NCBI GenBank assembly: GCA_951406725.2
Contig: OX597822.1
Location: 15,872,001-15,936,000 of the forward strand
Length of the DNA stretch: 64,000 bases
Source: Octopus vulgaris
Taxonomy: Eukaryota
Reading direction: 5' to 3'
Shown: positions 1 to 64,000 of the stretch, piece by piece
Numbering within the stretch: position 1 is the first letter of the stretch
Layout: the number at the start of each line of letters is the position of its first letter
Notes under the pieces: model-generated
The model's input: only the letters and a program-made list of their open reading frames with translations
What the model was told of the DNA's origin: nothing
Database searches by the model: none
Position numbers and translations under genes: made by a program

Positions 1-1199
1 CTTCCATATTTTACAGACAAAATTATAACACCATCCAAAAATAATCTCTCTACAGTTACATAATTACAACATTTGTTTGCTTATAGTAACGAAGACTGCG
101 CAGATATATTTCTAAAACAAAAAGTAAGCACTTTATCGTGATTTAACTAAGAATTCCATCATAGCGTGGTCACATTCACGGAAAATTATAAATGTCTGAG
201 TTAATTGACCATATTTCAACAAAACGTCTTTCGAAGCTCATAACAAAAGCTATAGATACGATATATGGGCATATCGATCTCTAAATATATTGAAATAGGA
301 GAACCATCGCATAAATGAAAAACAGACGTACTTTTCTGACAATAAAAATGGTTGTCGAAATGCATAAGACGAGGTGCTAAATATAAAACAAGACATAGCA
401 TGCTTACATTTGGATTTACTTATGTATCTAATATGTTGTTAGTGAGGAAAATAAATTTTCGAATAGTTGTTAAATGTCTGTTAACAGATAGGAAATCCTT
501 GTTCGAAATAAATGGTTTGAAAGGGGAGCAGAACTGTACCCAATGCAATCATCCAAGGTGAATTTCTCTGTTTAACTTTCGCATTGCAAAATAAATAGAA
601 CTTCCCAACGTCACTGAAATAACGATTTACAGATAGATATAGATAAAGCACGCTTAATTATTTTCAGCTTAACAGTAACAGCAGCGATCAAAAAGGAAGT
701 ATTAGAAACATAACGGGATAATATTTATAAGATTCAGGAATAAAATAGCCAATCCATCGCTAATAGCAGATCTAGATGTGATACTCTAAAATAGTCAGCA
801 TCATTCACACACACAATAAAAATACATTTTCAAACAAATATCATAGCAAAATCTTTCTAATCACTTATTAAATGAAATCGAATGAAGAAAGATGGGACGA
901 TCTTGGAAGTGTTCAAATTAATGGAGTTTAACCCGATGAGAGTGAAATATAGTTATTGAAAGATAAAGGTTTTACTTGAACAACAATAACAATAAGAAAT
1001 AAGAAATCATTTAAGAAATATATGCTACATTTCGAAATGTTATCCATGAAATGAGCCTCTCTTTCTCAACGTAATTTTCACTGTAAGAATTATGTTTGAA
1101 GTCTAGCACATATTTAAACAATGATATCAACACTAAAGTGTCTCCCATTTCTCCCCGTGTCCTGGTGCAAGCAGTAATACTGTTAAACATCAACAAATG

Positions 1200-2477
1200 T
1201 TATTGATATCAATGTGTTCGTTTTTGTCAAAATCAAGTGTGGAGAACATCATCCATCGTGTGGTGTCCATTTTCATTGTTACATTTCTGAAGGTATTTTT
1301 GAAAGTTGTCCACCACTCTCTCCAACATTGGTCTGTCGATTTGGGCGACTTCCACGCCAACAGGTCCTTTCAAATCGTCCAATGTTCGGGACTTGTGCGC
1401 ATAAATACGTGCCTTGAGGTTTCCTCACAAGAAATAATCAGACATGGACAACTCAGGTGACCGAGCGTGGAGCAAGGAATTTCGGCAAACCTGGAAATGA
1501 GGCAATCATCGAAGAGAGGGCGAAGAACGTCCATTGATGCTTGGCTGTGTGAACCATCGCCCCATCCTGCTGAAACCGCATACGTCGAATAGGCATATGA
1601 ATTCGCCGTAATTCGAGTACGAAGAATTTTTTTATCATCTCGATGTAACGCTCAGAGTTCGTAGTAAGAGAATTTCCGTTATTGTCTCCAAAAAAAGTAA
1701 GGACCCTAACCCTAACCAAAAGTGACGGTCTCGTGTGCTTTTTGAACAGCACACGAGACCGTCACTTTTGGACTGTGAAGTGGACTTTCGTGCAGTTCTC
1801 TCGGATTTTCAAGAGCCCAGTAATGACAGCTCTGTTGATTCACCGTACCACTGAGATGAAAATGAGCTTTATCACTCATTAATAAAATGAGGTTGCCCTT
1901 TGCCTCAAAAATTGCTTCCATCTGACGTGCGAAGTTAAGCCATCCTGCATAGTCCCATGCTTTCAACTGTTACTCAATGATCAATTTGTATGGATGGAAA
2001 CTCGTCTTCATGCAAAATACGCCTTACGGATCGATTACCGAAACCAAGTTCAGTGGAATACCTCCGAGCAGAGCGATTCGGACCCGTATCAATACTTTTC
2101 TGACGTGTTCCACATTTTCCAGGGCCCTTACCGTTTGTGGTGCCCCCACCGGTCTACTATTCATTAGTGTACCTCGTGTATAAGGTGCATTCATCCAACA
2201 TAAGATCGTGTTACGGTGGGGAACTTCCTGATTTCAGTGAATATTTAAGTGGCACCGAAACTCCCGCTGGGCTGCTGTGACATACTTGTTATTCTTCATG
2301 TAACTGTCGTAGGCAAACAGACGATGCTCAATGGTCCAGAGCGCCATGGCTTCATCTGAAAAGAAAACAAATTGTTAAGATACCACGGACCGAATGGTCC
2401 CTGTCGAACATATCTCCCTCCCATTGAGGCTGAGTAATAGCCATTTCAAAAATATCTGTTCTCTCTGTCCCGCCCTG
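1200..2477 (-). mobile_element. Decayed Tc1/mariner-superfamily DNA transposon with frameshifted transposase (~1245-2347)
   Basis: Minus strand starts TA|CAGGGCGGG at 2477. ATG at 2347 gives MALWTIEHRLFAY..AQREF (HTH), followed by MSDKAHFHLSGTVNQQ, FQQDGA and RSPELSMSDYFL*GNLK, resembling the WPPRSPDL..DFFLWG.LK motif. Second TIR not recognised. Confidence 0.85.
1704..1771. repeat. Perfect 24-bp hairpin (1716-1739 / 1748-1771) plus two telomeric hexamers (CCCTAA)2 at 1704-1715
   Basis: ccctaaccctaa-ccaaaagtgacggtctcgtgtgct-ttttgaac-agcacacgagaccgtcacttttgg read directly. Confidence 0.95.
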
Positions 2478-2620
2478 TATATATGTATATATGGACTACG
2501 TTCATCGTAAAGGTAGGAGACTATATGACGTACTTATTTATGCCCTGCTTTTGTGTAAATACATTGACAAAACAAGAGTGCGCATAATCTTTGACTCTGC
2601 CTTATATATATATATATATA

Positions 2621-2673
<53 letters not shown>

Positions 2674-2689
2674 TACGTAATTGTTTTAT

Positions 2690-3426
2690 ATGTAGTCTTT
2701 TCGATGCACTTGGTCCAGCGGACCACAAGATTGCGTATGCTCTCCAAGAAGGTTTTCGACTGGACGTGCAACCATTTATGCACCGCTTCCTTCACATCTT
2801 CTCACTGTTGATTGTACACCCTTTTTCTACGTAGTCTTCCATTATAGGATCGTTTGAGTCCCCAAAAAGGATGAGCATCAAGTTTCCCGCGAGAGACTGA
2901 GTTTTGAATTGTTTCGTTCTGGCGAACAAGGATATTTCCATTCCATACTCTGTCTTTTGGATTCTACCTCATAATGACGTTTCATCTCCTGTGACCATTC
3001 TGCTCAAAAGATCCTCGCTCTCATTGTTGTAGTGATCGAATAAAATTTGGCAGACCTCAGGATGTATGTGCTTGTATTCTACAGTAATCTCTTTTGGTAC
3101 CCATCTTGCACAGACTTTATGGAAGCTGAGCTCATCATGGATGATTTGGTAGGCAGACCCATGACTAATCTGCAGAGAACAAGCTACCAAATCGATGAAA
3201 ATTCATCAGTTCACCATTACCATCTCTCAAGCTTGCTGAACATTCTCGTCAGTGATGGAGGTTGATGGTCGTCCTGATCCCTCTTGGTGAATAAGGCTTG
3301 TCAGGCCACTTTTAAACCTCTTAATCCACTCATACACACTTCTACGCGGTAGTGCACCGCCTCCGATGAATTTCAGCACCTTCCGACCAGAGAAATCGGA
3401 TCACTGCTCTTTGTTCCTCTTTGGTA
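2690..3426 (-). mobile_element. Mariner transposase fragment, internally deleted
   Basis: TKEEQRAVIRFLWSEG..AEIHRR, GRPS, KVCARWVPK and MVTGDET motifs on the minus strand; no TIRs seen. Confidence 0.85.
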
Positions 3427-3691
3427 TATATTTATGGAGATGATTTACGGGTATTTTATATTAGAAGAAATGAGGTACTCAGAAATTCGGATGGTTTTAT
3501 ATTTACAGATATTTATCATATAACTTAGATCATGTATTAGCGCTTTCTCCCATTCTAGTGGGGTTTTCGAATCAAACTAAGTTCCTGTGTGAAAAGGTTT
3601 GACCATTTTATAGTGGTATTGACTTTGTAGTGGTGGGGAGGAATATAAGACAGTACAAAAGGGTGATGGATGAGGAGAAAGTGAGAGAAAT

Positions 3692-3771
3692 TATGTGGTG
3701 GCGGGGAGGTAGACCACAAATTATGGTAAAAAGGAAATATAATTTGTGGTCTACCTCCCCGCCACCACATA
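3692..3771. repeat. Perfect 33-bp inverted repeat with 14-nt loop inside the palindrome spacer
   Basis: tatgtggtggcggggaggtagaccacaaattat ... ataatttgtggtctacctccccgccaccacata. Confidence 0.95.
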
Positions 3772-4065
3772 CTCAATAACACTATGAAATGGTCAAAACT
3801 GATCTTAGACCCCTCCTGGAGTAAACATGCTGTCTAGGAGAGCAAAAATATTTTTTTCAAATGTCTTCTTCCTCCCTCTCCCTTCCCCTTTTTTCTTTAG
3901 CACTCATTCCAAATACAAAAACACACACACACACACGCTCTCTCTCTCTCTCTCTCACTTTCTCCTCATCCATCACCCTCTTGTACTGTCTTATATTCAT
4001 CCCCACCACTACTAACTCAATACCACTATAAAATGGTCAAACCTTTTTACACAGGAACTTAGTTT

Positions 4066-4104
4066 GATTTGAAAACCCCACTAGAATGGGAGAAAGCGCT
4101 AATA
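4066..4104 (+). ncRNA. Variant minimal hammerhead-like motif (U3-A8 core); mirror copy at 3535-3573 (-)
   Basis: GAT TTGAAAA C CCCA-CTAGAA-TGGG A GAAA GCGC TA ATA; palindromic AGCGCT stem III. Confidence 0.5.
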
Positions 4105-4479
4105 CATGATCTACGTTATCTCTCTATATATGAAACTGAGAATGTGTGTCTGGCTGTCTGTCCCTAAAACTTGAGAACTACACAACCAATTTCATTCAAA
4201 TTTTACACATGCCTTACATAGGTTTCATGTAGTGTCTTGGGCCAAAAAATGTTTAACTTCTTTCCTAGAGCGAGCCCACAACAATATCATATCTTCTCCA
4301 CTATTTCGGTATTACGTGTTAAAAGTGAAACAAAAACATCTCTCTATTGTATGTATATGGATGTATATATATATTACAAAATATAAAGTTATATCTTGAG
4401 ATCGTTAGTGATAACAACGCTCAAAATATTTAACAGACTGGAATAGTAGTGCTCAAATGAGCTGTATACACATTTTAAT

Positions 4480-5170
4480 CCGAGGGAAGGCAATGCGAGC
4501 AGCAACTACAAGAGCACTGCAAAATCCACAGAAAGATCAAACACATACATATATTTATATATTCATTTATATCTACAGAACAGACATAAAGCCCGACGTT
4601 TAGAAATATATAGTAAAATATAAATATATAAACATCATATAAAGATATATTGTACGCATAAGATCCACTCGACGTTCCATAAAAAATTTAGAAATAAAAA
4701 TTGCAATAAAAGTTAGAGGTAATAATAACAATTGAATTAAATATGGTAAATATAGTAAGTAGTAATTAAATATATTTTATTTTATTAAAATGGTAATTAA
4801 ATCGTAATTAAAAGAAAAAATAGCAATTAGTATAAAATGTATCAAGGACTTGAACTCGAATATGTGGCTTTGCATGAATGAGAGAAATTAAAAGATTAAA
4901 AATTAAATTAAGTGCAGAAGTGAATTAGTCTGTGTGCATACCATTTACTATGGCTGCTAGATTGAATTATATGCTTATAAAGTAGCATTCAGTATCTAAG
5001 AGAATTTTGGGGAGTACGTAATGTCTGGTCTTTCGCATGTAGCAGGTATGTAATTGTGCATTTGTTTCCGTGTACTATGTGTTATGTGTTATTGTGCTTC
5101 TTATTTGAACCTGTGAGTTGCTGTTTAATTTTTGATTGTTAATTTTTATCGTTAAACGTTATTGTTACAC
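4480..5170 (+). mobile_element. Possible highly decayed PLE 3' coding end (region after the GIY-YIG domain), continuing at ~6727-6940
   Basis: ~4862-4940 translates WLCMNER...RSELVCVH, resembling the CxLCxxEK...RSELxSKCRH PLE C-terminus; a hammerhead lies downstream at 6748. Confidence 0.35.
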
Positions 5171-5243
5171 GGTTTTTTGGTTTTTTGTCTGTCTGTGTTG
5201 AGAAAGACAAGGAAGAAGTGGGCTGCCCCTCCCTAAGGGAGAG

Positions 5244-6564
5244 ATGGCCGGACGAAGTATGTTCGAATGTGTGCTGGATTTATCGACTTGTGAAGAAGAA
5301 CTTGAAAAGGCGATAAAGAAAATGGACAAGCAATTAGGCAACACATACGCAGGAGCGACAAGAACGGAGGAAAGAGAAATAGACTTGATCAAGTTGCCAA
5401 GCTACCAGGCATTTATTAAAAAGGTCGGCGGTGAAGTGGAGTTGTCACCGCCAGCAAAACAAAGAGAGTTGCATGAACGAAGGACCATTACGTACCGGAT
5501 TTATGCCAATGAAAAAAGAAAATAGAAGTCGTCAGTATGGAGACAATAGTAGAAGCATTAATAAGAACGGAAGAAGACATAATATTCTCGGCAAGAGGCA
5601 TAAATTTCGGTACCGTTGTGGTCCAATTCAAGAATGAAAGTGTGGCGAGTAAAATGGCAGCGAGAACGGTGAAGACAGAAAAGGTGTTCCTTCTTCCCAC
5701 ATATCTGGGTAGAAAAACTACTCGGATCAGGGTGGAGAGGATACTTCCTAATGTTGTCGGAGAGTGGATAGTGGCAGCCGTAATCAGTGGATGTGAGGAA
5801 GAAGTTGACATCCTCCATGCTACATTGAAAGATGAAGGCTGGAAGGGTGCAGTTTTGGAACTAAATGTGCAAGCAGAGGCTGAAATTTGGAACAATTGAC
5901 TGAGAATATCAGAATGGAATGTGTTATAATGAGAGTGTGGGTGGAGGGCAGAGCTCCACGCTGCTACAAGTGTGGCCTGAAAGGTCGCATAAGAGCTAAC
6001 TGTCCTCCCCCATCAAAGGAAATTGATGCGGAACCTCAATGAGAGGTAGTGGCCAACGAGGAAGAGTAGAAATCAACGGAGAAAGACGCAACGGAAGAGG
6101 AGGTGGTACAAAAAGAATGGGAAGAAGGCAGAAGAAGGAGGAAGAGAAGAAGAAAAAAAATAAATAGTGCTGAACCCCAATCCACCCCAACACCACCCGC
6201 ACCCTCTGACACCCACCCTTTCCCTGCAGACAGTGAACCCACCCGCTCCCCACCAACAAGAAAACAAAAAAATGAAGAAGCAAACAGACAAGATACCGCA
6301 AAAAGACCTGGGCCCAATTTTCTAGGTATTTCGACGAAAAAAGACGTAAAAGAAATATTGAAAGACTATCACTGGTGTGACAAGGACAGTGATAGGTACG
6401 CTGTAATCTCGGAAGAACGTATAGAAGAAATCGTGGAAAAATGTAAAAAGAAAAACTATAAATTGTTTAGATTTGAAATAGATGACGAGATAATTACGGA
6501 AATGGAAAAGAGATTTGCGATGAAAATAGAGCACAATGTGAATTACATTGAGGATAAAGCATGA
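5244..6564 (+). pseudogene. Frameshifted gag-like ORF1 of a non-LTR (Tx1/L1-like) element with zinc knuckle and no ORF2
   Basis: Consecutive ORFs 5244-5525, 5537-5899 and 6103-6564. VEGRAPRCYKCGLKGRIRANC (CCHC with H>R) at ~5941-6003, followed by basic and Pro-rich segments. 3' tail at 6681-6726. Confidence 0.75.
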
Positions 6565-6747
6565 AGGACAGGTAAGTGATGCTAGCAGATGGGGCCGTTA
6601 GCATCACTTTCATTTTTCATTTATCATTTTCATATTTTATTTTCCATACTTATGTAATTGTGATGTTTTATATCCCCAATGTTTGTAGTGTCCCCTCTGT
6701 GTAGCCCTTTATGGGTAATAAAGAAACGATATGTTTTGTGTAAAAAA

Positions 6748-6812
6748 CATCCTGACGAGGGGTGTGATATGTTTCATATTAATTGGTGCATCTCCGAAAC
6801 GGGCGGTAGATG
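6748..6812 (+). ncRNA. Type-I hammerhead ribozyme motif, canonical core
   Basis: CATC-CTGACGA-GGGGTG...CATCTCC-GAAA-C-GGGCG-GTA-GATG. Stem I CATC/GATG; predicted cleavage after A6808. Confidence 0.8.
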
Positions 6813-8399
6813 AACTTTTATGTATTTTTGTAAATTTGTATATTTATCTTCTATGTATTTTTCTCTGGAATTTTAATTCGTCTTTTTAATATGTCATTGT
6901 ATGTTTTATTATCCCAAATTTTTAATTTAACAAATTTATACCAAACTAGCACTATAACCCGGCAACGCTGGGTCATAATGCTAGTATGATGTATAAAAAC
7001 ATGTAATATACAAATAAATATCTGTATATATAAAACCATCCGAATTTCTGAGTACCTCATTTCTTCTAATATATATATATACATACAGGATGGCCCAAAA
7101 GCAGGTTTACAGTTATTCAGGACGAATGCTGCAGTGTTTTCTATTCGAAACTGTAATATTCCAGCTGAGTCGCAGTTGGAATGTTTTTTTTACATTTTTC
7201 TTTTTCCTTTTCTTTTCGCCATGGGACGGGTTACAGCTAATATCATCGTAACTGATTATTAAACGCACGCTGCAAATTATTTTGGTGGAACAAAGTTTGA
7301 CCAGTAATTTAGTTTGCTATTTTACATTTCTGAAGTTCTCAGCGAATTGCAGGAAGAAATTGTATGTTGTATAGGTGAATAATCCTATTTAGATGTTATT
7401 AGATATGTAATATATAGTTTTTAATTCGGAATTCATTACTCAATATGCTTTGAATTCCTATTTCTTGCATTAAGTATAGACGAAATTATTCCGAAGAACA
7501 TTAGCTACAAACCTGTAATTTTATTGAATTACTTCGAGGCAGACATAAAGAATCATTCCCAAAATCTAGGATCTAAAGAATGTTAATGAATATCAAACTC
7601 ATGCATCCTTCATTACCGTCAAAACTCCTTACGGCATTTTTTAACGTTTTTCGTTTTCCATGTTTCTATCTCAATGTTGTACGCTGTTTATGTGATTGTA
7701 TCTAAATATTTAGCTGACATATGCTAATTGCAATAGAACTATAGAATATAATAATGCTTCCTTTGGGCTCTTGCTCCACTGGATTCTTTAGTTAATACAA
7801 CAAAAGTATAAATAATGATGATAATAATAATAATAACAGTAGTAGTAGTAGTAGTAGTAGTAGCAGTTGTCTTGGTCTTCATCTCTTGAGGCCGAAAGTC
7901 ATTTGCAGTTTACAGTAGTAAATTGGAAAAGTCAGTATTTTGTAGCGGGAGATTATATGGAAGCTTGCACGATTTAGAAGCATTTGTTAATGGTCAGCTG
8001 CTGGGAATGTTCATTTTTATTGTAGTTCAAGATAACCGGAGTTCGTTTTCTTGCGTAACACGTTATTAGATAAATTATAGAGTTTGATTCCATCTATTGT
8101 TAAATAATTTCTCGCAAATCGATAATATTTGTATGCACTGTTGAAAGCATGTCTTTATTTCCATTTAGAAAACCTATACTTTATTGATTTAGATTTAAAA
8201 GCTTTTAGTAAGCTCATTCGGGATCTGCTAATATGATAAACATTAGGTTCTCCAGTGATTGACTTCGGCTTTAGCATTGAGTGCATAATGGTAATACGCA
8301 TTTAGCTGTCAAAAGAATTCGCTCGAACCTCATTAGACACATTAGGAAACTTAAGCGGAATATTATAATGAAGCTGGTCCAATGTCCGACTAAAAGTGT

Positions 8400-8880
8400 G
8401 TGATTCACACGTTCAGATCCGACTTCCAGAAATTGGTATTGATATTTTCATCCGTATTCCAGGAGCAGGTATATCTGAACAGAACTGTTGTTCCCTGAAT
8501 GTGTTCTTGTGCGAAAGACAGCCAACGAACGACCCTATACGATGTTTGCACGAAAAGGTTGAAATAGTATACACATTTCACTTGACAAGCAATGCCTCAG
8601 GCAAAAAGTAAGACGTGGCCACGATTGGATTTGATTCAACTAAAGACCTCATTCAAATCTAATGAACAATAACTAAGCCTTCAGGAAAAATGCTCAATGC
8701 ATGTGGATAGCGAAAAAAATCACTGAGCAAAATGTAGCGTTTAGCTTGACATTCTGCCTGAAAGCCTCCAAACAGCTGAGAGAGTGAGCGTAGCGTTTTG
8801 ACATCATAAATCCTCACACAATGCTGGATCGTTTACACTAAAGCAAATGGTGACGTAGTTAATAGAGAAGTACTTAAGTG
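8400..8880 (-). mobile_element. Possible very decayed mariner C-terminal fragment
   Basis: Weak resemblance to LLLHDNA (LLFA*GIA) and KNxLRGxxFxSD (KNTFREQQFCSD). Confidence 0.3.
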
Positions 8881-10561
8881 ACGGTAGAAGGACCACATCT
8901 AGTTCCAAGTCTACCATTTCAGAGTGAGTTGAAAAATATAATGCATAATAAAATTTAGGATTTATTATGATAGAAAAGCATAGAGAATGGTCGTGGTTAA
9001 CATGTCTATCAAACGGAATAGTTTAGTCACAGAATAGCCTCAGTGAGGTAACGAAGATTTGTAGCTAAATATTTATATGTTACAACGAAAGTCTCTTTCC
9101 TAAAGGAAAGAAACAATAGCCAAAGATAAGAATACTACAGGCATGTAGCCATACAATTATAACATAATGTAAAAATCCACATATGCAAACCCGGAAACAC
9201 AGCGAAAAAGAAAGCCAAGAATGAATTTAGAACATATAAAAAGAAAGTTAGAAGTGTTCAACTGATTTGTTAGAAATATAGCTAAACCTTTCTCAAATTA
9301 CAGCTTATCGAATGAAAAAGGATGCATCGAATATTGCAATCCTAGGGACAGTGTATTAAATGATAAAATAGTTGGTCACGGCTGGCATATCTTTGGCCCT
9401 AGGCCCAGTAGGTTACATCGGTAAGGCAGCAAGGAGCTAAGCAGCAGGAAAGATCTCGCCAAAAATACCATATGAATGATGGATTGAATTTACGGACACT
9501 AAAACTGTTAAAAAAAACGGTATTCATATTATTAATATATATGAAATATTTAACATACTCTACAAAGGCAGGCTAAATTCCAACATCTGTTAAGGATGGA
9601 TTAAGTGACCAACGCCATTCCATAATACGCATGGCGCTGCCCATCCAATAATACTTATTTGAAAGGGCTCTAAAGAACAATATTACAAATGATCTACAGC
9701 TTATATTTCCTAAAGCAATCGTTCAGAAAGCGTTTATTGAACACAGCTTATCACATTAGACAGGCATAAGAGGTGCCACAAAAAACTGACGCAGACCTAT
9801 AATAAACACCTTTCACTTTCTCTCCCAAACAGCATCATACAAAAATCACTGAGATACTTCATTAGACTAACTAGAAAAATTACTCTCCCGGTAGATTTAA
9901 TAAGAACCAGAACAGATTCCAATTGCCATGGATAAAAGAACAGCGGTGGAAACACACCTTAGTATAACGTTCAGAACATTATCCAATAAATAGGTGCAAC
10001 AAATGTATTGAGAATGTTAGAAGAGAACGGCAAAACAAACGAATTACAATTTTGCACACTGTTCAGTCGTATACTTCACAAATTGTCACATATTACAGTT
10101 TGCTCTACCAGGTTTCACTGAAACTGAAACGAACAGTATCCAGATAACCCCCACCCAACAGATCACCCCCACCCAACAACACACAATCACCAACTCAGAA
10201 ACATCTGTCATCTCGTAACCACCGAGTCATCCATCAAACTGCATCAACAAGTCTGATACGAAATAACACCGAGAAAGTGTAAGCCAGGACGATGGCGTTA
10301 ATCATAAATTCAATTCTCTCTTCCAAGACAGATTACATCGTTCTTTTATAGCATAATTGACATTATGATATGCAAATCAGTTCTTATATAATATTATGGA
10401 CAACTACTGTATGCATCTCAATGAAGAAAGCATTTTTACATAATGTGAGCTAAGTTGGTCATTTCAATTTTAAATCTACGTTAGGTTTCCTTGAAACCAT
10501 TTCATTACTGGCAATAGGTACGTTACGTAAAATTTTAAAATAGCTAGTGTATATACATATA

Positions 10562-10852
10562 CATGATGGCTGCCCCCTCGTTATCGAGCATGGCCATTGC
10601 ACGAAGCTTAACTGTTACTGATGGTGTGATCGAATGTGACTTTTTAGCCCAGCTAAAGATCTACAATATTTTGTACAGAATTGGCAACTAAAACCTTTAC
10701 CGGTAATAGCTGGCTGTAGTTGTAACTGAGCTTCATGTACCTTTGCATGTCGTTTAAATCCTCCTGCCGAATTACACTCTCTTTCACATGCCCGACAGAT
10801 ATGATTAGTATGGTGTGTTACCCCACCACCACTGGCCAGGTTGTCACTCATT
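10562..10852 (-). mobile_element. 3' fragment of an RTE-clade LINE with two C2H2-type fingers
   Basis: CRACERECNSAGGFKRH and CQFCTKYCRSLAGLKSH, short 3' UTR ending GCAGCCATCATGTATG; the 5' junction lies in (TATG)n. Confidence 0.7.
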
Positions 10853-10892
10853 CATATACATACATACATACATACATACATACATACATACA

Positions 10893-10927
<35 letters not shown>

Positions 10928-10947
10928 GAATACATATACACGCACAC

Positions 10948-10997
<50 letters not shown>
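10853..10997. repeat. (TACA)n and (TA)n microsatellites
   Basis: Direct reading. Confidence 0.95.
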
Positions 10998-11000
<3 letters not shown>

Positions 11001-11154
11001 TATAAAGTACATATATAAATATTATATATACACTCCCTTCAGTTTGTACCTTGTAGTTTGCTTTATAAAACCTGCATATCAGATACAATTTTATACCGAA
11101 AATAGATCGCTTTACTGATGATAAATCTGAAAATCCGTAAAAAAAAACCATGAT

Positions 11155-11310
11155 ATGAACATGGAAAAATCCATCATTAATTTTGTCAAAGCCCGAGTCG
11201 CTTTTGATTCAAGGACTGACATCCCTTTTGGGCCAATGTACCCTCCATGTATTTCATTCAACGTCGTGTGCCAGTAGCGCAGGGCTTGGAATTTTCCAGT
11301 CTTAAACTGG
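11155..11310 (+). mobile_element. Small decayed LINE reverse transcriptase fragment
   Basis: INFVKARVAFDS resembles the F.DxxxAFDS RT motif. Confidence 0.35.
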
Positions 11311-11499
11311 GTTTAAACAAAATTATATGTATTTGTGTTCGTATTTGTCCCTCCACCAACTGCTTTACAAACGTAACTTAGTGGCTCGGGGAACATATAT
11401 AGAATAATAAGGTAGTCAGAATGTTGGAAGATTATATATATTTTTTATTTACCTTTTATTTACATATGGTTTAAAGTTAGATTCCTTGGCTTTTTTATA

Positions 11500-12370
11500 T
11501 AGAAAAATTTTATGGGGTTTGCCAAGCAAGGGACAAAATACTACAACCGCGCTCCGGACCCGATACAATAGAAGTCCCTAATTAACCGACAAAACACATA
11601 GACCCTAAAATTTATCTAATAGAGACGTCAAGGAAATGAAATGAGTCTCTTAATAAAAGGTTTCAAATTTACGTCGATACCCACTCCGAAATTTATAGAA
11701 ATAAAAACCGATATTGAGAACTTCGACCGCCACCTCAGTCTTATAGAATTCTTCGACAATAAGAAAGTTGAGGACGAATCAATCGTAAGAAAAAATCTCA
11801 TTTCATCCCTTACAAGGGGACAATAAACACCTAGGTACATATATAGGAACAATCTCGAAATTCCCTCTCAGAACCTTCATGATAGAGAAAAGAAATCGTT
11901 ACAAAGACTTTACAAAGACTAAAGAATGATAATTCAATCATCCTAAAGGAAGCCGACAAGGGTGAGACGACAGTATACATATAAACTTCACCTTAACTGG
12001 TTTCATTTTATATGCTGGCCACAGATAATTTTTTAAAAAGTTTTAACCTCTGTTAAATGTATTCATTCCAGGACGGCATAGCTACTTAACTGCTATGGCG
12101 ATCAGATACACATGTTGAGGCAGGCTACGAAATTTCTTTCGGAGATATATGGGGTTTTTATGCGTATTTGTTGCTTTGCGTTTTGCTTTCCTGTGAGTAT
12201 ATATAGATATTTCATTTATTTCTATTAGTGTGTTCTGCTGAAGAAGGGAGATCCTTTAGGCAAACCCAGCAGTTAGTCTAATACAGAACTATCTACTTTA
12301 TTAAAAATTTCCGTTACTTTGCTCCACCGAATTTAACACGTATGCTTGTGACATTTTGACTTCTTTGATA
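11500..12370 (+). mobile_element. Penelope-like element remnant (N-terminal RT region plus terminal-repeat-like tail)
   Basis: SLLIKGFKFTSIPTP..IKTDIENFDRHLSLIEFF and ILKEADKGETTV (PLE DKG motif, ~11940-11975); CTGAAGA half-core at 12238. Confidence 0.75.
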
Positions 12371-13194
12371 TGTTTGTATGTATATGTTTATCGCCATATC
12401 AATATGGCTCTTCGAATTTTCTACAGTTTTATATAGCCAGGAAGATCTTTCTTCGGCTGGTTATCGAGGCGGGCTGCACCCGGTATGTATTGCAAGCAGG
12501 AGATCATGGATGGATGTTAATATCTCTCAATATCTATCGATCTATATGTGTGTGTCTGTGAGTGTGTATGTGGACATTACGTTTGTTTTGTGCATTTCCG
12601 CGCAAAATGTGTGTCCTTGCTAGGGCAGAGCTTTTATCATTACATTTTCCCATGGCTCAGATGAGTAGCATTTGGTGAGGGAGATCGATACTACGGCCTT
12701 GTTTTGAACTTCTTGCCTTGACGTAGGTGGATCTTGGAACCTAGAAAGCAGAAGATCACGGTAATACGTGACAACATTTACTCTCCCCCTCCGTGTAGTA
12801 TGAATATGTGTGGTGTGTATATAAATATATATACACAGATTAATAGATAGATAAATATCAAATAAATATAACGCAGAATTTCAATCGATATAATACGAAC
12901 ATTAGAGTATTACTTAGATATTTCTATATTATTAATATGGAGTTATCGTAAAATTTCACTCTGAGTAATAATATCAATATAACCGTAGGATTTAAATATC
13001 AGTAATGTGAATAAAACGTAAAATTCACTTTACTGGCATTAATGCTTTTGGTGGGTGTGTGGAATTATGCAATTTATATAGAAATAACCATTAAATTTAA
13101 CAATATCATCCAAAATATTCAATTGATTAATATTATAAAGCATATTTGTTTAACATTCCCGTATTTCCGTTGTATGCCAGTTACATGAAAATGG

Positions 13195-13206
13195 TTATTA
13201 TTATTA

Positions 13207-13243
<37 letters not shown>

Positions 13244-13275
13244 CATTATTATTATTATTATCATTATTATTATTA
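13195..13275. repeat. (ATT)n microsatellite
   Basis: Direct reading. Confidence 0.95.
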
Positions 13276-15562
13276 ACACTGCTACTACTGTTTATTTATT
13301 TATTAATTTATATATTTATGTATTTGCTATCACTATCTTTCAGAAGAACAGCAGGGGTGCCACTATTAATATATATGGATCGATCGTAAAAAATATAAAA
13401 CCTATTACAGAGAAAAGAGGGAACACATGGAACAATATTTTTTTCTTTAAAAAAAAGAAACTTGCATTCTATGATTATCTGGAAACTTTTTTTTGTAGTA
13501 TTGGAAAATATTTCTTTATCTATTTCTCTCGCTATACGTGTGTGTATATACATATATACACATAAGCATTATATATATATATGTGTGTGTGTGCATGTAC
13601 AGAGAGAGGAAGAGAGAGGGAGAAAATCACAAGGTATAGCTTCGTTTCATGCTATTTATTTTAACACTGGGCATGATATATATATATGTGTATGTGTGTG
13701 TATATATTCCTGAGAGTAATATGAAATACCCATTATCAATTGAACATATATTGATAATGTTAGAGCTTACATTCAAAGCCTGACTGAGAGGAGCTGAAAA
13801 ATAGCGGACAAAACGATAAATCCATATTTCAGAAGAATATTAGGAAATACGAATGCCTGTTTGCTTTTGGAAATAAATAAAAAAGTGTTCGAAAATGCAT
13901 ATTAGAATTTACGTATCTGGTAAAAGAACAAGAGATCTAAGATTATTTCACGAGAAATAATCACGTGTTAGATCCATACGCAACAAATATATTCACCCTT
14001 TGAACATAAAATCAAACAAAACGGCAATCCAATTTATGTACAAAACATAGAGTACTTGCTGCTATGAAATGAATATTAGACACTAAAATAATGTGATTTT
14101 TAGCTGTGTTAAAAGTAACCCTTCACGTGATATCGTGTTCTTTTGTGTCTCTGCCAATCCCCATTGACCTGTCATATGACCGAATGAATTTAAGATGTTC
14201 CTAGTTTGCCATTTTAGAGATTGTTGATCTACATGTTGAATATGTCATCTTGAGGAGTAACCAGTGGAAGATTTGCTTATTATTTCTAACCAGTCGATAT
14301 ACCATCGAGATGCCCCTTCGATGTGACATAAAATGTAGTTAAGTCGATATCAGGCCTGACCATATATATTCACTCACTAACGATACCATTTTCTTTTTGT
14401 ACCCGAGGAAATTAAGACTGCCTTCTCTAATGTTTCCCTTTAGGTTTTTAAATACAGTTCGATGGCTCATTTTCTTCGGCTGCTACTTCCGGCTGTGAAT
14501 GATACCACATATGGGGCTGCAGTTAGCGATCGTATTCTTCGGCTGCTACATCTAGTTGTACCACATAGAATAGCACTTACCCATCGTTTAGTCACATGCT
14601 TTATTCGATGGTGGTATATGTGCAAATTCTTGATCATATTTATTAATTTCGAAAGATACTAAATGAACAAATGTGTGAATATCATCGTGACAATAATATT
14701 CAATGTAACATAGATTCCAATAACATAAAGTATAATATGATATTACTGATTATTGTTAAATGATGGCGTGGCAGTGAAAAACTATCGTAACATTTACAAA
14801 ATGATTCTGTTTGTGCAGTTCTGTCTGGTTGCTATAATTGCTCTGTAGATTTGAGTTTATGTTCCGATATCAAGGTGTATTGCTTAATGAAGTATTGGAA
14901 AAATAATTAACTCAATGAAGGAAATGAAACAACGTACACGCAAATAATATTTCACGTTTACACTAACGATGCGAACACTTTTTTGATAAATTGTATCGCA
15001 TTTGGCTAAGAATGTTGTTGTTTAATTGGTTCTGATCGAGAATAAGCATGTTTATTAAATTTCTGAGGAGGAGAATGGCCGGAGAATATATATCTTAAGG
15101 TCCTTTAATCTTGAAGAAATCACAATTTTTGACGAAGTTTCTATCTTTCACGATATATAGGGGTCGGGGTTAAACATACATATATATTTACATATGTCTG
15201 CACGTATTTTTTATCCTTTTATTCTGTTATGCCAAAGGCTATGGTCATGTTGTGTGTATATATATATATAATCTTTATAAGAAATTATCAAGAAGTTAGC
15301 GTGAAAAACCTCAAAAGGGAAAAATTCATTAATTATTGTCTTTAAATGTATTTATTTATATTAAGGTCATTACTCATTACTAAACAGGAATATATATTCA
15401 GTGCTGAATTTCATTCTGAATAAACACGTGTACCGAGATGCCATTCGAAAAGCCCGCCTCTTACATAGATATATAAGAGTGAACAATTCTATGTACTATG
15501 CTGGATATATTTTGGTGTTCGTCTGGTAAGTTGATATTTTATTCATTTTTATGCATGCACTG

Positions 15563-15966
15563 ACTCTTTTACTCTTTTACTTGTTTCAGTCATTTGACTG
15601 CGGCCATGCTGGGGCACCGCCTTTAGTCGAGCAAATCGAACCCAGACTTATTCTTTGTAAGCCCAGTACTTATTATATCGGTCTCTTTTGCCGAACCGCT
15701 AAGTTACGGTGACGTAAACACACCAGCATTGGTTGACAAGCGATGTTGGGGGGACAAACACAGGCACACAAGTATATACACACATATAAATATACATATA
15801 TACGACGGGCTTCTTTCAGTTTCCGTCTACCAAATCCACTCACAAGGCTTTGGTCGACCCGAGGCTATAGTAGAAGACACTTGCCCAAGGTGCCACGCAG
15901 TGGGACTGAACCCGGAACCTTGTGGTTGGTAAACAAGCTACTTACCACACAGCCACTCCTACGCCT
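15563..15966 (-). mobile_element. tRNA-derived SINE, family A, full length
   Basis: A-box TGGCTGTGTGG, B-box GGTTCAGTCCC, internal TA/TG tract, (AAAAGAGT)n tail; several homologues in the window. Confidence 0.85.
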
Positions 15967-16158
15967 AAAATTACAAAACGCATTTTGTGCACTAATTATG
16001 AAATATAATATGATTTGCAGCGGAATCTTGTTTTTAAAGGGCTCACTTCGAGAGTTGCATTCCCTAATGTTCGGTTCAAAATGTCGTAGTTTATTATGGT
16101 AGTTTTGACTTTAAGAATCCCTCCTAGCGTGAGGGACTTATGTATAGTAATGCCCTTA

Positions 16159-16211
<53 letters not shown>

Positions 16212-16218
<7 letters not shown>

Positions 16219-16577
16219 ATTTGTTAAGGAATAAAAATTCCGGCATAACGGCGGTTCAAATTATTCTCAATGAGGAAATATATATTTTCATTTAGAGATA
16301 GTAGGCCCCTTCACCCCACCATATAAAAGAATCTTAATTTAAATACTTACTACTTATAACTTGGCTACACGTGTTTCTTGAGGGACATTTCCCGGTTCCT
16401 TAACCACGTCTTGTTTTGCTGGAACCTTTCTTAAAATATAACACGGCGTAGTTAAGGAACCGGGAAATGTTCCTCAAGAAACACGTGTAGCCAAGTTATA
16501 AGTAGTAAGTATTTAAATTAAGATTCTCTTAAATGGTGGGATGAAGGGGCCTACTATCTCTAAATGAAAATATATAT
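16212..16577. mobile_element. Tail-out palindromic element between (TA)n runs (arms 16278-16410 / 16445-16577) with a hammerhead-like motif in each arm
   Basis: ~133-bp inverted arms; GGC GTAGTTA A GGAAC..GTTCC TCAA GAAA CACGTG TA GCC at 16445-16492. Confidence 0.8.
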
Positions 16578-17929
16578 ATATATGCATACGCACACTTACC
16601 TGCTTGTGTACAAATATTTATATTCGTAGACTCCCACACTAAAACAGTACGTAGTTTAATTATGAATGAGACAACACTAGAATGATTCCTAAGCTGTTTG
16701 TATTGCATTTCATTGTAAAATCTTTGTTTGAATATTTAGTATGTGAATTCCAGTAACATGTGGTCGGCACAGGGTTAAGAGAAATCTGAACATTTGCAGC
16801 ATCACTTGTTTCTTATCTGTATCTGCTATTGGATTTGCAGGTAAACAAAGTAACAACTCAAACAGTTCCAAAACGGTTCTAATCCATTCGCAAAGGTTAA
16901 TCACTGCTTATGCCACATTCACTACATTAGTCACTCACTGAATACAAGAGCTTCAGCAGCAGACGCAAGACTTCCGGAAACATGAGATGGATTCTTCGTA
17001 CTACTCGCACAAAGTAGAAAATAGTCGACGCACATTCACAATATATACAAAATGTCCAGAAAACAAAGTTGTTTGCTTTTTAACATGGTCTGCAATATCT
17101 CTCACTTTCTAATTGATAACTGATATGCGTTTGTTTTTACCAAAACTCTATCTACTAGTTTTTTTAAGGCGCTATTGCCGACTGCAGTATAGAAAATCGT
17201 ACTACATATTCTATCGGTTATGTTTGCAAATTTCCCAACTCACCTTCCACACATACATAGAGACACATGCAAGCACGGTAATACAAGTAATTTCGGAGAC
17301 ATTTAAGTGTTTGCCCAAGCACACATCCACTACAGCTAACATTTGAAAATGTTTCTACCTTAGTCAATATGGTGTGTATATGAATGTTATTCTACAATCA
17401 GAAATAAAATATAAGAACTTTTCACCCTCAGTTATTACTTAACACGGATGACTTGGGTCAGTATGCATCATTTCTCTGTAAAGACACTCATAAGATACGA
17501 CAGCTACTCGACTATTAATCGCACTTTCAGCATGTCACTTTCCCCATTGCTTGAAATATGCTGAACATGTGACCCCGGGTACGACAAATTGAACTCCTTT
17601 CTGTGTTGACTATAACAACTACTTTGTTCCTTCAGCAGAATAACCCAGCTGAACCACTCCTATAATATATCCTGTCAAAGGGCCTCTCTCTCTCTCTCTC
17701 TCTCTCACTCTCTTTTCACCTCTCTCTCCTCCTCATTATCCTATGCGATTCAGTAAAGAAATCTATTTGGATAACTAAGTCAAAAATGGTTATTCTTGTC
17801 AGAGAAGAAATAGTAGCATATAATAGGCAATTTCAGTTTCCACGGTTCTTTTTCTTTACTTTCTTTTCCATTTTTGGCAAAAGATGCACGAATATCTATC
17901 ACATGGTTTAAGCGCATGCACACGTGCAT

Positions 17930-17991
<62 letters not shown>

Positions 17992-17994
<3 letters not shown>

Positions 17995-18152
17995 GTTAAT
18001 CCAAATAAACGAAGAAAAATCACAGGAAAAAGAATAACGCGAGAACGTGGTAAATGTAAAGTATTAGCAAAAGCTCAGAGAAGGAAAGAAAAGTAGTTTT
18101 ACGTTTCTAGCAAAGCTCTTCATCAGAAACAGGAGACAGAGGTAAGTCCAAG
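17992..18152 (-). mobile_element. Short hammerhead-bearing element with 3' end in (TA)n
   Basis: Homologous to the 32751-32915, 33730-33846 and 54372-54530 copies. Confidence 0.8.
18096..18130 (-). ncRNA. Minimal type-I hammerhead motif
   Basis: GTTT CTGATGA A GAGC TTT GCTA GAAA C GTA AAAC (one stem II mismatch). Confidence 0.7.
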
Positions 18153-18198
18153 TCGCCAACGATCCGTATGCAGTTACATTTATATATGTGTGTGTGTG

Positions 18199-18259
<61 letters not shown>

Positions 18260-18320
18260 GTGAATATATATATGTGGGGCAGGGTGATATTACTATATAT
18301 GTATATGTCTATGTGTTTAT

Positions 18321-18635
18321 GAAGACGCATGGCTCAGTGGTTAGAGCGTCGAGCTTACGGTCGTGAGGTTGTGAGTTCGATTCCCGGACCGGGCTGCGTG
18401 CTGTGTTCTTCAGCAAGACATTTTATGTCAGCTGTAGAAATAAGTTGCGACATCACTGATGCCAATCTGTATCGCCTTTGCCTTTCCCTTGGATAACATC
18501 CGTGTTACGGAGAGGGGAGGCCACTATGTATGGGCAACTGCTAGACTTCCACAAACAACCTTGCCTATACTTATGCCTCGGAGGGTAACTTTCTAGGTGT
18601 AATCCGATGGTCGTTCATGACCGAAGGCGGTTTCC
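18321..18635 (+). mobile_element. tRNA-derived SINE, family B
   Basis: A-box TGGCTCAGTGG, B-box GTTCGATTC; homologue at 48923-49252. Confidence 0.85.
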
Positions 18636-19300
18636 TCCTCCATGTATATTTATATTTATATATTGTTTATGCGTAATTAGAGCATTAGTTATGTACCATG
18701 TTTGGATATAAATAGTCACTGCATTTTATAATACATCTTGAAAATACGAATGTATTTTCTTCATATATTTCGACAGTAACCCCTTCCTTAAACTGTAAAT
18801 ACACAATTCTCTGAATATTGAAAATTACATTAATAATGGCAGAGTTTATAAAGTTCAAATAATTACCGGTTTGCGCCGAGACATTTCTTTCTAGAATTAC
18901 TTTTGCAATTGCTCTCGAAACCACATATAGGAAACTTTAATGAATTTTCAATGAAATTCAATTTTTAAAGATGTTATAATGTTAAAGGCTAAAAGCTTTC
19001 TTAAATACATAAATCCCAATAGATCGTTTAAAAGATTATTTCAGAAAATATGGTTGCTTGTTAAAGTAAAAGAATTGCCACGGAAAAATAAATAATTTTG
19101 AAAATAGCGTACAAGTTTATAGAATTCAAATTATTTAATGTAATATAACACATTAATTTAAATAACTCTAAAACATTTACTCAGTCACTCAATCATTTGT
19201 TTGTGCCAACCTCTACAATCATATGCTTTTAAACATACACCACGCTTACAGATGTATGTATGTATGTATGTATGTACGTATGTATGTATATATGTATGTA

Positions 19301-19344
<44 letters not shown>

Positions 19345-20272
19345 CACACAGTCACACACCATATGAATGTATGTTTCTTCTCTCTTTCTCTCTCACACAC
19401 TAACTCACATGAATACCTTCATGTACACATTCACACGTGTGTGTGTCTGTATGTCCGTGTGTTGAATATGCAGCCATTTGAAAGACTATGCTAGACGTCC
19501 ATCGGTTTGGGTTGCAGTAATCGTTCTTTCTGTCACCATTCTCTATTCAAAAATCTCCGATTCTAAACAAGCCTTTCCTTTTAAGAACCAGAACGTGAAG
19601 GGACACATTTCCTTATCACTCTTCTCTTTCGCATTTCTCCCTCTACTATAATCCCCTTCTGCTCCCCTCCCCGATATGGTCACCTAACCGTTTCCTCCGT
19701 ATAGCTACATGCAGGAGCAGGTTATTCCCTGTGTTACTGAACTTTGGTCAGAAGGGTACAAAGAATAGCACTTCTAGATCTGTTATTTAAAATGTCTAAT
19801 TCTTACATGTATACGATACATTAGTTGTTATATGTTTATATATAAATATGTGTGTGGGGGTTTTTGGTTTTTTGTGTGTGTACCTCTGTATGTATATTCA
19901 TATACACACATACAATAAACAGCATGTATACACACACATATATACGCAGTCCATCTATAGACTTCTTACAAACATAAAGAATATAACTTTGCATATGCAT
20001 TCATGAATGTTGGCTTGCAACATCCTCCTCCGTGTATGTTCATCATAATTATCATCAATACCACTGCATGATAAAGGTCTCTGTCTATCTTATACCTTTT
20101 CTTTATAACCTCCTCTTCCTTCTCCACCTCCTCATCATCATCATTATCAACATTATCATCACTACCACGGCCATCACCAACGTACATACTCTGTCGCCAC
20201 TAACAGTATTGATTTAGCTAAATTCCTATCTTTCTGTATGCCTGCCTACCGATATCTTGAGATCAGGCAGAG

Positions 20273-21352
20273 TAAAATGTAAGCAACGTTTTGAAACATG
20301 AAATTCATCACAATATATTTCAACAACGTGCAAATTTCATTCATCAAAGTAAGTACCATTACAATCAATACACTTTTGCCAACAAGTTACATGTTTGTTT
20401 ACTTCAGTAACATAAAAATATGGAGTTCTGGAGCTAATGGACACTTTCAACGCACTTTCAGCATCGGTTTGATATTTGAATTCCTTCTCTCGCAGGAAAC
20501 CATCAAGGTGCTTGAAAAAGTGGTAGTCGGGTAGGAAAACGTTCAGGGAAATAAGCTAGGTGGGAAAGAACTTCGTAGCCAAATACCCTCAACTTCTGGA
20601 GTGTCATTAGTGAAACGTATGGTCAAGCATTGTCATGAAGAATGATTGGATCTCTTCTGTTGACCAGTCTGGGACGGAGAAGTAGCAGGTTTTCATTCAT
20701 TTTGGCAATTACATGGCAATATGTTTCTGTAGTAATGGTTTTTCTGGGTTTTAAGAAGTTATAGTGGATGAGTCCAGCAGTACACAATCAAGTAGTCACC
20801 ATAATCTTCGGTGCTTCATTTTGGTCCAACCACTGCGAAGAATGTTTTGTATTATTGTACAGAATCCACTTTTCATTGCAAGTTACAATACGGTCAAGAG
20901 ATGGATCTGTCTGGTTACAGAGAAGGAACGACGAACAATTTTCCTATCTGCGCATTTTCTGATTTTCATTCAACTCGCTTGGCACCCAATTGTCAAGCTT
21001 TTTTTGATTTTCTGATCGCATGCAAATGGTTACAGGCACTTTTCTGGCTCATTTGAAGTTTTCTTGTCAGTTCTCGGATGGTTTTACGTGTATCATTCTC
21101 AATGTCAGTCTTTAATTGACCGTCATCGATGACAGATGGGCGTCCACGACGCTCACGATCTTCAAGGTTCAGGTCTCCACTACGAAATTGTTTAAACCAT
21201 TTTCGAGATGACCATTCACTGTTCGTTTCCTCACCAAAAACGTTTCGTTGATATCGCAATCAGTTTCAGCTGCTTTACGTCCTTTTTTGAAGTTGAATAG
21301 CAAAATTGTTCGAATATCGTGCTTTGTCAGTTCCATTTCAGATGATTGTAAC
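20273..21352 (-). mobile_element. Mariner (DD34D-type) transposon with near full-length transposase pseudogene (ATG at 21336)
   Basis: MELTKHDIRTILLFNFKKG, KWFKQFRSGD..GRPS, WVP, IVTCNEKW, LHDNA and DYHFFKHLDGFL motifs. Confidence 0.9.
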
Positions 21353-21357
21353 AACTA

Positions 21358-22950
21358 TTCCTTTATTGCCCACGGGGGGGGGAGCAAACATAGACGGCAC
21401 GATACAAATGAGGGAGGAGGTCGACAAAGCGAATGATTTTTAAAAATTTATATAAATCGGATGATAACAAACAATAGCACATACAATGAAGATCGGGACG
21501 GGTTTAGCTTCAACTCCGCAAGACCCGAGCCACCACTGTAAATTTTGTATACCCTTATAGAAATACTATGTGAGTTCGTTCATTCTCAGCAAACCCGCCA
21601 CAGCCTTCCGTATCTTTTTATATTTATCAGGTGACAGGTATTTTCTCTCCACCCTTATTTTCCTATCAAGGTGGTAAATGAGGAAATTAATCAATCTAAG
21701 GCGGAGATGAAGATGCCTGTCCCGATTCCGTTCACGCCGGTTTTCCATACCACTTCTTTCGCTATTGTGACCACAGCGAGAAAACAAGCCTTGCCTTCTT
21801 TGTTAAAAGAGGCAGGACGAACAATCATTACAATCGACTTGGAAAACAGCTGTACTCTTCCCAGCTGTGACAGCAGGTGTTCAACGTAAACCCATATTTC
21901 AGATATTTGGGGGCGTTGCAAATTCGTGTGCTGAACAGTTTCCTTGTCCTGCTCACATCTTGGGCACATAGATGAAAAAGGGTCACCATACCTTACAAGT
22001 TTATCGCGAACTACTAAAACTCCTCGGTAATACTGCCAGGCCAGATATCCTTTGAAATTATCCAAGGGTCCTAGCCTGAATGTCCTTCGTAACAGGTCGG
22101 CTAGATGACCATCATCGAAGCCTATAGCATCCACCAGGAAGTTTTCGCACTGAGCCTCTACCAACACTATAGAAAGCAGAGGTGGAACCCCGTAGCTGGC
22201 GTTGCCCGTGTGACAGAGAAGTTTGAGTACCTCACAACACTCCACTTGCCAAGCACCCAACTTTGGTCGACACTTGATCCAAGGTCCTAGTTCCCTCAAA
22301 CTAGTAAAGCTAGGAAGTAACGACCGAACGAACGGAGACCACTCCTGTTCACCATCCAGGTAGAGCCACAGATGCCTCAGCGCATGTCTGCGCATCAACA
22401 GCCAAGGCATCCCTAACCCACCCTTCAGCGGATGCTGGCAGTAGACAGAGCGCTATACAAGAGGACTCTAATCCCTCTATAAAAAGTGGAAGAGCAGCCG
22501 CTCCAACTTGATCAGCCACGAATGTGAGCAAGGCACGACGGTTAGGCGGTAGGTAATCACAGAAGCAATAAACACTCCTGCACTCTCCACCCATCCTTTC
22601 AGGGATAGCCGCCACTCAGACCAGGTCTGAGGGGATTCACCCTGCTCGTCACCTCGCTCCAATTCTTCTCTATCTGTAGGTCTGAAACAAACCAAACCCT
22701 TGGCATTTTAACCGGCCCTTCCGTCCAACGCCCTACGACGTTGTTGAGAGGTATCGCCTTGCCTCTCTAGGTGCAGTGTTGCAAGCCAACTGACTTATCT
22801 CGGTTAACTTTTGCTCCTGCCACCGCCTCGTAGCCATTAATGGCTTTGCCTACCCTCTGAAGGTTTACCATCTCGGATATGATGACAGTGATGTCATCCA
22901 CGTACGCCAAACATTCCTACTGCAACTTAGATGGCGTAGGACACCGTTCA
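21358..22950 (-). mobile_element. 5'-truncated Tx1/L1-clade LINE (ORF2 RT C-terminal half, zinc finger, 3' UTR)
   Basis: AYVDDITVII at ~22875-22907, YEAVAGAKVNRDKS, LSLKG, CPRC..ETVQH; 3' end GTGGGCAATAAAG; possible TSD tattcctt. Confidence 0.85.
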
Positions 22951-23033
22951 ATCCGCGCCTTTATTATTCCTTAAATATTCTTTTGTCCCCACTCGCAGCT
23001 CTTCTATGTATTTATAACAAGCAACCTCTAAAC

Positions 23034-23245
23034 TACTTTTTATCGTTTTATTTGTTCTATTGATTTGACTCCGGCTGGAGCTCCGCTTTTGTTCCAACAA
23101 ATCGACCCCAGGACTTCTTCTTTGTAATCATAGTACTTATTCTATAGGTCACATTTGCCGAATCGCTAAGTTACTGGAACTTAAACACACCAACACCCGT
23201 TGCCATGCAATGATGGATAGGCACAAACACAGACACACAAATATA

Positions 23246-23322
<77 letters not shown>

Positions 23323-23440
23323 CGCGCTTCATTCAGTTTCAATCTACCAGATCCGCTCACAAGGGTTTGGTCAGCCCGAGGCTGTAATAGAAGACACTTC
23401 CCCAAGTTCCCATGCAGTGGGACTGAACCCAGAAGCAAGA
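23034..23440 (-). mobile_element. SINE family A copy
   Basis: Collinear with 15563-15966; expanded internal (CT)n/(TA)n. Confidence 0.85.
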
Positions 23441-25199
23441 TGTGTGGTAAGAAACAAGCCTGTAATTTTTTTTTATATTTATATTTTTCCTTTTTGTTTT
23501 TCCTTATTTTATACTTTCTCCTAACCTTATCATCTCCCTACGCCTTCGTTCTGCACATGAGCATACTCAGGTGCGCGCATGCACACCTACAAGATACTAC
23601 AGGCGTACGGGAAAAATCCGCGCGAGTGCGCTAATATGTGCTTGTTTAGTCTTACTGTTTAGCGACAAACTACCAATTACATAGAACTATTTTGTTCCCT
23701 ATCGGCCAGAAACATTTTTTCACACACCCCTCTCTTCTAATAAATTCAAATTAATAATAATAACAATAATAATAATAATAATAATAATAATAGTAATAAT
23801 AATATTATTGTTGTTGTTGTTACACGCATACACATATATATATTTATATATACTTATCTATCAATTAAGCAAACACATGTATTCATGTATATACACATAC
23901 ATGAATCGTTATGCAGTGGGACATGTCGGAGAATGCATCAGTTTTGCAAGCATAACGGTTATTTACCGGGCATATCTCGGTTGCTATCGGAACCAAACCT
24001 CTGTTCAGCTGAACCCAGTGCATATGTACGTATTCTGTTTTCTTTCTGATATTATGGCCATAGTCTTTCGATTGAGATCTTGCGTGAAAGCAAACCTATA
24101 AATATATAATTAATTCTATTAATTAGTTAGCCTACCTTCCTGTGGTTGTCAAGGTTTTATGCCATTCAGTCCTCTTTCAAATCTTGGCGATTTATAAACG
24201 CTTCTGCCTATGTTTTGAAAACAAGATCCACAGAAGAATACGTTAATTGAACCACAAATAGTTTTGTGCAGCGGTATATTATTCGTATTTTGTTAAACTA
24301 TTCTACAGAGCGTGTGCTCTATTTTCTTTTTATTTGCATTAAAGGGTGCCCTTATGACAAATATTTACGGAAAGTATTTAAAAAGGCAAGAATGTGTATA
24401 TCAAAATTATATTGTTTCTTGAACAAATCATAAATTATATAGCTTCCACTGTGAGTTTACAATACTTAGAAAAGAACTTTATCGCAACGGTGATAAAACA
24501 CCCGTTTTTCAAAACACGTGTGACACTATTTTGCGGTTTTCTTAGCTTTAGTAATTTATTACATTGGTATAAGATGAATCTAATATATGTTTGAGTTTAG
24601 GTGTAAATATACGTATTAAATTTGGACCAAAGTATTATTATAAGTTTTCGGTATTAAAACCTGTAAAAATAAATCGGTGCCTGCTGTGAGCATGTACTTT
24701 AAAGAGTGATGTAAATATATGCGTCAAGCATGACTGGATAATAAAATGTGAAATTTGCTGTCAATATGCTGTACTGATGCCTGGCGTTGTCCAAACTTTG
24801 AGACCTGTATTATGTAGTAATATAAAAGAAATACGAGAACACTAGTTGCCTTGTGAGTTAGTTCTTTATGTGACATTCGAAATATGTTCATATTTCACCA
24901 ATGTGACATCTCTCTGATCTTTACCTCAGTTTCATAGTGAATTCTTCATAGGAATTATAGTATCAATATATTGTGATCATTAATCTAAATCGTGTTTCAA
25001 TTGCAAATATTGTAAACAAGCATCATTTATATATTTTCTAAAGAATTGAAAGTTTACACAGGAAGGCCATTATAACATCGTTTGCAACTTACAATTTATG
25101 GACATTTCGATTTACAATTACAATTTCATATTTTTCTTATTTTGTTTGCTGTATTGGACTGTTGCTATAAGAGATTTATACCGATATTTTTCTTTTACA

Positions 25200-25215
25200 T
25201 TACACATAAACACAT

Positions 25216-25264
<49 letters not shown>

Positions 25265-25359
25265 CACACATAGGTAGATAGATATAGATGTAGATGTACC
25301 TATACATGTATATAGATATATACATATGTATATATACTATCATACACACACACATATAT

Positions 25360-25399
<40 letters not shown>

Positions 25400-25483
25400 G
25401 TATGTGTGTGTATGTATAAATCTATATGTATATCTATATCTATCTATATATATATAGATAGATGGATAGATAGATAGATATAC

Positions 25484-25536
<53 letters not shown>

Positions 25537-25638
25537 AGAATAAATCTACATGTATATGTATAAATCTATGTATATATATATATATATGCATATATAGGTA
25601 TATATATATATATATATATATGCATATATATATCTATG

Positions 25639-25669
<31 letters not shown>

Positions 25670-25730
25670 ATGTATATATATATATATATATATCTGCACA
25701 CATACATATATGTGTGTGTGCCTGTGCGTA
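25200..25730. repeat. Compound (CA)/(TA)/(TG)/(GATA) microsatellite block
   Basis: Direct reading. Confidence 0.95.
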
Positions 25731-27032
25731 TCGCTTTATTAATAACCTGATATTCGTTGAGATGTTTAGCGTTATAAAATTACATTTAATAAATTACGTT
25801 TTCATAATGTAATAGGTACTGACGAAGAATACGTTTTTTTCTTTTTTTCGTAACTTCTATTATCTCCGCTATATGAAATTCATAACATCCTCTTATATTA
25901 TTATTTTATATCTTGACAAACTCAGCCGACTTCTAAATATATTTATTACTGTATCTATTGTTAAGTAGACAATACCTGATTACATACAAGAGCGCTGCTT
26001 CCCATTTCACATGTTTTATTTTCTCTACAGAAATGTAAACAGGATAATGTATTAATACAATAGAAAAGTAAACACGTAAACACATTCTGATGGATTTGAA
26101 TGCAACTATAAGCCACGCAGAATTGAGCTTAATAAACCAATTCGTTATTTTTCGTTTCTAATCTCTGAATTTCCGCAAACGAAAATATAAAAACATATAA
26201 TATAAAGAGTTAAGGCTGTACTCACAAATATATTGTCGAGGATCGTTGCAAGAGAAGGAATAAAAATTATTTCGAATTATTTCGTTCGTATATGATATGG
26301 TATAAATCTATGAATTGTTGTGTTTTAATGAAATTAACATTTAATTACATTCCATATACATCATATATTTTATGAACGCTATTATATAGCAAGTTTGTTG
26401 ATACGTTGCCAGCAAGCAAAATGGAAAGCTGTGCTACTGTGGATGACGTCTAATAAAGCAGAAAACATTCTCGGTTGTTTTGTTTTTTTTGCCCGCTCGT
26501 GTCAAGAATAATGGTAGCTTATCTCTAATATGACCACAATCAAGCATAATGTAATAATTTGTGATGCTAAAAACAAAGAAAATAATCGAAACGTGTAATT
26601 TATTGAGATACGTACACGAATCATATAGATGGAAACAGAATGAAAGGAAGAATTTAGTTAAAATGTGATTATTGAAAACTATAGGATTATTTTGCAGCAC
26701 AGTCTAATGGAGTTGATATGTTCTGCACATGATACCTTCCAATTAGGTATTCCAATTAAGCAGAATACTTTAGGGTATTTCTACTTCAACATAGATTATG
26801 ACAGTTCAAAGCATAATCTGACAATTTTATCACTTGTGACTGCAAGGAGCACACGTATTATATGAAAAATATATAGCATCGTTGACATGTGTAGAAAACA
26901 CAATTTCTACAGGCAGAACATCCGTTTCTCATATATGTAGATATATTTATTATTATACACATATTATTTCTCTTTCTCTCTATCTTTCTTTCTGTCTATC
27001 TATATACCCATGTATATGTTTATATATGTATG

Positions 27033-27098
<66 letters not shown>

Positions 27099-27106
<8 letters not shown>

Positions 27107-27302
27107 ATTGAGGTAATCAGATCAGATGGTTCATATTTGTAGATATTTATTTATATATTACATTTTTTACATATATATCATATCATTCGGATTAGCGCTT
27201 GCTCCCATTCTAGTGGGTTTTCAAATCAAATCAGTTGTGGGTAGTTTGAACCTTTTTATAGTTTCGTAGTAGTGGGTGAGGAGGAAGTGAGACAGAGAGA
27301 AA

Positions 27303-27384
<82 letters not shown>

Positions 27385-27801
27385 ATTTATATCTGAGAGT
27401 GAAGAAGTGTTATTTCCGTTGGTCTGCTGGACCCCCTGTGGTTTTATAAGAACTTTGGCTGTCCATTTCAATGTCACTGAGTGTGTGTTGTGCATAGGTT
27501 GGCCTGGCAAATGTCATTTGGGGTCACACTTTCTATGATCATTCTGTGGAGGTGTGTGTGTGTGTGTGTCTCACACACACACACACGCACACAAAAACAC
27601 ACACAGACACACAGAGACACACACACACACACACCTCCACAGAATGATCATAGAAAGTGTGACCCCAAATGACATTTGCCAGGCCAACCTATGCACAACA
27701 CACACTCAGTGACATTGAAATGGACAGCCAAAGTTCTTATAAAACCACAGGGGGTCCAGCAGACCAACGGAAATAACACTTCTTCACTCTCAGATATAAA
27801 T

Positions 27802-27875
<74 letters not shown>

Positions 27876-28120
27876 ACATATTTTCTCTCTGTCTCACTTC
27901 CTCCTCACCCACTACTACGAAACTATAAAAAGGTTCAAACTACCCACAACTGATTTGATTTGAAAACCCACTAGAATGGGAGCAAGCGCTAATCCGAATG
28001 ATATGATATATATGTAAAAAATGTAATATATAAATAAATATCTACAAATATGAACCATCTGATCTGATTACCTCAATTTTTCTAATATATAATACCTGTA
28101 CATCATCTCCAAACCTTCCG
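27099..28120. mobile_element. Near-perfect ~1-kb palindrome (arms ~27099-27572 / 27614-28086) between (TA)n runs; PLE-terminal-repeat-like
   Basis: Arms are essentially identical apart from the (GT)n tract. The right side carries ~30 extra nt homologous to 3432-3460. Variant hammerhead motif in each arm. Confidence 0.9.
27957..27994 (+). ncRNA. Variant hammerhead-like motif (U3-A8; GAAA>GCAA); mirror copy at 27190-27227 (-)
   Basis: GAT TTGAAAA CCCA-CTAGAA-TGGG A GCAA GCGC TA ATC. Confidence 0.45.
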
Positions 28121-28153
<33 letters not shown>

Positions 28154-28819
28154 TATAGAGGGGAAAGGAGCATATATACATAAACATTCAACATGCATAC
28201 ATAAACACACACACGCGCCGATACACATCCGAACCCAGGCACACACGCACACACGCGCACACACAAACACACACACACGCACGCACGTGCTCGCGCTTGT
28301 ACGGGGTAGACTGAATATTTTTCGATTTAGCCAAGTTGTGGACAATTGCCAATTGCGTGTGTTATTGCGGAGTTATAGAGTATGATATTGAATAGTTAAA
28401 TATCTTTATAGCAAAGCTGTAATTAGCAAGGAAAATTCAGTTTGGAATATACCCAAATGTATTTGAAATGTCTGTAACCTAAGGCAAACTGTAAGAAAAT
28501 CCTATGGCTTAATCTGTATCAATTCTGATATTTCATTGTACCTCTTTGTGGAAAGGACAACTAAATAAATATAATCAAATATGACTACACGTGTTTATCC
28601 GAATGTGAGCGTACCAGCCTGTAAGATGAGTTCATAAATTGGTCATACACACACACACTCACACACATACACGCACACGCACACAGGCACACATGTATGT
28701 ATGAGCATAATTGTTTATATGTGTATGTATGATTATATATGCATACATATTTAGAATTATACAAGTATCAAGCAAGCTATCTAACTATATATGAATATAT
28801 AAATATATATATATATTTA

Positions 28820-28905
28820 TATTCCTGAGCGCCATACTAATACAATTGTTTGTTTGTACTCCACCTGCCTTCGTCTTTTGTTTATTTTCATAAAGCTTCC
28901 CGTTA
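28820..28905 (+). mobile_element. 5'-truncated tail of the hammerhead-element family between (TA)n runs
   Basis: ttcctgagcg..actaatac..tgtttg..cttcgtcttttgttt matches 35440-35515 and 47587-47670. Confidence 0.7.
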
Positions 28906-30861
28906 TATATATATATATATATATATACATACATATATATCTAACTATCTAACACTATATTTATTATATGTATATATATATATTTATATATGTATATATA
29001 CATATAAAGAGAAAGCTTTGTGTGTCTGTGTGTGTAATATATAAATACTTGGTATGCATACAGGACGCCTAACGAGTTAAATTGGAAAATGAAGAGGAAA
29101 ACAATGGGGATAAAGATAATAAAACCTAATGAAAAACAGTTAGTGAAACGGAAAGATAATCGGGACAAAGCGGTGTGTGGATCAATAGCTTAACAATAAA
29201 ATAAGAGGATGCGATGGGGGGAAGAATTTCTTCGTTAGCGCATAGAGAAAACTCCTTGTAACAATATACTCCCCTATTCACATAAGGATATGAAATAAAT
29301 GCTGAATTATAATTTACACTAACTTAGTTTGCCAACGTTTGTCTTACTTTCCAAAGGTCTTATCCCTTGACATATATACTTCGATAAAATTTAGCACTGA
29401 TTCTCATAGCAATAAACCAAGGCGAAGCTCAATGGAACATGTTTTGTCTCGTAAGTAAATGATATATAAATGTTCTTCAAATACATTTATCAGTTGGTTG
29501 TCAACAAATCTTTTTATCTACGTAGAGTGTTCTTTGTACTGTAATCATTTGCATCATAAATATTAAATATAAATGCAGCGTGTTTAACTGAAGCGCAAGT
29601 GTAATGAGAGATCGCGAAATGGAAATCTTTTGCATAAATCTTCATTTGTTAGTTATATCGCGGCATCGCAAGCAGTCACATGCAAATACCCGGAGAGCTT
29701 TTGATATTTAGAACTTGAAATGTGAAGATCAAAAACACACCTAGACATAGACATATACACCCTTTAAAAAGGTCAAGCACACAGGCGCACATACGCAAAC
29801 ACGTTCACAAACACACACGCGCACACACATATATGTATATATAATTAAATTTGTAGTGTAACATAGGTTCACAGAGTAATATGGCTATCCCGGAAATCTC
29901 CTGAGTAGACTGGATTAACAGACCTCATAGTAATCCAATACAGAGTAGTATAATGCAGCTTAAATCCAGGACATCCGATCGATGAAATTATTTCACGAGG
30001 AGTACGTAATCCACAGTATGTCAGTAGGTATGAGAGGTGGATAGGTTTATTTAGCCAAGTGCCATCCTTCGGATTACTGCTGTTTCGCAACCTTCTTCTT
30101 GTAATAATAATTTCAATGTAGAATAAAGTATGTTTGCATGCCTGCACTAATGTAGATGCTACACATCGTACACTGCAATTATATATTCACAGCTCAAGGC
30201 AGATACAAGACGTTAGCTCATCAGAACGTCCGAATATCCTCGTTAGACCATTGATTCAATTCATTCGACCAAATGTCTTGTCTCCAAGTCGGTGCCGCAG
30301 CATGGTAGCTGTCCAGTGACTGATAGAATTAAAATATAAAAGATATAAATTTTAATATGCAAGAAAAAAAAAGAAAATCTCGAATATCCGAAACGTATTT
30401 CCAGAGATCTACAAATCGTAAATTTCCACAAAGTGCACCAACTCTTTTAGCATTTGCAAGTATAATCAGTGAATGCCTCATTGGCATACTGAATGTGTTT
30501 ACAATTTGTGAAGATTTCCAGATATTGCAATGACAATAGTCAAGATGAAAGAATTTACGGTTGTTGAAACAAAAATACATCCAGTTACTTGAGAAACTCC
30601 GACACTCAAGTAAATTGGAGTCACCTAACATGTTGCATGGTGTTGGAATAATCTAACAAACTCAAGTGTCACAAGAATAAACTGCTAGTTAAAATGTAAT
30701 CAATAGAATTTAACATAGAAAATACTGGTGGACAGAAACTCGTCACGATGAAAATACGTCCCTTGATTAGGATAAAAGATGCAAAAGACATGCCGTGACA
30801 GGCTGAATATTGAACGTGAAGCGGGTGGTAACGAAAATGGAAGAAACGAGATTGAATTTAA

Positions 30862-31250
30862 TATTCTTTTCTACTCTAGGGACAAGGCCAGAAATTTTGG
30901 GGGAGTGAGTCAGTCGATTAGATCGCAACTGGTACTTAATTTATCGACCCCGATAGGATGAAAGGTAAAGTCGTCCTCGGCGAAATTTGAACTCAGAACG
31001 TAAAAACAGATGAACTACCTATTTCTTTACTACCCACAAGGGGCTAAATACAGAGAGGACAAACAAGGACAAACAAACGGATTAAGTCGATTATATCGAT
31101 CCCAGTGCGTAACTGGTACTTATTTAATCGACGCCGAAAGGATGAAAGGTAAAGTCGAACTCGGCGGAATTTGAACTCAGAACGTAGCGGCAGACGAAAT
31201 ACCGCTAAGCATTTCGCCCGGCGCGCTAACGTTTCTGCCAGCTCGCCGAC
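30862..31250 (-). mobile_element. SINE family C dimer (full unit with tail 1 plus 5'-truncated unit with tail 2)
   Basis: GAGCTGGCAGAAACGTTAGC head, GAGTTCAAATT B-box in both units; same layout as 38042-38455. Confidence 0.85.
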
Positions 31251-31299
31251 TGGGATTCAATTTATTGAAATGTTTAATATAGCGCCAGACTACAGTTAC

Positions 31300-31612
31300 G
31301 ATGCTGGCTTGAAACCACGGGGTTCCTGGTTCAGTTCCACTAATATCGCCTCGGACAGACCTATAATTTTGAAGAAAATTTAGTTGATGGAAACTGTGTA
31401 GAAGTCTGTGGATGGGTGACAAACACAGACAGAGATACATGTGTTGAAAATTGGTATCGGTTTATCTACGTCCCTGTAACTTAGCAGTTCGGTCACAGCA
31501 ACCAATAGAATAAATAACATACTAGAACAAAAGGCCAAGGCGATGGAGTTTGATTAACATTCTACAGTAAAATGTGTCAGTATGGCTGCAATCCAATGAA
31601 TGACACAGATAA
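31300..31612 (+). mobile_element. Decayed SINE family A copy
   Basis: ggttcagttccac, ggaaactg, gtaacttagcagttcgg and tail remnants. Confidence 0.65.
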
Positions 31613-32625
31613 AAGGCGCTGCTCATAAAGTGTCACAAAATTTCGTTGCTGAGTTTTCAAATATCGTTATTGGTGAAAATGCTAAAAACTGAAGGAAACA
31701 ATTTATCTGCAATTATCGCTCCGGGAAAACATTCACTACATCTAATAAGATACCATTTCTATGAGTCAGGGATGCAGAAGCCGATAATCTGAGCCGATTT
31801 ATTCTATTATAGTAATCATCCCTAACTGAAACAAATTTCTCTGTGTGGGAAATCCATCACCACCGGTTTGCAAGTGTGAATTTTCATTTGATAATTATAC
31901 TCAAAAGTTACACCAGTACTTTTCACTCCTAGCTAATTGCTTTCCCTCCAGTTGAATATCTAGAGAAACCGAAATGTGTTATTCTTTGTATTTAGCATAA
32001 GCGACAATATTTCTTCAGCCACGTGACGAACACTCTGGTAGATTATTGAAAACGAAATATAAAAATTATGTTTTCAGCAGAATACGGGACTCTCCCCACT
32101 CTCTCTCTCTCCCTCTCTCTCTCTCATGGATATACACACACGCGTAAACCTGTGAAGTGACCGATTAAAATGTCACTGTGAACGTTCATATTTGATGAGC
32201 CTACGTAAATTCAATGTGAAAAACAAACAAACTCATGCTGCAGTAATTATCTTTAAAACGTTCCCCTTAACTAGAACGTGTCACTGAATAACGACATTGA
32301 AATAAACACCACACGTTTTCTATGACATCTCAGTCGTTCGAACCCTAGTGGAAGACCATGGTCCTAGCATGAAATCAGCACGAATTATATCTGCTGGCGT
32401 GAGCAAATATTTGTCAGGTTGAAATTAATTTTTATTACACTCAGCAGTGACGAGTGGAATGCTGTTGTGTTCATATATACTTAATAGCCTTCGAAGAAGT
32501 AAACGCAACGAACATCGTTCAACAATTGTGCGTGCGCGGGCGTGCTAAATGTGAGTGCACACGTGTGGAAATTTACAACCGAAGATACATATGAGCATAA
32601 GACCGCACGCATACACATACATATA

Positions 32626-32684
<59 letters not shown>

Positions 32685-32750
32685 TTATTATTATTATCAT
32701 TATTACTACTACTATTATTATTATTATTATTATTATACATATGTATATAT

Positions 32751-32915
32751 AGTAATTCCCCCCCCCAAAACGAAGAAAACAAGAACGCGTGGACATGATA
32801 CGTGTAAAGTATTAGCAGACTCTCAGGGAAGGAAAGAATGGTGGTTAAACGTTTCGAGCAAAGCTCATCTTCAGAAACACAGAAGACGGAGAAAGACAAT
32901 CGGCAACGATTCACA
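32751..32915 (-). mobile_element. Short hammerhead-bearing element in microsatellite DNA
   Basis: Homologous to 17992-18152. Confidence 0.8.
32844..32878 (-). ncRNA. Minimal type-I hammerhead motif
   Basis: GTTT CTGAAGA T GAGC TTT GCTC GAAA C GTT TAAC. Confidence 0.65.
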
Positions 32916-32919
32916 TGTG

Positions 32920-33729
<810 letters not shown>

Positions 33730-33733
<4 letters not shown>

Positions 33734-33846
33734 ATCCAAGCATGAAAACACAAAGAGAAAACACAATAACGCGAGGACGTGGATCAAATATAGTATTATA
33801 AGACGCTCAGGATGGAAGGGAAGAATGAGGGTTTAACGTTTCGAGC
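33730..33846 (-). mobile_element. Hammerhead element truncated inside stem II
   Basis: GCTC GAAA C GTT AAAC at 33831-33846 plus family tail running into (AACT)n/(TA)n. Confidence 0.7.
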
Positions 33847-34104
33847 ATATATCTTTATTTCCCTGAAAAGCTATTGCTTTACAAAAGGTTAAAGTAAAAA
33901 CTAATACCCAAGATTTTGCTTACTTCCACTAAACTTTGATTGTTTTATTGGAGAGGATGTATGTCAGCTCATTGTGTTATTCAAGTCACATCAGGTTGTA
34001 TCTTCAATTCAATTTTTCCAAGGGAGACAATAAATGCCATTACAATACATAACGGTTTGAATTGGCCTCAAATTCGAAACCTTGTATCCAGGTAGCATAA
34101 TTCC

Positions 34105-34285
34105 TTGAGTTTTGGGGGGGAAATGCCTCGTGTAATATCTTCCGGTTCTTTGAATTTAGACTTTAATATCGACTTGGCTTTTCAATATTCCAGAAACAAT
34201 AAAATAAGATACCAGCTGAATACGAGGGTCGCTGTAACTGACTTACCTCTTCTTTAAATCTAACGCTCTCTATCTATGCGAGTAA
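34105..34285 (+). mobile_element. Highly decayed SINE family C copy
   Basis: gaaatgc, tcgacttggcttttca, ataagataccag, ggtcg..gtaactgactt. Confidence 0.5.
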
Positions 34286-35364
34286 CAACAAAGGAAATTT
34301 AGGCTACCGGACTAAATACAGTCTTTCTTTAATTCGGTATAATTTACCTGCTCATAGACGCATTGATGCATTTTGCTACTAGGCTTTTGGTATCGAGAAA
34401 ATAAATTGATAAGGAGAAGAAATATTTACTCAAATTTACTCAAAATGCGTGGCTTTCAATGTTTCCAGTAATCCTGAATACTGTGATCCTAACGATGGAT
34501 GTAACGGAATTCACATTAATGTTTAAAACTGCAATTAAATTACTGAATTCGCTGGCATCAACAGAACATGATCATAAAATCATTTATTTATTGTCCAATA
34601 TAAAATAGATGAAATCCTCCTAAACTTCCTAGTCTTAAAATCATTCGAAAAACGGAATACATTCAATCGAAGATCAAATATCGATTTCTACCGTAGCAGA
34701 AACCCATGCGTTTGAATGGCAAGACAATAAATTTTAATCCAATGTTTGACGGGTTATGTTTTATCCACGAACGTCATTTCATATGAAGATTTTACAGACC
34801 AGGATCTGAATCGAAGATGGTGTGATAGGGTCTAAAATATGGACAGTCTTTCGACCACATCTTGACCTTTCATCACTCATTAATATAAAGGTATATGCAG
34901 GTAAAAATAGACATAAACTCAGAACTTTTTTAAATACAAAGACGGATGTCAGTCTAAGTATACACGGAGAAGAAAATATCAATTGTAGCTTTTATTACAA
35001 GCAACAGCTTTATCTTATTGCACACAGTCCAGTTTTATGTGTTTCGAAATTGATTTGTTTGTTGAGTCAAAGGCTCTAACATCCTAAAAATGTAATTTTA
35101 TTACGCACAAATCTTGCTTTTTCGGGGAGACTTTGATCAAATCACTTTTCGAAGATGTAAAACTGCAAGTTCCTTCGGTTTCCGGATCCACTGGAATAAT
35201 ATCAATATGATAAAACTGTACAAACACACATACACATATGTATGCACATAGTCAAATCTAAGGATATGCAGATATACATATATGCTTGTGTGTGTGTGTA
35301 TGTATGTATACATATATGTATCCGTGTGCATGTGCGCATTTGTGTATGGATATATATTATTTAT

Positions 35365-35517
35365 TCTCTCTCTGATTATTTCCTCCTGTTCCTTTCTGTT
35401 GGCGAGCGTATGCTCGAAACGTAAAAGACTTTCTCACCTTCCCGAGCGTCAAACTAATACACCTGTTTGTTGTTTATGCCCCTGTCTTCGACTTTTGTTT
35501 TTCTGTAAATTTGATCT
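35365..35517 (+). mobile_element. Short hammerhead-element copy (second subfamily) ending in (TA)n
   Basis: CTTT CTGTTGG C GAGC GTAT GCTC GAAA C GTA AAAG at 35392-35427 (core mutated); homologous to 47476-47673. Confidence 0.75.
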
Positions 35518-35589
35518 ATATATATATATATATATGCAATATAAAAGAAATATATAACTGAGAGTGACAGTCAGCATTAATATATATAA

Positions 35590-35795
35590 TGGAGAGTTAA
35601 TGCGCTGGACAAAATGCTTCGTGGGATGTCCATTGTCTTTACGTTTGGTTTTCAAGTTCTGTCGAGGTCGACTTTGCCTTCATCCAATCAAGATCGATAA
35701 AATAAGTAAAAGATCAACACCGAGGGTGATATAATTGACTTACTTCTTCTTCCGATAATGTTGGCATTGTGTCAAAATTTGAAGCCAGTATTCAT
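35590..35795 (+). mobile_element. Decayed SINE family C copy
   Basis: cgaggtcgactttgccttcatcc ... tcgataaaataagta. Confidence 0.6.
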
Positions 35796-36104
35796 AAATG
35801 GTTCTGTAGTCTCCCACCGGGTGAACCAACAAATATAATATTATTGCACAAATCAGCCACTGAACGACAGGAACGAAATCATATCAGGAAGCTGATGTCA
35901 AATGATAATATTTTTCCAATATTAGTCTCAACCACAAACTGGAATAACACTAATCAGCATTTCATCCACAGTATACACATGAGACACATACACAAGAATC
36001 GAACCACAAACAATTGTGATTCATTTCATGATAATGTATTTCTATAAATAATTTATAGAAACCAAAATCTTCTGTCCTATTTACATCATTCTGTGTATTT
36101 ATTA

Positions 36105-36493
36105 CTAGCAGTATCGTCCGGCGTTGCTCGGGTTTGTTTCAACCCTTTAGAATTGGAATTTTTGAAAAGTAAAAATTGTGCATTATGTAGCTTGTTATTC
36201 TCTTTAAGTGAACATTTTTCTGGTTGAAATACACCGAAAAATAGCGATACAGCAGTCAAAAATTCGTAAAAACTGGGGATTTTCATAGAAAAAAAAAGCA
36301 TCTTTTTTATGTAAATTTTTGGTGTTAACATGGTCCGATTTGAATATTTTCTTCTACGAAAGGAAGAGCAAGCCTTCTTCTAACAAACTCTCGATTTTGA
36401 TCAACTTGCGCCGCAGGGTCTCGGAGGAGATAGTGTTAGTTGAAGGCTACCAAACCTGCCATACACAGACAACTTCAGCTAAGTATATAGAGA
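36105..36493 (-). mobile_element. Non-autonomous Helitron (~390 bp)
   Basis: Minus strand A|TCTCTATATA ... CCCGAGCAACGCCGGAC hairpin ... CTAG|T; termini similar to 4119-6984. Confidence 0.85.
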
Positions 36494-38041
36494 TTACTTT
36501 ATCAACGCTGCATCAAGTAGACTCTCGGATCTTGTTATACATCTCAGTTCACAATGCGACTCTTCGCATTGTTGTTGATTTCAAATGATCTTTCCCTGTT
36601 GGCAAAGGCGGACAGTTCAAAATATTTGTTATAATTACTTTTTTTATTACGCTGGAATATGTATTATAATTACTTATTATAACAATTAAATATCTATAAT
36701 AACTACGTTTATATCTGAACATCATTTAAAATTTACTTCAATTTCAATTGAAAACATCAAGGAAAACTATTTTTCATATAACCACAACTCATTTATTAGC
36801 CACCTTTTAGGCAAAGGATCACTTACGTTGTTTAAAGTATAACTGTAAACAGCTTGAAAAAGTATTTTAGCATTACTTCATGGTTTATATACATAATGAC
36901 GGTTTGCGTATTGGAAATTAGCAATGTTCAGAAGAAATTTATTTAATGTAATAAATTCAGTTTGTTTATATTTTTGATTCAGTAATTCTACAATAAAAAG
37001 CACCAAATTTACACAGATTTAACATTGAATAAGTACACTATAATGATGTTAACTTCTTGATTTCACGCTTTCTATGTGTCAATGTTTACGTATACATGTA
37101 TTTTTTATGTGTGCATCTGCATGAATTTGTGTCTTTAAGTGCATGTGTCCGTGCATGTGTTCACGTTTTAAACATGAAATTTATGAAGGGAAAATCTCAC
37201 GTTTGGATTTCGTGACATCGTAAGACGAAGAAAAAAATTACATAGAGTATTTTAGTTTCATAATATGTATTTTCGAGATCTGCCTTACTCTTACTATGGT
37301 CAATATGTTTAATGCTTCCTTCTTTCAAAGTAAATTTGAAAACTTCTTTATAGCCGCTTTATCTGCTAGAAAGAGCAACAAAATCTTCCTCAAATCAATC
37401 TATATCACCGAAAATATAGCTTGAACAGTATGGTCCTAGATTTATAGATACATGCGATATTCATTGCTAGAACAACTTTAAACATGTTCGATCGAATTCA
37501 TTGGTACTGAACTAGAAAAAAAATATTTACCCTAGTAATTTGATTTGTACTTTTCCATATTCCGGATAAGTAAGCCGTAACCTCATTGCTTCCCCTCGCA
37601 ATGTGTGGCACCATTTCCAAGGTGTTGTTTATAGCGCTGTCCTGTCACATGTAGTCATACTATTAGCGTCAAGGGGCATCTTTGTTATGTTCTACTCTTG
37701 AATATCGTTGATGTGGAAAGTCAGTCTCATTTCGTCATTAGCGATCAATCGAAATTGACAGAACATTCCGCATAATCTATCACCACTTAATATCAACAAG
37801 GTAACGTGCAATATAGCAAATTTATTCAGAAAAAATTGTCGCTCGGGTTGTGAACAACTGATAGTATTTATCATGCTTGAGAAGCAATTCATACGACAAG
37901 GATATATATTAAAGTACTTTTAAGGCTAATTCAGGGAGAATGTGTTATAGTTTTAGTGAAGCAGAATAGAATACAATCACACACTGAAATCTATACAAAT
38001 ACTTCATTGAGTCAAACTATAAATTTCTCTCGAAATCTTTA

Positions 38042-38455
38042 GCCGGGCAAAATGCTCAGCGAGCTGGCAGAAACGTTAGCACGCCGGATGAAATGCTTAG
38101 CGGTATTTCGTCTGTCGTTATGTTGTGAGTTCAAATTCCGCCGAGGTTGACTTTGCCTTTCATCCTTTCGGGGTCGATTAATTAAGTACCAGTTACGCAC
38201 TGGGGTCGATGTAATCGACTTAATACCTATGTCTGTCCTTGTTTGTCCCCTCTTTGTTTAGCCCCTTGTGGGTAATAAAGAAATAGGTATTTGGTCTGCC
38301 GCTACGTTCTGAGTTCAAATTCCGCCGAGGTCGACTTTGCCTTTCATCCTTTCGGCGTCAATAAATTAAGTACCAGCGAAATACTGAGGTCGATGTGATC
38401 GACTAGTCCCCTCCCACCAATTTCAGGCCCTGTACCTATAGTAGAAAGGATTATC
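38042..38455 (+). mobile_element. SINE family C dimer or SINE-in-SINE
   Basis: Full unit ~38058-38286, second unit from ggtatttggtctg, different tails. Confidence 0.85.
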
Positions 38456-38457
38456 AT

Positions 38458-39132
38458 TATTATATATTGCCTTTGCACAGCTTCTAACGCTGGTGATGTA
38501 TTACAGTGTCAGCTGTTCACTACCAGTGAATTAAGGTAACACCTCTTATTTTTAGAGCACCTGCCGGAGTATTCGAGCGGTTCCAAGCAGTGCTGTTTTC
38601 TGCAAGTGCTCCACCCTTATTGCAACCCCTATTTGTTCCACATACTTCTCGAGATTTTTGCTCACTGTTCCCAGGGCTCGAGAATTACTACTACCTTTTT
38701 CATTGACCACAACTGCTTAACTTCCCAAGTTAAATTGTAATATCTCTCGACTTTTCTTTCTTCCTTATCACATAACTTGTTGTCAGTTGGACATGCTATA
38801 TATATGATCCAGCATAGTTTGTTTTCTTTCTCAATTAAGACTGTGTCTGGCTTCCTATTCTCTATCTCATGGTCGCACTGAATCATAAAATCCCATAGGA
38901 TCTTTGCATTTCTATTTTCGACGATGACTTCAGGTTCGTGGTCGTACAAATTTTTTGCTCTGTCAAGTCCATACTTGTTGCAAAGTATCCAATGGACAAG
39001 CCTGGCTAAATTGTCGTGACGTCTCTTATATTCCTTCTGGGCCAGTGACGTACATTGGCTGGTTATATGCTATACAGTTTCACCATTTTGTCCACAGATT
39101 CTGCACATATCACTTTCTGCTGTGTTGTCTAT

Positions 39133-39135
<3 letters not shown>
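38458..39135 (-). mobile_element. 3' fragment of a LINE with a restriction-like endonuclease (R4/Dong-like)
   Basis: WDFMIQCDHEIENRKPDTVLIEK, IACP and QKTALLGTARILRQVL*; flanked by TAA-type repeats. Confidence 0.85.

Positions 39136-39218
<83 letters not shown>
39135..39218. repeat. (ATT)n(AGT)n microsatellite
   Basis: Direct reading. Confidence 0.95.
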
Positions 39219-39219
<1 letters not shown>

Positions 39220-42200
39220 TATGTTTTGTTGTTATTTATACCCATGCCTTACCCCATCCATCAGACTCAAGGTCAAATCCACTCAAATAAAAATAACGAG
39301 TGTAAAATAAAACCAAGCCTAATTTGAAATACGCACGATTGCAATTTAGTATCAAACTCCAAATACAGACTGCGATATCAAAACAAATTGGCCAAACTTA
39401 TCTCACAAGCTCAACTTCACAGACATAAAGACTAAAACTGTCAGGATGAAAAGATCCAGCGCGTATTTCTGAGAGAAAGCATACTGTAAACTTTCCAAGT
39501 AAATCTATAATGTCGCATGCGGTTTGAGGAAACAATTCCATTAGCTCAAATAATATTAAATGCTTCTTTTTGAAATATGTTTTAGCAACCTGTATCAACT
39601 GCCATTACGTAAACACTTCGACATTTTGATTTTGATAAATAACCAATGTTGTGGTGTCGGCAATTACCACCGTAAAATGTTATTTTCAGATAAATTAGTA
39701 ATGAAATGATTTTGTTATATTTTTAAAAATTTGATTGTTATCATATGTTCGAAATGCGTTTTATAAACTCCTGGCATTATAAATAATTTCGAAAATGTTT
39801 TTTTGTTTTTATTGTATACTTCTTACTGTTAAATACATGCAGGGATGATGCAAGAGTGTTGTCATCATGTTCTAGTAAGCTAACACCAGAACAATAATGG
39901 AAACGAAGGTGTTAATAAGAAATACTTTGGCAAAATCATCAAATATCAATAAATAACTAAATTATACAATTTTTTTTTCTTAAACAACTCTTTTATTTAC
40001 GATAAAATATTGCTTCACTAAATAATTAATTCCATCTTTCCTTCGGAAAAAAAAACCAGTCAAAACACGATTCATATTGTTGGTGAAAAAATTATTTACT
40101 TTTAATTATATTGATTTCATTGTTATGCAGAACTTTCAAAGGCTTTCATCTCTCACTTCGTATAATTATATAATAGAATGTCAAACGGTTGTATAATTCA
40201 ACATAGTAAAACGCCATTTGTAGTTGTATACAAAGTTATGTTGTCTCAGTAGTGTTCCAAAATATTTTTAAAAGAAGAAGAGCAGCAGATGGTGGGAGGT
40301 GAAGTGAATGAGATTCGTATTAGCTTGAGAGTCGAAGTCAGAGTTGAATCACTTACTGCTGGTGAGAAAGGGAGATAGAGAAACGGGTACAATAAAGAAT
40401 GAGAACTGCGTATTAAAGCGTTATATAGATAAGGGAGAAAAGAGTATGAGGAAATAATAAAGGGAAAATTGTGAAAACATGCAGAAAGAAGAGAAGACTA
40501 TCAAAAGTGGGAGAAAGAGAGGAGCGACGACTAAAGAGAGACAAGGAAACAGAGAGAGGATTGTAGAAGTGAGACGTAGAAAATGATGAGAGAGAATGGG
40601 ATGAGGGGAAATTTGTTTGAGCGACTTTGAGAATCATCTTTAATGAAGGAGGGGTGGATGAATAGACGAGAAGGGGTACGAAGTGTGGCCCTCGCTGCAT
40701 ATTTAGGTGTCTCGTTCCTTCATTTTATCTTTGAAACTCTATCTCGAAGTGTTTTATAACGTTTCTTACAAAAGAAAATACTGGCAGAACAATTTGGAGA
40801 TCTCTACAGAAACAGATATAAAGGCAACTTTATTTTATAAAGGATTTGTATTGCAGATTTAAGATTTTCTGTGTATGTATAGATGTATGTACAAGTATGT
40901 GTGTGTATGTGTGTGCGTGTTTTTAATGATAAGTGAAAAACATGGCAAATAATTGCAAAAGCAGTGATGTCACAAATAATTTTAAAATATTTTACAGGTT
41001 ATATGATGCAGTTTGAAAGAAAATGTTCAAATGTTGAAAGTAGAAAAATCATCATATAATAACGACTTTAATTAACTTCATTGACAGCTGGGCAAACAAG
41101 AAGAACACTTTCTTAGTTTTATATCAATCTTCGTAAAACATCAAACTTGAAGTAGAAAATGTAAAAATCAAAAATTATTTTAGTTATGCAAATACGATGC
41201 ATTTGAAAATTATATAAAAAAGCATTCCGTTAATTTGACAGTATGTTATCTGTTGATATGAAGTATTGCTATAAATATAAAATGAATATAACGTCGACGA
41301 CGACGATTTCAGGAATACCTAAAAAATATTCTGAGCCGTTTTACTCTTATTATTCCAGGGCAATGACCAACGTTAGATTTTTGATATTTTCGTTTGAATC
41401 ACTGGTAAATCTAAATCTGAATTAGATAAATCAAGTTCAGTTTTCCCTTAAACTAAATGGACAGTGTTATCGTCACACTTCTAACAAGCATCTACTCGAG
41501 AGGCTAGACAAATTAATCAAATGAATGCCGTTGATTGGCTATTGTTTAATAAGGGTACAACTAAGAATATGAACGAAGGGTGCTAACACTATAAATATTT
41601 ATTAGCGAACGTGTTATTAGACAATAGTTAAGACTTTTCTACGAGAAATGAGCAAAAAGATGAATCTTGTACATCAGCAGAAAACAGCAACTCACGAAAG
41701 TTATCTTGAGTTTGACAATAGTTTATCCCGTTGCTGTTGTTTATTAATAATGAATGACTTGTTTGGAATTTAGATGGAATACCAGTGTTTCACAGAAAAG
41801 CCCTTGATTACACAAGAATTCCAGAGGAGCAGTGTAATTTGGTTTGGCAGAATAGTTAGAACACCGAAAAATCTACGATCTGGAATTTCCTCCGGCTTTT
41901 TCTACATTCTGATTTCAAAGTCAGCCGAGATCAAATTTACTTTTAACTTTTCTTGTTGATTAAAATAAAGTATCAATCAAATACAATGCTGATCTATATT
42001 GTGAAAAAGAACCAAGCTGCTCTTTCAATAATCTCTCCCTTTATGGAAGAGTTCAGTATTTTCAATAACATTTTTTTTTCACAAAATAGTTTAAGGAACA
42101 GTTTCAGAGCAGTGTTGCTTCCTTTAGGTTTTAGTTTTGCGCTGTCGATATTAAGCGTTTTGGCACATTCGGTTTGTTTCAACAAAAAGTTTAACAATGG

Positions 42201-42296
42201 ATGCAAGGTAGAGTAAAATGTAAACTTTCATCTACGTACACATCTGTGTGAGAATGTGCTATGGCCACATACATAAATAGTGTGAGATATATATAA

Positions 42297-42327
<31 letters not shown>

Positions 42328-42335
<8 letters not shown>

Positions 42336-42406
42336 ATTGAGGTAATCAGATCAGATGGTTCATATTTGTAGATATTTATTTATATATTACATTATATTAC
42401 ATATAT

Positions 42407-42410
<4 letters not shown>
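42328..42410 (-). mobile_element. Solo ~65-bp copy of the 27099 palindrome arm end within (TA)n
   Basis: ttagaaaaattgaggtaatcagatcagatggttcatatttgtagatatttatttatatattacat identical to 27099-27163. Confidence 0.9.
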
Positions 42411-42440
<30 letters not shown>

Positions 42441-43553
42441 AATAGAGAGATAGATAGAGTTATGTTTACATACAAATATAAATTCTTATGTACATATACT
42501 TGTGTATATTATTATGTAAATATTCATATATTAATAGTGTATGCATGCATACCAATGCTCAAAAACATACACGCATGCGCACATACACACATATTCTGCT
42601 GTGATCATGTGTATTAATCACTTTGTGTATCTATTTATGGTTCTACATGATCATCGTTATATTTGAAACACCGCTTTCTTCAGAATGACAACACGAATTT
42701 AAAAATAATCCTGTTAACGGTGATTAATTCTACATTGAATATTCTATCGATACAGTTGGATCTGCGATGATGTATTATTCACATTATTCACCCTATAACC
42801 CCTAAAATTCGTGGTAAAATAACACTAAATATTTTAAATCATTAAATCGACATCCACTTCTCTTTATGTTTCTTTCCGATTATGAGAATACTGCAAAAAT
42901 TATCGACAGATGAATTGGAGAAGGTAATAGCGAAAATATGCAGAGGACAAGTAAACGAAAGAGCAAAGGAAAGGGAGTGGGAAGAGAGAGCGGGAAGGGA
43001 AGTGGGAAGAAAGTGGGGGAGAGGGGAGAGGAGTAAGCGTGAAGACAAAATAGATACCAATTAAGAGAAATAAAATAATCATTTTAGATTATAAGGTTAT
43101 TAACAAAGAAAACCTCACGCCTGTGTCTTGGACTTCAGTTTTTATAAATTTCTTTTAAATACAAATGTCCCCAGGGACTTTATCAATCAAAAAGCTATTA
43201 CTGCTCCCTACAGTGTGCAATATTCTTATGACAATGTTATTTAGTCCCTTCCTGGAAACTAAAAAGCAAACTAATTTTTACATTTGTAAACTCGAATTCT
43301 GTTTTAAGCGGATTTCTAAATGACTTAAAAAAGTTACGGCGAAATAAGGGAATAAAAACAACTGATACACAAAGGCAGGCAAATATATACGAATCTCTGT
43401 AAGTATTTTATGACTGCATATACGCAGAAATATACGTATGAAGAGCGAACTATGTAAACACATAAACGCACAAATAAGCATGCTCATAAACATTCTAGAA
43501 TTTTAAACTCAGTAACATCTTTATATACATACATACATACATACATATATACA

Positions 43554-43587
<34 letters not shown>

Positions 43588-46004
43588 CATACATACATAT
43601 ATATATGTATGTACTGAAAGAGAGAGAAAGAAAGAGGGAGAGAAGGAGATATATACACTCACAACCGTATAAGTGTCTCCATATGAAGAGATGCTTTGTG
43701 GATGCTTTGCATGGAGTTAGAAGAGTAATCTGTTTGGATCTGATAATTGCACAAATGCTTATTTAAAAACCATTCCAGGCATTCTGAAACGTTGCGAATG
43801 CATAAAGTATCTTATATCTGTTTAACTTTACTCCAGTCTCATGTGATTCCTTTGATTTCATTCCGATATTCTAATAAACCGCTTTGCTCTTTTGCAATAT
43901 AGTCTTCAGCCTACAACTGCCACATACTATCACAAATTCGATTCTCTTTACCTTTGTCTCAATAATATATACAATAACCTTCTCTCACTTTCTTTGTTAT
44001 TTCTCCAATATTCCCTTTTCCCTACGTTTTCTACGCATGTATTTTCCTACTCATATATTTTTTTTTAAACATATATTACAGACTTTCTCTACCTGTTTCA
44101 ATTTAGAATTTATATAACCAGATTATTTTGATGTAATTTAAATTTTCAAGTCAAAATTTATCCAAGTAATTGCAGAATGGCGCCGTACATTTTAAGCTGC
44201 GTCGCTTGATTACTACGAATGTGTTTTTTTCTCCTTTTTGCCATATGTTTTTATCAAACGAAAAAAAAAATTACAAATATGAATAATACGGTATATGATG
44301 TTTTTATCTTATCATAATTTCCCGAAGCCACACTTTATTTCGTTATCAATTCAAAGATGTTCAAATTATATATCCGAAAAAAACATGTTCAACAACACGG
44401 TTCTCTTTCTTATTCGATTATATTCAATTATTAGAAAAATATCTTCCTTTGGCAAAGAGTATAAAATATATATTTTGTAATTATTCAGAGGGGGATTTGC
44501 AATGTGGAACGGATGAGATACATCACAATTTTCAAATCGTCGCACACACATGATGTGCTTATATTTTTATTATTGGGTCTTTGAATAATAAGTAATGCAC
44601 ACAGCCGATTCAACTCTGCAACATCGGTAATTAAGACTAGTGACGTTAACGTTCGACATAAATTATTGTTTGTTGTACCCTGTAGAGGACACCTGTGTTG
44701 GGGAATTAGTGTACTGTCTTAGCGGATTGGTGGCTTAAGCACAACAGGGATAATCATATGAAGAGGAATGTCTGTGCTTTATCTTAGTGGAGATGGTACG
44801 AGAGCAGCTAGCTCAGAGGAGAATCAACCGGTATGATAGCGAATGGAATGGCAGAGAAAGGAGAAAGCAGGTATGTTGGCTGGAAGTTATTACATGCCTG
44901 TGATTGATGTTATGCCAAACAATCTGGATGCAGTGTAGGATATCAGTCCAAGCATCAGCAACAACCCTCCACATGAATGTAAACTCAATTGTGGAGGCTG
45001 AAATATTTTCCGTCTCTCATGAGAAATGGTTCACTTTGGAATATGATCCTAACTGCATTAAGGCTCTACTTTCGCTCTGTGAAATTCTGTTCTAGTTTAT
45101 TAACGGTACCAGTAATAAAATGTATGATTATTATTATTAATATTAACTTTGACATTCTGGAGATATTTTCTCCAGTATGACATCATTTCACCTTATTAAA
45201 TGCAAGAAATCGTTTTTAGCTAAAAACATCATATGATTAATTAGGATGAAATCGTTGATTAACAAAACTTCCCATTGGCAGAAAGATGTCCCTTCACCTC
45301 ACCTTGACATTTCTATTGATATTACAATTACATCTGCTCCTTGTCGCTGAGTGGTTGGATGGTTGGCTGGTTAGATGGAGAGCTGGTGGGCGGCTTGACT
45401 GGCTAATTGGTTGGTTGGTCGCTTGCTATCTCCAGTTAAATGCAACCGACTCTCTCATTTTTCTCATCTCTCGTAACCACTCTTATATCTACCTTTTCCG
45501 AATGCACACCCAACTATTTTCCCAATGCTACCTCCATTGTAAGTTACCTGGAATGTTTTAAAGTTACTTATTTTGCAGTTTTCTAGAACATCAACAGAAT
45601 TTCTCTCAATCGACTCTGAATGACTGAAAATTCCGTGTACACAAATCCTTACCAAACATTAAAAATTTTGTTGTTTTTTTAAAAATACAATGTAAACATG
45701 CTGTGATCGGTCTCTCAGTAGCTGCAAAAGCCACACTTTCAAAATCATCGATCGAAAAGGAGAAGCTTGGCTTTAAATGCAAATGGAAATCGTTTTAATA
45801 AGACTGTAAGTGAGTGGTTTAAATTTTGATAGCTTTACCAAGATTTTGCATTTGAGCCACACCGAATAGCAGAATAAAACAGTCACGGAGACGATGATGA
45901 AAGATGTTAATTTTGCGTATCATGGCTGCTTTCTTGTTTGCTTTATTAGATAGTTGATATACTTTGATCCTCTTTTATACGAAACAATATGAAATAAAGA
46001 ATAT

Positions 46005-46849
46005 GACGTAATATTCAGAATATTGCCATGGTAACGAAGCTAAAGCATGCAGACTATGGTCACTTTTCAAAGATTGACCTTGAACTCCGTTGTGTACCTT
46101 TCAATGACCTAGCTTCCTTCCACTTTTTACAGCAATGCTTGGAAAGAATCGGTGTAACGTGTGATCGTTGCATTGACCATGGCCGAGAAAGATTTCATGG
46201 CGATACTGCCTCAGAGGCCTATGCAAAGTTGCAGAAATTGTATGGATGGAATAGTCGGAGCCGCACGCATGTGTACGAGTGGTTTAGATGTTTCGAAGAT
46301 GGCCGAAAAATGTCGATACAACCAGTAGAATTGAGAAAAACATCACAGATGTGCGTGCAGCTGTGAAGAGGAATCGTCGAATCACCACCCTTGAGTTATC
46401 AGAGGATGTACAAATTAGTTACTGTTCAGTTCATTATCACTGAAGATTGGGGTACGGGACGCGTGTCTGCCAAGTTTGGGCCCAAAGTGCTTTCAGCTGT
46501 CCAGAAAGACACTCGGGTTTCAGTTGCACAAGATCTCTTTGCTTGTGTCGAGAACGATAAAAACTTTTTCAAAACTTTGTGTAGGCCTCTGAGTAGTTAG
46601 CACCAAGAGTTTGGCAAAATTTTATGCAGATTCTGTGCTCAACTTTCTCCTTCGTGTTCAATGCGACGATCACACTCTACATACCTTCCTTCTAAGCACT
46701 GCCGTAAATATGAAAACTGAGCCAGATCGTTAAAAATTTGTGCGCATGCATAACAAAGTTCAAAGTCAATCTGTGCAAACTGGCTTTACTCTGAATACAT
46801 TACATTCGTTACTATGACAACAGTCTGGATACTTATTGACCAGACCACG
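46005..46849 (+). mobile_element. Non-autonomous mariner derivative with long inverted arms, copy 1
   Basis: VYEWFRCF, RVSAKFGPK, no catalytic domain; collinear with 52863-53722. Confidence 0.85.
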
Positions 46850-46904
46850 GAGATGATAACACTGCTAATCAGTTGAGATCAGAAGCCATGAATTATTATT
46901 CAGT

Positions 46905-47945
46905 GGTCTTATTTTTACGCCGTGCTCTCACTGTGTGTGACTTGAGTATGCGCTGTGGTTTGTTGTGGCGCTCTTATTTTTACTGTACTGAAAGTGCTTT
47001 ACGTAAGATATGCGAGGCGCCTAGAAGTGTTACTTTCTATATGATATACATTCGTAAGTCCTGGTGTTTTGGTTATGAGTTTGTCTGAATGTCTTTTTAA
47101 TCATACCTAATGCCCCTATTATTGCAGGGACTATTTCTGTTTCTAGGCTCCGTATTCGAATCCCCCCTATTTCCACATCTTTGCTTGTTGATAGTTTTTC
47201 GGTTTCTTTTAGAGATACATTGTCATCAGTTGGTATTGATACATTGATTATCAGGCATTCTTTTTCTTGGTGATCTCTGATAACTATATCTAGTCTATCA
47301 ACTTTGGTTTCCCTATCTGTGTGCATTGGCACATCCCAGAGTATGATTGCTTTTTCATTTTCTGAGACCTTTTCAAGGGTGTGTTTATATCTATTGTTTT
47401 TGTCATTTCATAGTGGTTGAATAACTCCCAGTGTACATAGGTCCCAACTCTGTCATATCTGTGGATATATTCCTTTCGCCATGATTGATCGCTAGCCACT
47501 AAACCTTTTCTATTTTCTGTCCCTGTTGATTTCTCTGTTCCTTTCTGTCAAAGAGCGTAGGCTCAAAACAAAAAAGACCTTCTCACTTCCCGAGCGTTAA
47601 ACTAATGCATCTGTTTGTTGTTTACAGGCCCGTCTTCGTCTTTTGTTTTGTTTTCCATTTTGTTAATTCTCACGATATATTCCTTCTTAGCCAGGACTGG
47701 GCAGCCAGAAACAACATGATTTAATTTTTCTTCCTCATCACCACATATGTTGCAGTTACTTGTATTGTTTTTCATTGTGCGTTTTTCCTGATGGGAAAGC
47801 TTTGATCATGTGCTGCAATTAAAAGTCCTTTCAGTCTCAGCTTTGAGTCCTGAGCTTTTCAGCCATTGTTGGGATTTTACCTTGTCTATTTCTCTTTCTG
47901 TTTAGCTTAGCCTAACATTTGCTATGTAAGGGCCTTTTCATGCCA
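46905..47945 (-). mobile_element. R4/Dong-like LINE 3' fragment interrupted at 47476-47673
   Basis: WLKSSGLKAETE, CPVLAKKEYIHRYD, WDVPMHTDRETKVDRLDIVI, IIGALG. Confidence 0.85.
47476..47673 (+). mobile_element. Hammerhead-element copy with 12-bp TSD GATATATTCCTT
   Basis: TSD at 47464-47475 and 47674-47685; degenerate motif CTTT CTGTCAA A GAGC GTAG GCTC AAAA at 47541-47576. Confidence 0.8.
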
Positions 47946-47964
47946 TCGCTTCATCACGATACTT

Positions 47965-48077
47965 TGGTGGTGGTGGTAGAAGTAGTAGTATTAGCAGCTG
48001 CAACAACAGCAGTAGTAGCAGCAGCAGTAGCGGTCATGGTGGTGGTGGTGGTGGTGGTAGTAGTAGTAGTAGTAGTT

Positions 48078-48118
<41 letters not shown>

Positions 48119-48160
48119 TGTAGTAGTAGCACCAGTAGCAGTAGTAGCAGTAGCAGCTGC
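47965..48160. repeat. (GTG)/(GTA)/(GCA) trinucleotide block
   Basis: Direct reading. Confidence 0.95.
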
Positions 48161-48922
48161 GGTATCAGTGTTAATTGTTGTCAGTTTTAATCACTCTCCA
48201 GCCTCTTTGTATTGAATCAAAGTGAGAAGCCGAGACAACATTTAAAGGCCTTTATTACTTTTAAAGCAACGACAAGAAACGTCGCTCTTATTAGTTATCA
48301 TAAGTAATGCTTCTTCATCAATGAGAAATTATGGATTATTTCTCTCGTCATTTGACTCGCCTGCCAACATCCATTTCATCTCTTGCTGTTATCTTATACA
48401 GATTCTAACCTTTACATCAATTCCTTATTAATTATCCACTCAACTGGAAATTTCACATGGCAAGTTAGATTTAATCTTCATTAATTGGAAACGTTTAATC
48501 ACACTTTATTTAGCAGTTATGCTGATTGCATGAGCAAGTGATGATAACCACAGCCATTTTCACGCATAACTGACTCATCGGTGTTTGGAATCGAGTCGTA
48601 CAGTTATGCAGCTTAGCTAATAGTCGATAGCATTCATGTTTGTATAGATTTTTTCACAGCGAATGACGCACGAAATAAACGCATGAAGCCAACGACTTTA
48701 TTGCTGCTGTGCATACGATTGGTACAATTGCCTTTTCTTGATAATTAGCAATCATTTTGGTGAAACAATTCTGCATAAATGAAATCACAATGTCTCCATC
48801 TCGCTCTTTCGGATGTGCGCATATATTTATATTTTACTTGTCCCAGTGTTGTCGAACGAATTGACCCTCTCTTTATTGTTTAATTCTAGAATCTATTGTA
48901 TTTAAGTTTAGTGTTTATTTCT

Positions 48923-49252
48923 GGAAGGCACTCGCCACAGTGTTTAGAGCGTCGAAGTTACGACCGTGAGGTTGTGAGTTCGAATCCCAGACCGGGTTGC
49001 GTGTTTTTTTCTTCACGTTGTGTTCTTCACGTTGCTCCAGTTCGCTCAGCTGTTGAAATGAGTTGCGACGTCACTGGTGCCAAGTTGTATCGACCTTTGC
49101 CTTTCCCTTGGACAACATCGGTGCCGCGGAGAGGAGAGGCAGGTATGCATGGGTGACCGCTGGTCTTCCATAAACAACCTAACCCGGACTTGTGCCTCGG
49201 AGAGTAACTTTCTAGGTGCAATCCCATGGTCAGTCATGACCGAAGTGGGTAT
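48923..49252 (+). mobile_element. SINE family B copy
   Basis: Collinear with 18321-18635; B-box GTTCGAATC. Confidence 0.85.
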
Positions 49253-49294
49253 CCAAGTATTTATGCTATCTGTCACTGTTTTCTGAACCGCTAT

Positions 49295-49337
<43 letters not shown>

Positions 49338-50006
49338 TATCCATATGCTCGCAAGTGACCAATTGTATGCGCATTTATAATATTTCTCAATGCCTCACAA
49401 TATCAGAGAAAATATCGTATCTTACGAATTTGCTATGCGACAATACATTTTGAAACATTTCCATATAAAACGAATAAATTATATTCTCTTCTGATACTAA
49501 TTACAGAAACACGACTACTTGCAGTGGAGAAATATTAGGTTTGTTTAAAAACTATTTTAAATAAAAGTGTCACTGGTTCAACATCTTTATTAGGGATATT
49601 CAAGTTTTTTAGCATGCCACTTAAATATAAAATCGTGTTGGGAAACGTCCATCATTATCTCCAATTTTCCTGTTCCTATCAGCAAAATGTCATACTGTTA
49701 AATATGAGGAATTGAGGAAGGAATAACTGAAGCATTCTCATAGAAACGGTGCTTTTTTCTTTTACTTTTGCTTTTTTTTTTTCAAAGAGTATTCTATGAA
49801 AATATTGACATTTCTGTATTTCCGAAAGTTATTGTTTTCTCAGAAATTATAGTTTAATTGCTGCACATATTTAAATAGTAATCAACTTTGATAAATCAAC
49901 CACATCGATATTTTCAACGAAGCATCTTTGAATGTAAACTTTCATGGGAAGCCTTGAACATGTTGCTTGAAGGAAAGTTAATACGTTTAATTACAGAAAC
50001 GATAAA

Positions 50007-50240
50007 GGGCGGTGAGCTGGCAGAATCGTTAGCACGCCGGGCGAAATGTTTAGCGGTATTTCGTCTGCTGTTACGTTCTGAGTTCGAATTCCGCCGAGGT
50101 CAACTTTGCCTTTCATCCTTTCGGGGTCGATTAAATAAGTACCATTTACACACTGGGGTCAATATAACCGACTTAATCCGTCTGTCTGTCCTTGTTTGTC
50201 CCCTCTATGTTTAGCCCCTTCTGGGTAGTAGGGAAATAGA
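50007..50240 (+). mobile_element. SINE family C monomer with tail 1
   Basis: ggcggtgagctggcagaatcgttagc ... gtttagccccttctgggtagtagggaaatag. Confidence 0.85.
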
Positions 50241-50309
50241 TATTCTATCCTCATAGGTATATTTATTTGAAATGAATAAGTTATACATGCACAGGTGTCG
50301 GCGTAGGTG

Positions 50310-50432
50310 TGCGGATAAGCGCAGGTTCATTGGTAGGAAGTTTGCTTCCAAACCACGTGGTTTCGGGTTCAGTTCCCCTGCAGGGAACCTTGGGCACTTC
50401 TCGTCTACAATATCCTCTGGGCGATCAAGCCG
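50310..50432 (+). mobile_element. SINE family A 5' fragment
   Basis: tggtaggaagtttgcttc..gggttcagttccc..ccttgggca. Confidence 0.65.
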
Positions 50433-50882
50433 TGTAAGAATAAAAATAAAAATACAATTAAAAGTTTAATTTATTCATTGCCATACTGATCAGGAAAGAA
50501 TCTTTTGAAGGAGATCAAAGAAGTTTAATAAGATGAAGTAAAATGAGATAAAAAATGAACAGAGATGGGGCAATAAGGGGAATCTGTTAATTTACAAACC
50601 AAGTTGTGAACGGAAAAATAATAATATCAACAATAATAATGGTGAGTGAAACGAAAAATAAAAATATATGAATGTGTATGCAAGTATATATGTACAATGA
50701 AACTATACCATAAGAATCCAACGGATGTGTTTAAAATAATAATAATAATAAACATCACTCTAGACGAAATACAGTGTAAACAAGGCCACTTGTGTCTATT
50801 AGAGTACGATGTAACAATTTCACTAGCATAAGAAAGCCATAGAGGGTTATACGTATACATAATTTTATTATTGTAAAACGAG

Positions 50883-50939
<57 letters not shown>

Positions 50940-51259
50940 TACCAGACGCTTAAAGCTGATGAACAAGACTATGTTTGAGTGTGAAAGCAGAGAGAAAACC
51001 AAAGAGTTTTACTCAGAGAGAGGCGGCCATCAAAGACAGCGTAGGCCTGTGTGTTCAGCAGAATATCTCCGCTCAAAAAATTGGCCAGTGGTAGGGGAAG
51101 CAATTGAAAGATAAGAAACAAAGACGAATATATGAAGGAGAAAAATATATATTCATTAATTCACAAGTAACAGAGAGAAAAAACCCGTATACACATAACA
51201 CAAGGAATATACATTCAAACATAGGCACATACATAGATACACAACACACACACACACAC

Positions 51260-51338
<79 letters not shown>

Positions 51339-51359
51339 GTATTCCGTATATATATACAT

Positions 51360-51392
<33 letters not shown>

Positions 51393-51529
51393 ATATATCT
51401 TTATATACTTCATCTTATTAAACTTTTTTGATGTCCCTCAAAAGATTCTTCACTGATGAGAATGATAATACATTAATTAAATTTTTAATTTTACTTTTAT
51501 TTTTATTGTAATTTTTTCATTGTTTATTT

Positions 51530-51725
51530 TCAATTTGTCTTTATTTGTCCCCACAACAGCTTGACAACCCGTGTCTGCGTGTTTACATCCCTGTAACTCT
51601 GTGAGAGACCGATATAATACGTACCAGCCTTTAAAAAAGTACGTAATCAGCCCGCGCTTATCTGCACTAAAATTCTTCAGGGCGGTGCCCAGCATGGTCG
51701 AGGACTGAAACAACAACAACAACAG
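51530..51725 (+). mobile_element. SINE family A 3' fragment
   Basis: tttgtcccc..gcttgacaacc..ggcggtgcccagcatgg..gactgaaacaa. Confidence 0.7.
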
Positions 51726-52479
51726 CAAAGGAAGAATGAAGATGATAATGATGATAATAATATTATAAATGAATATATAAATCAATAAAAAAAACCAACG
51801 ACCGAACGAGGGTTGTTTTTGCTCACAAAATCATTTAAGAGTGTTTGCATGTCCACACGTCTTATGATTGGTACGTATGTGGTTCCCGAGAGTTGAAGAA
51901 ACGTTCTTGTTTGAAGTAACATGAAGCTATATTCTTAGAATAGCATTCTTAAGGAAGTATTCTCACTGGAGAATGCAGCTGATCGGAAAAATAATAGTCT
52001 TATTGTCCCCTTGTCTCATACGAATTTACAAAGGTTAACATCAACACATATAGAACTAGTTATATTCAATAGCACTCCGCTAAGGGCTGTAATTGTACGA
52101 CGATAGGAAAATGCAAATCTGATACTGAATCACAGATTTAAACTCATTTTGACGTGTTGACAGATGAAAAAACGCTTGACTTTAGTGACATTTAAAAGGG
52201 AATAGACTGATTGCCAAATGAAAATCTCGTCAGAAATGACAACTGAGTCTTTAAAGGATACGGCACAAGTCGCTTTCAATTCCAGTTTTTGTGTTGATGC
52301 GCATATGCGATTGTCATAAAAGACAAATTGTCTATAATCATAGCATGGATTAAAAGATTTAGCTACACCATTTTTATACTATGAAAGAGAGCATACATTC
52401 ATCTGTGTGCACAGAGCCATCAGGCATACACGCACCCATACTTCCTATACGTTACGAAGGTATCATTACGTGCATTATA

Positions 52480-52715
52480 TGTTGGCGCGTGAGCTAGTGG
52501 TTCGATTCCAGGAGTGGGCGGTGCGTTTTAATCTTGGGCCAAACACTTTACTTTATGTGGTTCCAGTCTATTTAACCGTAAATAGATAGCCTTCATCGGA
52601 ATAGCCTTCCGATCATGGGGAATGTTAGCCTACTCGCCTAACTCAAAGGGTAAAACAATGAAAAGCGCATTTTGACCAGCGATGTATAACAACATCCGAT
52701 AATCTGGTCGATACA
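52480..52715 (+). mobile_element. Decayed SINE-like element (other family)
   Basis: B-box GGTTCGATTCC followed by a cttggg..acactt core; single copy in the window. Confidence 0.4.
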
Positions 52716-52767
52716 GCGTTACCATGATATATACGTATACACACAGACATATATACATACACACACA

Positions 52768-52808
<41 letters not shown>

Positions 52809-52862
52809 GTGTGTGTGTGTACGCATGTATTCCTAAATATGTTCATATTATAAATGTATATA

Positions 52863-53722
52863 CGAGATCTGATCGATAAGTATCCGGACTGTTGCCATAG
52901 TAACAAAGCTGAAGCACGCAGAGTAAAGACGCTTGGCACAAGTTGACCTTCACCTCTGCTGTGCATGTACACTAAGTTCTAACGTCCTACCTCACTTCCC
53001 CTGTTTACAGCATTGATTGGACGCAACGTGTGTGACGTGTGTTTGTCGCACTGACCATGACAGAAAACGTTGTCATGGCGATACCTGCTCAGAGGCCTAC
53101 GCAAAGTTGCAGAAAGTGTATGAAGTGGTGTGTATAAGTTCCAACAGAATTACATGAATGGTTCAGACGTTTCCCAGATGGCCGAAAAAATGTCAGTAGT
53201 GAGGAATGTTCTTGGAGACCTGCGACCAGCAGAACTGAGAAAAATATCGCTGATGTGCGTGTAACTGTGAAAGGCAATCGTCGAATCACTACCCGTGAGT
53301 TATCAGAGGATGTGCAGATTAGTTAAGGTTCAGTTCACTCCATTATCTTTAATGATTTGGGCATGAGACGCGTGTCTGCCAAGTTTGTGCCAAAACTACA
53401 TTCAGCTGACCAAAGAGACACTCGGATTTCAGTTGCACAAGATCCTGATTGTGTCGAGAACGATGGAAACTTTTTGACAACTTTTCATAGGCCTCTGAGC
53501 AGGAATCGTCAAGCTTTTGGCAAACTTTGATGCAGATTCTCTACTCAGCTTTCTCCTTCATGGCCAAGGCGACGATCACATGCTACACATGTTAATTCCA
53601 AGCACTGCTGTAAACAACAAAAGTTAGCTGGAACGTTAAAACTTTGTGCAAATGCACAGCAGAGTTCATGCTTTAGTTTCGTTACTATGGCAACAGTCCG
53701 GATACCTATTGATCAGACCACG
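52863..53722 (+). mobile_element. Non-autonomous mariner derivative with ~250-bp inverted arms and TA TSD, copy 2
   Basis: TA|cgagatctgatcgataagtatccggactgttgccatagtaac ... gttactatggcaacagtccggatacctattgatcagaccacg|TA; HTH and RVSAKFVPK only. Confidence 0.9.
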
Positions 53723-53904
53723 TACATATCAATTCACCCATCCCTAAAAGCACAGAAAAATATATCTAGCTAGCTTCACTTTTGAACTATTTTACATCTT
53801 TTCAACAGACACTCATTATATCAATATGCAGGCGTGTGTGTATGTGTGCATTTGTATCCGTATGCGTTATGTTCGTATGCTTTTGTGTTCGTATCCGAGC
53901 ATTC

Positions 53905-53965
53905 AACGTTGTTTCATATTATTTAACGTTGTTTCATATTATTTAACGTTGTTTCATATTATTTA
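53905..53965. repeat. Perfect 3x 20-bp tandem repeat aacgttgtttcatattattt
   Basis: Direct reading. Confidence 0.95.
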
Positions 53966-54371
53966 GACAGTAAAATACAAGATGATGTCACGTCATGTGA
54001 TATGTGATGTCACCTCCATTGATAACATTTTTATATTTGATATCACATTGACATTTCACAATGACACAGATTTTTCCAGTCGTGTGAATTCTACAGAATT
54101 TCATTTTCAATTTCGAATGTACAAGAACATTTATACCAAAAGGGTTTTCTGTTCTTAAACTTAAATTGCAACGCTTCTATTATAATGCAAGATAACACGG
54201 GATCTCAAATGATACTCCCAATCTTTATTCATTGAGTGCCGAGTCGTAGTTTTCTTCCGATTCTCTTTAAATAATATGTTTTCGTTTGTTTTACTTTAAA
54301 ATGTATTTTATTTCAAACTGGTATGCAACAGAGCACTACTTATTTATTTCATTTCAGTCATTTATTTTCTA

Positions 54372-54529
54372 TGTGGACATTCCCCTGTCTCCAGTTTCTG
54401 AAGAAGAGCTTTACTCGAAACGTAAAACACCCTTTCTTTCCTTCCCTGTGCGTCTTATTAATACTTTGAAAGCTCCCCGTACTCGCGTTGAAGGATTTTT
54501 ATGTCTTTTTTCTCCGTCTTTTTTATTAC

Positions 54530-54530
<1 letters not shown>
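54372..54530 (+). mobile_element. Short hammerhead-bearing element ending in (TA)n
   Basis: Homologous to the reverse complement of 17992-18152. Confidence 0.8.
54394..54428 (+). ncRNA. Minimal type-I hammerhead motif with intact core
   Basis: GTTT CTGAAGA A GAG CTTTA CTC GAAA C GTA AAAC; predicted cleavage after A54424. Confidence 0.75.
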
Positions 54531-54586
<56 letters not shown>

Positions 54587-54587
54587 T

Positions 54588-54750
54588 GTGTGTGTTGCTG
54601 TGTGGTAAGAAGATTGTTTCTCAAGCAAGCACATGAACTCAGGTTCAGTCCCATTGCGTGGCACTTTGGGAAAGTCTTCTGCCATAGTTTCGGGCCGACG
54701 AAAGCCATTTCTGTGGATTTGATAGATAGAAACTGAAAGAAACCCATAGT
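54588..54750 (+). mobile_element. SINE family A 5' half
   Basis: gctgtgtggtaag..ggttcagtcccattgcgtggcac..gaaactgaaagaaaccc. Confidence 0.8.
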
Positions 54751-55124
54751 GTGATGTTTAATGAAGAGGGTAACATGCGACAAATTTGAATTAAATCTAT
54801 TTTTTAAATTAATTTATATAATTTGTACATTAAACACCAAAGTAGTGCATTATTAACCACTATAATTCTAAATAAACGTTTATTCATCTCACCCGCTTTA
54901 CAGTTGTTTCGCATCAAGGCAAAATTTTGATGTTTATATTTGAACATCTATATTCAAGATGTATGGCAATTAGTTTCGCTATCTTCCCCCCTCTCTCTCT
55001 CTGTCAATTTATATACATATGTGCAGCCTCGGATAAAAAAGCATGATGAATTGTGGATAGAAAGCATAGCTTTTTCTTTCCTTCTAACTTTTTGGAATAT
55101 GTGTCTGTGTGTGTGAGTGGGTGA

Positions 55125-55348
55125 GTGAGTATGAGGCTATTTGTATGTATATGTTTGTCCCCCCCCCCATCACTTGACAACTGATGTTGGTGTGTTTACG
55201 TTCCTGTAACTTAGCGGCTCGGCAGAAGAGACTGACATAATAAATTCTAGGCTTACAAAGAATAAGTAATGGGTTCGATTTGTTCGGCTAAAGTCGGTGC
55301 TCCAGCATGACAGCAGTCAAATGTCTGAAACATGTAAAAGAATAAAAG
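55125..55348 (+). mobile_element. SINE family A 3' half
   Basis: gtaacttagcggctcggc..ggtgctccagcatg..gtaaaagaataaaag. Confidence 0.8.
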
Positions 55349-56808
55349 CACACACATGCACACACACACACACACACATGCACACACACACACACACATG
55401 CACACACACAAACACAAATTTATTTATTGTATCTCGATATAACACCCTATTATTCTTATTCAAACCCTGATTGACCCGGGTGCTTTGATTTAAGAAATCG
55501 AATTTTTACAATGCCTCGTTATATATATTTGCAGAATATGAATAAACAAGGAAATCATTGTGCTTATATTGTTCTTCGTCTATTATCCATGACCTCTTCA
55601 TCGAAGAATTCACTAATTACATTACCGATACTTTCAGTGCGACAATTATAACGTGCTTGGTGTGTTACAGTTTAAAACTGGTAACATAATGGCGGGGCAC
55701 AACTGTGCCAGGACGCTTTCAGTAGCAACTTTACGAATATAATTTGATTGACTAGCCTCATTATATATAAAAACAAAAATAGAAGCAGAAGAAAAGAAAA
55801 TATGATCTGGTAGAATCCCTTGTTTAAAACGTATTATATAGAATATATCGTTCAACATTTTCTCCTCGTCGCAAGTGGATTCTATATTTTTGTTTTATTT
55901 CTGAATGTCCGCCTGTTCCTTTCACTCTGTACGCCACACACAATCTTTTTTCCTTTACATTCCTCTCTTTCAGTGGACCCTTCGAAGCTATTGTAGAAGA
56001 CAATTTTTCGAGGTCGAAACCGGCGACCATATAGGCACTCTTGCGCCTACATTTTCTTTCATCAAGAGTCCCAAGCATGCATATATAAAGAGAAATACAT
56101 ACAACACATTTTAGAGAGATACGAATGGATGTTAACAGGTAAAGTAACAGTAGAACTACATAATGCGATACCACTGCAACCTCTTACATTCCAGTCTCGT
56201 ATTACTAAATCATAGTTCCCCTTATACCACAATACACTTTTCAGTTTTTAATTCCATGCTAGTGAATGATATTAGTTCTGTCTTTGCAAGTTGGTGAATT
56301 TGTTACTATGTTCTGATTGGCATTTTTAATGATTTAAACGATCACAAAGCTTTTCATTCATATGCAAGATAGGTAGAAATCTCGTCTATCTTATGCTGCA
56401 GCGTGAATTTTTTTATAATTATATTCGAAACAATTTCCACTAATTTATAATCATTTACATCTGCTTCGTGAGCGAAGCACAAAAGGTCCTAGACAAAGCC
56501 AAGCGAGGTTCCATCCACTGGCACGAACACTGAAGAAGAAATTACCATTATTTTGATCGCTCAAGATATCAGTGAGTCGGTTCCATGGAAATTTATGTAA
56601 AAACACGAAACGGAACAAAATGACATATAAGCTAGTAAATATACAAATAGCTGGAAACGTAGATCATATGGCAAAGAATGGAATATAATGCGGTGATTAA
56701 TATTCTGGAGAGACATACCTAGCGATCAAACGAGTCTATATTCGTGATGTACAACATGTTAGGTGCCTTCATGTCCATATTTTGCGTGTATATACAAGAG
56801 TGTATGCA

Positions 56809-56861
<53 letters not shown>

Positions 56862-57371
56862 AGGGAGAATGAGTGTTTTACATAAACCTACATATATACA
56901 CACCAGACATACAGAAACGCTCGCATACCTATTTATCTACCTATTTACACACACACACAACCAGCCACCCAAACACGCCACACAAATACACACACACACA
57001 CACACATACACACACACATACACATATATATATACATCGGTAATATTATGGAAATATCTAGCATGACTTCACTAAGAATATTTACTTGAAATGATGTATT
57101 AGGCAGTAACGTTTATACGAGTGGATTCCAATAGACTCGTGATGATAATCTTCAAATCAAAGTTACATGGCAATTACATCCTGTTGCGATTTCGCATGAA
57201 AGAGGTGTGAGAAATTATTCACATTTGAAGTAGATGGATTTCGTAAACTAAGTCCATTGCAGGTCAGGAAACATTATGTAAATCTAAGCAAAACAGAAGT
57301 GATGTTACGTTGTGCTGGACATGCAAAAAATATATGTAATGCATTTCTCACATAGAAAAAGCAAAATATTG

Positions 57372-57530
57372 ATTTCAAATTTGGCACAAGGCCAGCAGTT
57401 TCGGGGAGTAGCTAAGTCGATTGCATCGAACCCAGTGTTCAACTAGTATTTATTTTATTGATGAAATGCAAAACCAACCTCGGCGATATTTGAGCTCAGA
57501 ACGTAATGACGGACGAAAAACTGCCGGATA
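57372..57530 (-). mobile_element. Decayed SINE family C copy (tail 2)
   Basis: ggcacaaggcc..aagtcgattgcatcgaacccagtg..ctcagaacgta. Confidence 0.7.
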
Positions 57531-59427
57531 TTGATCAGACAGAAATTAATGAGCTTAAATGAATATGATAGACCTTCTCAAGATGGCTGATTATAAGACG
57601 TATTTGAAACCGTTGCAGATAATAAATGTTAATGATTACGCTATCAGGTACTACTTTGGAACATAAAGGTGTTGAAGTTGAAAAAAGCTCGACGGCACAT
57701 ATATTGATTGCCCTTAAATATAGTATCCATATCCCTTTTCCTGGTTCAAATCCTGTTCTTATTTTATTTATATCGCGACAAAAGGTCGAACAAAAATTTG
57801 TATCGGTTGTGGGTGAAGTCTTCAAGAATAATTTCAAGGTTTCAAGTTTACATTAAGTATTTCAAGATTCATTCTACAGAGTATTTCTTGAAATACTTTT
57901 GCAGTCTTTTGTAGATTTGATTTCGTCATGCAATTTCTAACATAATGACTTACATAATTCTTCTCCTGCGTGATTACACAGAATGAGATTATTGCTGTAA
58001 ACCATGAAATAGATAGATTTTGCAGCGCTATAAAATTGCATATGGCATAATTCGTCATTCCCGAGCAATGGAATATGAAAAGATGAAAAGAATATCATAA
58101 AACATGAGAAAATTGATATAAAAAAATATAATTAAGCAAGAAACACTATTTAGAATACTAGTGAATATCTACAAAAGATTTTAGCGAGCAACAACCCATA
58201 TACATTGAACACCCTTATTGATATTATTTATAATGGTAGAAAATGGATTGTTTTAGATATTATAATGATTGTTTCAAGCAATACAAATACCTTCATTTGC
58301 AATGACAGTGAAATTTGCACCAAAAAGTGAATGATGCTGAATGTATTTCGTGCAATGGGTCATAAAGTCTTCCGTAGCTCTTTGAATAAATTTTCATAGA
58401 CTAAAAATAAATAACATATTTAATGAAAATAACGGGATGCAATTGCCATAAAGTTATGGCAGAGGAATGCTACAGGTTGTAATAGCTGGGTTACTCAATT
58501 GCAGAGAAGACTCTCAAACAGACTCCGCCAGCCACATTCATTGGTCGGTTCGGAGTTATAGTACAAAACACTCAACTATACTATCGTGCAGGGGTACTTA
58601 GCACGAGTCCACATGATTGAGAATCGAACTTCACACCCCTACAGTAATACTCATGCCTGGTGTATGTAAATAAACAAAATAATGAGAAAATATTTTTTAG
58701 CATCCATTTGCCAGACTTTCAACTGTTTCAGTCTACTTGGAGCCTTTTCTGTGTTATTTGTCATGATTTCGGAAGCCTGCCATTTTGCTTTTATATCCGT
58801 TCGTCTGTCACTCGGCGTAGTATTGAAGTGTCGTATTTTGGGGATCCCACGATATATATATGACATTTTAGGTACTGAGTGACCCTCTCAAATATTTAGT
58901 AATATAGAAGCATAGAAATTTGATCGAATTTCTCCCCGACTCGGACGGTAACGTGGCTTTTTGATGGTACCACATAACTGTAACGTTTGAATTGTTGTTG
59001 TTTGCTTTGGTGTTGTTCATCTTTCAATTTGTTATTTATTTATTGTAAGAGTGTGTTCTGTTGTTTGAGATCACTTTAAAACATGTGATCCTTAAATGTT
59101 TTTCGTGGCTAAAATGAAATATCGGAGAATTGTTCTCTCCGTTACTAGTTAACGCATAAAGCGCTGAAATTTGCACTAATATAACATGGACTGCTGAGCA
59201 CATTTTATGAAATGAGACTACTACGCAATTGTAAAAAACACAAAAAAATAGTTAAAATATCTTCTTAGTATATAATGGTGGCAAGTTTTACATCGTCTGA
59301 AAAGTCATTAGTTGAACTATTTGTCCTCTTGCATTCTAGGGTGTATCGGAGCGTTTCACTGACATTAGATTCCAACAAAGACCCATAAAGTAAATGCATC
59401 AATCTGGGCCACTATCGTGGCCTGTCC

Positions 59428-60076
59428 TTGTCAATAAGTATACAACAGAAGAAACGCACGGCTAATGATGACGGCAGCGACTGCTGTGGGATTCCGTAGA
59501 GGCTCCCTTCTTGTGTCGCATTACGTTTTCTGACGGCCATGATTATTGCCCGTCGCGCTTTATGCATTGACAATCTTTCGTCTGAGGTCATTTTTATGGA
59601 ATGGAAGTAAGATATGTCTTCATATAATTGACCGTGCCCCATAGCATATGGGACAAGGCCAATGGTATTAGATGTAATAGTATTAAATATATATTAATGC
59701 ACATAAACTTATTTAAACTAATGATTATTCTTGCATGGATAACTACAACAGTAGTTCTTCATGTTGTTCAACATGAAACCGAGCTTCAGTTATTTCCATA
59801 TTTTCATGGATCGTTCTATTCAGCAGTCGCTGCCGTCATCATTAGCAGTGCGTTTCTTCTGTGGTATACTTATTGACAATGTCGTCCCTCGTTAGCTTTC
59901 ATTGAATACACAATGATAAAATACTTTCTAATCGTAATTATTCCATTGTTGACCTACTATCTAAGTAATTATCCTTTTCAAGTCCGTTTTAGTGATTATT
60001 TGAGGAGGATTTGACTGCAATCTCCAAAAGTATGTGAGATTCCGTAGAGGCTCCCTTCTTGTGTCGCATTACGTTT
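59428..60076. repeat. Local mosaic duplication: 59428-59486 inverted at 59821-59879; 59485-59528 direct at 60033-60076
   Basis: 59-bp inverted match (2 mismatches) abutting a 44-bp direct match (1 mismatch). Confidence 0.9.
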
Positions 60077-60804
60077 CTTTTCACTTGCATAGCATTTTCA
60101 ACTCGGCCGTTTTCATTGTTGCTTTCATTAAAAATCATAGTTAGTTTCATGTTTTGTAAAGGCGTTTCATTAATATTTACAGTATTATCCATGCTCGTGC
60201 TGTTGACAGTTTTACTATTAATGTTATAATAATTGTTGTTTATGCAGTTGTTTATAATAAAGAAAGTATATGCATTTTCACTCCTCTCGTTGTCTGCCTG
60301 TATTACAGTAATCACCCGTTGCCGTCATCGCCAACGATGTCATGGAATTAAACCATTTTTTACTAAGATTATTGAAAAATAAAACCTGAACGTTATTCCT
60401 TCCCTTAAATCTCTCACGATTTCTGAAAATAAATAAGTACAATAAATCTAATTAGCGTTTGATACAAAATATTGCAGAGTTCTGTTGCTGCGGAGCTACT
60501 TTAAGACAAGTCGTTATGCCATAAAACCGTTACCATAATACCTAACATCACCGAGCTAATAACTGAACAACTTTGTGGCATTTCTATATATTAGAAGCGG
60601 CAGTGAAATCCCCTCTAAATCAGGTTCTAACATTTAAGAAAAGTCTTTATTGCATGGCAATATCCTACGTACACTATTCTAAAAAAGTTGTGCTGTAAAC
60701 CGAGAATATCTTTCATTATACACCTGAATAAAGAGTTCCAATCAACGGTTATGAATTTAAAATAACTTCCATCACTAAAACATAATAACAGCAATACCAA
60801 TAAT

Positions 60805-60955
60805 AATGGTTACAAACATTCTCACCGTTGGGAAATCGGCTACCAGAGACCCCAGTGCTTAATTAGTAGTAATTTGCACTCAGAACGTAAAAATGGACGA
60901 AACACAGCTATGCATTTTGTCCGACGTGCTAACGTTTCGACCGGCTTGCCGCCTT
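60805..60955 (-). mobile_element. Decayed SINE family C copy
   Basis: ctcagaacgtaa..gacgaaa..cgtgctaacgtttc..gccgcc. Confidence 0.65.
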
Positions 60956-61848
60956 CTCAATACTACTACTGATAATAATAATAACAATAAATGCATTCAA
61001 TATCGCATCTAAGCTGATTAACAATTGATAACTGAATTAATTCCTTTGAAATAGCCATTATTCAACAATAAAATGTTCGTTAATAGATGATATTCAATTG
61101 TAAAACAGTCGAAGCTTGGTTTGTAGTATTTGTCTCTATAAATATGTGTCGTCTTCTTTTAACATATCGATCTTATGTAAATCTTACTAAAGTGACAGAA
61201 ATGCATTAATAAATCTTTCTATATCCATATGCATTAAATATAAACAATAAATGGGACGTCTAACCTTCTCTTATGAATAATTGATAATTTACTCATTAAT
61301 TTCTTGGTTTGAGTGGGTATAAGTAAATTAATCTTACTGTTGAAATACACATGATCGATTTTTACATTTATTCTTTGGTAATACCATCAATATACCACAT
61401 AAAGTACGTTTTAGCTCTTGAAGTAATATTTTTATAAGATACTTTTAAAAGATGCTTTTATAACAAATATTAACGAATATAAGTTAAATGTGAAGAAGTC
61501 AATGGGGATTGTGAATTATAAATTACATAAACGGGAAACATTTAAAAATGAAAAAAAACAAACAAAACAAATATTACTTTCCGTTCCCTTATGTTATAGA
61601 TTGATATTATGTGGGAGTGTTAGATTTCCTTGTTCGAAAATGTAAGGACACAGATCGTGTCTTATGGCCAGCTGGAGACGATGTCTCCTGGAGCTAAATT
61701 ACAGCAACATTCGTTCTAAACCAGGACTGCCATATTATATTGGCAAATAATTTTTACTACAAAGTACAATTGCTGAATATCTCTCGTCGTGAGATTTAAA
61801 GATCGTAATTTTCTGATATTATGTTGTTTCTATTTTTTGTATGGATTT

Positions 61849-61900
<52 letters not shown>

Positions 61901-62294
61901 AGGCAGAAATAGAGGTATAACGTATGAGATCGAATTCAATACACAACGGGTAATCCTGTTATCAAGCTCCGGATGACAAAGAGGTGAAATCAAACCCATG
62001 ATGAATTTGAAGTCTGAATGTAGACAGTCGGAAGTAACTCTTCTTTGAGAGACAGATCGCAGATCTTGTGCCATTCTACAGAGCTTAATGTAAGTCAAGA
62101 CACGTCATTAGCTTTTCACTTCTAACTCGTCTCTCATGTTTAATCTTTCATTTTTACCATACTGTCTAGCCAGAGAAATTCTTAACAATGAGGGATTACA
62201 TAGTAAAATTGACAATCTGGAAATTACTAGAATAAGAATATTCTAGTAATTTTTTCACAATCTTAAAGGCATTAGTGGCGTAAAGCACGTGACA

Positions 62295-62482
62295 TATTGA
62301 CTTCAAATTTTGGAGAGACATTAAGTCTATTACATCATCGCCGTTGTTCAACTGGCACTAATTCTATCGACTCCAGAAGGATAAAAGACAAATCTGACAC
62401 CGGTGGAATTTGAACGCATAAACTCCGACGAACTTATACTTAGAATGTTACCCGGTGTGCTAACGATTCTGCTAACGATTCT
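62295..62482 (-). mobile_element. Decayed SINE family C copy
   Basis: aagtctattacatc..gaaggataaaag..ggaatttgaac..gtgctaacgattctg. Confidence 0.6.
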
Positions 62483-64000
62483 GTCTTAAGTCAATTGAAA
62501 TATTGACAACTTAAAACAGAACCTGAATCCCTGACTCACTGGCTCACTTGGACTGTAAAATAACATTTACTTAAGGGCTACTCAAAGGTCAGGCATATTT
62601 GTAATGATTTCGACTATTGTGTCATCTGCATTTCATTCTGGAAATCAACTATAAAAGCATAATATTGATATAGTTTCATTGAAACAGAAATACCGCAACC
62701 AAACATTTCACTTCAAAGGTAATAAAACGGCATTTGATTCTAAAGCCTTGAATACTAAGCAAACACCATAATTCAAACGGTAATTTTTGGGGCGTGGAGA
62801 CTTTTAACGTCATTGGTTTGGAAAGTTTAATATCGTTTCAATAATAAATATTGAATTTAAATTCTACGAATATTATCAATTAGTAATAATGTATGCTTTC
62901 CAAAATAATTCATGCTTATACGTGACTATCACATTTATTTTCATTCATGTCTGTGTAAGGCAAATATCAATTTGGTGGGAGAAGAAACAAAGCATCGAAT
63001 TCATTGAAACACGAGTTTGATTTGCAAATGACTGAAGTTATACAAAAATATCTGAAAATTTATTTAAATGTTGATTTAATTCCTTCGATAATAACAAGAA
63101 AACTGGTAAAGTCGAAGTGTATGGAACTAGAAAAATTATATTATATAATATACTTCATAATGTATAATATATGTTATGTAGTTTGTGGGCGTAGAGATGT
63201 TAGCTTGTGGAGTTGTTTGGTAATTCTATTTTTTTGATTCAAAGAAATATGTCAACATGGTACAAGTTATATAACGAGTGTCAGTGTAATAAATTCAACA
63301 TTTTCATACCAAAATATTAAGCAACACTTGCCAACACAAAAAATAACTCATTTATTTGGATTTATTTCCACTCTAACATCAGTAAATCTTCCAGCAAGAT
63401 TTTCACAAGAAAAAATGCATATTCGTCTTCTTCCCCATTTACGTAACATTCCGAAACATCAGAATGTATTCTCACAAAAGGAATATATCAAGAATGAACT
63501 CATCGAAAAATATCATTTTTATTAAACAAGTTCTACATTTCCAACCGTATATACTTTTTTATTTCTTTACCCATCGTAGTTTTCATGGTTTCCTACATTC
63601 TAATGTATTACTGTGTAGCAATATTAGTAACACGTTCCAGCATGTGATTCAAAGCAGCTTTTACTAGCAGATGACTAACAAGATATTGTGCGTATTGAGT
63701 ACTACGTAAAACATTACTTTTGTAGATCCATGCTGTTTTATTATCTACTTTTGTAGATCCATGCGTACGTGTGCATACACACACACATATTTATACGTGC
63801 ATACATGCGTACATACATACACGTATTTACATAAATTTTGTACTCACAAGCGCACATAAATATGAGCACACATGTATTTTTATATATATAAATGCACGTG
63901 TATGTGTGTGTGTGTGTGTGTGAGAGTGAATGAGTGGGTATGTGAGTGCGTTCCTGTGTACGGGTACACATAACACGAAATGCATATTAATGCATATATT

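Follow-up and report, generated by a model that had tools for sequence, protein, structure and literature searches.

A likely young Penelope-type palindromic insertion in (TA)n DNA of Octopus vulgaris

Introduction

Penelope-like elements (PLEs) are abundant in Octopus vulgaris, where 190 families account for 6.83% of the genome (PMC13282606). As described in the sections of a broad survey consulted here (PMC8557442), PLE insertions characteristically have an inverted, 5'-truncated copy, a tail of 30-40 bp that often lies at one end only, and (TA)n targets, the latter including those of Octopus Naiad and Hydra families; non-autonomous members also exist. Most PLE clades carry a hammerhead, Naiads being without canonical ones. 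The same sections state that the tail and the tandem or inverted pLTRs are not seen in non-LTR TPRT, and name the formation of PLE inverted repeats and tails as an open task.

Two further studies bear directly on how such structures might arise. The part of PMC3846280 consulted describes inverted pLTRs of which one has a 31-bp tail, as well as head-to-head palindromes, and proposes a self-priming model. The anole PLE protein, a predicted dimer, has been purified and both cleaves and extends the two strands of AT-rich DNA, starting in vitro at two sites that bound the tail, both of which are true start sites. The initiation site is not homologous to the target, the two strands behave alike, and parts 1-2 of that paper show no inverted products (PMC11167929).

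Here we analyse a 64-kb stretch of Octopus vulgaris DNA (the window), in which an earlier note, made from the sequence alone, had pointed to four inverted duplications of similar layout. The window is AT-rich, with 27-43% GC per 2 kb, and contains many microsatellites and decayed transposon pieces. We focus on the palindrome near position 27 kb, which likely represents a real, young insertion of the PLE type.

Results

Two nearly identical arms, one of them with a tail

The near-perfect 1-kb palindrome that had been reported at 27099-28120 is borne out. It consists of a left arm on the minus strand (27099-27572, 474 nt) and a right arm on the plus strand (27614-28085, 472 nt), arranged head-to-head within a (TA)n microsatellite and separated by an unpaired, CA-rich loop of 41 nt (27573-27613). 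Outside a long (GT)/(CA) run, which appears in the right arm as an internal (CA)n run at ~27805-27878, the arms pair at 410/410 positions, in blocks of 191/191 (27382-27572 with 27614-27804) and 219/219 (27093-27311 with 27873-28091). The only differences, one substitution and one indel of 2 nt (a single repeat unit), both fall within the run, and the flanks are not mirrored. As RNA, the element is computed to fold into one hairpin of -910.6 kcal/mol, a value that means only that pairing is possible.

The two arms end differently. On the plus strand, the right arm continues into an internal TATATA tract (28086-28091) and a 29-nt tail (28092-28120; 35 nt if counted from CTAA|), which adjoins a (TA)11 target tract (28121-28142). 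The left arm, presumably the second, inverted copy, has no tail: it ends at CTAA|TATA and passes from its own TATATA directly into a 61-nt TA tract (27038-27098), with which it merges. Tail-less ends stop at this TATATA tract, which is microhomologous to the (TA)n target. The loop forms no hairpin of its own, and runs in the plus-strand orientation of the tail-bearing arm, with 21/22 nt matching the sense strand of the family. Six-frame translation of the arms yielded no conserved ORF, and the arms are non-coding; neither an RT nor a GIY-YIG ORF was found in or beside them among the ORFs of the window and the arm translations.

Relatives with common breakpoints

A 26-nt end motif of this family has five matches in the window, compared with 0 in 100 shuffles. 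In the alignment of these five ends, outer ends fall at fixed points while inner ends vary. Three of the five (27099, 7073 and 42322) stop at CTAA|TATA, a breakpoint that the earlier note had seen in the 27-kb and 3.4-kb elements and that also ends a solo copy at 42 kb. A homologous tail is found at the other two (28092-28120 and 3432-3456).

The 3.4-kb element, ~72% alike to the 27-kb element overall and 70-82% in the arms, is an older palindrome. Its earlier extent of 3432-7072 does contain a palindrome, but one of only ~0.75 kb, the right arm of which is split by a 2.87-kb insert (4119-6984). The minus-strand left part (3432-3724) comprises the tail (3432-3456; 25 nt, or 25-31 nt by counting) and the left arm, and the plus-strand right arm (3739-7073, in two parts, 3739-4118 and 6985-7073) is tail-less and ends at CTAA|TATA. 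The arms have diverged, with 162/169 and 59/60 positions paired, and ~180 nt of the right arm (3772-3950), together with another 20 nt, have no counterpart in the left, tail-bearing arm. A direct repeat of 45 nt (84%; 3756-3800 and 4000-4044) is also present; the segment found only in the right arm includes this repeat of a downstream part, and may have been inserted there, copied from a second template or lost from the left arm.

The solo copy (42322-42413, minus strand, ~92 nt) lies between TA tracts and has neither a partner arm nor a tail; its outer 70 nt (42322-42391) are identical to the 27-kb arm.

The insert within the 3.4-kb element, which we take to be Helitron-like, begins with TC, ends with CTAG after a 7-bp hairpin (6957-6973), and lies between an A and a T. 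It contains a broken ORF (~5200-6564) with a zinc-knuckle-like CxxC stretch, followed by a hammerhead at 6748-6812. A search with one piece of this ORF returned no sequence relatives and no Pfam match; by language-model features the same piece resembles RRM/pre-C2HC gag-like clusters (0.87-0.92), a lead only. A gag-like ORF with a hammerhead has been described for Chlamys-2_cBra (PMC8557442).

The same layout in unrelated palindromes

An inverted-alignment scan recovered all four inverted duplications at the positions reported earlier. Those at 16 kb and 33 kb have no sequence in common with the 27-kb family or with each other, and yet are laid out alike. At 16212-16577, a tail (16212-16277) is followed by arms at 16278-16415 and 16440-16577, paired at 131/138 positions and imperfect next to the loop. 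At 33412-33667, a left tail of ~81-85 nt precedes arms at 33497-33573 and 33591-33667, which pair at 77/77 positions around a 17-nt loop. As had been claimed, extra sequence is present on one arm only in 4/4 elements: 29 nt in the 27-kb, 25 in the 3.4-kb, 66 in the 16-kb and ~81 in the 33-kb element. Loops are also short throughout (41, 14, 24-46 and 17 nt in the same order), which is partly a selection effect of searching for palindromes.

All four elements had been described as lying between TA runs. This holds for the tail-less ends, each of which is <=1 nt from a TA run (4/4), against a background of 1.6% of window positions within 8 nt outside such a run. It does not hold for the left end of the 3.4-kb element, which adjoins no TA run, only a 7-nt TATATAT. 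Among the 13 inverted alignments listed within 4 kb of each other, 8 are the four elements or sub-parts of them, and the other 5 adjoin no TA run.

The window contains several other repeats and inverted structures. A short repeat is present at 17932-18187, 32766-32934, 33663-33858 and 54374-54593, each copy bearing a hammerhead-like core, which two of them have intact, and running out into (TA)n at the 3' side; the 33-kb palindrome sits in a TA tract between two of these copies. An older inverted pair (50439-50540 and 51406-51507, 85%) is separated by a long spacer, with a CUGANGA half-core on its right arm, and may be a variant of the four palindromes in which the spacer is long. Farther along, at 59428-59879 and 60033-60076, an inverted pair of 59 nt (97%) adjoins a 44-nt direct repeat away from TA runs, and a near-perfect hairpin of 56 nt (1716-1771) lies inside a decayed repeat. 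Two decayed mariner-type copies (46012-46849 and 52857-53728; Mos1 HTH, E 4.6e-05), one with inverted ends, and fragments of non-LTR retrotransposon ORFs (21691-22452, with zf-RVT, 38662-39069 and 47030-47407) are also present; the 38.7-kb fragment has 111 relatives, many of them with RT domains.

Arms and tails without an intact hammerhead

Hammerhead-like motifs had been placed in three of the elements, and their orientation used to argue that the element 3' ends point outward. A pattern scan of the four elements detected no arm or tail with an intact hammerhead core. When the arrangement in arms and tails was scored against 60 shuffles, the best matches had <=4/6 CUGANGA-box bases in hammerhead arrangement, with scores matched by 21-53/60 shuffles, and the proposed motifs are not confirmed by this comparison. 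A minus-strand stretch at 3840-3905, directed inward within the right arm of the 3.4-kb element, reached 5/6, matched by 1/60 shuffles; it is purine-rich and its core is broken. The score itself is weak, as 4/6 control regions were likewise not separated from shuffles. Rfam gave 0 matches at the gathering score; at E up to 10, the 150 matches listed of 202 were of hairpin or microsatellite character, mostly to miRNA models, with no hammerhead among these. One complete minimal type I hammerhead does occur within the four elements, at 6748-6812, where it belongs to the nested insert of the 3.4-kb copy, and the other intact cores in the window (32874, 54398 and 50956) belong to separate repeats. 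By eye only, the 16-kb tail bears a faint resemblance to a hammerhead.

The motif could sit in the part of the element lost by truncation. Hammerheads thus lend the orientation no support, but the orientation itself is likely correct, since fixed outer ends combined with variable inner ones show the polarity expected of truncation.

A young, high-copy repeat

Part of the interval 26000-28700 is contained in 20 of 24 listed public runs, with no RNA run listed among those containing it; run X1 may be the one from which the window comes. Contigs of 4 runs were aligned to 27879-28560 only, giving 122-529 records each. Contigs matching the arm exactly had depths of 2862 and 1910 in run X2, where the flank had 13.4, and of 3428 and 3682 in run X5, against 42.6 for the flank; the resulting arm/flank ratio of 80-210 is rough. 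Loose contig ends of X14 include the tail-less junction into TA at 28091, a sister variant of which appears in X5, and pieces resembling the 3.4-kb subfamily were also found among loose ends. The high depth of the arm contigs, together with the loose ends, therefore identifies the arm as a repeat that is young and of high copy number in two or more of the coded organisms.

Over 27879-28560, the contigs of the 4 runs included none that bridges the tail-flank junction (depth is absent at 28132-28292, repeats being skipped) and no joint or empty site, none of which proves anything either way. In X14, the run tentatively taken for RNA, contigs had no A>G or T>C places; as rare variants are lost from contigs and the run might be DNA, nothing follows from this about editing or expression. 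Scanning metagenome contigs and prokaryote genome contigs by pattern returned 0 loci.

Discussion

Comparison with Penelope-like and other elements

Several hallmarks of PLE insertions are present here. All four elements (4/4) are head-to-head structures with an inverted, 5'-truncated copy, if polarity is read from the fixed outer and variable inner ends. A one-end tail is 29-35 and 25-31 nt long in the 27-kb and 3.4-kb members of one family, close to the 30-40 bp described, and 66 and ~81 nt in the other two families. The bias towards AT-rich or (TA)n DNA is evident from the tail-less ends (4/4 at a TA run, against 1.6%) and from the solo copy between TA tracts. The 27-kb element has no direct pLTRs, the nearest approach being the 84% repeat of 45 nt in the 3.4-kb element. 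The type I hammerhead of the Penelope/Poseidon, Neptune and Hydra clades and of non-LTR retrozymes was not found in arms or tails, and no full-length family member with an RT and GIY-YIG ORF could be linked to them, the metagenome and prokaryote contig scans giving 0 outside loci.

In a consensus file for Naiad, Chlamys and Hydra elements (supplement of PMC8557442, 584,000 characters), 13/16 short motifs had no match, with the proviso that line breaks in the file can hide matches. The remaining 3/16 each had a single 10-mer match, which we take to be chance; one of these lies in an apparent Naiad_Omin sequence. The 27-kb family is thus unmatched, at the level of short motifs, in the one consensus set searched. 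Three family motifs are absent from the supplement of PMC13282606, which contains no sequence library.

The closest described insertions are those of EN+ PLEs of the Penelope/Poseidon type, such as Pen2a_Av of Adineta vaga (PMC3846280) and PAc of Anolis (PMC11167929), which, as far as the consulted parts of these papers go, resemble the present elements in the head-to-head inverted copy, the ~30-nt tail on one arm, the AT-rich target and the two alternative outer ends. The palindromes described here differ in having no ORF or body between the repeats and no hammerhead in the arms. They also differ from PAc in that their tail-less ends lie at TA microhomology, whereas PAc initiation in vitro is non-homologous (PMC11167929). 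The Naiad and Hydra clades share the (TA)n preference, the lack of a discernible TSD, the inverted copies and the one-sided tails, and Naiads also the want of a canonical hammerhead (PMC8557442). However, cephalopod Naiads are described in that survey as long inactive, whereas the 27-kb family is young and its short motifs match neither clade convincingly in the consensus file, and Hydra elements have hammerheads, unlike the arms here.

MITEs and the palindromic Harbinger repeats of Xenopus are likewise self-folding, near-perfect hairpins of a few hundred bp and potential ADAR substrates (PMC5625713, as far as consulted), but the ends here are asymmetric, the inner ends vary, solo ends exist and no fixed TSD is seen, although a TA duplication would be indistinguishable inside (TA)n, which limits how TSDs can be read. 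We considered a MITE or other TIR DNA transposon and rejected it, as the required symmetry fails in 4/4 elements, in which one arm is 25-81 nt longer. The earlier reading of a TA-targeted insertion of the retroelement type, rather than a MITE, is thus upheld by the one-sided tail and the fixed outer and variable inner ends. The other familiar case is L1 twin priming, in which another portion of the one RNA is inverted without being duplicated. It resembles the present case in having an inverted segment and a second end at internal microhomology; here the same segment is duplicated, and neither a poly(A) tail nor a TSD is seen.

Taken together, the 27-kb palindrome likely works like a PLE insertion, and its family is a candidate for PLE membership. 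That a PLE-type process of one kind or another made the insertion is, in our judgement, probable.

How the palindrome may have formed

We tentatively favour, at slightly less than even odds, a young insertion by a PLE enzyme in which the second arm was made by fold-back of the first cDNA. A GIY-YIG endonuclease would nick the (TA)n target, and RT would prime at the outer tail end and copy ~540 nt of RNA, covering tail, right arm and loop. The 3' end of this cDNA would then fold back and copy itself into an inverted arm, until, at the internal TATATA, the new strand could anneal to the opposite (TA)n end of the target, after which host repair would fill in. The second arm would lack a tail because the new strand would have been captured at the internal TATATA. 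The anatomy, the common breakpoints and the high copy number are observed directly, and each enzymatic step is proposed to account for them. With one template, such a route could explain the duplicated segment, the tail on one arm, the end at TA microhomology and the short loops, and the need for two templates or tandem terminal repeats, asserted earlier, falls away. Pairing of the arms at 410/410 positions, exactly one tailed arm in 4/4 elements, and loops of 14-46 nt are consistent with fold-back, as is the imperfect stem beside the loop of the 16-kb copy, which a priming hairpin would leave. The 27-kb loop, the only one of the four whose orientation can be read, is oriented with the tail-bearing arm, again as fold-back would have it. 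Pointing the other way are the solo tail-less copy at 42 kb, which has no partner, the missing ~180 and 20 nt of the tailed 3.4-kb arm, which would call for two later deletions, the absence of a hairpin from the 27-kb loop, and the finding that both tail boundaries are true start sites in vitro (PMC11167929). Among the mostly open-access literature that we could match to PLE twin priming, self-priming, fold-back or palindromes, the self-priming of PMC3846280 is the only such proposal.

The same product could instead come from twin priming of the PLE type, in which both nicked strands prime RT, with the tail end as the site for one strand and the internal UA tract as that for the other, from two RNAs or two pLTR copies of one RNA, the cDNAs being joined head-to-head by microhomology. 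Twin priming had been put forward in the earlier note; it is plausible as a route, even though two templates are not required to explain the product, and we regard it as a possible, if less probable, origin. The ability of the predicted dimeric anole protein to cleave and extend both strands, with two start sites bounding the tail (PMC11167929), speaks for it, and all tail-less ends lie at TA microhomology. Twin priming also fits two observations better than fold-back does: the solo copy at 42322-42413, which suggests that initiation at the inner site can be enough for an insertion, and the 3.4-kb arms, whose two large indels could reflect separate templates. Fold-back, on the other hand, fits the short loops slightly better, since independent truncation should leave long, unequal inner ends and the loops are all 14-46 nt. 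The in vitro start is, moreover, non-homologous to the target and alike on both strands, and inverted products do not feature in parts 1-2 of PMC11167929. In the same literature, as listed, no twin-priming model for PLE palindromes is stated.

Doubts about a PLE origin itself come from the arms having no linked ORF, no intact hammerhead core and no convincing short-motif match in the consensus file, and from tails of 66 and ~81 nt, above the typical 30-40 nt. It is conceivable that a non-PLE element was at work, either a LINE or SINE 3' end with an inversion, or a MITE or foldback transposon in which a later deletion, running from the internal TATATA to the flanking (TA)n, removed ~30 bp from one terminal repeat; the window does hold many other TA-associated repeats. 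We consider this unlikely: one-sided loss would be needed in 4/4 elements, two of them with undiverged arms (410/410 and 77/77), inner ends are variable and one end occurs solo, L1-type inversion does not duplicate, and the tail with tandem or inverted pLTRs is reported as foreign to non-LTR TPRT (PMC8557442). Still less probable is that a single arm inserted first and became a palindrome later, through fold-back during replication or repair at its microsatellite, or that arm-to-arm conversion keeps the arms identical. The turn does lie in a (GT)/(CA) tract, and the solo 42-kb copy shows that single arms exist, but fold-back by the host would not be expected to stop at one and the same element-internal site in copies ~72% alike, nor to leave the flanks untouched. 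The arms of the older palindromes have diverged (162/169 and 131/138) and are therefore not being kept identical by conversion. Finally, an artefact of assembly or of fold-back reads might be suspected, as the arms are identical outside the microsatellite and no contig of the 4 runs crosses the tail-flank junction within 27879-28560. Yet the mirror stops at an element-internal site common to two other loci and leaves the flanks unmirrored, the same layout recurs with diverged arms, one of them interrupted by a later insertion, and tail-less TA junctions are found in contigs of X14 and X5; we therefore rate an artefact as very improbable.

Implications for octopus double-stranded RNA

Published work already covers the layout, the tail and the consequence for dsRNA, and the locus is ordinary transposon debris. 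What retains interest is that tail-less ends repeatedly fall at TA microhomology, across three unrelated families, together with the opportunity offered by young, body-less, high-copy palindromes for a computational test of fold-back against twin priming, based on tail side versus loop orientation and on private mutations common to both arms.

If transcribed, the 27-kb palindrome would form long dsRNA. In the parts of PMC5625713 consulted, octopus has an exceptionally high share of near-perfect-dsRNA loci and ranks among the top two for hyper-editing signal, and lizard Penelope undergoes heavy editing; in Drosophila, siRNAs match inverted regions of Penelope copies (PMC3681739, in part). Palindromes like those described here are a candidate source of the near-perfect dsRNA of octopus. 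A more far-reaching possibility, which we consider doubtful, is that several body-less families of the PLE type routinely insert as short perfect palindromes with the second end at TA microhomology; at the density seen here, four in 64 kb, they might then be the main source of the near-perfect dsRNA and hyper-editing of octopus, and their young copies the natural data set that could decide between fold-back and twin priming.
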